A stretch of 64,000 bases of DNA from Malacoraja senta (taxonomy: Eukaryota): positions 90,148,001-90,212,000 of the forward strand of contig CM075977.1 of the NCBI GenBank assembly GCA_038087875.1, in the 5' to 3' direction. Below the pieces are notes generated by a model. That model made no database searches and had not been told where the DNA came from. It saw only the letters and a list, made by a program, of their open reading frames with translations. Positions within the stretch are counted from its first letter, which is position 1. Each line of letters opens with the position of its first letter. This document shows positions 1 through 64,000 of the stretch, in pieces. The translations under genes and the position numbers were made by a program.

Positions 1-489
1 AGTAATTTTTAAAAAGAAAATAAGAGGCTAAGCCTTGCCCAAGCAGCTGCAGACCCCTGCCTGTGTATGACAGACATTGGCTGGGTTGGGTGAGTGACTC
101 AGATTCACTGTGGGATGTGAATTCAGTCTGGTAGTTGTACGCTTTGTTTCTCATGAGGCAATGGACTACTGGTGTGTTTACTGTGACAAGGACACACATC
201 CATGGCTCCTCACTTAATGGAAATGACAGCCATTTAAAGACAGGCACATGATATTGTTATTGTAAAGGAAATGTTAAGACTTGGTACATAATCTTTTTTG
301 GGGTTAGAGTCGAGGTGGGGGGTAAATTTCCTGAGGTATGGCTACCTATATAACTATATAGTTTCCATGGGTCCTTGAACAAGAATCTACTGGCCACTCT
401 CAGGATTACACCCCTGTTTTGCCTATATTTGAAGAAAATAACGGCAGATTATTGCCAACTGCTCAGAAGGTGATGGGCTCCAACCTAGG

Positions 490-680
490 GCAACTTTCCT
501 TCCTATAATATAACAAAAGACCCAGGGTGTTTTCTGGGGTGATTATTAAACAAAAAGTTTGACACCAAGTCATTGTGGAGATCCGGGCTTCTCTAAAGAG
601 GAAGGAAAATGAGAGAGACGTTATTGGAGAAAATTTCAGAATATAGAGAGAAGGTAACTAAAGGCAAGGCGATCAGTGGG
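490..680 (-). mobile_element. Old L2-like LINE 3' remnant
   Basis: Degenerate resemblance to recalled L2 3'-end sequence (tttgacacc..., gaaaatttcagaa..., aaggcaaggc); no ORF. Confidence 0.3.
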
Positions 681-1240
681 ACAGTGGTAATAGTGGACCA
701 CAGAGACACAGTGGGAACAGTGGATCACAGAGACACAGTGGGAACAGTGGATCACGGAGACACAGTGGATCACGGAGACACAGTGGATCACGGAGACACA
801 GTGGATCACGGAGGCACAGTGGATCACGGAGACACAGTGGATCATAGAGGCACAGTGGATCACGGAGACACAGTGGATCACGTAGACACAGTGGATCACG
901 GAGACACAGTGGATCACAGAGGCACAGTGGATCAGAGACACAGTGGATCAGAGACACATTTAGAATAGTGGATCACAGAGAAACAGTGGGAACAGGATCA
1001 CGGAGACACAGTGGGAACAGTGGATCATAGAGGCACAGTGGATCAGAGACACATTGGGAATAGTGGATCACAGAGAAACAGTGGATCACAGAGACACAGT
1101 GGATCAGAGACACATTGGCAATAGTGGATCACAGAGACACAGTGGGAATGGGATCACGGAGACACAGTGGGAACAGTGGATCACAGAGACACAGTGGGAA
1201 CAGGATCACAGAAACACAGTGGGAACAGGATCACAGAGCA
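676..1240. repeat. Minisatellite of 18/27-nt units (gtggatcacggagacaca; gtgggaaca insert)
   Basis: Tandem units directly visible; they produce the repetitive DHGDTV/CVSVIH/DPLCLR ORFs. Confidence 0.95.
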
Positions 1241-1543
1241 ACAGATGGTGCAAAGAAAATCAAAATTGCTTGCAGACCCAAACTGGATACCTCATCATTG
1301 TGCATCTTTTCATTTCAGTTCCTTGCAGTAACCCCAATGAGCACTTCACAGGTGTGACAAGTCATTTTGTTTTTTCTCTCTCTCTAGCCCCATCAAGCAG
1401 ACAGCTTCATAAACAATGCATTATCATGGCATCCAAAATATCCCAAACCGATCTGGATACATTACCCTGTCAGACATTTTGTCTTTGTCCCAACCATTTC
1501 TCCCTCGATCTCTGCAACCTAAAACTTGTATGCTTTATCACTT

Positions 1544-1769
1544 AGGTAGACAAAAATGCTGGAGAAACTCAGCGAGTGAGGCAGCATCTATGGAGCGAAG
1601 GAAATAGGCAATGTTTCGGGTTGAAACCCTTCTTCATTGCAACATTTCGGGTCAGTCCTTCTCTCCATAGATTATTTCCTTCGCTCCATAGATGCTGCCT
1701 CACCCGCTGAGTTTCTCCAGCATTTTTGTCTACCTTCGATTTTCCAGCATCTGCAGTTCCTTCTTAAAC
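1544..1769. mobile_element. Palindromic non-autonomous Penelope-terminus element
   Basis: Inverted arms gtagacaaaaatgctggagaaactcagc.../...gctgagtttctccagcatttttgtctac; imperfect TSD atgctttatcactt (1530-1543)/atgttttctcactt (1770-1783); decayed hammerhead motif on minus strand about 1611-1640. Confidence 0.75.
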
Positions 1770-1974
1770 ATGTTTTCTCACTTTTCCAGTTGTGATGAAA
1801 TGTCATTGACTTGAAATGCCCGACTTATTGTTGCCAGAACCACTTATTTACATTTCAGATTTGCATCCTCTGTAATTCTTCAATTTCCACTCCTCAACAT
1901 TGTCTTACCTGAAATAAAGGTAGGGTTTTAGTGAAGATCCACTGGTCTGGTTTAAGGGACAGTGGATTTGCATA

Positions 1975-2540
1975 CTAGGAAAGGTTATGTAGATTAGGCC
2001 TATATATTCCTTGGAATTTAGAATAATGAATGACGGCCTCCTTGAAATTTTTCAAAATGCTAACAGGCCTTGACAAGCTGGAAGCTGGGAGAATGTTTCT
2101 TCTAAAGGGCCTGTCCCACTGTACGAGGTAATTCAAGAATTCTCCCGAGTTTTCCCCTGATTCGATCTCGGAGAATGTCCGTAGCGGGTCCGTAGGAGTT
2201 CGTGGATGACTCGTGGCGGCTCGTACGAGTAAAAAGTAACCATTTTTTTCATCACAAGTATTTTTTTACTCGTGGACATTTTTCACAGTGTTGAAAAAAC
2301 GTCACGAGTTTACCGGATTTACCGAGTTCCTACCGTTACTCGTACGAGCCGCTACGAGACATCCACGAGCTCCTACGGACCAGCTACGGATATTCTCCTA
2401 GTTCGAATCATGGGTAAACTCAGGAGAACTCTTGAATTACCTCGTACAGTGGGACAGGCCCTTAACTGAGTCTAGGTTATCTGGACGGTTCAAGAGTAAC
2501 AGGTAGGGCATTTGGAACTGAGAACAGAAGAAATTTAGAA
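1975..2540 (+). mobile_element. Decayed CR1 3' fragment interrupted by a MITE
   Basis: Similar to the ORF2 C-terminal region of the full CR1 in this window (ttggaatttagaa..., gctggga gaatgttt). Confidence 0.6.
2106..2462. mobile_element. PIF/Harbinger-type MITE
   Basis: TIR agggcctgtcccactgtacgaggtaattcaaga / tcttgaattacctcgtacagtgggacaggccct, long imperfect palindrome, TAA TSD at 2103-2105 and 2463-2465. Confidence 0.85.
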
Positions 2541-2905
2541 ACAAGGAACTGTAGATGCTGGTTTACCAAGGAAACTTCATCAAGCCAGTGTGTTCACCTC
2601 TGGCCTTTGTTCAACTACCTTGCCTGTGTTCATCTATGACCTGCCAAGCTTTGTCCTGCCCCTCCACCCTTCTAGCTATCTTCCCCCCCCCACCCCTGCA
2701 ATTAGTCTGAACAAGGATCCCGACCCGAAACATCACCCATCCACGTTCTCCAAGGATGCTGCCTGACCCAAAATGCTAGAGCAGCTTCCCCATAGCTAAC
2801 AATGAACCATTCTGCATTTCCTTGATCACTGTCTGCTTTGATCTGTCATTTTCACATCTTGTCCTTCCATATCTCTAGTCTCCCTCGCCCCTGACTCTCA
2901 GTCTG
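2537..2905 (+). mobile_element. Penelope terminal-repeat fragments
   Basis: agtctgaacaaggatcccgacccgaaacatcacc (decayed hammerhead, about 2704-2737) followed by gatgctgcctgacc; similar to the termini at 10287-10660 and 18470-18600. Confidence 0.6.
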
Positions 2906-2914
2906 CCACAGTCC

Positions 2915-3540
2915 TCATCAGGAGGACATAGATTCAATGTGTAGGAAAGAACTGCAGACGCTGGTTTAAATCGAAGATAGACACAAAATGCTGGAGTAAC
3001 CCAGCGGGACAGGCAGCATCTCTGGAGAGAAGGATTGGGTCACTCATTCTTTATTTCATCTATTCTTCCTCTCCACAGATGCTGCCTGTCCCGCTGAGTT
3101 ACTCCAGCATTTTGGGCCTATCTTGGACATAGATTCAAGTTCCACACCAGAGAATAAAAGTAATGCCGATATTTTAATGCAGTACTAAAAATTGTTCTAC
3201 ACTGTTGATGATTATTTTATCGGATGATTTTAAATTTGGGATTGAATCACAATCTGGTTTGGGCCCTCTGTTCCCACCTTGATTTTACTTGGTGGTGGGG
3301 GACAGGGCCAAGATAGATTTCTTGTACACTTTTGCCCATTTACCCTTCCAATCATCATTAATACAACTAATCTGGTCACTTATATCACTGTTGCTTGTCA
3401 AACCATGTTGCATGCCAATTGGTTGCTTTGTTCCCACATAATACTTGCATGACTACACTTCAAAATTGCATCATTGCCTCCAATGTGTTTTGTGACATCT
3501 TAAGCCCAAGAAAATAATTGCATGCATCCAACTTCTTTTT
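2915..3540 (+). mobile_element. Old SacSINE1/Deu-domain-like SINE
   Basis: Recognisable blocks tgcagtact, atctggtcactt, aattggttgct, tgactacacttcaaaa; split by a younger insert. Confidence 0.55.
2938..3124. mobile_element. Palindromic Penelope-terminus element
   Basis: Exact 14-bp TSD ggacatagattcaa (2924-2937, 3125-3138); inverted arms aaaatgctggagtaacccagcgggacaggcagcatc / gatgctgcctgtcccgctgagttactccagcatttt. Confidence 0.85.
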
Positions 3541-4023
3541 ATGTTTTTCTTTAGTAAGCTTCTATAACTGCTCTTTTGATGTGCTGTCTTTAGAGAACAT
3601 TGTGTTGTGTGGACATAATTCAATGCTGTTTTCACTTATTGGTCGATTAACATGTTTGAAATAAGTTGCAGTTCAAGTTAGCAACTGGCTTAAAACTTGC
3701 ATCGTTGGAGGCAATGCAAATCACACTGTTGATGCTGATTTTGTGGTTCACTGCATTTTTGACATTACAAGGGTTAAGTTGAACATTGACGTGAAACAAT
3801 GGAGTAGCAATGGGAGCAGCAGTGGCTGTTTTAATAGCACAGTAGCAGTAATAGTGAGTGTGGACAGTACTGAACTTTCTCAATGCCCCGGCAATCCAGG
3901 TTTAAAAGCAAGGATGGAAGAACATTACTGCTGATGATTTTGACAGAGTTTGAATAAAGATATCAGAAAAGTAAGGAGCCAGGAGAAAGACCGATGAGAA
4001 ATCCATCCTCAGTCACAGGTACT

Positions 4024-4565
4024 GTGGCACAGTGTTAGAGTTGCCAGAGACTACATGTGCTGTTTGTATGGAGCTTGTACTGTGACTGCGTGGGTTTTCA
4101 CTGGGTGCTCTGGTTTCCTCCCACATTCCAAAGACGTGCAGGTTTGTAAGTTGATTGGCTTCTGTAAATTGCCCCTAGTGTGTAGGATGAGAAACTGGGA
4201 TAGTAAAGAGCTAGTGTATGGATGATTGTTGGTTGGTGAACTCAGTAGGCTGAAGGGCCTGTTACCACACTGTATCTCTAAACAGGGTGGCATGGTGGTG
4301 CAGCGGTAGAGTTGTTGCCTTACAGCGCTTGCAGCACCAGAGACCCGGGTTCGGTCTCCCCATGACCGCGTTGGTCTTCTCCGAGACACTCCAAAGACGA
4401 TCAAGTTTGTAGGTTAATTGGCTTGGTATAAGTGTAAATTGTCCCCAGTGTAGGATAGAGTTAATGTAAGGAGATCGCAGGGGGGTGCGGACTCGGTGGG
4501 CTGAAAGGCTTGCTTCTGCACTGTATCTGTAAACTAAACTAAATTATAAACTAAACTAAACTACT
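4024..4565 (+). mobile_element. Two tandem HE1/V-SINE-like copies (about 4024-4283 and 4285-4565)
   Basis: tRNA-like head (ggtggtgcagcggtagagttg, gggttcg), V-domain ggtttcctcccacattccaaaga, CR1-like tail gggcctg...ctgtatctctaaa(ctaaa)n. Confidence 0.8.
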
Positions 4566-5366
4566 AAACGTGTAAAAGCAGCTGTGTGGTGCCAACATTT
4601 TGATCCATAGAGTTTAGTGAAATGTAATTTCTGAAGCACAATACAAAATATAACCACATTCATGTTAGACTTCTCCCCTGGGGTTGCTGACTGAAAGTTT
4701 CACTGAGGAAGCGACTGTTACGGGAAATTGGATCACTTTGTGATTTGAAAATCAATTTAATCCAGCATGAATGATATTGTGACCGATTTCAAGTCGAGTT
4801 CCAACAGGGCAGCACCAGTGACTCTGTTAAATCCTAATCTCAGATGCTGTAAGTGTGGAGTTTACAGGTTTTTGTTGGTTTCCTTCCACATCCCAAAGGT
4901 ATGGAGGCCTGTAAGTCAGTTGGCTTCTGTAAATTGCCTCTAGTGTGTAGGGAGTGGATGTGAAAATGGCATAAGATAGAATGTGAACAGATGATCGCGG
5001 TTGCATGGTATGAGGATGCCACTGCTCCTGGAGGAGAGAGGTGACATTTTGCGTAGCACATCGCTATCCTTGAAGGATGATGATCTGCTGACTAGCATCT
5101 CTCTGCCCATGAAGAATAGCAAACTACCTGCAGATGGTACAACATGCTCAGTTGGAACTGCAGTGTGCTCATGAGTGGCATCTGTCTGCAAACTGGTGCC
5201 TCGTGGCCTCTCACCATTCCTGATGGGCAACAACCTGCTCGCTGGCTGGCCGAGACCACCACCTCCCCAGGCAGCATGTTCCAAGTCCCCACAACTCTGT
5301 GTGGGGGAAAACAACTTGCCCCACACATTTCAACTTTTCTCCTCTTCTTCTCAAAGCTATGTGAAA

Positions 5367-5665
5367 GGGCGGCATGGTGGCGCAGCGGTAGAGTTGCTGC
5401 CTTACAATGCCAGAGACCCGGGTTCGATCCTGACTGTACGGAGTTTGTACGTTCTCCCCGTGACCGCGTGGGTTTTCTCCGAGATCTTCGGTTTCCTCCC
5501 ACGCTCCAAAGAAGTAAAGGTTTGTAGGTTTATTGGCTTGGTATAACTGTACATTGTCCCTGGTGTGTGTAGGGTAGTGTTAATGTGCCTGGATTGCTGG
5601 CCAGTGCAGAATCGGTGGGCCGATGGGCCTGTTTCCACGCTGTATCTCTAAACTAAACTAAAACT
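5367..5665 (+). mobile_element. HE1/V-SINE-like element
   Basis: A box ggtggcgcagcggtagag, B box gggttcgatcc, V-domain, (ctaaa)n tail. Confidence 0.9.
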
Positions 5666-6192
5666 GAAGATAGACACCAAAGATAGACACAAAAAGCTGG
5701 AGTAACTCAGCGGGACAATAGACAATGGGTGCTGGAGTAGGCCATTCGGCCCTTCGAGCCAGCACCGCCATTCAATGTGATCATGGCTGATCATCCCCAA
5801 TCAGTACCGCGTTCCTGCCGTCTCCCCTGACTCCGCTATTTTTAAGAGCCCTATCTAGCTCTCTCTTGGAAAGCATCCAGAGAACCTGTGGCAGAGAATT
5901 CCACAGACTCACAACTCTCTGTGATCAAAAGTGTTTCCTCGTCTCCGTTCTAAATGGCTTACTCCTTATTCTTAAACTGTGGCCCCTGGTTCTGGACTCC
6001 CCCAACATCGGCAAACATGTTTCCTGCCTCTAGCGTGTCCAAACCTTTAACAATCTTATATGTTTCTTGGACCCTTGGGTCTCGCCCCGAAACGTCACCT
6101 TCTCTCCAGAGATGCTGCCTGTCCCGCTGAGCTACTCCAGCTTTTTGTGTCTATCTTCGGTTTAAACCAGCATCTGCAGTTCCTTCTTACAT
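5666..6192. mobile_element. Palindromic Penelope-terminus element inserted in the SINE tail
   Basis: Arms gatagacacaaaaagctggagtaactcagcggg / cccgctgagctactccagctttttgtgtctatc; (aaact)n SINE tail on both sides. Confidence 0.75.
5717..6068 (-). mobile_element. CR1 3' fragment nested in the Penelope palindrome
   Basis: ggagtaggccattcggcccttcgagcc 3'UTR and reverse-strand ORF2 C-terminus similar to 20410-20780. Confidence 0.9.
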
Positions 6193-6868
6193 AAAACTAA
6201 AACTAAACTAACGTAGTTCTCCCACCCTCCCTGATCAATCGCAGACTTGCAGTGTTCTGATGGCTTTGCTTGATGGTGTAATATCTTGTTGGAATGTTTC
6301 ATGACAACTAATATGTTCTGTTTTAGAACTCAATTCCAGCGCTATGGTATTGAGAGAATTGGTGACTGAATGCTTTGGCTGGACTTGACTCTTGATCAGC
6401 AGGGGAGCAGAGGAAAATTACCATTCCTAACATTCTTCCAAAAATGAGCACAGTCTTGCCTATTCATTGAGCTATTAGTATAAAACGCAAAACAGCCTTG
6501 TGGTTAAAATACGTTATCATGGTAAACAAAGGCTGTAATTCCCCTTTATAATTTTAATTAAAAATACATACAAATTGTATTGTTGAGTTGTTCTCTTTAC
6601 TTTAAGCAGGATTAACAGAACCTATATTTTTTTGAGAAAGGCTATTTTGTTTTGCCTAAGGCTTTATTAACGATCATTATTAAAGCCAGTGCAATAATGA
6701 TCAGCCACACAGTCAAAAGGGAAAATTAATTAGTGGCCCTGATATTCCTCACTGATGACCCCGATATCTGATCGTGGCTTGTGTTGTCAACTCCAGCAGC
6801 ATGAAAACAACAGGGTGCTTTATTTGCATGAATTGATGGGCACGTGGAATTGGGTGCACTTCGAATGT

Positions 6869-7306
6869 CCTATAACAAACTCATCGGGAAGGCTAGCTCC
6901 ATCCTGGGGGCGGAGTTGGATTCATGGGAGGTGGTCTTGGAGGGGAGGATGCTCCTCAAACTGCGCAGCATCCTGGACAATACAGCTCACCCCGTACATG
7001 ACACACTGGTCAACCTGAGGAGGACCTTCAGCAGCAGACCGGTTCCACCAAGATGCAGCACAGAACGCCACAGGAGATCCTTCTTCCCTGTGGCTATCAA
7101 ACTGCACAACTCCTCCCCATTCTGTCATGGGGTAGACTGAGACTGACTCCCCCCCCCCCCCCCCAATCTTTGCACATCCCAAATCCTTTCCACTCGTCAT
7201 TTTAATTTCTTGTTTCATGTATTTTGTATTTTTGTGTTTTTATGACTGTTGCAGATCAATTGCCCTCCTAGGATAAATAAAGTTCTATCATATTGTATCG
7301 CATCGT
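6869..7306 (+). mobile_element. Rex1/Babar-type LINE 3' fragment
   Basis: Peptide NKLIGKASSILG...HPVHDTL...TERHRRSFFPVAIKLHN typical of Rex1 ORF C-terminus; tail ggataaataaagttctatc plus short repeats. Confidence 0.8.
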
Positions 7307-7657
7307 GCAATCTCCTATCATCTTCACTGTTTTCTTTAACCCCCGAAACAAGGAAGACAAAACAGCTCAATTCCAGCAAAATGAACTTGCCAACCTTGTG
7401 TGTTGCCTGGGCCTTGCAAAGTTTTCAACATACTCAGTTTTACTCAGTATACTAGCCATCACACAAGCCACAGGAGCACAACTCTGTCAAACAATAGAAT
7501 TGTAGAAGGTAGGCAAAACTTCTCACCTTGCAAGACATGAAGGAAACCATTGGAAACAAGACAAATCCTGAGAATCTCGGTTGGTAGAAAAGAAAGATCT
7601 CAAAATACATACAACCACACTGAAAGGCTTGCAGGCTTACTATTATGGGCTTGCTAA

Positions 7658-7945
7658 GGTCGGCAGAGTGGCGCAGCGGTAGACTTGCTGCCTTTCAGCA
7701 CCAGGGACACGGATTCAATCCTAACTATGGGTGCTGTCTGTACAGAGTTTGTACGTTCTTCCTGTGACCATGTTGATTTTCTCCGGGGGCTCCAGTTTCC
7801 CCCCCACACTCCAAAGACGTACAGGTTAGTAGGTTATTTTGGCTTCAGTAAAAATAGTAAATTGTCCCTAGTGTAGCATAGTGCGAGTGTATGGGGATCG
7901 CTGGTCAGCGACGGGCCTTTTTCCGCACTGTACCTCTATGCTAAA
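7658..7945 (+). mobile_element. HE1/V-SINE-like element
   Basis: Same head, V-domain and tail motifs as 5367-5665. Confidence 0.85.
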
Positions 7946-8830
7946 CTATTAGTTACTCTATTTATTACCCAGTACAACCCCCAATTATCTCTTTTTCAGG
8001 TGGTGCCTTTGGATTGAGGGTGATTTCTTTCCTTCTGAGGTGGCTGATGAGGTCAATGTAGGATCCACAGATTATTCCCTAAATATGGTAGAAGGTGCTT
8101 GATGGGACAGCTAGGTTGGGGAGGTGTGGGAGGTGGGGAGAAGATGCTGTGTGGTTTGTGAGGTGGTGCTCTCCTTCTGCCGTTTACGCAGAGTGTCCGT
8201 GCATACCCAATGGATGGACTCAAAGTCTCAGTTCCATTCGAGATGCTCATCACTAAGAGAAGGCATGAGTCAGGACTTCCATGGGGACAAATAAGATGTT
8301 GGCTTTTTTCATGAATCTTTGTTAATCACTTTTTTTTTTAAATCTCTGCTTGATAATGTCTTCCCTTGGCAGAGCTTGGAAAGGAAACACTAATTCGGAA
8401 GTCTGGTGCCAGGCTTGTAAGCCATGTGGTTTATGTTATTTTTAATAACATAAGTACTATCAGAGGTTTCTTGTTTGGGATGTTGGTCTGGTTTGTTTAT
8501 CTTCCTATTGATTCTTTTACAAGCATGTACAAAGACAACATTGGGGATAGTTCCTTGTGTCTCATTATTACCCCTACAGTAGACCACGATGTTGTGCCAG
8601 GCTTGGTATTCAAACACCCATTCCCTTGGTCAGCCAAAGACTATGCGGACGCACGGAGAGCAGTAATGAATTTGACCATCAATGTCTGCCTTCATTGAGA
8701 GGTGGTCCATGTTTTCCAGGGTATTGCCTGGAGATTTGCTGGAGTGTGCTGTTGTACAATGGGGGCAGCTCGTGAGAGGACCTTTGCCTTGCAGTTACAG
8801 AGTGTAAAGCCCATCCTCATATTTGTTTTC

Positions 8831-8927
8831 AGCCTGAAGAAGGGTCCAGCCCGGAAACGTCACCTATATTCTTTCTCCAGAGACGCTGCCTGACCCACTG
8901 AGTTACTCCAGCATCTTGGGGTATATC
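8831..8927 (+). mobile_element. Solo Penelope-terminus insert starting at the hammerhead motif
   Basis: gcctgaagaagggtccagcccggaaacgtcacc...gctgcctgacccactgagttactccagca. Confidence 0.75.
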
Positions 8928-10286
8928 TGTTAGTTGCTTTGTTGAATGTGTCAACAATGATGTGAAGCATATCTTTGAATAAATATCTGCATTGTCTGCA
9001 GGCCACAGCCTGACTAAGGTTGAGGTTACCTTGGTGTTGGAGTTTAGAAGCTGGAATCTGAATAATTTCTCATTAGGCCTGTAGATTAGTCCCACTCCAA
9101 CAGAAAGCTTGTTGTAAGTGAGGCAATGTAGTGAGACAGATTGAGAAAGGTTTTGAGGCAATGATATGGATTTCCTTGGCACTGGTCTTCACTGGCACTG
9201 CAATTCACTCTGCTATGGACCTCTGTTTGGATGTTGGCTTTCTTGCCATCATGAAATAATCGCAAAATTAAATCAATCTTCTCCACCCACCCAAATGTGG
9301 AGAGGATTCGCTACAGTTCCTGCCAGTTGATAAAGCTTTTAATGATATCAAGGGAGGAACCAATTATGACTGGAGAGCACACATGTTAGGTGGTAACTTG
9401 CTGGCGTTATGATGTAAGGATTCTCCAGCACTTTTAAGTCCATCTACAGGCCAAACTTTCCACGTTCCATCGCTCTCCAAAAACAGGTAAACTCATGAAG
9501 TCGACTCACGTTGAAAGGAACACTTTGACAACTTCCTGAATGGTGACTTTGTCCTTGCTGAGAGCTCCGTTGACTTCATGCCACAATAACCATTTCAGTC
9601 GGACTTTACTGTCACCCCTAACAGGCAGGCCATTTCCCAACTCAAAACTAAAAACTAAACTTGGTTGTAAGGAGCTTCAGTCACCAATCCATGTCCTCAT
9701 CGAGGACATCTGGGAGAGGAAGGATGAGCCTGGTGAACTCTGATCTCCTAATCAAAGCCACCCACAAGCAAGGTGACAATGTAGCCAGTTTATGACATTT
9801 CTGTGCCACCGATAAACTAAATAACCATTTCCAATATTAATAGGCATGAAACTTGGATCGGATATCTACTGGCATGGAATTACAATATGTAGTGATCATT
9901 CTATCACTTGTAACATCTAACGTCATTTATTCAAATAGTTATCTTTCCATACGAAGTTGGGAATTTGAAAAAATGAACGTAAATCCCTCTTATATCGAGC
10001 AGTGGAAGAACACCAGATTTCACCTAACCATTAATGAAATTCATTAAAAAATTATGCTGAGATACACATGGTGTAATATAAATAAATGGCTATCATTTAG
10101 GGAAAAAAACAGGTATTTCAAAATAATTGATTAAGATATGGATTTCACCCATTTCAAAAATTTAATAAAGCCCAATTAACATGAGAAATTCTTTGCATCC
10201 TACATTTAAAATTCAAAAGTCTCAAAGGAAAATCTAAAGTTTGGATTTGATTTATACAGCACTAGTCAATACCTGCAAAACATTAG

Positions 10287-11590
10287 GTAGAAATAAAGAA
10301 CTGCAGATGCTGATTTCTCCACAATGTAACCCAAAGATGTGGATAGATTTAAGATATGCACAAAGTGCAGGAGTAACTCGGCGGGACAGGCAGCATCTCT
10401 GGAAGAAAATGATCGGTGATGTTTCGGGTCGAGACCCGAAAGTGGAAGTTGGGGTTTGGCTGGGGGGGTTGTGAGGAGGAAAGAGATGGAGGCGAGAAAA
10501 AAACAGGACCATTCAGGGCCAGCCACAAATGATCTCAGGCAGGGAGGAGCCATGCTCGGCCCATTGTTGGCTAGGGAAGGTGTGATCTGAAGAGGGATAC
10601 AATGTGGTGAACTGTGGAACTGATTAATGACTAGGGTGGAGGAAGGAGGCAAGAGGGGAGGGGACTGTCAGTAGAAGTTATGTAAAATTAGAGAATTCAA
10701 CGTTCATACAGCTGGGTTGTAGGCTACCCAAGCAAAATATGAGGTGCTGTTCCTCCAATTTGCATGTGGCCTCACTCTATCAATTGACGAGACCCAGGAG
10801 AGAAAGATTAATGTGGGAATGGGAAGGGAAATGGCTGGCAACCGAGATCCTGTAGGTCTCGGCAGATTGAACGTAAGTGTTCAGTGAAATGGTTGTCGAG
10901 TCTACGCTGGGTCTCATCGATGTACACGGATGCAGTAGATGCAGGAGAGTAGAGCAAGAACACGTGAACCTCTGTCTCACCTGACAGGACTGTTGGGGTC
11001 CTTGGATGGAGTCAAGGGAGGAGGTATAGGGACAGATGGTCTGGATGGGAATGGATGAATGAACCAAGGAGTTGCAAGGAAGCGATCTCTGTGGAAGGCA
11101 TAAAGGAGTGGAGATGGGAAGATGTGATGGGTGGTGGGATTCTGCAGGAGGTGATGAAAATGCTGGAGGATAATGTGTTGGATGTGGAAGCAGATGGGGT
11201 GAAAGGTGAGGACCAGGAGAACTCTGTCTTTGCTGCATCTGGGAGGAGAGGGAGCAAGAGTAGAACTATGGGACACAGAGGATACATGAGTGAGGGCCCC
11301 ATCTATGACAAAAGGGGGAACCCAGATTCTCTGAAGAATGAGGACACCTCAGTTGTCCTAGTATGGAACACCTCATCTTGGGATCAGATGTGGCGGAGAC
11401 GGAAGAATTGAGAGTAGGGGATAGCATCTTTGCAAGAGGCAGTTCTACCAACTTCCACAAGCTATCTGGACTATACTTCTTCCCATCCCGTCTCTTGCAA
11501 AGATGCTTATTCCCTACTCTCAATACCTCCGTCTCTGCCGCATCTTCTCCCAAGATGAGGTGTTCCATATGAGGACATCCGATATGTTTC
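10287..11590 (-). mobile_element. Decayed Penelope-like element (RT linker, GIY-YIG remnant, 3' terminal repeat)
   Basis: Minus-strand peptides DRVLLVLTFHPICFHIQHIILQHF...IFPSPLLYAFHRDR and QGPQQSCQVRQRFTC; terminal repeat with hammerhead remnant (tttcgggtcgagaccc on plus, about 10422-10437). Confidence 0.85.
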
Positions 11591-11838
11591 AAAATTCTGA
11601 ATGGAATTAAGTTGTAATTGTGAATTTAAACGTCTATGTACTTGGGTTTTTACCATTTGTGTTTATTATAAATAATGCTAGGTTTAAAAAAAAGTATCAG
11701 TGATAGCTCTGTAGTAATTAACTAGATTAATTTACTTGACTTGTGAATAGATGTCCTCCATAGACACACTGCTATCTTCAGTCATATAATTGTGGTTCCA
11801 GAATACCCGTAGAAAAAATTCAAAACAACATTTTCCTT

Positions 11839-11967
11839 ACAAAAGTTCCAATTAAATATGATCGAACATAAGCTCTTTTGCTAAAATAGTGTATTTCAAA
11901 TTGATATTAAAATACACTATTTTAGCAAAAGAGCTTATGTTCGATCATATTTAATTGGAACTTTTGT
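11839..11967. repeat. Perfect 58-bp inverted repeat with 13-nt spacer
   Basis: 11839-11896 is the exact reverse complement of 11910-11967. Confidence 0.95.
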
Positions 11968-14376
11968 TCCCGACTGCAGATGGTTCGACTGCCCCGACAG
12001 CGGGAGAATAAAGAGGAAGAAGATTAGACTTGAAAATGATTTCAAATTGATATTAAAATCATATTTTTCTCTTTTGCTTCCGTGATTGATACTACTGGTG
12101 AAATATCAACCATTGCAACCTACAATGGCGGTACCAAGTAATAATGTAGGCACAAGGTAATTCACTTGACTTTTTAAAATAAAAAACTGGTTGGTCTTGA
12201 GTGTTGCTCATGAGGGCTTTGGGATCTGGAGCATAAATCTTGAGGAATTTCCTCGGTATTTAGCTCTTTTCACCACCATTTACCTACATAAATAGGGTTT
12301 ACGCTGGACTTCTGCCAAAGTTATGGCACCGGTGCAGGAAAAGTCCAAAGGGAATTCCAAGCAGTAATGTTTAGCTGCACAGATGGAAATGTATTCGACA
12401 AGGCCTGTCCCTTCAAGCACTGCTCAAGTACTCCCTGGGGCAAGTGGCCTAAACAGCTACATCCTGAGGTCAGTGAGAGGCTAAATTATTGAGTGATGTC
12501 TCCGTAGATTGGCAGCTGCTTGTAAATGCCGTGGTCCCTTTGGGAAAAGCACATTGACACTTGAAGCATGATATCTGAAATAAGAATGGCATATGATGGT
12601 GTCAGATCTTTTCCTGGAAATATGTATTGATCCAATACTATTTTACCCAAATTGTATCACTACAAAGAGACCTCACTGTAGTGTATGTGTTAGTTACTGG
12701 TGGTCTGGCTCCAGGGACAAACAATAGTTTATGTTGTGGGAAAGGTAATGGGGTTTATGTAATGATTGTAACTGATACTTGGTATTGCATAATATAGATA
12801 TCTTAACAGTTCTCTTGAACATAGAATAACACTTGGGTCCGGCAATAATTGAAGAAATCTATCACCTTTTCTACAAGACCTAACCAGTATGTGTTTAGAA
12901 CTAATTGCCCTGGATTCAGTTAGCCTTAGTTGACATCTGCTGCTTCATCCAGGAACCCTCTGTGAAGACTGGCACTTCTGCAATGGCCCTCTTGGAGCCC
13001 TGTAATGAAGCCCAGAGACTACTTGATCTTGACACCTCAAAAGAGTCCAAGTTTCAACAAAAGTACAAGCTCTGCTAGTTTCCTTGTATAATGAGCAGAT
13101 GCTCTTGGAACCTGCTGATGTCTTAATCTATGGAATACTGAGGTAGTGGTTTTCCCATTCTGTTTAACAAATGCAGACAACTTGTGAGCCTCTTTCTGTT
13201 TCGTGGGACAAACCAATGGGTTCCATGACGTAATTCCTTTGTTTCATGACCTTGCATCAACCAGCAACCCAATTTACCGTATCCTCAAAATCTGCAGGAG
13301 ACAATTATTTTATGCCTGAACCAACATATGGAAATTGCATTGACTTACCAGCTGGCCTTCATGCAATCATTTATAGATGCCCTTGATAGCGAAAGAACCA
13401 AAGATCTAAACATGCTACATGTCACTAAGGGCAGGGATAAACATTAACTTCCCTTGATAGTTTGCCACTCCACCTGTCCTTCAGATTATCAACACAACCA
13501 AGCAATTATAGGACCCATGCATTGATGATAATAAACTATTAAACGATGGGATAATGAAGTTGCACATCAGTGTAGTGAGTTGTTACACTGTAGAAATACT
13601 CTTGCTCGGTTTGGTATTCTGTTCAGATCCGAGCTAAAATGTGCAATGGTGCCCGTCGAGGGAAGAAAATTTTACTTTTAGGAACCGTAACTTGCATTGA
13701 AAATGAGCGAGAGCTTTAGACTGGGATGACACAAGGAACTGTAGATGTTGGAATCCTGTGTAGAGCAAAAAGTGTTGGAGTTGTCTATGTGTGGACCATC
13801 TGCCTTTTACTCCTGATTCATCTGGCCAAAAGAGAATCATAAAAAATTGGAGCAAAATAATCTATATTTCTTTGAAAGATGAATTTCTCAAAATAGATAC
13901 TGCAATTTTCAATTCAAATTCAAATAGTTTGGCTACAAAAGGGCCTCAATGATAACACCAAACAAAAAGAAAACACTGTTATTTTTTATTAGCAATGGTT
14001 TGTTTCATTAGGAAGTTGCTTATTTAAAATTAAGCTATTGTGATATATATTCAGAATCAGCAGGATAATTATTAGTTTTTGTCAAAAGAATGGGAGACGT
14101 GACAAAAGTCAGAACAGCTGCATTACAAAAATGCTCCATAGAGTAAACATGTAATTTACTAATATATCAAAAATAAATCAGAGCAAAGAGTTCCCTTGAG
14201 CGGAGGACATGATGATAGTCCTGATGGATTTGCAGTATCTTGTCATTTGTTCTGGCTGGGTTCCAATAGATCAGATTGTGTTGGCCATTCTATAAATAAT
14301 TCCAGGCTTGCTTTTTATATTCTTGGTATAACCAGCGAAAAATATCAGCATTTTTAAGAGTGAAACTTGACCCCAT

Positions 14377-15347
14377 AGGGAAGTTGCACGGCCGTCGAGG
14401 TCACGACCCGTGACCCGTACTGTTGCCAACTGGAGTACACGCGGTGAACTGCAGGTAAGCATTTACTATGGCTGCCAGTGTAACGCGCCGGTCTTCTGTA
14501 CCAGCATCCGGGCTCCACGCTGACTGGTTGCACACTCGCGGACCCCGAGCTGCCTATCCCCGTGGCCGGGGATGTGGGGGGAGGAGGTCGTGGGGGGAGG
14601 AGGAGGTCGGGGGTGGGGGGTGGGGGGGGAGGAGGTCGGGGGGAAGAGGAGGAGGTTGGGGGGGAGGAGGAAGTCGAGGTGTCGGTGCAGCGCGATCAGT
14701 GACTCTGGGTGGGCGGGAGGACCAAACCGTCCACAATTCTGCTGCAGCTGACGTTGCCCGGAGCCGCGGCCCGCTCCACCCAGGCCCCGTGTGAGGGCGC
14801 TACCGACCCACAGCCCGTGACAGTGCGGCCCACGGGGGAGACGGGGCGGAGGGCGGCCGTGGCCGGACAGCGCTGACCCTGGGGGGGAGAGTGGGGGCTG
14901 TCCCGAGGGATGCGCTCTTTCGGCCGCTTCCACCTTGATGCTCGGGTTCAGAGCAAAGATACTAGAGCATTTGGTTCAGAGCGCTCAGTCACACAAAAAA
15001 AAGAACCCCACAAAATTGCAATCAAGTTGCTCTGAGTTTGAGTTTGCTTTATATAGCGAAGACTTATTGAGATGGTGCTGTCTGGACACGACAATGAATG
15101 CGGCTATTAATCACGGATTGTAAAAGACGCTACACCATGAGATAACACCAGTTTAAACCTGATACCTTCCCACTTTCAATGACAGCACCCACAATTATTT
15201 ACAGCGCAAAAATTGACCATTTTGGCGGTTTTTAACAGGTAAGAAGGTATGCGTTTCATATGTTAACAGTGTATGCCGGAAGCTGCCATGTCCTCCAGAC
15301 GGATTGAGCTGCTCCGTGTATCACGCCCTTTGACCCGATGACCCCCT
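14377..15347. mobile_element. Unclassified CpG-rich element, possibly a non-autonomous ISL2EU/Crypton-like DNA transposon
   Basis: Ends AT|AGGG...CCCT|AT; related subterminal motifs tcacgacccgtgacccg and tcacgccctttgacccg; abrupt GC/CpG enrichment against the flanks. Confidence 0.35.
14567..14670 (+). repeat. G-rich low-complexity repeat (ggggggaggaggtc-like), G-quadruplex potential
   Basis: Seven or more runs of 4-7 G with short spacers. Confidence 0.85.
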
Positions 15348-16261
15348 ATTGCGGTTTAAATTTCTCCACTGTATTAAGACGCTCCTTTCACACCTCCATT
15401 ATTCATGGTCTCAAGATCATATCGTTTCCCCTCAATTATCAGGTGAAAGTTAAAGGATGATCTTTGTCATTGTCATGAATTAAAAGTAGTTGTTTTAAAG
15501 CCTATCAAATCCCAGCTTCAATTATTGGTTGCTCTGAGTCTTGTGCTCTGCGTGTTTTGTGCTCAGCGTCTTTGCGTCACGCGCTTTGGATTTCTCTATC
15601 CACTCCCAGGAGGTCCCGATTAGCATAGCGACCAACATTGCTGGCATTTTGTTCTATTTATGAAAATGTTAATACAACTTTTGTATAACTTTAAGTTAAG
15701 TAAGTATGAGATGCTTGACACATGTATCTGATATCAGGGATTCATATTGTCAGAAGTCAAAAGGATAATAATAAAAGCATTCATTTGGCACAGAATGCAT
15801 TAAACCAGCATGAAACCCATTAAAACAAAATACAGACCTTCACGGTCTTGCGTGGATTGTTTGTTAATCTTACCAGTCTATTCTGTTATTTAAACACAGT
15901 GCGTTTTTTGAGATGTGAGGATTAAATGCTTCTGGTGTGATTTCTGTAAATGTTAGCCTGAAATTAAGTGGAAGGATGCAAGGGATTACAGTAGCGTATG
16001 AAACCCTGCTAAAGAAAGGACCCAAGACCCTGCAGTCCTGAGCACGAGGGCCTCGTGTATATCAGTTGCCTCACCCCTCCACTAACGATCTAGCCAGGCT
16101 GACAGCCTGAGCTGCAAATGGAGGTTAGAGGAGGCGGGAGAAGGTTGTGGCTGATGATCCCCAGCAGTAAGTAGAAGGTGAAGACTCCAGACTGGTGTAC
16201 AGAGGTGGGGAATAGAGAACAGGCTAAAATAGGTCATGGAAGTTGTTCAGTAGATTATCAT

Positions 16262-16755
16262 AAAACATAGAAGAGTACAGTACAGGGAACAGGTCCATTG
16301 GTCTGTGTCGAACATGATGCCAAGATAAACTAATCTCATCTGCTTTCACAGATCCATATCCTTCTATTTTCTACATAGACATGTGCCTATCTAAAAGCTG
16401 CTTAAATGCCAGTATCGTATCTGCCTCCACCACCATCCCTTTGTGTAAAAGAAAACTTGCGCCACACATATCATTTAAACTTTGCTCCTCAATCTTTAAA
16501 ACTATGCTCCCTAATCTTTGACATTTCCACCCTGGCAAGGAGGTACTACTGTCTACCGTCTCCATGCCTCTCATAATTGTATGTACTTCTATTAGGTCTT
16601 CCCTCAACATCCAGCATTCTAGAGAAAACAATCCGAGTTTGTCCAATCTCTCCTTGTAGCGAATACCCTCTAATCCAGGCATCATGTTGGTGAACTCCTT
16701 CTGCACCCTCTCCAGAGGGTCCATATCCTTCCTGCAATGGGGGGCGACCAGAACT
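16262..16755 (-). mobile_element. CR1 3' fragment
   Basis: Peptide LERVQKEFTNMMPGLEGIRYKERLDKLGLFSLE...DLIEV. Confidence 0.9.
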
Positions 16756-17069
16756 ACAGATGGTAGATGGGTCAGGTGAAGGGAGAGAGGCATCAGTGAA
16801 GTACAGCATGAGAAGGAACATAGTTACTTTAGCCTGGAAGGTACCTGGCCAGATATCGTGCAAGCAATCTACTTCATTTATTACTATATTTAATAACGGT
16901 TGATAATGTTATAAAGCTTTAAATTCTGAACATTAATCATGCTGCCATTTGTCGCTCCTATGAGTTTTGATGGCTTAAGATGTGTTTTTAAATATTTTAA
17001 ATTAGCAGTAATGAGGACGGTTCAGGGTGAGTGTTGGCTAACACTAATATGGCCAATTCACTCGTACCT

Positions 17070-17248
17070 TTAGACTGTAGGGAGATATAGTGTGGAAACA
17101 GGCCCTTTGGCCCACCGAGTCCACGCCACCCAGTGATCACCACGCACACATATTATCCTACTCACTAGGGACAATTTACAATTTGCACAAGCCAATTAAC
17201 CTACAAACCTGTACAGCATTTGAGTTTGAGAGGAAACCGGAGCACCGC
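17070..17248 (-). mobile_element. V-SINE-like fragment
   Basis: ggaaacaggccctttggcccaccgagtcc...ccaattaacctacaaacc. Confidence 0.75.
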
Positions 17249-17458
17249 AGGACTCCTGTAGTTGAGGAAATATGTAAATTGTCCAAGTGGTGGAAAAGGT
17301 GGGATGTGTTGTCAACTATTCATCCCTGTGGTGAACAGATTTGTAGATTTAGATGTAGATGCCAGATGATCTGCACACACCTGGCCATCCAAAGCAGGGG
17401 TCCCTCCGATAGTACCACCATTGTTATGGTTTGCGTGCAAATAACAAAAGAACACTGT

Positions 17459-18600
17459 TCTCTGACACCTCTCTCCCCTTGCTGGATAGCTCTGTCTCCA
17501 TCACAGAAGACAGACTATTGACTGACATCCACTACAAACTCACCGACTCCCACAGTTATCTGAACTGCACTTCCTCCCACCCCGCCGCTTGCAAAGACTC
17601 GATCCCATAACTTCTCTGTCTCTGCTGCATCTGCTCCCAAAACAAATCTTTCATTCTAGGATATCTGAGATGTCCTCTTTCTTTAGTAAAGGTATTCCCC
17701 CTTGCTGTCATAGCTGGATCTCTCAACCGCATCTCGTCTGTGTCCTGTAGTTCTGCTCTCACTACCCCTCCCCCAGTTGGAACAAGGATAGAGTGCCACT
17801 GGTCCTCACCTTTCTCCCCACCAGCCTCTGCATCCAACATCTCATCCTCCAACATATCCGCCACCTCCAATGTAATCCCACTTCCAGTCACATCTTCCCA
17901 TCCCCACCCCTTTCTGCCTTCCACGGAGACTGCTCTCTCCACAAATCCTTGGTTCACTCATCCCATCCCCACCCAAACCACACCTTTCCCAGGTACTTTC
18001 CCCTGTAGCCTCAGGAGATCTAATACCTGTCCCGACAACTCTTCCCTCACCTTCATCCAAGAACTCCAGCAATCCTTCCAGGTAAGACAGAGTTTCACGT
18101 GCACCTCCTTTACCCTCACCTACTGCATCTGGTGTTCCCAATGTGGCCTCTTACATCAGCAAGACCAAGACCAAGTGTAGACTTGGCCACCATTTCGATG
18201 AAACACCTGCTCGGTCCGCCAGGGCCTACTGGATCTCCCAGTTGCTGACCACTTTAACCCCTCTTCCCATTGCATATTGACCTTTCTGTCTTGGGCCTTC
18301 TCCATTGCAAGAATGAGGACACACGCAAACTGGAACAGCACCTCGTATTCTGCTTGGGTAGTTTACAACCCGTATTCCCCCTTCGTCCCTCTGCCCCACC
18401 TGGACGTACGCAATTCTCCCGTTCCCCCTTCCTTTGGCTTCATAATTTGCAAATCTGCCCCCCTGCTATCAATCTGAAGAAGGATCCCAACCTGAAATGT
18501 CACCTCTTTGGGGATGCTGACTGACCTGCTGAGTTACTCCAGCACTTTGTGTCTTTTTTGTTGTTGTTGTAAACCAGCATCTGCAGTTCCTCGTTTCTAC
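17459..18600 (+). mobile_element. Decayed Penelope-like element (RT end, GIY-YIG, 3' terminal repeat)
   Basis: SLPLLD...TDIHYKLTDSHSYL (end of RT), PLVLTFLPTSLCIQHLIL, QVRQSFTCTSFTLTYCIWCSQCGLL (start of GIY-YIG); then ctgaagaaggatcccaacctgaaatgtcacc and the same terminal repeat found as short inserts. Confidence 0.9.
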
Positions 18601-19477
18601 TCAGCAGGTCAGGCAGCTTCAATGGAAAGTCAAACAGCAAACATTTCCACTCCAAGAATCTTCAAGGTCAGTTTTGCTTTCTACAGATGCTTCCTGACCT
18701 GCTGAATGTTTCCTGCAGTTTCTCTTTTGATTCCCAATGGATCCATGCTGAGTTTGGCACAACGTCCATCACTTTTCTGTTCAACAATCAGAGAAATATG
18801 TCAGCCCTTAAAGGGATACTCCACGATGCCCCGACTCATTATGGCTGTCATGGAGGAAACAGAAACTGCAGGGATGGTGGGGTAAGGGAGAAGATCTCAC
18901 ATATTTACTCAGAGAGATGTGTAAGTAGATACATGTCAGGAGCCTGGAGACCCACCAAGATCTTATGAAAATCTCAGCAGAGGGTGGCTTCAGTAGTTTC
19001 ATTCAGGAGTGAGAATCTCTGCAGAGTGGAGCAAAGCACTGATAAATCCCATGATGATACAAGACTTGGCAACAAGATCCATGGTTTAGATCTGCAAAGT
19101 GCAGATCCTCACCCAAAATGGATTTTTTGTGTGGCGTTCAGAAAGTTGCCACTCATCAGTACAGAAGTACAGATATTGAAGTAATTGGTGCAGGAATTAA
19201 TTCAATCATTTGTTTAATTTAGTTCTGGTAACCTGCAGACACAAGGAACTGCAGTTGCTAGAAATTGAGCAAAACAAAGTACTGGAAGAACTCAGCGGGT
19301 CAGGCAGCATCTATGGAGGGAATGAATAGGTGATGGTTGACCAGCAATGAGTTTTACCAAACCTCTTCTCCAACAAGCATGATGTAAAGCATTGCATTCC
19401 GATTTATGTCAGCAAAGACAGGACATGAACTACCTGAAAATGAATTAATTCGATGTGCACATAACACAGGAAATCAT

Positions 19478-20394
19478 GATCATAGAGGCACGGAACTATA
19501 CAGCACAGAAACGGCCCTCGCCCATGCCGACCCAAGAGCCTTCCTGAGCCAGGCCTATTTAGGGTGGCGCAGCGGTAGAGTTGCTGCCTTACAGCGCTTG
19601 CAGCGCCGGAGACCCGGGTTCCATCCCGACTACGGGTGCTGTCTGTACGGAGTTTGTACGTTCTCCCCGTGGCCGCGTGGGTTTTCTCCAAGATCTTCGG
19701 TTTCCTCCCACACTCTAAAGACATACAGGTTTGTAGGTTAATTGGCTTCGTATAAGTATAAATTGTCCCTAGTGTGTGTAGGATAGTGTTAATGTGCGGG
19801 ATCGCTGATCAGTGCTGAGTCGGTGGGCCGAAGGGCCTGGTTCCGCGCTGTATCTCTAAACTAAACTAAACTGAACTAAGCCTGGCCTGGGCCCATATAA
19901 TTCTAAACCTTTCTTATCCATGAACCTGTCCAAATGTTTTTTAAACATTGTAATTGTACCCGCTAGAACCATTTTCTCTGGCAGCTCATTCCATATACCC
20001 AGTGTCCTCTGTCCCTCAGATCCTGCTTAAAACTTTCCACTTTATCCTTAAAGCTAGCACCTTGTCCTGTGTCCATTTACTTTATCTGTGCCCGTCAATA
20101 TTTTATAAACCTTTATAAGGTCACCACTCGGCCTCCTTTGCTCCAGGGAAAACAGTCCCTGACTATCCAGTCTCTTCCTATAACTCAAGTCCTCCAGTCT
20201 CAGCACCATCCTTGTGATTTTTTTTTCTGCATCTCTTAAATGCCATAATCATATCTGCCTCCACCACCACCCACGGCAGTGTCTTCCATGCACTCACTAC
20301 TCCCTGTTTCAAAAAACCTGCCCTGCACATCTCCTTTAAACTATGCCTCTCTCACCTTAAAACTATGCCCTCTAGTATTTAATATTTCCATCCT
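19478..20394 (-). mobile_element. Older CR1 3' fragments; host of the full-length CR1, resuming at about 24766-24860
   Basis: CR1 3'-like sequence ending atatttccatcct; continues tcctggga...ccagagaagacaatccgagtctgtccaacc after the young element. Confidence 0.7.
19562..19879 (+). mobile_element. Young HE1/V-SINE-like element
   Basis: Complete head, V-domain and (ctaaa)n tail. Confidence 0.9.
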
Positions 20395-20494
20395 ACATAG
20401 ATACATAGATACATAGAAAATAGGTGCAGGAGTAGGCCATTCGGCCCTTCGAGCCTGCACCGCCATTCAATACGATCATGGCTGATCATCCAAC

Positions 20495-23431
20495 TCAGTA
20501 TCCCGTACCTGCCTTCTCTCCATACCCCCTGATCCCTTTAGCCACAAGGGCCACATCTAATTCCCTCTTAAATATAGCCAATGAACTGGCCTCAACTACC
20601 CTCTGTGGCAGAGAGTTCCAGAGATTCACCACTCTCTGTGTGAAAAAGTTTTTCCTCATCTCGGTCTTAAAGGATTTCCCCCTTATCCTTAAGCTGTGAC
20701 CCCTTGTCCTGGACTTCCCCAACATCGGGAACAACCTTCCTGCATCTAGCCTGTCCAACCCCATAAGAATTTTGTACGTTTCTATAAGATCCCCTCTCAA
20801 TCTCCTAAATTCTAGCGAGTATAAGCCAAGTCTATCCAGTCTTTCTTCATATGAAAGTCCTGACATCCCAGGAATCAGTCTGGTGAACCTTCTCTGCACT
20901 CCCTCTATGGCTATAATGTCCTTCCTCAGATTTGGAGACCAAAACTGTACGCAATACTCCAGGTGTGGTCTCACCAAGACCCTGTACAACTGCAGTAGAA
21001 CCTCCCTGCTCCTATACTCAAATCCTCTTGCTATGAAGGCCAACATACCATTCGCTTTCTTCACTGCCTGCTGCACCTGCATGCCTACTTTCAATGACTG
21101 GTGTACCATGACACCCAGGTCTCGCTGCATCTCCCCATTTCCTAATCGGCCACCATTTAGATAATAGTCTGCCTTCCCGTTTTTGCTACCAAAGTGGATA
21201 ACCTCACATTTATCCACATTATACTGCATCTGCCAAACATTTGCCCACTCACCCAGCCTATCCAAGTCACCTTGCAGTCTCCTAGCATCCTCCTCACAGC
21301 TAACACTGCCCCCCAGCTTAGTGTCATCCGCAAACTTGGAGATGTTGCTTTCAATTCCCTCGTCCAGATCATTAATATAAATTGTAAATAGCTGGGGTCC
21401 CAGCACTGAGCCTTGCGGTACCCCACTACTCACTGCCTGCCATTGTGAAAAGGACCCGTTTACTCCTACTCTTTGCTTCCTGTTTGCTAGCCAGTTCTCT
21501 ATCCACATCAATACTGAACCCCCAATACCGTGTGATTTAAGTTTGTATCCTAATCTCTTATGTGGTACCTTGTCGAAAGCCTTCTGAAAGTCCAGATACA
21601 ACACATCCACTGGTTCTCCCCTATCCACTCTACTAGTTACATCCTCGAAAAATTCTATAAGATTCGTCAGACACGATTTACCTTTCGTAAATCCATGCTG
21701 ACTTTGTCCAATGATTTCACCACTTTCCAAATGTGCTGCTATCCCATCTTTAATAACTGACTCTAGCAGTTTCCCCACTACCGATGTTAGACTAACTGGT
21801 CTGTAATTCCCCGTTTTCTGTCTCCCTCCCTTCTTAAAAAGTGGGGTTACGTTTGCTACCCTCCAATCCTCAGGAACTACTCCAGAATCTAAAGAGTTTT
21901 GAAAAATTATCACTAATGCATCCACTATTTCTGGAGCTACTTCCTTAAGTACTCTGGGATGCAGCCTATCTGGCCCTGGTGATTTATCGGCCTTTAACCC
22001 ATTCAATTTACCCAACACCACTTCCCGACTAACCTGGATTTCACTCAGTTCCTCCATCTCCTTTGACCCGCGGCCCCCTGCTATTTCCGGCAAATTATTT
22101 ATGTCTTCCTTAGTGAAGACGGAACCAAAGTAGTTATTCAATTGGTCTGCCATATCCTTGTTCCCCATGATCAATTCACCTGTTTCTGACTGCAAGGGAC
22201 CTACATTTGATTTAACTAATCTCTTTCTCTTCACATATCTATAAAAACTTTTGCAGTCAGTTTTTATGTTCCCTGCCAGTTTCCTTTCATAATCTATTTT
22301 CCCTTTCCTAATTAAGCCCTTTGTCCTCCTCTGCTGGTCTCTGAATTTCTCCCAGTCCTCTGGTATGCTGCTTTTTCTGGCTAATTTGTACGCATCATCT
22401 TTTGCTTTGATACTATCCCTGATTTCCCTTGTTATCCACGGATGCACTACCTTCCTTGATTTATTCTTTTGCCAAACTGGGATGAACAATTTTTGTAGTT
22501 CATCCATGCAGTCTTTAAATGCCTTCCATTGCATATCCACCGTCAACCCTTTTAGAACTAATTGCCAGTCAATCTTGGCCAATTCACGTCTCATACCCTC
22601 AAAGTTACCTTTCTTTAAGTTCAGAACCGTTGTTTCTGAATTAACAATGTCACTCTCCATCCTAATGAAGAACTCAACCATATTATGATCACTCTTGCCC
22701 AAGGGGGCACGTACAACAAGTCTGCTAACTAACCCTTCCTCATTACTCAATACCCAGTCTAGAATAGCCTGCTCTCTCGTTGGTTCCTCTACATGTTGGT
22801 TTAGATAACTATCCCTCATACATTCCAAGAAATCCTCTTCCTCAGCACCCCTGCCAATTTGATTCACCCAATCTATATGTAGATTGAAGTCACCCATTAT
22901 AACTGTTTTGCCTTTGTTGCACGCATTTCTAATTTCCTGTTTGATGCCATCCCCAACTTCACTACTACTGCTAGGTGGCCTGTACACAACACCCACCAGC
23001 GTTTTCTGCCCCTTAGTGTTTCGCAGCTCTACCCATACCGATTCCACATCCTCCAAGCTAATGTCCTTCCTTTCCACTGCGTTAATCTCCTCTCTAACCA
23101 GCAACGCTACCCCACCTCCTTTTCCTTTCTCTCTATCCCTCCTGAATATTGAATATCCCTGGATGTTCAGCTCCCAGCCTTGGTCACCTTGGAGCCATGT
23201 CTCCGTGATCCCAACTATATCATAATCATTAATTGCTATCTGCACGTTCAACTCATCCACCTTATTACGAATGCTCCTTGCATTGAGACACAAAGCCTTC
23301 AGGCTTGTTTTTACAACGCTCTTACCCCTTATACAATTATGTTGAAAAGTGGCTCTTTTTGATTTTTGCCCTGGATTTGTCTGCCTGCCACTTTTACCTT
23401 TCACCTTGCTACCTATTGCTTCCGCCCGCAT
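20495..23431 (-). CDS. CR1 ORF2: APE endonuclease plus reverse transcriptase. First ATG at 23431; frame open upstream to about 23794
   Basis: APE motifs LNARS, GITETWL, IMGDFN, SDH; RT motifs YLDFQKAFDKV, GVPQGSVLGP, FADD; uninterrupted. Confidence 0.97.
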   Translation of the reverse strand: MRAEAIGSKVKGKSGRQTNPGQKSKRATFQHNCIRGKSVVKTSLKALCLNARSIRNKVDELNVQIAINDYDIVGITETWLQGDQGWELNIQGYSIFRRDREKGKGGGVALLVREEINAVERKDISLEDVESVWVELRNTKGQKTLVGVVYRPPSSSSEVGDGIKQEIRNACNKGKTVIMGDFNLHIDWVNQIGRGAEEEDFLECMRDSYLNQHVEEPTREQAILDWVLSNEEGLVSRLVVRAPLGKSDHNMVEFFIRMESDIVNSETTVLNLKKGNFEGMRRELAKIDWQLVLKGLTVDMQWKAFKDCMDELQKLFIPVWQKNKSRKVVHPWITREIRDSIKAKDDAYKLARKSSIPEDWEKFRDQQRRTKGLIRKGKIDYERKLAGNIKTDCKSFYRYVKRKRLVKSNVGPLQSETGELIMGNKDMADQLNNYFGSVFTKEDINNLPEIAGGRGSKEMEELSEIQVSREVVLGKLNGLKADKSPGPDRLHPRVLKEVAPEIVDALVIIFQNSLDSGVVPEDWRVANVTPLFKKGGRQKTGNYRPVSLTSVVGKLLESVIKDGIAAHLESGEIIGQSQHGFTKGKSCLTNLIEFFEDVTSRVDRGEPVDVLYLDFQKAFDKVPHKRLGYKLKSHGIGGSVLMWIENWLANRKQRVGVNGSFSQWQAVSSGVPQGSVLGPQLFTIYINDLDEGIESNISKFADDTKLGGSVSCEEDARRLQGDLDRLGEWANVWQMQYNVDKCEVIHFGSKNGKADYYLNGGRLGNGEMQRDLGVMVHQSLKVGMQVQQAVKKANGMLAFIARGFEYRSREVLLQLYRVLVRPHLEYCVQFWSPNLRKDIIAIEGVQRRFTRLIPGMSGLSYEERLDRLGLYSLEFRRLRGDLIETYKILMGLDRLDAGRLFPMLGKSRTRGHSLRIRGKSFKTEMRKNFFTQRVVNLWNSLPQRVVEASSLAIFKRELDVALVAKGIRGYGEKAGTGY

Positions 23432-23610
23432 TTTACACCCCTCTGTTTCTCTGCTCACCCATTTAAGAACCCCACCACCTCTTATTCTCTGTTTATTATT
23501 GTTTTCTTCTTTCCCCCCTACATGTTGGGTCTGAGTGCTTTCCTTCTCTGCCTCCTGCCTCACACACTGTCTAATAGCATTCTCTATTTGAGTCCCTCCC
23601 CCCAACCATT

Positions 23611-23620
23611 CTAGTTTAAA
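23611..23620 (-). promoter_or_regulatory. Candidate -1 programmed ribosomal frameshift site (U UUA AAC followed by UAG)
   Basis: Minus strand reads ACT TTA AAC TAG in the ORF1 frame; the -1 frame is the open ORF2 frame. Confidence 0.65.
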
Positions 23621-24546
23621 GTCTCCCCAGTAGCCTTTGCAGATCTCCCCGCCAGGATATCGGTCCCCCTCAGGTTCAAGTGCAACCCATCCTTTTTGTA
23701 CAGGTCGAACCTTCCACAAAAGAGGTCCCAATGATCCAGAAATTTGAATCCCTGCCTTCTGCACCAGTCCTTCAGCCACGCATTTATCCTCCACCTCGCT
23801 CCATTCCTACTCTCACTGTCGCGTGGTACAGGCAGTAATCCCGAGATTGTTACCTTTGCTGTCCTTCTCTTTAACTCCCCTCCTAACTCCCTAAATTCTC
23901 CTTTCAGGACCTCTTCTCTTTTTTTACCTATGTCATTGGTACCTATATGTATCACGACCTCGGGCTCCTCTCCCTGCCCTTTCAGGATGTCTTGGACACG
24001 TTGAGACACATCACAGACCCTGGCACCAGGGAGGCAAACTACCATCCGGGTCTCCCGACTGCGTCCACAGAATCGCCTGTCTGACCCCCTAACTATAGAG
24101 TCCCCTATTAATATTGCCCTCCTCTTCTTTTCCTTACCCTTCTGAGCAACAGGACCGGTCTCTATACCGGAGGCCCGGCCGCTGTCGCTACCCCCAGGTA
24201 GGCTGTCCACCCCAACAGTGCTCAAACAGGAGTACTTATTGTCAAGGTGTACAGCCACCGGGGTACTCTCTAGTCCCTGCCTGTGCCCCTTGCCTCTCCC
24301 AACCGTGATCCACTTGCCTGCCTCCTGTGGTGTTGGAGTGACCATATCCCTGTAACTCCTCACAATGACTTCCTCGCTCTCCCTGACCAGACGGAGGTCA
24401 TCGAGCTGCTGCTCCAGGTTCCTAATACGGTCCATTAGGAGCCCCATCTCGATACACCTGACGCAGATGTGGACGTCTGGAGGGCTATCAGACTCCATGA
24501 CTTCCCACATCTGACATCCAGAACAGTAAACTGCCCTGGCCCTCAT
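23611..24546 (-). CDS. CR1 ORF1: Cys zinc-finger, coiled coil, SGNH/GDSL esterase-like domain
   Basis: CSGC...CVRC, LLMDRIRNLEQQLDDLRL heptads, IGDS, HIGTND, DGLHLN; first ATG at 24546. Confidence 0.93.
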   Translation of the reverse strand: MRARAVYCSGCQMWEVMESDSPPDVHICVRCIEMGLLMDRIRNLEQQLDDLRLVRESEEVIVRSYRDMVTPTPQEAGKWITVGRGKGHRQGLESTPVAVHLDNKYSCLSTVGVDSLPGGSDSGRASGIETGPVAQKGKEKKRRAILIGDSIVRGSDRRFCGRSRETRMVVCLPGARVCDVSQRVQDILKGQGEEPEVVIHIGTNDIGKKREEVLKGEFRELGGELKRRTAKVTISGLLPVPRDSESRNGARWRINAWLKDWCRRQGFKFLDHWDLFCGRFDLYKKDGLHLNLRGTDILAGRSAKATGETLN

Positions 24547-24570
24547 ACTCCCCTTACCCTGGATATAATA

Positions 24571-24672
24571 CAAAACAACCTGCTACAATACAAAACAACC
24601 TGCTACAATACAAAACAAACTGCTACAATACAAAACAAACTGCTACAATACAAAACAAACTGCTACAATACA
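24571..24672. repeat. 20-bp tandem repeat (tgctacaatacaaaacaaac) in the CR1 5'UTR
   Basis: About 5 near-identical units visible. Confidence 0.95.
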
Positions 24673-24674
24673 GT

Positions 24675-24736
24675 ACAATCAGCAGGGATCTGACTCCCAA
24701 TCAGCTGCTCCCTCTTGTCTGCGTCCACCAATCAGC
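24675..24736. promoter_or_regulatory. CCAAT/NF-Y-type boxes in the CR1 5' end (candidate internal promoter)
   Basis: ccaatcagc at 24697-24705 and 24728-24736 (31 bp apart); acaatcagc at 24675-24683. Confidence 0.5.
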
Positions 24737-27700
24737 GGCTTCCTCAAACCCACTTGTTTTTGAAGTCCTGGGAATACTTTTTAAAATCTACATCTATCAG
24801 GCCTCCCCACAATCTCCGGCATTCCAGAGAAGACAATCCGAGTCTGTCCAACCTCTTCTTATATTTTTGAGTCCAGGCCTGGAGGAATATCTGGTTATAA
24901 CCAGCACAGGTTGGGAAAAGATCGCCTGATTGGGGTGCCATGTGGAGTCGTAGATGAGGGATTTGGACGAGGAAGTTAGCTGATGTGGGATAGGAAATGG
25001 GAACAGATCTGCAAGTATAGAACCATTCAAGCAAAGACTAACAATGTGAACGCTTGTGCTTGGACTCTTGGTAAATTGCATCTTCAATTGCAAAAGAGGA
25101 TTTGTGTGGAATAAGAATAGCTGCACCCTGTCAATGTGTATTAATTGGAGCTTGCTGTTTTCTTGGACCAATCATCTTAATTAATCATCTTATATTCATT
25201 TATAGATTTTGTTTTTGTTTCCATGTCTATGTGTATCCATGTTGATGCCATTAACTTCACAGATCACAAGAATGGTATGAAGCTGTTACTTTCCGCTTTA
25301 TCTGGCATTTCCGCCTTAACCAAGAAGAATTCAACAGGCATACACTTCAGTATATGAAGTGTTTTGATTGGTATTCTTAGTTGGTTGATGAGAGGTCCAG
25401 GCTCAATATTAATGTTCTGTGATGTATCAAAATCCCATGTGATGGTTATTGGTGCTATGGTTTGGAGAAATGAAAGAAGGGATATTTCTGCAATTTCAGG
25501 ACATGGAATGATAAGGATGGAATCCAATCATGGCGGTGACAGCAAGAGTTCAAGCAAAACTTGAGCTAACATTTCAGAAATTCTGGATAAAATAGAGATT
25601 AAATGGTATATTTTCTCATTAATAGCTCACCATTAAACTAGGATGATACATTAATTCGCATATCACTGTACCTTAATTGGTACATGTGACAATAAAAGAC
25701 CTTTGAAACCATTTGAAACCTTTGAAGTGCCAGCCTAAGTTTCAGAAATTGCAGTTAGAGACTGACTAATTTAATTCAGGTATCTAATAACTTCCAAACG
25801 TTAATATGAGGAAAATTTTAAAAGTGCACCCTCATTTTTTGTGGTAACAAAGCTCGTGAATGGAATAAGAAGAGTGATTTAAGCCTTTAGAAATGTCGAA
25901 ATGCATCAATTGGAAAACATGAACATTTAGTTGTAAGATACTTGATGTTTTTATTTTGATATATGGTTTTCACAGCAAAGGTTCTTCACACATTCCGACA
26001 GGGGTGTTTCCTGTCAATACCTGGAAATGGATTATCTGTATTCAATATTTTGCTCCATTGGGTTCAGTAGATATCTGGGTTAAATTCTTAGCTTTGTATT
26101 GAATACTATCCCAAGAGATTTATCACATACTCAAAGAGAACTAAGTAGTCATGGGATTAAAAAACAACAACGTTATTTTAAGTAAAATCATTGTCCAAAT
26201 GGAACACAAAAATACCTCAGAAGGGGTGCATGAAATTATTATTTTTTCCACTAGAATAGAAATTCATATTACATTCGACTGTCTGGTCACATGCCGAGTA
26301 TCTTGTAAAGATTATCACATGCCAGTCACACTAAGCCTCAGTAGTGCCGCTCGGTATCATTAGTCTCAGCATCAATTAATATTCTCCTGACCTCATCTTA
26401 TGTAGAGAATTATCAGTGCATATTTGTTTCAGAGCTGGGGAGAAAACATTATGCCAGGGTATGATTTAAAAATTGTAGACAAAACAACAGATTTTCTCAT
26501 CTGCAGCATCGAATGCATTTCATTAAGCTTTGAGGACAAGTAACAAGGAAGACTGAATAGCCCAGGTGGTAAAGAAAGACTTAGAGGTATAATGGAAGGT
26601 TAACATTCCAGATGGGATATGGAAGATCAACAGCAGCTGAAAATGTTGATCCCACTCTGTGTGTAAACTGAAGAAAAATGTCCAAACTGTCATGATCTAC
26701 TGATTAAAGGATCTGCTGTGTACACTGGTCAACCTTTATCCTGAACCCTGATTAGACTTCATTTTTTTCACCCCACACTGCATTAACATCATTGAAAGGG
26801 TTTGACATTTGCAGTTAACTCCTTCCTCACCGCTGGGACTGTATAATTTTTCAAGTACTATTATATTTTCTTTCACGCATTAGCTGAGATACTTTTCAGT
26901 TAATTCTTCCCTCGTGGAAAATATGCAGTTGTCCAGAACATTGTGTAATTCATACTTTCTGGGTTAAGTAAAAATACTGTAGTTGTGATTTTCACGTAGT
27001 ACATTAAATAATAGTCTATGCTCTGAGGCATAATTTTCTTAGATTCTTGAATTGTCTCTTCTATGCTTTGTTAAACTTGTTCAAAAATATATTTAGAGAT
27101 ATCTCTGCACAAATATAAGACTAAAATGTATTTATTTAATCTATTTTAATTCCTCAGTTCTATTTCCCCGCTTTAGTTTAGTTTAAAGATACAGCATGGA
27201 AACAGAATGAATACAGCATGAATACAGCTGTACATCCTATATTCAGGATGAATACATATGAATACAGCATGGTGGCCTTTCACCATGTCAACGTCAATCA
27301 CTGATGGCCTATTCACACTAGTTCTACGTTATCCCACTTTCTCATCTACACACTAGGGGCAATCCAAAGAGGTCTTGATTGATTGCTATTAATTCAGTGC
27401 TTAAATAAGAATGAACCATTTCTGACTATAACATTTCTTCTGGTAAGCTGATGCCCAGTCAAGCATGAACCGTGAGGGAATGTGTGGTGTGACATGAGGT
27501 CTTGCAAGAGGTGTCACCACCAAGTTTGGAGCTGCAGTTCAACACTTCAGCACTGGTTGAGGCAGAGTTATCAAACAATACTATTTTTTGTAGAACGCAA
27601 TTCTTATTGGTGCAATAATCTACGCTGCCAATAACCAGTGCTCATATTTTGTTACTACCTTTCTAAATCTCCTTTGACTGGATCCAACAATCTTTCCCTG

Positions 27701-29034
27701 CTTTCCTTTATAAAGTCCCAATACAGTCATTAGATACTTGTTTTGAAGTCGACAGATGTTGGACCTTACCAAAGCAAAATACATTCGATGATTTATTGTG
27801 TGCAAAAGAATTATTAACATATAATGGTTTGATTAAATGTCAAATTATTTGCTCAAATAACAAGAGGCCCTGGTTTCCTGGCAATGACGTGATGGCATGG
27901 ACTATGAGTACCAGAGCTGGTAATTCATTTCTGGGGCTTTCTCCAACTAAAACATTTTATGATATACTTTTGGCTTGGGTTTGCGGTAGTCATTGAAGTG
28001 GAGTGGCTACTTGTTAGCTGAGAAATAGGCTGCTGACGCTGATATTTCTAATAAAAGGAAATTGTAATTCGTAAAGTAAGCCTCATCCAGCAAATGAATG
28101 GGGTACGGAGACCAAACAAACTCAGCCAAGAAAGCTAGGAAAATTCCACCCTACTAATGTGAACATACAATGTGAAAATCCTGTCAAAATGTTATTCTAT
28201 CGAATTTATATTCCAATTGTGTCTTACAACTCTCCCCCCCCCCCCCACATGTGCTGTAATGTTATACTTTTAATACAGAAAGAAACCGATTGTTTTGACT
28301 TCAGGTCAGCTTACTTGGAACTGTCCAATGTTTCCAATCCAGAAATGTGGTGGGAGCTGTGAATAGATCTGAATACAGATGGCAAATTAGGAATGGTACT
28401 GTTTAGATCCATGTGTTAATTTATTCAGGTGTAGCAGAGTTTCAAAGAAAGTCAGATTGCTTGGAGGCGGATCATGGCAATAAAATTAACAGGGAAGAGA
28501 TGAGGACCCTTTAGATTCCTTCAGTTCAGAAACAATGCTTTAAAATGTATGGTGCCAGAAAGTGGTGAAATGAGGATAATGATTGTACTTTATCAGTCCT
28601 CAGAGTTCAAGATCAAGATCAAGAGATCAAGATCAAGAGAGTTTATTGTCATGTGTTCCAGATAGGACAATGAAATTATTGCTTTGCTTTAGCATACAGT
28701 ATATTAACGTCCAACTGCAACGTCACTGAATTTGGAAGCAAGTGACGTTCACCCAAGCAGGACAGAAATAGATGCCCTCTTTGATAAAAAAAACCAGACA
28801 ATTTATGTATACCCTGAAGAGTTAACAGCTAGTGAGCCATTCCTATGGGTCAAGTGCTGCATTTGCATTTTGATGGGATGTTATCAAGTAATTAATGCAC
28901 CAGTCAGGATTTATTACCTCAGGAGTGAATTGAAAGGTTCATTACAAAATCGGTTTCATTGGAAGATAGGCATTTCCTCAGAGTTAGCTTTTGACATGTT
29001 GTTCCTCGCACACCCTGCCTGTGGCAGCAATAGT

Positions 29035-29174
29035 NNNNNNNNNNNNNNNNNNNNNNNNNNNNNNNNNNNNNNNNNNNNNNNNNNNNNNNNNNNNNNNNNN
29101 NNNNNNNNNNNNNNNNNNNNNNNNNNNNNNNNNNNNNNNNNNNNNNNNNNNNNNNNNNNNNNNNNNNNNNNNNN
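29035..29174. other. Assembly gap (140 N)
   Basis: N run. Confidence 1.
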
Positions 29175-29982
29175 CAGTCTGGACCATGTTATGAATAATT
29201 TAGAGATCAGCAAACTTCACATTTAATAAACTGTATCAGATTATTAAACTTAAGTGCACTGTTTAGAGAAAACATGCAAAACACTTTTGGCTCTTCATTA
29301 AGTTAAGGTAAAAACAGTGAGTGAGTTGCTCCAGCAGTTGTGTTTCATAAGGAACAGCTGTTTTTCCTACTCCTGCAGCCTGTTTCTTGTGCATCATAGG
29401 CCACAGCACGAAGGCATAATGGGAAATATGAGCAGCAGTCAAATTCTAGCAATAAAATGAGACTGCAGACAGTTTGTGGAAATACAGTGAAATCTATGAA
29501 CTGCACTGTCTTTATGGTCATTTGAAACAGCATTCTAAGGTGCATATTTCTGATTTTTTTTTAGTAAAATATAAATAGGCTTTAGGCAAGTCGGTTCATT
29601 TTGGGTTTCAATACAGATCCATAAAGGCTTTAATCAATAACTAATGTGTTTGATTTTGTAGTAACTGAGTATTATCACGTTGAAGATTGGAATTTGCAAC
29701 TCCTTGTTGTGTGACCTGCTTTATATCACATTATATTCTATTCATTGTAAATAATCTATTAAATCCACAAATTTTATGTCTGACAAATACCTGGAAAGTT
29801 TGTCTTGCAGAAATTCATCAAATATGTTCCCTACATAAAGATGATACTGCAAAAAAAAGAGATTTACAAAATATTTTAAAAATACACTTGTGTGCCTTAA
29901 GTTTTGACAATGCATATTGCTAGAATCCAAACATATAAGGCTATGTTTTAGTTTTTTACTTGATCTGAGCTTTCAAAACTAA

Positions 29983-30088
29983 AGGTCTGAAGAAAGGTCT
30001 CGACCCAAAATGTCACTCACCCATTCCTTCTCTCCAGAGATACTGCCTGTCCCACTGAGTTACTCCAGCATTTTGTGTCTATCGTCTA
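29983..30088 (+). mobile_element. Solo Penelope-terminus insert
   Basis: TSD tcaaaactaa (29973-29982, 30089-30098); begins aggtctgaagaaaggtctcgaccc. Confidence 0.85.
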
Positions 30089-30978
30089 TCAAAACTAATG
30101 TTGGTTTTATTAAGCTTTTAATTCTGCAAAACATCCGTTCTTGTGCATTTTACATACATATACATCTACTGGCTCGACAAAATGTAAATTGTTCTTTAAC
30201 TGTTTTAACACCACAGGTGCCCATTGCAGTGAAAATGAATCCTCTTTTATGTGAAAAGCATGAAGTTAACGATAAGCTTGCCGTTGTTTGATCTGAGACC
30301 GCTTTAAGCTACAACCTATATACACAGGATGCAAAGGAACCATCCAGTTATCTGAAGTCGAATTTTTGGATTGATTGCAATGGTTTTCGATTTTAGAAGG
30401 GGAAAAAAATCTAACAGTGTGCACTGTGCTATTTAACCTGCATTGTAACCTGCCGTACCAGACCGTCCAGCTTAGTGCTTTGTTCTTCCTTGGGTTAATA
30501 GAAATTGTGAAGATGGGCAGAGAAGATGCAGTGTAATTTTCTGCTATTTAAGCTTGGTGAAATGGCACTCTTCAGGAAGCAGCAGAAGTATGAAAGTGTA
30601 ATAGGCATTTTAAAAGTAGGAGTCCATATAGATGCTTCAGGGATTCTCAGATTTAGGCATGCATAGAATTTGGAATGAGATAATCAGCATTGTGAAATTG
30701 AAACCTGTCTGCTGCCTGCTGCTGTTACTCTTCTCACTGCAGAATGATTTGTAACACTCATCTTCTTGAAGCAATGCAGCCTTCAAGATTATCCAGCACT
30801 GTCAATAGTAATTGTGAAAGTATTTTATTACCGACAGAAATCAAGGATATTTATAACCAGCCGAGATCCAGTTTCAATGTTGAAGTATGAAAAAGCAATC
30901 TTTTTTTTGAAATATGCTGCTTTCCCTAATCTTTTTTAACATGGTGATTGTATGACTGCTTTTTCCCCCCTGTTATTT

Positions 30979-30979
<1 letters not shown>

Positions 30980-31030
<51 letters not shown>
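30980..31030. repeat. (GA)n microsatellite
   Basis: Directly visible. Confidence 0.98.
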
Positions 31031-31031
<1 letters not shown>

Positions 31032-31327
31032 TCTAAGAATCATTGGAAAATTGTGAGGCTATCAATGAGGTTCTGGACCATTATTTATAGGTGATAAACA
31101 ATCATGAGAACATCTTTGCTATGGAAATATAAAATGCACACAAGATTATGTTTAAAAGCTGTGAATAATCGCAATCAATACTTTAGAAATTGGCAACTTG
31201 CTCTAATTCTAGCTCTTTCACTGAAATTAGAGAGAATGAATGGATAGCAATAGAAGTGTTACTGTAATTGTCTATTAAGCCGAATGCCACCTCCTTTGGC
31301 CTGAAAAGCTTTAATAGTTTTTGGGCA

Positions 31328-31345
31328 TGCCACTAGGTGGAGTAT
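31328..31345 (+). promoter_or_regulatory. CTCF-like motif
   Basis: tgccactaggtggagta resembles the CCACYAGGKGGC core; motif match only. Confidence 0.4.
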
Positions 31346-32521
31346 CACACAAAAGGAAGGTTTTCAGGGGTTTGGGGGAGGAAAGACAACCTGGTATTGT
31401 ACAGCTTAACTGTGAGAATTAAAACTCTTGCCAACTGATTAATGGTTAGTGATTGCAGAGCAGACTACAACCCAGACCCACATCTTGTCACAGCTGGAGA
31501 ACGATTCCTGATGGCCCATAACGGCTGAGGGTGATGTTTCACATTACATTACACTATTCCGGCTCGATTGTGAGCAGGTCGAAGCCAGAGGCAATGTGCA
31601 GTGATTTGTCAGAAACAATGAGCAAGATCATGATGTGCGATATTGCATTAAATCACTCCAGGTAGACAATGATCTGTAATGTTGCATTACAATGGCCTGG
31701 ATGGAGAGCAGAATGTGACACTGTGCGTAACCGGCAGGTCGGAAAAGTGCGTCAACATCCCAGCAGCAACGCGAGCAAGTGTCAACACAGGATAATGGTT
31801 AAAATACAGCCTTCCAGTCAGAGTCAGTGACTTCCATTGCATTTTTGTGGATAGCAAAGGGGCCCGCGTGACTGTAGAGGAATAAAACCTGCAAAAAAGC
31901 CCTTCAGTTGCTTATAAATAACATTAATAGGCTTAATAATTAAAGATTTCTCTAAGAGTATTGTTCCATGGTTTGTTTCTGAAAATTCACTAATTTTGGA
32001 CTTTAACCCAAGGAGTTACTCATTACGGTACGAGTCTAAGTTGTGATTGTCTGCGCGTCTTTCAGTGTTTTACTTCCAAATCCAATGTCATCTGAATTCC
32101 AACCACGAGACATCTGTGTATTAGTGGCCAGCAAGTGGAATTATTTAATGGTTACGTCTCAGTCACCAATTTCAACACCGTGTCAGCTACCCAAACTTGG
32201 CATAGAATGAACACGTGTCCTTCTGGTGCGGTACTAAATTCAGTTAGTAAATTTTCAGGAAAATTAACATTTCCATTTTTTTTAAAGCAATCGACAGAAC
32301 AGACCATTAACATCAGCTGTTCCCCGAATAAGAAAATAACAATTTGCAGCAGCTCTAAGGCAAGTGGTTCTTTAAGGTTATTCTGACATTAAATAAGATC
32401 ATATGTGATCTTGATCACCATCTTTCCACCTGATTCCCTATGTCTTCGGATGCACTTGAATGAACCAGGTAATACACCAGCCTAACTTTGCAGACCCTCT
32501 GAATGCCAATCTGGCAGAAGT

Positions 32522-32955
32522 TTTAGTTTAGAGAAACAGCATGGAAACAAGCCCTTCGGCCCACCAAGTCCACATCAACAATCGATCACTCATTAATACT
32601 AGGTCAATGTTACACACACCAAATCCTATACTTCCAGCGGCGGAAGTCCGCAGGAACTGGAGGACAGAGATGTGTGGTGCGTCCGTCACCGTTCCCGTTG
32701 GAAACCAGCACCACTGCGTCGCTAATGTTTTCAACGATGATGAATGAATGACAATGTTATCCCACTTTCTCATCCACTCCCTACACACTAGGGGCAATTT
32801 ACAGAGGCCAATTAACCTACAAATCCGCATGTCTGTGGGATATGGGAGAAAACCGAAGCACCCTGAGGAAACACACTGTCACACGCTGCTAACTCCACAC
32901 AAACAGCATCCAAGGTCAGGACTGTGAGGCAGCGGCTCTACCAGCTGCACCATTG
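32522..32955 (-). mobile_element. V-SINE-like element interrupted by a small insert
   Basis: Reverse-strand tail and V-domain motifs. Confidence 0.8.
32613..32751 (+). mobile_element. 5'-truncated RTE-like LINE 3' end
   Basis: TSD caatgtta (32605-32612, 32752-32759); tail gatgatgaatgaatga; AAEVRRNWR peptide. Confidence 0.55.
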
Positions 32956-33117
32956 TCACGCTCACAGAGTAAGTGTCTAATTTTAGCAGGTTGTTCCCTT
33001 CCCAATTGCATCTTAAAAGCTAGATGAAATTTCCAGCTTGGTCCTACAAGAGCTTGGGTACAAATGTATACCGTATCATGTGCCAAGTGAAGATTTCCAA
33101 GTTAGAGTCTAAGACTC

Positions 33118-33465
33118 ATACAGTGTGGAACAAGGCCATTCGGCCCAACTTGCCCACACCGACAAACATGTCCCATCTACACTGGTCTCACCTGCCTGCG
33201 TATGACCCATATCCCTCTGAACCTGTCCTATCCATGTACCTGCCTAAATGTTTCTTACACTTTGCAATAGTGCCTGCCTCAACTACCTCCTCCGGCAGCT
33301 CGTTGTATACACTCGCCACCCTTTGCGTTAAAAAAAAGGTTATCCCTCAGGTTCCTATTCCCCCCTCACCTTAAACCGATGTCCTTAGGTTCTCAATTCC
33401 CCTAGTCTGGGCAAGAGACTCTGTGCGTTTACCCGATTCTATTCCACTCATAATTTTGTACACTC
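33118..33465 (-). mobile_element. CR1 3' fragment
   Basis: cggcccaacttgcccacaccgac...catatccctct...cctcaactacctc. Confidence 0.85.
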
Positions 33466-35247
33466 ATTGCAATGCTTCACTAATGGAGTTCAGTTAAAGA
33501 AAGGCTGCAGTGGTGAAGGCTGAGCTATTTATTTTCAGCATGTAACTCTGGATTGAGTGTTGCAACATTCAGCTCTCGGGCTGTATTTGCAGAAAGATGC
33601 ACATGATAAGCTCATCCAGGAGTGTGAGCACAGGGAACTGGCCCATTTCTGCATCACTCACCAGATCGAAGTAAAGCTTAATAACATTAAACCAATGCCT
33701 GTTTGAAAGATTTGTTTTACAGAACCTTTAAAAGTGCTTTGGATGTACATGCATTGATTTTGTTCAAATCTCCTGAGCTTTGATGGAAAAACAGATTCCA
33801 TAGATTCCACATGCCAATGACCCCTCCCCCTTCCACCAGTTTTCTTCCATAAATGCAAAATAATTGAATATTATCATGATATTGAAATAATCAGGGACAC
33901 AGAGTAATAATCTTGGCCTTGAGCCACTGTTATTGTTTTCTTAGGTCACATAATCAGTTCAAACAATTCTTATTGACTTTCACTTGCTGTGTTCTGCCAT
34001 TACGCAAAGTTTGTGTTATTAATCACAACCATATGCTGTAAATTGCTATTGAAAATTAAATTCATTGCCTCTGCCATGTATAGAGACATCACCATTGAAG
34101 AAATGCTAAAGAAAACTTTCCCAGTTTGCGAAATGGTTATTTAGTGATTCCATGTATCTGGAAATGAATATTCATTTCACAAATTACGAAAGTTCTTTCT
34201 ATCACATTACTTCATTGGAGGCTGAATAAACATTTGAGTTGAAGACGTTAAAACATCAATAGTTTTCTGAAGCTGGGTTCAAATGTCCTGCAGCCATTGA
34301 CCCATTATGTTACACAGATGTTACAGAGCAATGTACGTCGACAGCAAGAGGTAAATAGTATAATTTTAATAGATTTAACCTCTGTAAGCCCAGTTTTTGA
34401 CTCAAACAATATGCAGTACTTATACATTGCCCAGTGTGTGCTGCTCATGTTTTATTCTGCCGGGCGAATGAGGATTAATGTTTCATGGCATATGGCATCC
34501 AGGAGAATTTCCAAGTTTAAAAAAAAGTGCAAGCAAGTCCCTGATTTTTATGTCTTTTCTGCTCCCCTTTTTATTGGCTGTGAAATAAATGTTTTTATAT
34601 GGCTCATTTATTACTACTGAAATGAGCATTAGAAAATATTTATTTTCAGCAGACATTATGTAGATAAGGCCTTGTACATAATTCCATTGTGTGATCCATG
34701 ACCCATGTAGGATATGAATCTAGCAGCTGGTAGCTTGCTAATTATTTGTTAAAGATGCACTGTATAGGCGTAGTATACATAATTTAATAATTCAGCATCC
34801 TGCTTTATGTTCTTTGAAATTAGGCATTTTCTCCTGCATAATTCTCCTTAAAATTGACACCCAGGTTCAAATGCTTGCACGGAGGAGGTCTTGTGGTAAA
34901 ACCTTTCTCTTTACCACAAAGGGGCTTGAGATTGGAAAGCGAGTAATTTAAGTTATCAGTTACTTCTTAGCAACTGGCCTGAGAGCAGTCAGGCAGCTCA
35001 AGATTTCTGATGGTCATTCTCTTCACAGAAATGTTGGCACTGGGGTCATGCATTAGGGTTGTACTTTAAAACCAAATGAATTTGAGCAGGTTTACAAAAG
35101 AAGTCTACAAGTTAGAGGTTTTGACGACTGTGCATTAATTCCAGATGAGCCGTTTAGAGAGTAGCCATCTGTTTGATACAGCAAAGAGCTATTGTCATCC
35201 AAGCCTCTTAAGCAGGGTGACTGGGACATTTAAGCACTTTAAAAAAA

Positions 35248-35459
35248 TAGACACAAAGTGCTGGAGTAACTCAGCGGGTCAGGCAGCATCTCTGGAGAAA
35301 AACGATGGGTGATGTTTCGGGTCGGGACCCTTCTTCACACAGTCCTGACCCAAAACGTTACCCATGCTTTTTCTCCAGAGATGCTGCCTGCCTCGCTGAG
35401 TTACTCTAGCACTATGTATCTATTTTTTGGGTATAAATCAACATCTGCGGTTCCTTTCT
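35248..35459. mobile_element. Palindromic Penelope-terminus element
   Basis: TSD gcactttaaaaaaa (35234-35247, 35460-35473); arms meet at the hammerhead motif (cccttcttcacac|agtcctgaccc). Confidence 0.85.
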
Positions 35460-36864
35460 GCACTTTAAAAAAAAAAGGTTCATGGGACAATTGTGTGAGA
35501 GATCAACACTGCTGCTCAGGTACAAAGTCTCTGGCAGGGACCCGACAGCCAGCTAGCAACCTGTTCAACCCCCAGGACAGAATGGGAAAGAGAGGAGAAA
35601 GTGAACTTTAAAATGGGTAAAAAAAATTAAAAAGTTCAATTGAAAACAATTACAACTAGAAATATTGCGTAAGCATTTTCATACATAATTTCCAAAAAGT
35701 TGAATGCATTTGTTGAACCAGTTAATACAGAGCCAAGCAAACGGAAAACAAATTCAGTACTTGCCAGTAAAACAGTCATGAAATCCAAGTAGATTTTAAA
35801 AAAAAGCCAAATAGAGCCAGCCTGATCACTTTTGCGAACATTTTTTTAAAATCCAAATTGGATATATTTAAAATGTGGACTACACACAATAGGTTGTTCT
35901 TCCAAGGTTATCTTTGTACTGCACATCCCAGGTGATATGTCTGTAAACAGCCGAAAGTGGCTTCTGGAGAAAAACAAAACAAAATATTGCTGCAAGTAGG
36001 TGGACTCGGCCATTTCCAGCCACTTCCAGCTCCATCCACTCATAATCTTTTTTTTTTAGCGCCTATGGTTAAAATATTTATGATAGAGGGAACTCTTTTG
36101 TTAGAGGAGCCCTTATCTCAAAGAAAGGTCTTAGAAATGTTCGAATACGAAATGTCAGATCAAGGAATTTCACAGACCATAGATTTTAGTCGAGGCAATC
36201 AAACAGATTGAAGTTGTTGAAATGACGCAGAAATTAAAGTTTTGGCAAGTAATTGCATTAAGGAGCATAAACTGGAGGATATTAATCTTCTATGGATTAA
36301 TGGATTAATTGTGTGATGATAAGATGGCATATGAGGGCAGGATTCACTTTCCTTAATGACGGGACCAGTAAAAGTAACGTGGGTTTGATATCATAAGTCT
36401 GCATGACTTGAACTGGTGCTGGGTATTCCCTAGAGGGACAGGGTAGGAAGAAAGGAAGGTGGTGGCAATATTATTCAGAGATTCAATTACATCACTGGAT
36501 CTTGGGAATCATACTGGACATGGTCCAAAAACAGAATATGTTTGGTCACAGTTGGGGAATACGAAGGGAATAATTAGTGTTTTGGAATAAAATTATACAT
36601 CGCAGAGCTGCGACAGGAGATAGAAAAGGGAACGTGGATTAATTAGTGAAAATTGAGTAACATTAATTTGTGATTTCAGTTATCAAAAAATAAATTGAGG
36701 TAAAAGCAATATTTAACTGACAAGACATTTAAGAAATCACTGCCATATGCTTGGGACTGCTTCCTAGATCTGCTTGTTTTCATCCATGAAGGAAAGCCAT
36801 GCTCCAGAAAAGGAACTTGTGCTATTTAAGCATTGGAGAACATTTCAGAAACAGTGACTATCAT

Positions 36865-37390
36865 AAGGTAATGAGTGATAGGAGCAGAATTAGGCCATTC
36901 GGCCCTTCGTCTACTCTGCCATTCAATCATGGCTGATCTATCTCTTCCTCCTCACCCCATTCTCCTGCCTTCTCCCCATAACCCCTGCCACCTGTACTAA
37001 TCAAGAATCTATCAATATCTGCCTTAAATATATTCATTGACAGCCTCCACAGCCATCTGTGGCAAAGAATACCACAGATTCACCACCCTCTGACTGAATA
37101 AATTCCTCCTCATCTCCTTCCTAAAGGAACGCCTTTCAATTCTGAGGTTATGACCTTTAGTCCTCGACTCTCCCACTCGAGGAAACATCCTCTCCACATC
37201 CACTCTATCCAAGCCTTTCCCTGTTCTGTACGTTTCAATGCGGTCCCCCTCATTCTTCTAAACTCCAGCAAGTATAGGCCCAGTGCCGTCAAACGCTCAT
37301 CGCATGTTAATCCACTCATTCCTGGGATTATTCTTGTAAACCTCCTCTGGGCCCTCTCCAGAGCCAGCACATCCCTCCTCAGATAGCACA
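36865..37390 (-). mobile_element. CR1 3' fragment
   Basis: LERAQRRFTRIIPGMSGL...; GESRTKGHNLRI...FSQRVVNLWYSLP. Confidence 0.92.
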
Positions 37391-38464
37391 TCCTTCCTTC
37401 TTCCTGTTATGTGTATGTGAAAAGCGGCATGAACATTTGAAAATGAATCAATCGAAGACTGACTGTGTAAAAAGTATCTTCAATGAGATGCTGTGAAGAT
37501 GTGAAGATGTTTCACAAATTGGAGGACTGTAGAATTGGAGATTTAAGGAGAAGGCTTTGGCAACTAAGAATTGGAATGTTGAGGAATTTTCTGCTTGGTG
37601 CTTTTCAGACCTTTGGAATATCTACCACAGAGGGTCATGCATGCTGATCATTGGAAAATTCATTGCTGTAAAAGACTGAGTTTTAAACAATGGGTGAATC
37701 AAGGTATAAAAATAGAAAATGCTGGAGTTACTCAGAAAAATGCAGTCAATGTTTTCAGGTTGACTATCCAGGCAAGAAAGTAGTATTAAGGTCTAAAGTC
37801 AACTGTATCATTAATTTATTGAATGACTGGAAGGTGCAGATGGTCCTATGTGGCCATCTGCTTCTCCCCATTTCTCAGGACCCAAAGGAAAACGCATCAA
37901 GGGACTATTAATGACAAAAACCAAATAAACAAATATATAAATGGAAGCAGAAAATAAAGCCCAGAAACGTTAACAGAGGGGTATGAATAAAGCCCTGCAT
38001 GTAATTGAAAGAGAAACAGTCAAAAATTTTGGGAGGTATCCGAGAAATAGCTCACAGTAAAGATTGGGCTTTATTTAAAGATTTTTAAAAAGAAAATGGA
38101 GGGTGAAACAATTCTGAAGAAACAAAAGGAATAGATGTTCTTAGTTTGACAGGTGAATGTGCAAAAAAGTTAGAAGAGATGGAGTTCTCAAAATAGTGCC
38201 TTAGATGTGGAGGTGAGGTATGATTGGGAATTTCAATAGCTGCAGATCTGTAAAGGAAATGGAAGACCAATGAGGAGATACATGAGCCACTGAGAGGGTA
38301 AATGCAATGGAGAGTATTTGCTAGATTTGGACACAGGGAGCTTGAGTGCTTGGAGAGGAAAGATGAAGAACAATACACGGTACACAGATACAAAAAGCCA
38401 CTTTATTGGCTTCATCCATTTACTTTGCAGTGGAATACAAGAGAGTCTTCAAAAGACAACAGAT

Positions 38465-38559
38465 AGTTTGAAGAAGGTTCTCGACTTAAAACATCGCCCA
38501 TTCCTTCTCTCCAGATATGCTGCCTGCCCCGCTGAATTACTCCAGCTTTTTGTGCCTAT
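38465..38559 (+). mobile_element. Solo Penelope-terminus insert
   Basis: TSD aacagatagtttga (38458-38471, 38560-38573), overlapping the start of the hammerhead motif. Confidence 0.8.
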
Positions 38560-39904
38560 AACAGATAGTTTGATCTACTTAACAGCTGGCTATCATGTTA
38601 TATTTTTCACTGCTGACTTCACAGTGGGTCTGGAGGTAGTAACCCAACTCAAACTCACTGTCTTCATCATTCCCACCTTGGACTTGGGCAGAGCGGCCTA
38701 TTCTGTTACTACTGAGCCCAAGCCCTACTTTACATTTGGACCCATTCCCCATAACCATGCTTGACTTTTACTTCATCTGCAATCCCATTTTTAGACTTTT
38801 GAAAACACAAATTTACTTATTACTTCTTAAGCAGCTGCAGTAATTACATTCCTTTCGTAAATGCTTTCAATTTAGTCCCAGTTACTATTTTGGTTCCAAC
38901 TTTTTAGTTCCCTTTTCAATGTTGCTACACCAAGCACTTCCTGACCATGCCAGAGGAACTGATAGCCAAGAAACCACTGCACTGCCAAACAACTGCAGCC
39001 CAAGAATCCATCGCCCACTTTCTCTCCAGCTGAAACAACAAGGCAGCAAGAAGCTGAAATAAAAGACCAGTAAGAGATTATAGGCGAGGAAACAAATGAA
39101 GTGAAATGAACAAACAGAGAGAGAAAATGCAAAAATAAATGTCGGAGCAACACAAGGTGGAAATTATATTGTCCAGTGAACAGACTGGAAACTAAAGACG
39201 ATCCAGTGATTAATAGGTCAAAGTATCATTATATTTTAAAACTATCATTATGGAAAATTGGGAATTATTTTAAAAAAATTACTAAAGTATCCCTTGCTCT
39301 GAAAAAGAAAGATATATTAAAAGCACAGAAAGTAAATCTTAAGGATTCTGCGGGTTTTCCGATATATTTAAAAGTAAATTGCAGCTGTGGATTTGTTGAA
39401 GGTCTAATAATGATCCAACCTAGTTAACCTACAGGTACATGCAACATACTGAAATCATCCCCTTTGCCTCAAGGCAGTTATAGAGCTAATGCCCTTCTGT
39501 TGGGTTTAATGCCCTGATGCACAACAAAGGATGAGAAACAGGCAGATGCAAAGCTAGTTTACTGAGATACTATATAGTTAAGTGGTTTCATCAGGAAAAT
39601 GGAAGAACTGATAATTGCCTGCACATGCCATTAGAGTATGTGTTTGTTTTGTTAGAATTGCTCATAATTGAATCCTATTCTAGTGTAGCAACTTCAGCAC
39701 TTGCTTCACAAAATAACGTTTTACCTCAAGTTTCCCTCAATTAATCACATATCAATTAGCGTGCTGGAATGGTGAATGCCCATGATAATAGTCTTTCTTA
39801 AAAATAAAGGCCATTATGTTGCTGAGTGAAATTACTGCTCCTAAAATATATTATTTTACACTTTCTTATTCACATTCAAAAAGATAATGATACAGACTAA
39901 AAAT

Positions 39905-40115
39905 AATAACAGAAAATGCCAGAAATACTCATTAGGTCAGGATGTACGTATGGACAACAACAAAAAATGTTTCAAGTCAACAATCTTTCAGCAAACCTTT
40001 CAACACAACTTCATCCCCCATACTGACTGACTGATATGTCGGGGGGGGGGGGGGGGGGGGGGGGGGTTTACCCAGCATTTTCTGTTTTTATTTCAGGTTT
40101 TTGACATCTGCACTT
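39905..40115. mobile_element. Older palindromic Penelope-terminus element containing a poly-G run
   Basis: acagaaaatgcc... / ...cagcattttctgtttttatttcag; G run 40041-40066. Confidence 0.5.
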
Positions 40116-40228
40116 TGGGAAACATTTTTGATGTTAACCTTGAGCTAATCAGCGAAACCCCGCATGACAACAAAAACACTAAAAAACATTACAGCAAACG
40201 CACATGGTGAAGAGAAAGAGTAACTTAC

Positions 40229-40291
40229 CTCATTCTTGGCATTTAACTCACAGGCATAAAACCCACATTCAATCGGTGCCCCAGGGCTCGC
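40229..40291 (-). other. Candidate 63-nt exon
   Basis: Acceptor tttcccacacctttcatcag, donor GAG|gtaagt; open in phase 0 (ASPGAPIECGFYACELNAKNE); no homology recognised. Confidence 0.2.
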
Positions 40292-40727
40292 CTGATGAAA
40301 GGTGTGGGAAATCTATTATTTTATTCCTTGTGGTGTCCAGTGGAGGTGCTTGGCTGGGAGGTTCCGTACATCTCCAGTCATGCAAGAGTCCTGGGTCAGT
40401 TGTTACCCATAAGTGTAAATTCCAGTAGCTTTATTCCAGCAGAATTATTGGGAAATCCCAGCAAATTCTGGCAATTTTCTTATCCATGATCAAGAATGAG
40501 CAACGAGCTATTCCAAACAGCAGTGAGCAAAAATAGATCATGGATCCAATGTTAATCATGATGCGTGTTTAAAATATGTACACATAAAAGAGAGGTTAGA
40601 TTGTCTTCTGTAATTCCCAAATATAGAAAGACCATAGCAAGAGAGGAAACTTGAGTCAAAGATAGGTTATTTCATCAATGTCGCCTTCAAAGAAGAGAAT
40701 AATTGGATGGAGATATTCTCTCATATG

Positions 40728-40861
40728 TGTGGGAAGGAACTGCAGATGCTGGTTTAAACTGAAGATAGACACAAAAAGCTGGAGTAATTCAGCGGGTCTG
40801 ACAGCATCTCTGTATAGCATCAAGGAATAGGTGATGTTTCGGGTCGAGACCCTTCTTCAGA
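40728..40861 (-). mobile_element. Solo Penelope-terminus insert
   Basis: TSD ctcatatg (40720-40727, 40862-40869); minus strand starts tctgaagaagggtctcgacccgaaacatc. Confidence 0.85.
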
Positions 40862-41685
40862 CTCATATGGTCCGTTAAAGGCAATCTGCAACAAGATTTG
40901 TAAAGGGCAGAGAAGTGGAAAGAAACAAAAGTTAGCAAAACCCTGAAAATAACATTCATAAAGCAGCTATTAAGATGGGGCTCAGGAAAATATGCATGTC
41001 AATATTCCAAACAGTAATTAAATATTATAAGATTGAAGTTAAAGATACATGATTGGAAACTTGTGATACGTAATATAAGGTTTAGCAAGCATTGGTCATC
41101 TAAATACCAAAAATTATCGCCCTTTGTACACTGCTATCAAATATATTCTCCATATATTCTGTATCGTTGTTGAAGAACCACTATACAAATGGAACAGTGC
41201 AGAATATATTTCTGCTTCTGAATGGGATATGCATCCCTAATGGTAGATCCACTCAAGGTTAGCCATTTACTGACAGCATTGTAAATATATTGAACATCTT
41301 AAATTTGGGTCCTTGGAATCTGCAACAAAGTAATTTGAATATTAGCCCAATAAATTACATTATACAAAATATTGGGTAAACATTGCACAAAAACCAACAG
41401 TAATGCAACGCTAATCTAAATGATTGGTTATACAAATGGATGCAATTAAAGTTACAAAATCCCAATTTTCTTTTCACTTTTTTAATTTAACCATTACAAA
41501 AAAATGTTTGTTTACTCCTAGATAATCTTAAAGTACCGGTATACATTTTTATTCAGAAAATGAATGTCCTCACAAATCCTGTGAGAAAATAGAGAATTTA
41601 TATAGCATCTGTAGAAATGTATTGACATTTTCTGCAGTGACTGCCCTGTACAAGTCAACTAATTCTGGATTCTTTAGTGTATTTA

Positions 41686-43275
41686 CAGTGCCCTCCAAAA
41701 TGTTTGGGACAAAGACCCATCATTTAATTATTTGCCTCTGTACTCCACAATTTGAGATTTGTAATAGAAAAAAAATCACATGTGGTTAAAGTGCACATTG
41801 TCAGATTTTAATAAAGGGAGTGTTTATACATGTTGGTTTCACCATGTAGAAATTACAGCTGTGTTTATACATAGTCCCCCCATTTCAGGGCACCATAATG
41901 TTTGGGTCACAGCAATGTCATGTAAATGAAAGTAGTCATGTTTAGTATTTTGTTGCATATCCTTTGCATGCAATGACTGCTTGAAGTCTGCGATTCATGG
42001 ACATCACCAGTTGCTGGGTGTCTTCTCTGGTGATGCTCTGCCAAGCCTTTATTGCAGCCATCTTTAGTTTATGCTTTTGGGTACTAGTCCCCTTCAGTTT
42101 TCTCTTCAGCATATAAAAGGCATGCTCAAATGGGTTCAGATCAGGTGATTGACTTAGCCACTCAAGAATTGACCATATTTTGGCTTTGAAAAACTCCTTT
42201 GTTGCTTTAGCAGTATGTTTGGGATCATTGTCTTGCTGTAGAATGAACTGCCGGCCAATGGGTTATGAGGCATTTGTTTGAACTTGAGCAGATAGGATGT
42301 GTCTATACACTTCAGAATTCATTATGCCACTACCATCAGCAGTTGTATCATCAATGAAGATAAGTGAGCCAATACCTTCAGCAGCCATACATGCGCAGGC
42401 CATAGCACCCCTTTCACAGATAAGGTGGTATGCTTTGGAACTTGGGCAGTTCCTTCTCTCCTCCATAGCTTGCTCTTGCCATCACTCTGATATAAGTAAA
42501 TCTTCGTCTCATCTGTCCACAAGACATTTTTCCAGAACTGTGGTTGCTCTTTTAAATATTTCATGGCAAACTGTAACCTGGCCATCCTATTTTTGCAGCT
42601 AACCAGTGGTTTGCATCTTGCAGTGTAGCCTCTGTATTTCTGTTCATGAAGTCTCCTGCGGACAGTGGTCATTGACAAATCCACACCTGGTCGAACAGGT
42701 GTTTGGGGATTTTTCTTTATTGTAGAGAGAATTCTTCTGTCATCAGCTGTGGAGGTCTTCCTTGGCCTGCCAGTCCCTTTGCGATTAGTAAGCTCACCAG
42801 TGCTCTCTTTCTTCTTAATTATGTTCCAAACAGTTGATTTTGGTAAGCCTAAGGTTTGGCTGATGTCTCTAACAGTTTCATTCTTGTTTCTCAGACTCGT
42901 AATGGCTTCTTTAACTTTCATTGGCACAACTTTGGTCCTCATGTTGATAAACAGCAATAAAAGTTTCCAAAGGTGATGGAAAGACTGGAGGAAAGACTAG
43001 GTGCTGCGAGCTCTCTTATACCTGCATTAAGGAGGCAAATAAACACATCTGAGCAATTACAAATGCCCGTGAAGCCATGTGTCCCAAACATTATGGTGCT
43101 CAGCTGTAATTTCTACATGGTGAAACCAAAATGTATAAAAATACCCTTTAATAAAATCTGACAATGTGCACTTTAACCACATGTGCTTTTTTTCTATTAC
43201 AAATCTCAAATTGTGTAGTACAGATGCAAATAAATAAATGATGGGTCTTTGTCCAAAACATTATGGAGGGCACTG
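41686..43275 (-). mobile_element. Tc1/mariner transposon, IR/DR type
   Basis: TA TSD; cagtgccctcc...ggagggcactg; roughly 200-bp IRs with inner repeat ccataatgtttggg. Confidence 0.95.
41942..42942 (-). pseudogene. Tc1 transposase, frameshifted and partly deleted
   Basis: HTH region, GRPRKT, VLWTDETK, C-terminus AVIACKGYATKY; reading frame breaks near 42420. Confidence 0.92.
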
Positions 43276-44247
43276 TAACAGTGATCACTGTTAAAGCAGA
43301 ATATATATTAAATCTACATTTTGCCTATATTCCAGGAAAACAATGCGAATAATTTGGAGTTAAGAACATAACAGGAAGAATAACTCAGGGACTTTTTTTT
43401 GTAATTGGTTAAGCAGTCCTTTATTAGTTTGATTTATGTTTGATTTTCATGACCTTGGTAAAGCTTCCTTCCCTCCTGTTATCAGTGCAGTCATTATTCT
43501 CATTGGCTGCACAGTACTCCATGTGGAATAGCACATGAGCACATTTAATCCACTGGAGACTTTCCTACAATCTACAAAGAATTGTGCTACTGCTATCTCT
43601 GCTTGTGTGTTGGCAATGGAAATGCACTGACAGTTTTATTGTCAGTCCTGGGCTGAAGTGGTCACCAGTGGCCTTGGATTGGAAAAAGAAAGTGGGGTTA
43701 AATAAGTAAATAAGCAACCTAAATAATGACCTGAAAGAGAAGCTAAACAGAGCCATTTCAGTGTCTGAGGTCTCAGGCTGGCTGGCAGTCTCTTGAAAGT
43801 GAATTCCCTTCCTTTGGGAATGGCAAGATAAAAGGATGACCAAAATAAATATTTGCCTAGATATTTATCCCTAGGTGATGGCTATAGTCTTTATGTTGTA
43901 CTCTGCTCCTGAAATTGAACTGCATTCAAGGGAACCAATTTTCTCGAGAGGAGGACAATGAGCAGCTGTTACCATAAATTAGGAATGAATTTCAGACATT
44001 GTGACATTATTTTTATCATGGCATTCCCAAACATTTTTTAGACAATGCATTTTACTGGGGAAAAAATCTCCTTTATTCCTCTGATGGTGTGAACCGGCGC
44101 TGAGGCAAGGTCGTGGTTACCTGTTGGCTTGTGCAGTTATTTTGTGATTGTAAGAAGGCAGCATAGTTACATGCAACTATGTCTACATTTAACATACCAA
44201 AGTGTGTACAAACATATTCACACACATCGAGTTTTTGTTGGCACATT

Positions 44248-44545
44248 GGGGCGGAGGTAGAGTTGCTGCCTTATAGCACCAGAGACTCGGGTTCGATCCC
44301 GACTACAGGTGCTGTAAGTGCAGACTTTGTACATTCTCCCTTTCCCCACATGGCTTTTTTCTGGGTGCTCCCGTTTCCTCCCACAAGCCAAACACGTGCA
44401 TGTTTGTAGGATAATTGGCTTCTGTAAATTGCCTCCAGTGTTGGATGCGAAAGTAGATAACATAGAACTAGTGTAAGGGTGACTGATGGTCGACATGGAC
44501 TTGATGGGCTGAAGGGCCTGTTTCCATGCTGTATCTCTAAATTCT
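44248..44545 (+). mobile_element. V-SINE-like element
   Basis: B box gggttcgatcc, V-domain, CR1-like tail. Confidence 0.85.
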
Positions 44546-45759
44546 AAATCACTGGGTAACAACAAGGGGGTGAAGACTTGGCTAATTTTACCCTTCCCTC
44601 CCTGTCAATGCTGAGGTGGATTCTGACCATCAACTAAATCCAAAGCAACAACAAAATAACCTGGAACCCTTTGGTCCAAATGACTCAGTGCACATTGCTC
44701 TTCATTTGCAGTATCTGGAGAACATTTGTTTATTTTAAGATGTTTAATTGTGATGGAGTTTTGTGTTTAACTTGTGAATAATAAGATTACAAGCAGGTTA
44801 ACCGCTAATGGATGGTGATAGTGCATTATATTTGCTTCAACAAATTATTAGTATTGTCAATTTAGAGAAATAAAACAAATTAGTGAGTTTTATTTTAATT
44901 TCAGTTAGTTATCAGGTGAACTTAAAATAATTGCAATCTTAACAGTAACTCAGAGTCACAAAATTCAAGTTGATGTAAAATATTCTTTACCAGATGGGTA
45001 ACGTGTCATAAATTGATTGTACACTTCTACAAAAATAATTTCCTGTACTTCAATTTCAGAACACCTTTTTTGAATGAAGTTGTTTTGTATATTTTAGGGC
45101 GGTGATGGATAAAAATGGGTCCAGAGGGGGAGAGAGCTGGGTCTACTATTCATGCCTACGTTGTGAATCATACGAAAAGATAATGATGAGAATGTCAATT
45201 TCTTCGTGTATTCTTGCTGTAATTTAGTTTAATGATTTATGTGAAGTTTGTTGCAGAGTGGCATTTTGTGACTTTTGTTCCTGAGTCCCGCAAGGAATTT
45301 CTGCACTAATGTATTAAGTGCTGGATTTGTGCTGTTGCATCCTGTGTCTTGTAATGTCTCTGGATGTCTCTTCTGCAGTTTTCATTTGCACATATCTGTG
45401 CCCTACTTAACCACAACAGAAAGTGGATCTTCCACAAATATAATTTCTAGTTGTCTAAATCTTTAAAAATCAGTATTGACTATGTAAAGTTGTTTCTAGA
45501 CATCAGACGCATCTAAAACCAGTGAAATATTCTGTGATATTCTGTGTAATAAGCCATAAAGGTGGTGTTGGTTGGGGGGGGGTTGCTGTCTGTGGAACCA
45601 AGGCTGTCAGACCATTGGGAACTATCTAGCCCCAATAGGTCAGTACAGGCAGGGGACTTGTGCGGGAGATGGGTACAGGTGATGGGTGTAACCAGACATA
45701 AAATGTCTGAGTTTATATATCCACTATAAGTGGAAGTATGTATTTATGCTATTCAGTTA

Positions 45760-46083
45760 TGGGCCTGTCCCACTTACGCAATTTTTTCGGCGACTTGCCG
45801 GCACCCATCATAGTCACGGCGGGTCGCCGAAAATTTTCAACATGTTGAAAATCCAGCGGCGACCAGAGAAAGGTACGACTCTTTGGGCGACTACTCACCA
45901 CCAAACAGGCGTCACCCAGTAGTGGCCCAAAGAGTCGGGTATGGTCGTGAGTAGTGACCCAAAGAGTCGTGCCTTTTTCTGGTCGCCGCTGGATTTTCAA
46001 CATGTTGAACATTTTCGGCAACCTGCTGCGACTGACGGGTGCTGGCAAGTCGCCGAAAAAGTCACCTAATTGGTACAGGCTCT
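45760..46083. mobile_element. PIF/Harbinger-type MITE, second family
   Basis: Terminus gggcctgtcccact shared with 2106-2462; about 140-bp imperfect arms; TTA TSD at 45757-45759 and 46084-46086. Confidence 0.8.
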
Positions 46084-46349
46084 TTATCTTTCTATTTGTG
46101 AATGGTTTACGTTCCTGGAAAACATTTCCTCCACTGAAAGTACATAAATCAAAAATGCCAGATGAATTTTATCGTGGCCATTTCAATATAGGGCACAACT
46201 ATACATGTATTATACTGTTCCTTAAAGCAAGAAATAGATCTGCAAGTCAAACACGTGTACCCCAGAGCTAAAGCATTACAGTGGAAATTCATAAATTGAA
46301 CATTTGTAAATTGAGGAATATCTCTAAGAGGTATATAATTCATATTTAA

Positions 46350-46620
46350 AGGGCAGCAAAGTGACGCAGCTGGTAGAGCTGGTGTCCCACAGCGCCAGAG
46401 ACCATCCTGACTTCAGGTGCAGTCTGTGTGGAGTTTGCATGTTCTCCCTGTATCCGCATGGATTTCCTCCAAGTGCTCTGGTTTCCTCTCACATCCCAAA
46501 GACATGCTGGTAATTGCCACTGTGGATTGCCCCTAGTGTGTAGGGAGTGGATAAGAAAGTGGGATAACATAGAACTAGTGGAATGGGCAATTGATGGTCG
46601 GTGTGGACTTGGTGGGCCAT
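46350..46620 (+). mobile_element. V-SINE-like element
   Basis: Head and V-domain motifs; truncated by CR1. Confidence 0.8.
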
Positions 46621-47068
46621 AGACAAAGGGTGCAGGAGTAGGCCATTCGGCCCTTCGAGCCAGCACCGCCATTCACTGTGATCATGGCTGATCATCCACA
46701 ATCAGTACCACGTTCCTGCCTTCTCCTCATATCCCTTTACTCCGCTATCTTTAAGAGCTCTGTCTAACTCTCTTGAAAGCATCCAGAGAATCGGCCTCCA
46801 CTGCCTTCTGAGGCAGAGAATTCCACAGATTCACAACTCTCTGGGTGAAAAGGTTTTTCATCGTTCTAAATGGCCTACCCCTTATTCTTAAACTGTGGCC
46901 CCTGGTTCTACACTCTTCAAACATTGGGAACATGTTTCCTGCCTCTAGTTTGTCCAATCCCTTATAATCTTATGTCTCAATAAAATCCCCTCTCATCCTT
47001 CTAAATTCCAGTGTATACAAGTCCAGTCGTTCCATTCTTTCAACATATGACAGTCCAGCCATTCCGGG

Positions 47069-47576
47069 TATAATGGCAGTCTTTACGATGTTCTCAAAGT
47101 CCAACTTGGATAGCCATTATTTCTCGGATGATGGTGAGGAGGTATAATTTACTCACACGACACACTTAAGATAGAAAAACGAATCTTCCAAACGTTGTTT
47201 CTTGATTAATTGGTCTTTTATTGAAGTAGTACATACCAAATAAATAATCCGTCACTTTCTGTTCTTAATCGCTGTTCCATTCATGTCATAAATCATATGA
47301 AAGTTTCTTCTTATAAAAGTATGTTGTCTCATTAACGTGTGTGCATCGTGGTCATGTCGTGTGTGTGAATGGATATAAAACTGTATTCTCACCATCCTTC
47401 CGAGACCCAACTGACTCCAAATCTATGAGTCTGCACTAGCCTCCTCTAGAAATAGACACACCCCTTCTACATATCAAATCCCACCTACAAAAATGCAGAC
47501 AAATAAAAACTAAAATATCAAAAATGTTAGACATGGCTCTAATATATATTGACTTAAGCTTAATGGCTCCTACACT
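47069..47576. other. Unclassified 508-bp insertion inside CR1
   Basis: CR1 sequence cc(c)gggaattaacc is split, with ggg on both sides; no tail or TIR. Confidence 0.65.
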
Positions 47577-47732
47577 GGGAATTAACCGTGAACCTACGCT
47601 GCACTCCCTCAATAGCAAGAATGTCCTTCCTCAAATTTGGAGACCAAAACTGCACACAATACTCCAGGGTACACACAAATGCTGGAGAAACTCAGCAGGT
47701 GCAGCAGCATCTATGGAGCGAAGGAAATAGGT

Positions 47733-47760
47733 AACGTTTCGGGCCGAAACCCTTCTTCAG
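47733..47760 (-). ncRNA. Minimal type I hammerhead ribozyme motif
   Basis: CUGAAGA-A-GGGU(UUCG)GCCC-GAAAC-GUU on the minus strand. Confidence 0.7.
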
Positions 47761-47877
47761 ACTGATAGGGGGTGGGGAGAAGAAAGGAAAAAAGGAAAAA
47801 AGGCGGAGGAGGAGCCCGAGGGCTGGGGGAGGGGAGGAGACAACCAGATGGCTTTCTTCTCCCCACCCCCTATCAGT

Positions 47878-47905
47878 CTGAAGAAGGGTTTCGGCCCGAA
47901 ACGTT
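47878..47905 (+). ncRNA. Minimal type I hammerhead ribozyme motif
   Basis: CUGAAGA-A-GGGU(UUCG)GCCC-GAAAC-GUU. Confidence 0.7.
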
Positions 47906-48475
47906 ACCTATTTCCTTCGCTCCATAGATGCTGCTGCACCCGCTGAGTTTCTCCAGCATTTGTGTGTACCTTCGATTTTCCAGCATCTGCAGTTCCTTCT
48001 TTAACACAATACTCCAGGTGTGGACTCACCAGGGCCCTATGCAACTGCAGAAGGACCTCTTTGTTCCTATACTCAACTCCTCTTGTTATGAAAGCCATTA
48101 GCTTTCTACCTGCATGCTTACTTTCAGTGACTGATGTACAGGGACACCCAAGAGCCTATTCCCATGCTGTACTTCTAAAATAAACTAAACGAAACGTGTA
48201 TTTTTAATTGTAAAAAAGGAGTTGCAGTTTATCTAAGTGGGTTTTTATATCCAAAATTTTGTTGACTTGAATAGTGCATCCCTTTATAATCATTCATCTT
48301 TGGTTGGCTATGTTGAGAAAGTAAAAGAAAATTAAAAAAAACCTGTAAAGTATGTAAATAGTCATAGAGTAATACAACATGGAAACAGGCCCTTTGGCCC
48401 AACTCGCCCATGCTGACCATAATACCCCCTTCTACAATAGTCTCACATGTCTGCATTTGGCACATATCCCACTAA

Positions 48476-48660
48476 ATCTAAAATAAACACAGAAAACACA
48501 GCAAATGCCTGGTAAGTCATGCCACATCTGTGGTAAGAGAAGCAGAGTTCATGTTTGAAGTCTAAAGATCTTTGCCTTGAAACATTAACTCCGTTTCTCT
48601 TCCCGCAGATGTGGTCTGACCTGCTGAGTGTTTCCCTCGTTTTTTTTCATTTTATTTTGG
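48476..48660. mobile_element. Older palindromic Penelope-terminus element
   Basis: ccacatctgtgg...agaagcagagtt / aactccgtttctct...gcagatgtggtctgacctgctgag. Confidence 0.5.
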
Positions 48661-51366
48661 TCTATAAAATAACGTTGGAAATATACTAATACTCGTGCAA
48701 ATCCAGCAGTTTGAGTTGGTAAATTGCCAGTGGATTTTTCATGGCAGACTCACAAGGTTACCTTCTTCACCTCTTTGTTGTGATAAGGAAATGCTAAATC
48801 AAAGCAAATGCCAAGCACTTTCTGACAAACCAAGCAGCAGTTGAAGCAGTCATTGCCAAAGCAGGACATGCAGACTTCGACTGTGAGTCTCTCTATGGAT
48901 CAGACAGGCATGTAACAGCCGCTTTGTGCCACCTGCTATCTATCACTTAATTAGCATAATCATCTAATTTCCAGTTGGAAATAATAGTGTCATGCACTTT
49001 TCTGTAATTGCTACTGTCATAATATATGCTGAATTATGTGACACTTGTGTTATATGATTAGACATTTCAGGGGGTGGCTAAGGCATCAAATTCACACATC
49101 AGTACCTTTGATCTTGGCCGTGATACTAACCAATAAAAATAAACTTCAGAAGCCTTTTGCAATTTAAAAGTTAGACTGTTATAGAATGTTTTAAGGTAGA
49201 AAAAAAAGACATAAATCATGAATTCTTCTGAGACATAGTGAAGTTTATGCTTTGTGTTTGCACTTACATGAAATGTCTTAATTGCACAGCACTTAAACTA
49301 ACTGCGAGATATCCCACACTCATTAGCTCATCAAGGATTTGCCTTGCATTAATGTGACGGTCATAATCATCAGATATAATGAGGACTTTAAATATTTACA
49401 GTATTAAGTAGGTGTGCTGATGGGTGAGGTAGAAGCAGGCAGATTATAAGTATGAAAGAAAACTTGATGCTTTACATAATTAGCTTCCTTGCATTTTACT
49501 CTCAGGGATTATATCACTTGGTACCTATAGGTAATGAATGGGTCAGCCTGAGGTAGTTTAACTCCAGTTGAACAGACAGCACTGAACCAAAGCATATGAA
49601 AAAAACAGCAAGCAGGCGAGTGAGTGGTCTCAGCTCGTGTTCATGTCGAGACTGGTGTAATTGCATTATAATGGGCAGCCATGCTACAAGCACTATTGAC
49701 AAGGAGACTATGATTTCCAGATTCGTATAGATGTACTGTATTTCCTGATTCACTGTTTCTTCAGTATCCTCGATGTCTGTTTGCTGCGGTTTTTAATTGA
49801 ATATGCGTGTTGTTGTCCAGGCAAGATGATTTTTGCATAAAAATGTAAATTACAATTTCACAATTGGTTGTTGGAAATTATGCAAATATTTGATATACCA
49901 TTAATTTTCCAAATAATGCTACATTTTAAAATGGTATTCAGCCATTCAAGGACTAGGTAATTTTCTATAGCTCTAAATTAGACCAATTAAAATTTTCTTG
50001 CTGAAAAGTCTATGGTAATTGCAAACATGTACAGTCTTAGAGAAGCCTCTCTCTTTGATGCTGGCTTTCGTCCTGAGCAGAAAGAGCAACAATATATATT
50101 GGTGTTTTGTCTTGATATTGAATTAAACATTTATACTAGCTTCCTGTCCCACTGTGAAATGAGGCATTTGGATCAAAACTGTGGTGAATGAAAATAATGC
50201 AAACTGTGCAGTCACTGCCTACACAGTTATCATCTATGTGGAGTAGAGAGTTGCTTCCTTCCATGTTATATTTTTCAGTGTAGGTTGAGCATTAAAGCTC
50301 AAATGAATTTCAAAGTGAAGTAGGCTGAGGCAGACTCTAATTGGCAGTCCTGACACTGCTCACATTTAACTGCACTACTGGTAAAAATACTTTAAAATAA
50401 TTTTGCAATTGTAACAAGCTATTCTAAAAACCAGTGAGGAATATTTTCAATTAATCATTCCAGAGAAGGTTGTGAGATATTTAACAAAACCTAACTTACT
50501 ATTTTACTATTGGGCCTTGATGCAACAATTAATTAAAATTTTTGTTAATCTCTTAAAGAAAAGGAAAAGTGGAACAGGCGTTATTTTATGCAAAAAAATC
50601 TGTTCCATGTTCTCACTTGTTCACTCAGTCTTTGTTTCCCTTCTCGGTCTCACTGTCACGCCAAGCAAAATCCAGAGCACCAATGTCACAGCAAAATACA
50701 TTCATGATCAAATGTCAAACTGAACCAAAAAGATGATTTTTATCAAATTTATTTCTGGCATTCTGGCAAGATTGCACTTGCTGCTCATTCTTGTTGCTCT
50801 GAGAGAGTGGTAAGCCGTCCCTTTGTGAATTCAATTATTACATTGAAGGGACGACGTTAACATCTCAAGATTTAAACACAGAAACACGAATGTGTAGGTT
50901 AACCTATGATGACCATTTATCGGCACTGGGCCTGTACTCGCTGGAATTTAGATGATTGATATTTATAGATGTCAGAGGTTATGGGGAGAAGGCAGAAGAA
51001 TGGGGTTAGGAGGGAAAGTTAGATCACCCATGATTGAATGATGTAGACTTGATGGGCCGAATGGCCTAATTCTACTCCTATCACTTATGACCCAATGAAA
51101 CCATTGCCATGGCAAGAATTGTACAAGAATCGCCAGGGTTACGCCATTCCCATTGACACTAAAGCCAGAATAATGGAGACCTACTGTTAGCCTGGGATGT
51201 GTTGACTAACTGTTGAAAAATATCTTATTGCTGCATATGGCTGCTGCAGTGATGTAAAAGACTTTTAAAATACTTTAAAATAATTCTACAATTGTAGTTT
51301 AAGCCATTCTGAATACCAATGAGACTACTGATAATGGAAACTGGATAATAGGAATGATTAATTTTA

Positions 51367-51826
51367 GACAATAGACAATAGGTGCAGGAGTAGGCCATTC
51401 GGCCTTTCGAGCCAGCACCGCCATTCAATGTGATCATGGCTGATCATCCCCAATCAGTACCTCGTTCCTGCCTTCTCCCGATATCCCCTGACTCCGCTAT
51501 TTTTAAGAGCCCTATCTAGCTCTCTCTTGAAAGCATCCAGAGAACCTGAGGCAGAGAATTCCACACTCAGAACTCTCTGTGAGAAAAAGTGTTTCCTCGT
51601 CTCTGTTCTAAATGGCTTACTCCTTATTCTTAAACTGTGGCCCCTGGTTCTGGACTCCCCCAACATCGGGAACATGTTTCCCGCCTCTAGCGTGTCCAAG
51701 CCCTTAACAATCTAATATGTTTCAATGAGATACCCTCTCATCCTTCTAAACTCCAGAGTGTACAAGCCCAGCTGCTCCATTCTCTCAGCATATGACAGTC
51801 CCGCCATCTCGGGAATTAACCTTGTA
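51367..51826 (-). mobile_element. CR1 3' fragment
   Basis: MFPMLGESRTRGHSLRI...KAGTRY; 3'UTR and (gacaata)n tail. Confidence 0.92.
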
Positions 51827-52157
51827 TTTTAATTTTTATTCATTCATTCACAGAATGTGAATGTACTGGCAAGGCCCATCCTTAAATGCCCTAAAATTTA
51901 AGGCATTTAAGTTAGGAGTCAACCACATTAGTAGGTCCGTAAACCAGACTGCAAAAAGCTGGCAGATTTCCATCCAAAGGACAATTGTAAATCAGATGAA
52001 TGTTGATGACAATCCAATCGTTTTATGGTTCTTGTTACTTGGACTACATTGTTTTAAGTCGAGATTTTATTACGTGAACTGAAAGTCTACACATAACTTG
52101 ACTTTGTGAATATGGAGCAGTAGTCCAGAAACTGAACCACAAAGCTGCTGTAACCCA

Positions 52158-52550
52158 AGGAGGCTGAGGGGTGATCTTATAATGGTGTATAAAGTCATGA
52201 TGGAAATAAATAGGGTGAATCCACAGTGCCTTTTTTTCCTCTCAGGGTGGAGGAGTCAAGAACTAGAGGGCATAGGTTTAAGGTGGGAGGAGAAAGATTT
52301 AATAAGTACCAGAGGCACAACTGGTTTCATTCAGAGTACTTGAGTACAGTTGATCAGTATATGGAACAAGCTGCCAGAGGAAGTAGTTACGGCATGTACA
52401 ATAACAACAATTGAAAGACATTTGGACAGGTACATGGATAGGAAAGGTTCAGAGGGAAATGGGCCAGATGTGGATAAATGGAACTAGCATAGATGGGAGT
52501 TTGGTCGCATGGACTAGTTGGGCCGAAGAGCCTGTTTTTGCACTGTATGA
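52158..52550 (+). mobile_element. CR1 3' fragment
   Basis: ESRTRGHRFKV; gggccgaagagcctg tail. Confidence 0.85.
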
Positions 52551-52628
52551 CTACATAACCTTTTATTAGGTTTGTGGTGTTAATTAGGTTTTCCTTGCTG
52601 GGGATGGTCAATGCCTGAAATAGGTACC

Positions 52629-52710
52629 AGTCTGAAGAAGGGTCTCAACACAAAACATCACACAATCCTTCTATCCAGATATGCTGCTAGTCCCACTGAG
52701 TTGTCTCTAT
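52629..52710 (+). mobile_element. Solo Penelope-terminus insert (decayed)
   Basis: agtctgaagaagggtctcaacac...gatatgctgc...ccactgagtt. Confidence 0.65.
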
Positions 52711-52724
52711 TCTCACTCTATTTT

Positions 52725-52977
52725 AAGGCATGTTAGGTGAGGGATAGACATAAGCCAAGACACGAAGGATAGCTCCCCTACTCCGGAATAATACCACATG
52801 GAACTTTTACATCTCAGAAGCCATAAAAGGCCTCAGTTTAAAGCTTCATCTGGAAGGCAGCACCAAAGTGCATCACTGCAGTGGCAAATAAAGCTTGTAC
52901 ACTCGCATCTCTGCAGAGGGACTCCCACAACCTTTTGACTCAAAAGCAAACACACTACCAACTGAGCCACAGCTGAG
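52725..52977 (-). mobile_element. SacSINE1/Deu-domain-like SINE
   Basis: Minus strand cagctgtggctcagttggtag...gagtcaaaaggttgtggg...taaactgaggcc...gtaaaagttccatg...ggggagctatcc. Confidence 0.7.
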
Positions 52978-55258
52978 ACTGGCCACAGGAAAGAAAAGAC
53001 CTGTGATGAACTGGCTGAAAAAGGTTGTAATTAAAGAGGCCACACTGTGTAACTCCTGCAGAGATGTTGTGAGACAACAATACATGGTCTCTATCACTAC
53101 AATCATCAGGTGTGACTCTAGACATTGGACACTTTCCTATTTATACCAATTGACCTCAATTGTCCTTGTGCTCCTTGGGGGTTTGACCAAATAGGGTGTT
53201 GATGTGAAGTATACCCCCCCCCCCCCCCCCTCCAATAACATGCTCTTGATTGCGACCAGAACTAAGTATGTTGTCTGCTTTAAATTCGTTCACTTGCAAA
53301 TATTGATGCTCATTTACTCCCTCTTTAATTGAGGTGCTAAGCTTTTAAAAGAAGTCAGTTGGAAGGAGACTATACCTGGAGACTATACTTACCATCCCTA
53401 TTTGTAATAGATTTTCTCATCCTCCATCCAAGTTTCCTAGGTTTGAAACTGAAAATATTACAATACAAACTTTGGTTTGCGTGTACAGAGAAAATTAAGA
53501 TCCAGGAAGCCAGTTGAACCAGTTCCAACAGAATTTTAAACTATTCATTAAAACGTTTTCTCATAAACCTGTTTAGTTCAAAATATTTACCCTTCCTTTC
53601 TATTTTAATTGCAATTAAATTCATGCATCCAATTCATGATGATTTGTTTCTTTTTTTAGTTTAGTTACTGTTCAAATCTTGCCAAATAAAAATAATAGCT
53701 ACATTTATAGGGTGCAAATATTGCATGACTTTACAATATGCTGCTCGTGTTATTTAACTGTACTCGATCTAAATGCTTTTGTTACTGGTGCAACATGAAG
53801 TGTGTTACAAAGTGCTGTGAAATTGACAGGCTAAAGGGCATACTTCTTCAGTTCCTTTAAATTAACCACACAGCTCTGTTCAGCAGCAAGTCTTAATTAG
53901 AAACAGGCATTGGTTCTAATTATTTGCAAATTAACAAGGCGGCATGTAAATAGTGATAATAACTTTAATTGCACTTTAGCGGTATTGTAGTTAATAAGGT
54001 CTAAGCAGCATTCCCTTTGTTGAGACAGTGTTAAGACGTAACACCAACTGTGAGGCAACAGCATCAAGGGTTATATTAAATGATACACCCTGAGACATCT
54101 TACAGAAGCTACTCAAAGACAAAAGATATAGTTTAGATCTAGAGGAATCAATATGCCTGATAAAAGGTTTCATCCATTGCATGTAGAGAAACAAAATGTT
54201 TCAGCCGTCTAATTAGACAAAATAAAGGATCATGTGTAGTGCAAGCTAGCGGCATTGAAGTGTTCATTATTTTAGAAGAACTGTACAAAGATGCATTTTT
54301 TAAATTCCTGCAGCTTCAATAATCCTACCTGTTGTTATTTTCCAAACTCCTTGCATTTCACGTGGAATCGTGATAGCCTGCTGATTTAACAAACTCTTCC
54401 TCGGGTCTTCATGTGCTATAAGGCGTCGTAAGGCTGTGGTACATATTTGGAAGGCTGATGACGCTAACGAATCACTGCACAAATTACCAAATCGATGTGA
54501 AAGCAGCCGCTGCTGTTTAAGTATCAATAAATGTACCTTTTTGCTGGAATGGATAAGTGTTGCATTTGAAAGTAATATGGATCTCTTAATTGAAAATTAA
54601 TTTTAAATCAATGAAGAGAGTCATTTAAATATTGATTGTCCCTATCAATGTGAATTGTTAATGGTTGGGTTTTGTAACAACTTTGTTTAAGATGCAATCA
54701 ATAGCACATCATCAGTACATTCCATAAAAGAAAATTGACAGATGTTCTTAAAATGCCTTCTGGGTATAATAATCTCATCTGCTTTCATGTATGGCCTGGA
54801 ATGTCCATGATCCTTTAGCTTTCCAAATGAAATCTTTACATTTCAAAGATTTAAATCGGCTTCGAGTTTACTTGTGCAAAGTAAAAGAGCTATTGTGTTG
54901 ATGAAAATAGCATTGCAAAATATGAAGAATTTAGTGGATGTTTCAGGGAGAGTTAAAACCATTCATTAATATTGTGTGATATTTTTAGGTGGGATTTTCT
55001 TGTACCCTGCCACTGTTTTCTTTGCATCCTACTCATCTAAATGATGTCAATAGCAGGGTGATGGAGAGAATTTGTCTCCAGCACAATTTTCCACCTGACT
55101 GGTGTTGTTCATGGAGCCATGATGGTGTTCAGTCACAAAAGAACCAGCTTCTAACTCGGAAGGCTTCAAAAAAAATATTTTTAAAGCCCAGACATATCTC
55201 TCCTCTTCAATAAGTTTTTTTTCCCTGTGAGGGTGGTGGGTGGTATATATCCATTGCA

Positions 55259-56375
55259 TTACGAATCGCCCATGCCGGAGGGAAAAACTGGAAGGAGGCA
55301 CTGTTAGCATACGTAGCTGTATATCGGGCAATCACTCACTCAACGACTGGGAAAAGTCCTGCAGAAGCTTTGTTTGGAAGGAAAATTCGCACTAAAATAC
55401 CAGAAGTGCGAGAGATCATGGAAGACCAGGAGCTGAGAGACTGTGATGCCGAAAAGAAAGATGCGGCAAAATGGTATGCCGACTTGAAACGAGGAGCCAG
55501 GCACTGAAATAATTCCTGGGGATGATGTGCTAGTGAGGCGAGATGATGGCGGTAAGATAGACACTCCTTAACATTGCCAACCATACAGTGTTGTACCGAG
55601 GAGCGGCAGCATGGTGACAGTCAAGTCTCCAGAAGGTGTTATCTACAAGAGAAATGTATCGAGTGTCCAAAAGTACATATCCAGGGACTCTCAAAACGAG
55701 GTAGCCCAAAGTCCACCAAGAGCAACTGATTCAGAGGGGCCAGACGACATTTCTGAGGTGGTGTCCAGAGTTCCAGAGGCAGCACGCTGCAACGCAGGTG
55801 GTGAGCAGAGAAGGTGTCTGGGTGACAACACTTTGGCAGATTCAACAGGCTCTGATGCTTCGGTGCCAACTGGTAGACCAAACTGTGAAAGGAGAGTCCC
55901 CAAGCGATACGATTTTGTGTTATAGATTATAATACTCTTTAGTATGATACTGTTTATTATGATACTGTTTATTATAATACTGTTTATTATGAGCATATTA
56001 AGGTTACAAGAGTGTAAAAAGTTGCATTTGTTTTGTGGTTGTAATGCATCTGTTTCGTGAGTTATTGGAACACAAATGAAAGCACAAATATGTTTTGTAA
56101 GAATTTAATTGGAAAGAATATTGGAATGAACACATATTAATTTCAAGTTTAATTCTGGTAAAGGAGAGATGTCATGACGATGAGTCATGATGATGATATG
56201 CAAATATCATGACCTTTGTATTAGCTGACCTGGAGGTCAGATCGCATGTGCGCTGTGTAAGCCTAGGCAGGAGGCCATGGCTGAGTGAGATAATAAACAC
56301 GGAGATAAAGGAATGTAACCTATAAATATTGTGTCAGTATCATTATTATTCCACATCTGAGGCCAGGATGTGACA
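55259..56375 (+). mobile_element. Gypsy LTR retrotransposon 3' end (integrase remnant, PPT, 3' LTR)
   Basis: NWKEALLAYVAVYRAITHSTTGKSPAEALFGRKIRTKIP, then PYSVV...YKRNVS; PPT aaaggagaga at 56160-56169; LTR tgtca...tgaca at 56170-56375 containing aataaa. Confidence 0.85.
55940..55992. repeat. 15-bp tandem repeat (atgatactgtttatt) in the Gypsy 3'UTR
   Basis: About 3.5 units visible. Confidence 0.85.
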
Positions 56376-57400
56376 GTATTCACCTTCCGAGACACTTCCA
56401 GCCAGAAGTACCTTTGCAAAAAGAAAATGGCTGATGCATGCGCTCCTCTTCAGCAGCCTGTTCCTTTACCATTCAGTTCCCTCCCCACAGGACTTGACTA
56501 GCTCTTCACGTCATTGGAGCAAACACTTATTTCTTATCAACATTCTCCAAGTGGCTGGAAGTGTGTGGTTTGTACTGTTGCTTAACCCTTTAAGAGCTGT
56601 TTCCTGCTGTTATGATACTTAAAAATAACATGAGAAATGTAACTTTCAGTGCCTGCAGCTCTTGAAACAAATTAGCTTCACACGAGGGAGCCTGATAGCA
56701 CTGTTCTTAAATTGACATTAATGAATGACATGATACTTTTTAAAAGAGCTTTTTGAAGCTGTGGGGAGGTTGATTTGCTATTTTAATGCCCCTTGTAGAT
56801 AATGGTGCAAATGTAATTTTAGGCCAATTAGTTGAATTTGAAGGTAAAGCATGCAAAGATTCTTGTAGTCGTACAATGGTAGTACAAGTGGTTGCTTTTA
56901 ACTATTTGCACAATTGGATTACTCATGAAACAGTGGCAGAAATATTGGTTTACATTCAGTTTAATTTGTATGGTATGTTCATTATTATTGGAAAGAGCTA
57001 CAATTATGTTCAATAACCACATAAAATAACATAATGAGAGTTGAGTGGATGTTGTTCTTCATTCAATGAACTAATAGCATTGACACCTGTTTTCATTCAG
57101 GCAAGCCTTAACTGTGGAGAAAGAACAATGTTATTGTATAAAGCATTAGGCAAAAAAAAGTGCCGTTTACCTAAGCTGTATACCAGACTTTAGCCGCATT
57201 ACATATTTTGTTCTGTTTGGTTTTCTCAAGCTTTTAACAAAATAGGCATTTTCTACATGTGCTTATGGAATTGAATTCCAATAATAGCTTTTATTGGTTT
57301 CTCCTGTGCTATTTTCCATTCAGAAGTAAATGCCATTGCTTCCATTTAATTTGGATTTGAAGAACCAGCTAATCTAGCTAAAAGAGTACAAATCCTATTG

Positions 57401-57529
57401 AAGTCTGAAGAAGGGTCTCGACCCGAAACGTCGCCTATTCCTTCGCTCAATAGATGCACCTCACCTGCTGAGTTTCTCTAGCTTTTTTGTCTACCTTTGA
57501 TTTTTCCAGCATCTACAGTTCTTTCTTAA
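57401..57529 (+). mobile_element. Solo Penelope-terminus insert
   Basis: TSD acaaatcctattg/acaaatcatattg (57388-57400, 57530-57542). Confidence 0.88.
57405..57432 (+). ncRNA. Minimal type I hammerhead ribozyme motif with GUC site
   Basis: CUGAAGA-A-GGGU(CUCG)ACCC-GAAAC-GUC. Confidence 0.72.
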
Positions 57530-57616
57530 ACAAATCATATTGTGGGATACTTTGTCTTGTTTAACAGAATGAGGGAAGTAAAGCCACATATTGCTTTCAT
57601 GTAGTGTATGTATTCA

Positions 57617-57795
57617 AGATGTGATGTATTCAAGAGAGAGTTAGATATATCTCTTAGGGCTAACGGAATCAAGGGATATGGGCAGAAGGCTGGAACGGGG
57701 TACTGATTGTGGATGATCAGCCATGATCATATTGAATGGCGGTGCTGGCTCGAAGGGCCGAATGGCCTACTCCTGCACCTATTTTCTATGTTTCA
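57617..57795 (+). mobile_element. CR1 3' end
   Basis: ttcaagagagagttagat...aatggcctactcctgcacctattttctatg. Confidence 0.9.
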
Positions 57796-60700
57796 AGGTT
57801 TCAAACATGAAACTGGCTGATGTGACTTGGTTGGATATGGCACTGCTCTACACCCATTGACAATACAGGGGGTAGAGGTCGAGCAGAACAAGGATCAGGA
57901 AAGAACAAACATAACTCTTCACTCCAAAACACCTTTACAACTTCCAGTGAAGTAACTCATCCATTATTGTGCTGCATTTCTTCAGGTGTAAAGCTCAACA
58001 GAATGTCAACAAGCCTGACTTGGGTATAAGAAAATCTCTTCATTTTGGAAACTTGCTTCTACAAATGACAGTAAATCACGGGGAAAAATGTGAAGTATAG
58101 CTTTGTTATTCCAGCAAAGAAAACATATCTTTAAAATTAAAATATACTCGGTTAAATATTCTAAAAATGACAAAAGTTTGCGCTAATTTATCAATCAACA
58201 TGGATGATATATAAGCAGTTTCAAAGCATAGAATAATAAACAACCTGGATTTTCTGAAATATGAAACGGGCTTATAATTCTTTAATAGCTTCAACAAAAA
58301 GAAATACAATAGATTTTTTGAGTAAAGTGTAAATCTGTGGTGTGACAATATTTGCACCTCTCCAACTTCCATAGCACTATTGTCACTTTTGATGCTGCAT
58401 GGCCAAGTTCATTTTGTTTAGCATCCCCTTTCCTTAAAAAAATCCCAACTAAAATAAAATTAAAATACAACTGTAGTACCTATGCTTTCTGATGCATATG
58501 GGTTTTGCATATGAAGATGATGTTACAGAGGAAGGGCTTGGGGTTTGGCTGATGGATTTTATTTGTCTGATAGAGTTGACCAGGGAAATAGAGCTGCAGC
58601 TGGTTACTTCATTAGGTTATCTCATTGATTGAACTGTGCTGAAGTGGTGCAGCAGGCTCCACGATAACTGCTGGTAATAGAACAAAATGAATTCTTATCA
58701 CAGAGATTGGAAAGGCCATTAACCTCGGCTTCCAGTGCTTTCAGAAGTTAAAGACAGGAAACTGCATGATGACCGGCAAAACTGCTTTCTGTCTAACCAC
58801 AGGTCACGTTGGAGGGCACGTGGGAATTTTTACCCTTCGGCTTCTGCATAGATGAAACAATTAAAAGACAGATGTTTAAAATCATTCTGTAATTTAAAAA
58901 AAGAGAAGGAAGAAAATATCAAAATAGAAAGGATTTTATCTTGATTATTTTGAATGCGGCAATAATTGTTTGCATCAGGGCACTTGCTCTATTACAAGGA
59001 CAATGATATCAGAAATATTTACCAATAGGTGTAGTTTTTGGATCATTTGTTCTTCCTTTGCTGCTTGAGTGGTGAAAATAATTTAATCCATTCATAAATA
59101 CATCTCCTGTTTCCATGACATTGGCGGAGGGGCATCTTGCAATTCTTCAAACGATCTGGCCCATAAATGCAGTGCATGGCAAATGAATATTTGCTATTTC
59201 TTGCCACAAATAGTGGATTAACTGGTTAATTAATCATAATTAGCCTTTTTGAGCCAAGCATTAGCTCAGTGAAAAATTCTAAGGGAAAATAATCTGCAAT
59301 CATTCAAATTAGACACCTGTGAGGCTGTTTAAAATGCATTTATATAATTCAATTGGAACACGATATGTTAGGCTAGTTTCTCTGAGGTACACATAAAAAA
59401 ATGGCTGATTAGTGATTGCTGCCTTAATGTTGTGACCTTAAATGAAATTGAAGCACTTAGTGATGGATGTGGTCACTTGTTGTGGCTGGGATAATCGGTT
59501 GCTGTACTGTGCAGTGAAGAAAGCATACAGTACAGATGTAGATGTGGACTATATAATATAGTTATATGAAATTCAGTTCACCCACTGACAGATCGCAGAT
59601 CAGATCAGTTGTATGCTTTTCTGTCTATCAATATTACGGCTCCTCCCCATAGATCTAGTCGCTCACTCCTGAAAGATATTTAGACTAAATACTGTATGCG
59701 TGCATGAGGTATTCCCAATCCTGTAGATCCTTACTGCATTATTTACGTGTGGGTTTTCATTTCATCTCTTTGTAGCATTTTTTTTTTTAATGGAGAAAAG
59801 CACTCACATCTGTCTTCTCAATTACCATCACAGTAATTATTATGTAAAAACTTTGTGGAATATATGAATCAATATGAAATATAACTGAAAAACAGCAACA
59901 CAAATGAAGTCTTAAAACTGTAGATACACAACCAAATATCACATGATCTATGCATTATACCTTTTTATTAAAGGGCAGAATATGAAGCCAAACTGATCTA
60001 ACGGATAAGCACATGCAGTATATATTTAAAAAAAATACACTTCTTTGTTTATATCAAGTAACAAACGAAATAATTAGTTCCTAATGCTTAATATAATATT
60101 TATGCTTAATATTTATTGAGTGTATTCACTCTGGACCAGTGTCAAATGTTGTTTGATAAAATTCCTGTGAGGTGCATTGGGGCCTTCTTAATTTGTTAAC
60201 AGTGCTACATGAATGCAAATTGCTGTCATTGTTAATAACTATGAATTAGCATGATGGTATATTAAATAATATTAAGGATCATAGAGGATTCATAATAACT
60301 ATCGGCATTGGCTTGAGAAGGCAAAACCAACAGCAGAAGCAATAACCAAAACCAGAATGAAACCCCCACAAAATTGAAATGATACACTTACAAATAATGG
60401 AAAATACAGAGGAGGGATTTCAGGGTTGCAATTTAATTGAGTAGTTTAAATTATTGTTATAAACTGCTTGAATTCATTCTCATAGTTGATGGCATTGTCT
60501 GAAGCAAAAATGAGATCTCGGCCTTGTAATAATTCCCAGCTATCCTCCCTGTCCCGTTAAAAAGACCTGAAGTGAACACATTTGGTTCAGGGAGGGTTTT
60601 CAGTCTTTCAGTCTGATGTATAACGCACATTATTAGTATATCTGTAGAAATTCTCAGCAAAATCAATATGAGAGAAGGAATCGACATTGAAGGAATGTGT

Positions 60701-61249
60701 AGGTTGCTTGAAGCATTAGATTTCTGAAGCAAGTTGAGATGCCTATATACATTAATTAAAGTAAATCGATTAATGCTTTCAGGCGACATTGCACTGCTCA
60801 CTGTTTAAACAAGTGTGGGTTAATATCTTCATGTGGAAGAATTTCACACAAAAGCATCTTAAAACTAGTGCAGTTCAGCACTCCTCATCTTAAGTTTGCC
60901 CCTCAAATTTTCTAAGCATAAATTAATAGTCTAAGGTAGACAAAAATCCTGGAGACGCTCAGCGGGTGAGGCAGCTTCTATGGAGCAAAGGAATAATTAA
61001 AAATTAATAAAGTCTAACTTGTAGTGATGGGAGGAAGGGAATGTTCTGGGTTTTTTTTAGCAAAAACTCTTTGTATGAGTAACAAAAACAACACAAAAAA
61101 TTTACTCCATAACACGTCTCAGTAGACAAGGTTACTATAGTATCTACTGAGGACTATATTTACATACCTGTTGTGCTGTTGCAAGTAAGAATTTCATTGT
61201 TCCGTTTCAGGATATAACAATAAAATATTCTTGACTCTTGACACCTGAT

Positions 61250-61745
61250 ACCCGCTACAACTTACTTAGGAGCTTGGTGGGTCCACAGCTGGAGTATTAT
61301 TTAATGTTCTAGTCTCCTCGGCAAACAAAATAGATATACTTGATATAGAAGAAGTGCAATGAAGATGCACCAGGTTGGTTTTCAAGATGATTAGTCTGTC
61401 ATCTGTGCATCAAGTGAGACAGCTATTGTAGGTTTTCGAAGTTTAGAAGAATGAGGGCACTTAATCGAGACCTAATCTATGTTTCTATGTTTCTATGAGA
61501 CATGTAAAATATTCAGAGGACTTCACAAACTGGATGCCGGGACTATTTTTTCTCTGTCTAGGGTAATTGGGTCTGTGGGTTAGAGTCTCAAAAATAGAGG
61601 GTAGTCCATTTGGGGCTGAGATGAAGAGAAATCACCTTACTGAGAAGATGCAGAATCTTTGGAATGCTCTGCTCTAGGGGGCTGTGGAAGTCCAGTCATT
61701 GATTACATTCAAATCTGAGATCAATATATTATAAGATATGGGAAA
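61250..61745 (+). mobile_element. Old CR1 3' fragment
   Basis: ccacagctggagtat..., tttagaagaatgaggg, gaatctttggaatgctct. Confidence 0.6.
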
Positions 61746-61867
61746 AAAAAACAATTGATCCCTAATATAAGAGGTTAATGGGTGTTTCTTGAGGTATGCA
61801 GCATAAATGGGTGATTAATCAAACTACTGGAAGAGGAAATATGAATGAGGAGACTGAGTTTTCTCAT

Positions 61868-62335
61868 AGGCCCATCGGCCTAACTTGCCCACACTGACCA
61901 ACATGTCCCATCTACACTAGTCCCACCTCCCTGCTTTTGGCCCATATCCCTCTAAACCAGTTCTATCCATGTACCTGTCCAAATGTTTCTTAAACATTGC
62001 GATACTGCCTGCCTCAACTACCTCCTATGGCAACTCGTTCCGTACACCTATCGCCCTCCTTGTGAAAAAGGTAGCCTTCAAGTTCCTATAAATCCCCCCC
62101 CCCCTCCCCCCTCTCCTTAAGCCTATGTCCTCTGGTTCTCGATTCCCCTACTCTGGACAAGAGACTGTGCATTTACCCAATCTATTCCTCTCATGATTTT
62201 GTACAGTATAAGATCGCCCCTCATCCTCCTGTGCTCCAAGGAATAGAGCTCTAGCCTGGTCAACCTTTCCCTATCGCTCAGGCCTTTGAGTCCTGGCAAC
62301 ATCCATGCAAATCTTCTCTGCACCCTTTCCAGCTT
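61868..62335 (-). mobile_element. CR1 3' fragment
   Basis: QRRFAWMLPGLKGLSDRERLTRLELYSLEHRRMRGDLI. Confidence 0.9.
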
Positions 62336-62621
62336 TCTCAGCAGGACACTTTTTCAAACCAGGATGTTTGGGAAGTATTTTGTCCACCTGTTGCTCTGGC
62401 TTTTATACATCATTGCTCATTGCTCCATTATGACTTCCCACTGCCGATGCAATGGTCTTCTGCAGGCTGTCCCGGCCAGTGAGGTCTTTGAGACCCCTCT
62501 CCTACATTGCACCTTCTCTACCAATGACTTTATTACAACATTCTAAAGCCAGGATGTCCATTAGTCCTGTGCAACAAGGTTTTCACACTTCCTCAAATCC
62601 GATGTGACTGGGAAACTATTT

Positions 62622-62897
62622 TAAGGTGATGGGGAAAAGATTTAATAGGAATCTGAGGAGTAACTTTTTCCCACACAGGGTGGTGGATGTATGGAACAAG
62701 CTGCCAGATGAGGTAGTTGAGGTGGGGACTATCCCTGCATTTAAGAAGTATAGTTAGACAGGCACATGGATAGGACAGATTTGGAGGGATATGGACCAAA
62801 TGCTGGCAAGTGGGACTAGTGTAGCTGGGACATGTTGGCCGGTGTGGGTAAATTGGGCGGAAGGGCCTGTTTCCACACTGTATCACACTATGACTCT
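62622..62897 (+). mobile_element. CR1 3' fragment, inverted relative to 61868-62335
   Basis: gtatggaacaagctgcc...gggcctgtttccacactgtat. Confidence 0.88.
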
Positions 62898-63539
62898 ATC
62901 AGTCAGCACTCGCTGTAGCACTGGAGGCATAAGATGATTTTAAATTCAGCAGTCTGTCTTTAATTGGTACTAATCCACAATATTGGATTATGAACAGCAC
63001 AGTCAGCATGAGCTGTGTTCAGCAAGGATGTAAATGAGCAGCTAACATGAAATTGGAGCAATAGTGCAGTACAATGGACAGGTGTGATTTAAACATGCAT
63101 TGCCAACCCAAGGTCCATTTTTGACGCCTCTCCAAATTTAGCCCATCTGTTTCTAGACACCTTTCACTGCAAACTGCATATCTCGGAGAAAAAAAATACA
63201 AATTTATTTGACATTTTCTTATTCCTTTTCAGCTGAAGGATCAGCTGAAGTTAATTGTATCACTCTTGTTTCTAAGCCATTAAGATATATATTCATTTGC
63301 AGCAACTGATTTTTTTTTCCAATGCGCAATTTTATTAACAGAAAAGCACACACGTTGGATATTTCAGTAAAGAGAATCTGAGATATCCTGGGAAAACTCA
63401 ATCATAATATCATAGATCACCCTGCTCCAGTATAAAATCCCAAATTAATAAGGCTGTTAGGCTATCAAAGTATAGAATCATAGAGCATGCAAATAGAACT
63501 TTTGAGTTGACACTTGCCACTTTCTACCCATTGCTCACC

Positions 63540-63922
63540 ATACTCCCATCAGCTAACTCCAGATTCTACCACTCACCTACATTGTAGGGGCAACTAACGG
63601 TGGATAATTAACCTTCCAACTTGCATGGCTTTGGGATGTGGGTGGAAACTGGAGCACTGGGGGTAGATCCAAAGATGAAGAAGGGACCAACAATATTTAA
63701 GGGAACTTTGTCTGCGCCTTGTGGCGACTCTTTTGTGTAATGTGCATGCAAAAACAAAGAATTTCACTATACTTTCACGGTACATGTGACAATAAAGTAT
63801 CTATCTATCTACGTGTTCACAGGGAGAACGTGCAAACACCATCCAGAGAGCAGCAGTTAAAAATGAACCTGGGTTTTGAATCTGTGAGGCAAGCAGCTCA
63901 TCTAGCAGTCCCACTGTGCTGT
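63540..63922 (-). mobile_element. Old V-SINE-like element with an inserted LINE tail (about 63700-63810)
   Basis: tttgggatgtgggtggaaactggagcac...cacagggagaacgtgcaaac; insert ends gacaataaagt(atct)n. Confidence 0.6.
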
Positions 63923-64000
63923 TAACTATGACTCTAAAGTTATGATCTTGAACGGAGCCACCATCCCAAATTATTGATTTGCCTCTGCTGCGAAAATCTG

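Follow-up and report, generated by a model that had tools for sequence, protein, structure and literature searches.

How LINEs translate ORF2 from a bicistronic RNA has been an open question for a long time and has been worked out only partly, for human L1 and for SART1. In L1, ORF2 is translated without an AUG by unconventional reinitiation (PMC5009743), and in SART1 a UAAUG stop-start overlap couples termination to reinitiation (PMC5009743, PMC3708506). In both elements ORF2 is not reached by ordinary scanning and its expression is kept low, there is no slippery heptamer, and the L1 spacer carries stops and ORF2p is a separate protein. In contrast, retroviruses and LTR retrotransposons express reverse transcriptase by -1 frameshifting as a Gag-Pol fusion made in small amounts (PMC5009743), and in Rous sarcoma virus the A_AAU_UUA site appears to be followed directly by UAG. 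Coronaviruses use the heptamer U_UUA_AAC with an H-type pseudoknot 5-7 nt downstream and no adjacent stop. In arteriviruses (nsp1beta/PCBP on a C-rich motif) and cardioviruses (2A), frameshifting is instead stimulated by proteins acting with linear or distant 3' elements. CR1 is the main retrotransposon of birds, crocodilians, turtles, snakes and many fishes, yet its ORF2 expression strategy is not described in the literature that we searched.

Here we examined a CR1 element in a 64,000-nucleotide stretch of Malacoraja senta DNA (GCA_038087875.1, contig CM075977.1, positions 90,148,001 to 90,212,000), referred to below as the window. An earlier note, made from the sequence alone, had proposed that a T_TTA_AAC slippery site joins ORF1 to ORF2 of this element by a predicted -1 frameshift. 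The sequence observation was confirmed, and comparison with other junctions supports the interpretation, although frameshifting itself remains an inference in the absence of protein or ribosome data. We found no paper linking CR1 to a slippery site or to ribosomal frameshifting, although the older literature, including Kapitonov & Jurka 2003 (PMC7528939), was not fully covered and prior mention in the 1997 chicken and turtle CR1 papers cannot be excluded.

Anatomy of the element and its ORF1/ORF2 junction

The window contains an intact, young, full-length CR1-type LINE on the minus strand at 20394-24740, where the 5' end is approximate and the 3' end is the end of an octamer tail. Analysis with Tandem Repeats Finder identified a 20-nt unit repeated 5.3 times in the 5' UTR (24567-24672). 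The 3' end is formed by an octamer microsatellite, (TCTATGTA)x3, at 20394-20417, rather than poly(A), and is of the CR1 type, for which the consensus is probably ATTCTRTG. Other 3' fragments of the family in the window end at 20400-20413, and an older CR1 3' fragment lies directly upstream of the element at 24744-25034.

The ORF1 frame is open at 23611-24573, and its first ATG, at 24546, gives a protein of 311 amino acids (23611-24546), like the homologues. This protein has an N-terminal CxxC...CxxC pair (about 24454-24525), a coiled-coil-like stretch and a GDSL/SGNH esterase (about 23662-24108; PF13472, E = 3e-14), and it ends in GETLN. The esterase matched that of the zebrafish L2 element ZfL2-1 (PDB 4c1b) at E = 1.6e-27. 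However, L2-type ORF1 proteins end in LSDNISRTLRTI rather than in LN, and they lack the junction signal described below. The ORF2 frame is open from 23794 to 20495, with its first ATG at 23429-23431. ORF2 (20495-23431) is intact, carries the FADD motif and contains an APE endonuclease at about 22685-23269 and a reverse transcriptase at about 21182-21826 (PF03372, PF14529 and PF00078). All vertebrate canonical CR1s have been reported to encode, or to cluster with elements that encode, an esterase ORF1 (PMC13343379). The ORF2 of two bird CR1 loci (L003 and L005) aligned at 32-46% identity, and the L003 protein was 84% identical to crane CR1 proteins. A separate protein search assigned L003 only to Chordata.

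On the minus strand, ORF1 ends ACT TTA AAC TAG. The heptamer T_TTA_AAC (23620-23614) is in the X_XXY_YYZ register of ORF1, the TAG stop codon (23613-23611) directly abuts it, and a G-rich tract, GGTTGGGGGGAGGG, lies at 23607-23594, beginning 6 nt after the heptamer. ORF2 lies in the -1 frame, which is open from the heptamer. The linker between the slip site and the first ATG (23613-23432) is G/A-rich and comprises about 61 codons without a stop, and composition-matched shuffles put the chance of this at 0.013, compared with the roughly 5% estimated in the earlier note. The predicted fusion is 311 + 1039 = 1350 amino acids, in agreement with the note. Across about 14,800 contigs of the likely source organism, no variant reaching 5% and no indel fell in the heptamer, the stop or the G-run. 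Similarly, in three other species no variant reaching 10% fell in the heptamer or stop. Some of the sequencing runs in the latter comparison are only guessed to be RNA, and we therefore make no claim that the element is expressed.

Conservation of the junction among diverged CR1 elements

The earlier note named two sequence-level outcomes that would count against frameshifting, namely, loss of the heptamer at synonymous positions and stops or non-triplet indels in the linkers of other copies. In order to test these, we retrieved 12 further ORF1/ORF2 junctions (loci L033 to L039, L001, L003, L005, L007 and L019), and the hypothesis passed both tests. The ORF1 tails of these loci are 25-79% identical to each other; one group is bird CR1, and one matches a Xenopus-named ORF1. 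All carry TTTAAAC (TTTAAAG in L007), a directly adjacent TAG or TAA and a G-run about 10 nt further on, and in all 12 ORF2 lies in the -1 frame. The heptamer was invariant in a 12-junction alignment. In most lineages the -1 frame is closed 4-7 codons upstream of the heptamer, so entry into that frame must occur at or after it.

As a codon-level control, we examined the invariant DGLHL motif, at which the Asp, Gly and Leu codons vary freely. In contrast, the terminal Leu is TTA in 13 of 13 loci, including the window, although TTA accounts for only 8.5% of Leu codons nearby. Asn is AAC in 12 of 13 loci (background, 40%), and the base before TTA is T in 13 of 13, spread over 7 different codons (background, 23%). 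At the protein level, 47 of 84 esterase ORF1 proteins end in LN, and 46 of those 47 are preceded by a residue that can be encoded by NNT. A search for contigs encoding proteins from large NCBI assemblies returned no DNA, and as a result the coelacanth, Callorhinchus and named ray or shark junctions are supported only by their protein C termini.

Upstream of the first in-frame ATG, the linkers hold 0 stops in 416 codons in the ORF2 frame, against 35 and 33 in the other two frames (shuffle product, P = 2e-10), and their lengths differ only by whole codons. The linker of the window is 129 nt (43 codons) longer than that of L033. The linker shows no purifying selection on its amino acids; subfamily variants fall 5/5/5 over the codon positions and only 2 of 15 are synonymous. 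It contains TNPGQ, which is not the D(V/I)ExNPGP motif of a 2A-like peptide (PMC3708506). The ATG at 23431, down to which the earlier note had followed the open frame, is not a conserved landmark: the same codon is ACG in L033, whose ORF2 is 94% identical. The first ATG lies at +2 to +491 nt, and in L038 (ORF2 open to the contig end, 894 codons), L001, L005 and L037 it falls inside the APE domain.

The earlier note had also placed the G-rich tract at the usual spacer distance for a stimulatory structure. We folded 114 nt of the window (z = -1.47) and 60 and 100 nt of 12 junctions (z-scores from -1.1 to +1.0). No stable or conserved stem-loop and no shared helix followed the site, although pseudoknots were not searched for with a dedicated tool, and the long-range GGUUGGG/CCCAAC pairing seen in the window is not conserved. 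ViennaRNA with G-quadruplex support predicted a two-tier quadruplex in only 5 of 12 junctions (the window, L033, L035, L037 and L039), and we rejected it as the conserved feature. What is conserved is a plain G-run, unpaired in most minimum-energy folds, whose core lies 11-15 nt after the heptamer, somewhat beyond the classic spacer of 5-9 nt. In the window, this core is GGGGGG at 23598-23603 plus GGG at 23594-23596. The invariant alignment columns (G33, G35-37 and G40) span the third position of a variable codon, a GGG codon and the first position of the next variable codon, and we therefore rejected a Gly-x-Gly protein motif as the main constraint.

Models for expression of ORF2

These observations suggest that ORF2 of canonical CR1 is probably reached by programmed -1 ribosomal frameshifting at the last two codons of ORF1. 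In this model, with tRNA-Leu on UUA and tRNA-Asn on AAC, the ribosome slips back one base to UUU AAA, reads CUA instead of the stop UAG and runs through an unconserved, always-open linker into the endonuclease domain. The product would be a fusion of ORF1p and ORF2p of roughly 1350 amino acids (zinc knuckle, esterase, APE and reverse transcriptase), whereas most ribosomes would terminate and make ORF1p alone. This would set a low ORF2:ORF1 ratio and tie the enzyme to the ORF1p-coated RNA, as Gag-Pol does in retroviruses. The putative signal, comprising the heptamer, the adjacent UAG or UAA and the G-run, is shared by CR1 lineages of cartilaginous fishes, coelacanth (protein level only), frogs and birds. 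However, that slippage occurs, its efficiency and the contributions of the stop and the G-run are inferred; the usual strong stimulator is missing, so efficiency could be very low, and L007 carries UUUAAAG.

As in the retroviral systems, the heptamer lies at the very end of the upstream ORF and the reverse transcriptase is in the -1 frame, but the element is a non-LTR LINE with an esterase ORF1p rather than a Gag, it has no protease to process the fusion, and no downstream stem-loop or pseudoknot was found in the folds examined. The heptamer is identical to that of coronaviruses, but here there is an adjacent stop and an unpaired G-run. The position of a short linear motif about 10-15 nt after the shift site, a spacing of an order noted previously (PMC5009743), is reminiscent of the arterivirus and cardiovirus stimulators. 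This is an analogy only, as the motif in CR1 is G-rich and no binding factor is known.

If it operates, such a signal would predict a Gag-Pol-like fusion, changing how CR1 ribonucleoprotein assembly and cis-preference should be viewed, and would add a very large class of -1 frameshift sites to vertebrate genomes, where the known cases (PEG10, PNMA3/5 and ZCCHC5) all derive from LTR elements. It would also indicate to annotators where CR1 ORF2 really begins and explain why gene predictors emit odd esterase-APE chimeras. A broader possibility, which we regard as tentative, is that canonical CR1 LINEs of jawed vertebrates, including the bird and reptile CR1s that dominate those genomes, make their endonuclease and reverse transcriptase only as this fusion, with a signal kept since the lineages of cartilaginous fishes and birds separated. 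In that case the adjacent stop codon and the unpaired G-run would act as the stimulator without a classical RNA structure, perhaps through a trans-acting factor or a contact with rRNA, and CR1 would be the first frameshift-expressed LINE in vertebrates.

Alternatively, ribosomes may terminate at the ORF1 stop and a fraction may resume close by in the -1 frame without an AUG, making a separate ORF2p, with the UUUAAAC-UAR-G-run acting as a coupling signal, for example, a special termination context plus a G-rich tether to the 40S subunit like the calicivirus TURBS. The precedents of L1 and SART1 support this model, and the open linker upstream of the AUG fits it as well. In addition, L033 has a TAATG overlap of the SART1 type, more distant esterase-ORF1 LINEs (L010 and L013) have TGATG or TAATG overlaps, and several junctions contain UGGGA-like motifs in the G-run. 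Nevertheless, we consider reinitiation unlikely, as it does not explain why the base before UUA is always U or why Leu is always UUA and Asn AAC (12 of 13 loci), which are exactly the X_XXY_YYZ rule. Among the junctions only L033 has TAATG, the first ATG lying +59 to +491 nt away elsewhere, and no start or near-cognate codon is conserved after the stop. The known TURBS, moreover, seems to lie upstream of the stop-start site, not downstream.

It is improbable that the conserved junction is not a translational signal but an RNA element for packaging or ORF1p binding, or a preferred template-switch or recombination point, with ORF2 translated from whichever AUG or near-cognate codon lies in the linker. 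ORF1 and ORF2 are clearly reshuffled at this point, since, against the window, L033 is 50% identical in ORF1 but 94% in ORF2, while L034 is 76% identical in ORF1 but 52% in ORF2, and reticulate ORF1 evolution is documented (PMC4120745). However, this explanation does not predict the constant -1 frame, the triplet-only length changes or the absence of stops upstream of the first AUG, and it does not fit the loci with no AUG before the endonuclease motif (L038, L001, L005 and L037). Finally, TTTAAACTAR occurs once more in the window by chance, at 27178, where the second TTTAAACTAA is unrelated, but the possibility that the heptamer lies next to the ORF1 stop by chance in this one copy, with ORF2 starting at the ATG at 23431, is already refuted by the comparative data.

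Organization of the LINE and its ORF1/ORF2 junction

The window carries a full-length LINE on the minus strand at about 20394-24740. From 5' to 3', the element begins with a 5' UTR that holds a perfect-looking tandem array of a 20-nt unit (24567-24672, minus strand; 5.3 copies, 98% matches), ending just upstream of the ORF1 ATG; the 2026 survey of CR1-group elements describes 5' repeat arrays only in elements that lack ORF1. ORF1 (24546-23611) has an N-terminal CxxC...CxxC pair and a GDSL/SGNH esterase domain (Pfam PF13472, E = 3e-14), for which the closest solved structure is the ZfL2-1 ORF1 esterase, 4c1b. ORF2 contains an APE endonuclease and a reverse transcriptase (PF03372, PF14529, PF00078) and is followed by a 3' tail of (TCTATGTA)x3, which is the CR1 type of 3' end. 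A 22-nt unit repeated 1.9 times lies just 3' of this octamer tail, at 20333-20373. A 3' fragment of an older CR1 ORF2 (…KKRLDRLGLSSLECRRLWGGLIDV…) lies directly upstream of the full-length element, at 24744-25034 on the minus strand, so the young copy sits next to or inside an older one. Several 5'-truncated 3' ends of related CR1 elements, with 68-85% identity to 20400-20930, were also detected in the window (5376-6067, 36878-37384, 46618-47071, 51371-51816, and 57627-57802), but none reaches the ORF1/ORF2 junction.

Both ORFs of the element are intact. About 14,800 contigs of the best-matching sequencing run lie on a 701-nt stretch around the junction (23250-23950), and 41% of them are at least 99% identical; the family is therefore large and young. 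The best ORF1 protein hits are skate proteins (Leucoraja erinacea, 84%).

The earlier note had identified a slippery heptamer at the end of ORF1, with ORF2 open in the -1 frame, and this observation holds. ORF1 ends ...GAG ACT TTA AAC TAG, which places the heptamer T_TTA_AAC (23620-23614) in the X_XXY_YYZ register. The -1 frame (…TTT AAA CTA GAA TGG…) is the ORF2 frame, and it runs without a stop through 61 codons to the first ATG (23431) and on to 20495. The tract GGTTGGGGGGAGGG starts 6 nt after the heptamer. Composition-matched shuffles give a chance of 0.013 that the window's own linker is open.

Conservation of the junction across CR1 lineages

The decisive evidence is comparative. A search with ORF1 found 140 homologues. 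Those from skates, rays, sharks, coelacanth, and Xenopus, at 36-84% identity, end almost without exception in ...x-Leu-Asn-stop, whereas the 15 residues before that are highly variable. Of the 84 proteins that reach the C terminus, 47 end in LN, and in 46 of those 47 the preceding residue is one that can be encoded NNT (G, T, S, Y, D, C, A, I). The L2-type esterases of teleosts end quite differently. One homologue (P0062), from Protopolystoma xenopodis, a monogenean parasite of Xenopus, closely resembles the ORF1 protein named for Xenopus tropicalis (P0058) and ends ...EEILN, reflecting either host DNA in the parasite assembly or a transfer.

We obtained DNA for 12 other junctions, seven by searching for contigs that encode the ORF1 homologues (loci L033 to L039) and five from metagenome contigs (L001, L003, L005, L007, and L019). 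Their ORF1 tails are 25-79% identical to one another. The L003 group is bird CR1, 84% identical to crane proteins and 56-57% identical to turtle proteins, and L036 was fetched through a protein (P0059) whose close relative in the ORF1 hit list is P0058. L035 (GCA_019909505.1, contig JADHER010000072.1, 4159 bp) is filed under Pseudomonas aeruginosa, and its protein is named "SGNH/GDSL hydrolase family protein," but it is a complete CR1 ORF1 plus ORF2 most like the shark and ray ORF1s and is most likely contamination of a bacterial assembly.

Every one of the 12 junctions reads TTTAAAC in the same register, with L007 having TTTAAAG. Each is followed at once by TAG or TAA and then by a G-run whose invariant core lies 11-15 nt after the heptamer. 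In the 12-sequence alignment, in which mean column identity is 46%, these are the only invariant columns apart from one upstream G. A minority of contigs from two other species (X17 and X27, 1 contig each) carry a G-to-C change inside the G-run, at window position 23599 (C>G on the plus strand).

In order to establish whether the constraint acts on nucleotides, we used an internal control. At the invariant protein motif DGLHL, the Asp, Gly, and Leu codons vary freely among loci. In contrast, the terminal Leu is TTA in 13/13 loci, although TTA is only 8.5% of neighboring Leu codons, and Asn is AAC in 12/13 (background, 40%). The base before TTA is T in 13/13, spread over seven different codons (background, 23%). 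That last position is exactly what the tandem-slippage rule requires, and no protein-level constraint explains it. The control therefore shows that the constraint acts on nucleotides.

Entry into ORF2 and sequence features of the linker

In all 12 junctions ORF2 lies in the -1 frame, although the linker from heptamer to endonuclease motif ranges from 27 to 104 codons. Length differences are whole codons; for example, the window's linker is 129 nt longer than that of L033, whose ORF2 is 94% identical. Between the heptamer and the first in-frame ATG, or the endonuclease motif where there is no ATG, 416 codons contain 0 stops in the ORF2 frame, compared with 35 and 33 in the other two frames. The product of the per-locus shuffle probabilities is 2e-10, although this treats the loci as independent, which the three bird loci in the test are not fully. 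The first ATG lies anywhere from +2 to +491 nt after the stop, and in L038 (ORF2 open for 894 codons to the contig end), L001, L005, and L037 it lies inside the endonuclease domain, past the catalytic Asn of the NARS motif. The window's ATG at 23431 is ACG in L033. In most lineages the -1 frame is closed by a stop 4-7 codons upstream of the heptamer, so entry must occur at or just after it.

Some features of the junction do not fit the textbook arrangement. No stable or conserved hairpin follows the site, minimum-energy z-scores are about 0 in all junctions, and a two-tier G-quadruplex is predicted in only 5 of 12. The conserved element is a plain G-run, and its invariant bases span codon boundaries of otherwise variable codons, so it is an RNA-level feature rather than a Gly motif. 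Linear motifs 12-15 nt downstream that act through bound factors are known from other systems (PMC5009743). The stop codon is always adjacent and may help by leaving the A site slow to fill.

The amino acid sequence of the linker evolves as if neutral. Among subfamily variants in the source genome, 2 of 15 are synonymous and they fall 5/5/5 over codon positions, whereas in the adjacent ORF1 stretch 12 of 19 fall at third positions. The linker appears to be constrained only to stay open.

Possible mechanisms of ORF2 expression

These data suggest that the best-supported mechanism is programmed -1 frameshifting that produces an ORF1p-ORF2p fusion of about 1350 aa at low frequency, an inference that we hold with reasonable but not full confidence. 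Frameshifting may have been proposed for some insect LINE-like elements decades ago. The comprehensive frameshifting review (PMC5009743) discusses HeT-A, TART, and L1 but no CR1 or other LINE ORF1-ORF2 frameshift. The 2026 survey of CR1-group elements, the paper on Jockey-superfamily ORF1, and the esterase structure paper do not contain the word frameshift. No paper combining CR1, slippery, and frameshift was found in the literature searched, which did not extend to the older descriptions of CR1. What appears to be new is therefore the type of element, a CR1 LINE, rather than the kind of mechanism.

The main rival, which we consider unlikely, is AUG-independent reinitiation after termination, as in human L1, or coupling of the SART1 type. 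L033 even has a TAATG overlap, and more distant esterase-ORF1 LINEs (L010:1682 and L013:1708) lack the heptamer and instead have TGATG or TAATG stop-start overlaps, the arrangement known from SART1; the CR1 group seems to use at least two ways to reach ORF2. This model explains the open linker but not the exact X_XXY_YYZ conservation. A nontranslational role for the junction, for instance as a recombination point, is suggested by clear reshuffling of ORF1 and ORF2 between lineages (compare PMC4120745). Against the element in the window (20495-24573), L033 is 50% identical in ORF1 but 94% in ORF2, while L034 is 76% identical in ORF1 but 52% in ORF2. The switch lies at the conserved junction or linker, which suggests module exchange by template switching there. 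However, such a role does not explain the frame constancy, and we regard it as very unlikely. Chance is excluded.

Public gene models (P0033, Hypanus sabinus LOC132396611; P0125 and P0159, Limosa lapponica) read straight through the junction in the -1 frame (…REGFKLN…, …SFKLEVKGEGD…), giving annotated esterase-APE or linker-APE chimeras, although P0033 needs one extra base in the T-run relative to the usual junction.

What the first reader, a model, noticed from the sequence alone, without database searches (positions are those of the whole stretch)
47654..48018. 335-bp TSD-flanked palindromic retroelement with a hammerhead motif on each strand
Seen: an exact 15-bp TSD inside a CR1; 119-bp inverted arms with one mismatch around a 65-nt spacer; each arm carries CUGAAGA-A-GGGU(UUCG)GCCC-GAAAC-GUU (plus 47878-47905, minus 47733-47760). 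Established: Penelope-like elements carry minimal hammerheads in their terminal repeats and often have inverted termini; minimal hammerheads with a palindromic stem III (here AACGUU) are thought to act as dimers. Inference: this is a coding-free, rod-like RNA with a ribozyme motif in both polarities, architecturally viroid-like, mobilised by Penelope machinery. In either transcription direction the antisense arm is made first, so the ribozyme would be locked in duplex. The RNA could therefore resist self-cleavage and be a Dicer/ADAR substrate that silences its parent family. Stem I next to the core is only about 2 bp, so catalytic activity is uncertain.
Basis: partly seen in the sequence, partly recalled or inferred. 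Interest (0 to 1): 0.8.

Follow-up and report, generated by a model that had tools for sequence, protein, structure and literature searches.

The report
Truncated head-to-head Penelope-like element insertion
This is one dead, 5'-truncated insertion of a very abundant Penelope-like retrotransposon in its usual "inverted copy plus direct copy" form; it is ordinary for this cartilaginous-fish genome and is not a separate viroid-like element.

Summary
There is a 335-bp insertion at 47669-48003 with an exact 15-bp target-site duplication. Paralogous empty sites confirm the duplication. The arms are near-perfect inverted repeats, and each strand carries a minimal-hammerhead motif.

The 65-nt "spacer" is not a loop. 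In ordinary copies its reverse complement lies directly 5' of the arm. So the unit is a 183-nt inverted copy without the 3' tail, joined head-to-head to a 152-nt direct copy with a 34-nt tail.

The parent encodes RT and GIY-YIG, so it is a Penelope-like element (PLE). The 3' module occurs about 2x10^5 times in the genome, and the hammerhead 28-mer about 1.7x10^5 times.

I sampled 49 tail-bearing copies in chromosomal order. Of these, 25 are head-to-head palindromes. Twenty have their own 10-17-bp TSD, their own junction, and a tail on one arm only. The window's junction is unique in the genome, so the palindrome formed at insertion and does not amplify.

This architecture is published: Craig 2021 for the inverted copy and one-sided tail, Frangieh 2024 for the mechanism, Cervera 2014 for the ribozyme. 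The dsRNA/siRNA idea was published for Drosophila Penelope by Evgen'ev 2013. Another first-stage note in this scan (s1-200108) flagged such palindromes elsewhere in this genome.

Interest is low.

The parts
47654..47668 (.). Left copy of the 15-bp target-site duplication
   Evidence: Exact direct repeat. A single copy is present in paralogous empty sites L035-L039.
47669..47851 (-). Inverted, 5'-truncated PLE copy (183 nt). It starts at the proximal reverse-transcription start site and therefore lacks the 34-nt tail. It includes the so-called spacer 47787-47851.
   Evidence: In ordinary copies the reverse complement of 47787-47851 lies directly 5' of the arm. Inverted arms of 19 of 20 other palindromes end 28-35 nt short of the element's 3' end.
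47733..47760 (-). Minimal hammerhead motif of the inverted copy
   Evidence: Exact 28-mer match.
47852..48003 (+). Direct, 5'-truncated PLE copy (152 nt) with the tail
   Evidence: 100% identical over 152 nt to L001, and 96-99% identical to many other copies. It is collinear with the 3' end of the 1.69-kb copy L031:8313-9994, which encodes RT and GIY-YIG.
47878..47905 (+). Minimal hammerhead motif of the direct copy. The predicted cleavage site is after U47905.
   Evidence: Conservation of the core across diverged copies is shown.
47970..48003 (+). One-sided 34-nt 'tail' between the two reverse-transcription start sites
   Evidence: Present on the direct arm only. The 30-mer of the tail occurs 30,419 times in the genome, against 0 for the control. 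The one-sided 30-40-bp tail is described for PLEs (PMC8557442) and is explained by two internal RT start sites (PMC11167929).
48004..48018 (.). Right copy of the target-site duplication
47574..47668 (-). Host LINE ORF2 C-terminal fragment, left of the insertion
   Evidence: More than 700 candidate paralogues at 96-98% identity. The reconstituted site gives an open 62-aa frame that is 82% identical to ORF2 residues 917-971 of window 20495-23794(-).
48019..48110 (-). Host LINE ORF2 C-terminal fragment, right of the insertion

Best explanation
The 335-bp unit is one dead-on-arrival insertion of an endonuclease-positive Penelope-like element (PLE) into a LINE copy, made in a single integration event.

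Inferred mechanism:
1. The PLE ribonucleoprotein nicked both target strands 15 bp apart.
2. The bottom-strand 3'-OH primed reverse transcription at the distal internal start site (...CTTCTTTA-ACAC, with microhomology to the target's ACAC). This gave the 152-nt direct arm with the 34-nt tail.
3. The top-strand 3'-OH (...TCCAGG) primed a second cDNA at the proximal start site 34 nt upstream (GTGTGTAC|CTTCGA, 5 of 6 nt microhomology counting one G-U wobble). This gave the 183-nt tail-less inverted arm.
4. The two antisense cDNAs annealed at their 3' ends (2-nt CT microhomology at 47851/47852), and each served as second-strand template for the other. That yielded the palindrome flanked by the 15-bp TSD.

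The hammerhead motif is the family's ordinary pLTR minimal hammerhead. It appears on both strands only because the arm is duplicated in inverted orientation.

Shown here: the anatomy, the parentage, the empty site, the uniqueness of the junction, and the genome-wide recurrence of the same architecture. Inferred: the order of enzymatic steps and the use of two templating events.
For: Parentage: the direct arm is collinear with the 3' end of longer copies that encode an RT with YIDD and a GIY-YIG domain (Pfam GIY-YIG 2.3e-7; RVT_1 only below its Pfam cut-off, 19.8 vs 29.6 bits).

The 'spacer' belongs to the inverted copy: ordinary copies have its reverse complement directly 5' of the arm.

Insertion and TSD are confirmed by empty sites. 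The junction 47810-47895 matches in full only itself in the 1.94-Gb genome.

Census of 49 independent tail-bearing copies taken in chromosomal order:
- 25 are head-to-head.
- 20 of those have a 10-17-bp TSD around the whole unit.
- In 19 of those 20 the inverted arm ends 28-35 nt before the 3' end, so it is tail-less.
- Junctions lie 55-557 nt from the 3' end.
Incidental older palindromes in other loci show the same one-tail rule.

The inverted arm is often longer than the direct arm: 183 vs 152 nt here, 710 vs 103 in L059, 506 vs 57 in L071. The arms therefore need separate templating.

Literature:
- An inverted 5'-truncated copy plus a one-sided 30-40-bp tail is the typical PLE insertion form (PMC8557442).
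- A purified PLE protein cleaves and extends both target strands and starts reverse transcription at two adjacent internal sites that delimit the tail; hammerhead cleavage is not needed for insertion (PMC11167929).
- Opposite-strand hammerhead pairs 100-700 bp apart were already noted in Schistosoma (PMC4209133).
Against: No experiment shows that the two arms were made simultaneously or from two RNA molecules. In vitro, Frangieh et al. saw no difference in start-site use between the two strands, whereas the genomic copies here show a strict one-tail asymmetry. My sample was ascertained on tail-bearing arms, so palindromes with no tail on either arm would have been missed. The PLE clade (Neptune, Poseidon or other) was not determined. 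RVT_1 scored below Pfam's cut-off (19.8 vs 29.6 bits), because the copy examined is 5'-truncated within the RT.
Confidence: 0.9

Rival explanations
1. One reading: an independent, coding-free, rod-like, viroid-like retroelement family with a ribozyme in both polarities. It would be mobilised in trans by Penelope machinery and would act as a hairpin silencer of its parent.
For: A transcript would fold into a 118-bp near-perfect duplex. The family is transcribed somewhere, because RNA reads pile on the arm. Penelope inverted repeats do give siRNAs in transformed Drosophila (PMC3681739).
Against: The junction is unique, and every other palindrome has its own junction and TSD. The copy ends at the RT start sites and lacks the parent sequence downstream of the tail. 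Having the motif in both polarities is automatic for a palindrome. No RNA reads cover 47769-47863, and no RNA-specific A>G changes were seen.
Confidence: 0.03
2. Snap-back model: a single cDNA folded back on itself and copied itself, as in hairpin second-strand synthesis.
For: Several palindromes are nearly perfect, with both arms ending at the same position at the short palindrome CAG-N-CTG just 5' of the ribozyme (L014, L060, L063, L081, L090).
Against: In the window the inverted arm contains 65 nt that are absent from the direct arm. L059, L071, L065, L064 and L079 show the same pattern. A copy of the direct arm's cDNA should also carry the tail, but the inverted arm never does.
Confidence: 0.04
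3. Two independent PLE insertions in opposite orientation at nearly the same site, or a foldback/MITE-type DNA transposon.
For: PLE copies are extremely dense, about 1 per 10 kb.
Against: A single 15-bp TSD brackets the whole unit, and there is no inner TSD. The arms differ only at one CpG. The same architecture recurs in about half of insertions. TSD length varies from 10 to 17 bp, and the termini are asymmetric because the tail is on one side only; neither fits a DNA transposon.
Confidence: 0.02

Closest known systems
Canonical insertion architecture of endonuclease-positive Penelope-like elements (Penelope/Poseidon, Neptune, Nematis; Craig et al. 2021, PMC8557442; Frangieh et al. 2024, PMC11167929)
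   Same: It shares the strong 5' truncation, the inverted 5'-truncated copy abutting the direct copy, the 30-40-bp tail at one end only, the variable TSD, and a hammerhead in the pLTR region upstream of the ORF start. Two start sites 34 nt apart match the 'two adjacent internal RT initiation sites'.
   Different: Nothing essential differs. In this family the ORF appears to start about 40 nt after the tail (L075/L076), not at stem II as in the Anolis element. The clade was not assigned.
Minimal type-I hammerheads of PLEs (Cervera & De la Pena 2014, PMC4209133)
   Same: [quoted passage not shown]
   Different: Helix II is only 4 bp plus a tetraloop. Helix I has 2 contiguous pairs, comparable to the D. 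virilis variant. The copy number of about 1.7x10^5 is far above the 4,000-9,000 reported for coelacanth and Xenopus, although the counting methods differ.
L1 twin-priming inversions (Ostertag & Kazazian 2001; cited from my own knowledge)
   Same: Both target strands prime reverse transcription, which gives an inverted 5' segment joined to a direct 3' segment within one TSD.
   Different: In L1 the two segments are adjacent, non-overlapping parts of one RNA. Here they overlap almost completely, so two templating events starting at two defined internal sites are needed.
Non-LTR retrozymes (Cervera & De la Pena 2020, PMC7229834; Li et al. 2026 preprint, 10.64898/2026.07.22.740005)
   Same: They are short, non-coding, PLE-derived sequences carrying type-I hammerheads.
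   Different: Retrozymes are head-to-tail tandem arrays that yield circRNAs through paired ribozymes. This is a single head-to-head unit with one sense ribozyme per transcript.
Hairpin-RNA loci from inverted transposon copies (Penelope inverted repeats giving siRNAs in Drosophila, PMC3681739; maize Mu killer, cited from my own knowledge)
   Same: An inverted duplication of a transposon fragment could yield dsRNA homologous to the active family.
   Different: No expression, small-RNA or editing evidence exists for this locus.

Membership tests
Penelope-like element insertion | Derived from an element encoding an RT fused to a GIY-YIG endonuclease | tested here: met
   L031:8313-9994 is collinear with the arm. 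It has an ORF with YIDD (RVT_1 E 7e-4, below the Pfam cut-off) and a GIY-YIG domain (E 2.3e-7, above the cut-off).
Penelope-like element insertion | Target-site duplication of variable length and frequent 5' truncation | tested here: met
   The TSD here is 15 bp and is confirmed by empty sites. TSDs are 10-17 bp in 26 other copies, and 5' ends lie 41-1530 nt from the 3' end.
Penelope-like element insertion | Inverted 5'-truncated copy adjacent to the direct copy | tested here: met
   Seen in the window copy and in 25 of 49 sampled copies.
Penelope-like element insertion | A 30-40-bp tail at one end only | tested here: met
   The 34-nt tail 47970-48003 is on the direct arm only. The inverted arm ends 28-35 nt short in 19 of 20 clean palindromes.
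Hammerhead ribozyme (PLE minimal type I) | Catalytic core C3-A9, G12-A14, A15.1-U16.1, and H17 not G | tested here: met
   The sequence is CUGAAGA...GAAAC GUU. In 92 unique aligned copies each core position is kept in 86-89, and H17 is U in 63, C in 28 and G in 1.
Hammerhead ribozyme (PLE minimal type I) | Helix II closed by G10.1-C11.1, with an extra nucleotide after A9 | tested here: met
   The motif reads A-GGGU(UUCG)GCCC. The pairs are kept in 90-93% of copies, with only one-sided changes (U-G to U-A) and no double compensatory change.
Hammerhead ribozyme (PLE minimal type I) | Helix I of about 4-6 bp | tested here: not met
   There are only 2 contiguous pairs (U-A/G, G-C), then two conserved mismatches, then 2 pairs, with no covariation. 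MFE folds of the monomer and the dimer do not give the hammerhead fold.
Hammerhead ribozyme (PLE minimal type I) | Recognised by curated covariance models | tested here: not met
   No Rfam hammerhead family matches at E<=10. This is expected, because minimal variants lack helix III.
Hammerhead ribozyme (PLE minimal type I) | Self-cleavage | not testable with these tools
   Genomic 5' ends are not enriched at the predicted cleavage site: 0 of 49 direct arms start there and 2 start within 4 nt.
Non-LTR retrozyme | Head-to-tail tandem repeats with one hammerhead per unit | tested here: not met
   This is a single head-to-head unit inside one TSD.
Viroid-like RNA (Avsunviroidae type) | Circular RNA with distinct ribozymes in the plus and minus strands and RNA-to-RNA replication | tested here: not met
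   It is a DNA insertion with a TSD. The two motifs are one sequence in inverted duplicate. Circular RNA could not be tested.
L1-type twin-priming inversion | Inverted and direct segments are contiguous, non-overlapping parts of one template | tested here: not met
   The arms overlap over 118 nt.
MITE / foldback DNA transposon | Symmetric terminal inverted repeats and a fixed-length TSD | tested here: not met
   The termini are asymmetric because the tail is on one side only, and the family's TSD varies from 10 to 17 bp.

The most novel reading that the evidence does not exclude
Two things remain possible. First, the strict one-tail rule could mean that in vivo the two internal reverse-transcription start sites are used in a strand-specific way by a dimeric PLE ribonucleoprotein carrying two RNAs: the distal site on the bottom strand and the proximal site on the top strand, in about half of all insertions. 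Second, the resulting hairpin loci, which number at least tens of thousands, could be a major endogenous dsRNA/siRNA source acting back on the PLE family in this cartilaginous fish.
Probability: 0.2. Interest if true: 0.45.

Novelty: new member of a known kind. Interest (0 to 1): 0.2.

Why it matters
As a single locus it matters little, because it is one of many thousands of by-products of PLE integration. The genome-wide pattern behind it has some value. About half of the sampled insertions are TSD-flanked palindromes with exactly one tail, and the inverted arm is often longer than the direct arm. This is in vivo support for the in vitro finding that a PLE protein nicks and extends both target strands from two internal start sites. 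It also argues against snap-back synthesis. Finally, it warns annotators that 'hammerheads on both strands' and miRNA-like hairpin hits in such genomes are PLE insertion scars.

Tried and rejected
- Rfam at E<=10 gave no hammerhead hit. It gave only miRNA-family hits (mir-627, MIR1507 and others) at about half their gathering scores. These are artefacts of the long hairpin.
- Read laying on 4 runs was swamped by multi-copy reads. No contig or read spanned the junction or the flank/arm borders. All A>G differences in RNA were also present in the DNA runs, so there is no editing evidence. It is also unclear which coded organism is the source species.
- RNAfold and cofold of the sense arm gave an extended self-duplex rather than the hammerhead dimer, which is uninformative.
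- The genome-wide ratio of the arm 19-mer to the tail 19-mer (208,425 vs 178,222) was meant to estimate how many arms lack a tail. I did not use it that way, because the two words are conserved differently across subfamilies.
The census therefore rests on 49 copies.
- The frame that starts at the ATG just after the ribozyme closes after 41 codons in L075 and L076, so it is not the ORF start.
- No full-length element was recovered, and the PLE clade was not assigned.

Full report
**1. Observation**

The sequence features are real. An exact 15-mer, ACACAATACTCCAGG, flanks a 335-bp block at 47669-48003. The arms 47669-47786 and 47852-47969 are complementary with one mismatch, and 65 nt lie between them. 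The 28-nt motif CTGAAGAAGGGTTTCGGCCCGAAACGTT is exact at 47878-47905 (+) and 47733-47760 (-), where none is expected by chance.

The left flank belongs to a repeat with more than 700 candidate paralogues. In five of them the sequence runs ...AAAACTGC-ACACAATACTCCAGG-TGTGG... with a single 15-mer. The insertion and its TSD are therefore confirmed by empty sites.

The reconstituted site is an open 62-aa frame on the minus strand. It is 82% identical to residues 917-971 of a 1099-aa LINE ORF2 (Exo_endo_phos + RVT_1) at window 20495-23794. 'Inside a CR1' is thus plausible at the level of an APE-type LINE, but the clade was not tested.

**2. What it is**

A genome search with the right arm plus tail found copies at 96-100% identity. 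In ordinary copies (L001, L004-L013) the sequence directly 5' of the arm is the reverse complement of the window's 'spacer'. The spacer is therefore the continuation of the inverted copy. The unit consists of:
- an inverted copy (47851 down to 47669, 183 nt), joined head-to-head to
- a direct copy (47852-48003, 152 nt).

Only the direct copy carries the last 34 nt (47970-48003).

Longer copies align over at least 1.69 kb. They encode an RT fragment with YIDD and a GIY-YIG endonuclease. The parent is therefore an endonuclease-positive Penelope-like element (PLE).

In L075 and L076 the parental sequence continues past the tail, reading ACAC...AAGGTATGCC..., into what looks like the ORF start. 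So the tail region lies at the pLTR/5'-UTR side of the next unit, as in other PLEs.

**3. Is it a family of its own?**

No. The 86-nt junction 47810-47895 matches in full only itself; every other hit covers one half only.

The tail 30-mer occurs 30,419 times (control 0). A conserved arm 19-mer occurs 208,425 times, a tail 19-mer 178,222 times, and the degenerate hammerhead 28-mer 170,510 times.

I analysed the first 50 exact-tail copies along chromosome 1. One pair is a duplicate, which leaves 49:
- 25 are head-to-head.
- 20 of those have a 10-17-bp TSD around the whole unit.
- In 19 of those 20 the inverted arm ends 28-35 nt before the element's 3' end, so it is tail-less.
- Junction positions range from 55 to 557 nt from the 3' end.
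- The inverted arm is longer than the direct arm in six cases (for example 710 vs 103, and 506 vs 57) and shorter in two.

Palindromes found incidentally in other loci, including older subfamilies, follow the same one-tail rule. The window's element is therefore a typical member of a very large class of insertion by-products, each formed at integration.

**4. Mechanism**

The literature already describes this architecture:
[quoted passage not shown] 2021, PMC8557442).
- A purified Anolis PLE protein cleaves and extends both target strands. It initiates reverse transcription at two adjacent internal sites whose spacing equals the tail. Hammerhead mutants still insert (Frangieh et al. 2024, PMC11167929).

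Applied to this copy:
1. The bottom strand primed at the distal site, where the target's ACAC matches the element's ...TTTA-ACAC.
2. The top-strand end ...TCCAGG primed at the proximal site. It is complementary (counting one G-U wobble) to 5 of the 6 nt that follow GTGTGTAC in the template, which is why repeat finder extended the arms to 47663/47975.
3. The two antisense cDNAs met with a 2-nt overlap, and each templated the other's second strand.

Because the inverted arm holds 65 nt that the direct arm lacks, snap-back copying of a single cDNA is excluded for this copy. The enzymatic steps are inference. The anatomy and its recurrence are shown.

**5. The hammerhead**

The motif fits the PLE minimal hammerhead of Cervera & De la Pena (PMC4209133). 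[quoted passage not shown]

I aligned 92 unique copies chosen by homology, not by the motif. Core positions are kept in 86-89 of them. H17 is U or C. The variation falls in the loop, at a U-G/U-A pair and at N1.1.

Three points weaken the case for an active ribozyme:
- There is no double compensatory change.
- Helix I has only two contiguous pairs.
- Among 53 diverged copies the whole block from TCAGTCTGAAGA to the proximal start site is conserved (0.82-0.92), not the ribozyme alone. The pyrimidine tract upstream is not conserved (0.47).

Rfam does not detect the motif, and thermodynamic folds do not favour the active fold. Genomic 5' ends are not enriched at the predicted cleavage site (no direct arm starts at it and 2 of 49 start within 4 nt). 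That agrees with uncleaved RNA being the usual template. Activity remains untested.

**6.

In either transcription direction the antisense arm does come first. The RNA would form a 118-bp duplex (MFE -253 kcal/mol, z -25.7), so the ribozyme would be sequestered.

'Both polarities' is automatic for a palindrome and does not make the element viroid-like.

The idea that such inverted Penelope copies yield dsRNA and siRNAs has been published: in transformed D. melanogaster the siRNAs map exactly to the inverted regions (Evgen'ev 2013, PMC3681739).

For this locus no evidence could be obtained. RNA reads come from the multi-copy family, none cover 47769-47863, and no RNA-specific A>G change is seen.

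**7. Verdict**

This is an ordinary, recently inserted, dead PLE copy; the arms differ at one CpG, and the direct arm is identical to another copy. Novelty is limited to it being a new member of a known kind. Two other first-stage notes in this scan point the same way for this genome (s1-200108, s1-206897). My census qualifies the first: junctions cluster near the ribozyme's 5' edge but are not all there.

Noticed in passing
L048, L049, L051, L060, L063, L074, L080, L081, L083, L090, L093, L094 (window equivalent 47873-47879): There is a hot spot of 5' ends. In 12 of 49 sampled copies the direct arm starts 124-130 nt from the 3' end, within TCAGTC just 5' of CUGAAGA, and several have the TSD abutting. 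The site resembles both an initiator (TCAGTY) and a 3' splice site (long pyrimidine tract + CAG). In D. virilis Penelope an intron ends at the 5' edge of helix I (PMC4209133). The cause is unresolved: it could be a transcript start, an RT stop, or cDNA pairing at the CAG-N-CTG palindrome.
   Followed up: partly
whole genome: The PLE 3' module is extremely abundant in this 1.94-Gb cartilaginous-fish genome: about 208,000 arm words, 178,000 tail words and 170,500 minimal-hammerhead 28-mers. The hammerheads fall into two main variants, GGGU-UUCG-GCCC...GUU and GGGU-CUCG-ACCC...GUC. This far exceeds the counts published for coelacanth and Xenopus, although the methods differ.
   Followed up: partly
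window 47941-48003: The last ~30 nt of the arm and the tail look like an imperfect tandem duplication: GAGTTTCTCCAGCATTTGTGTGTACCTTC followed by GATTTTCCAGCATCTGCAGTTCCTTC. Each of the two reverse-transcription start sites may therefore belong to one repeat unit. A 34-bp repeat is also mentioned for the D. virilis Penelope promoter region (PMC2377424).
   Followed up: no
window 57405-57432 (+): A second PLE hammerhead of the other main variant (CTGAAGAAGGGTCTCGACCCGAAACGTC, with H17 = C) lies 9.4 kb downstream in the same window.
   Followed up: no
window 20495-24573 (-): A LINE copy has an open 1099-aa ORF2 (Exo_endo_phos + RVT_1) that overlaps a 320-aa upstream ORF (23611-24573). This is the element the scan's note s1-182907 refers to.
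   Followed up: partly
L075/L076 (G000 C1:8960410 and 8961371): Two tail-bearing copies 961 bp apart in direct orientation share 118 nt of parental sequence beyond the tail. This is a partial-tandem (pLTR-like) arrangement that shows how the template continues past the RT start sites.
   Followed up: partly
L090/L091 (G000 C1:12207736 and 12209712): The same palindromic insertion, with an identical TSD and 99.8% identical flanks, occurs twice 2 kb apart. This is a local segmental duplication that took place after insertion.
   Followed up: no
L031:9330-9420: A Cys-rich CX5CX2C stretch lies in the RT-EN linker just upstream of the GIY-YIG domain. It may point to a Neptune/Nematis-type PLE. That copy has a stop codon there.
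   Followed up: no
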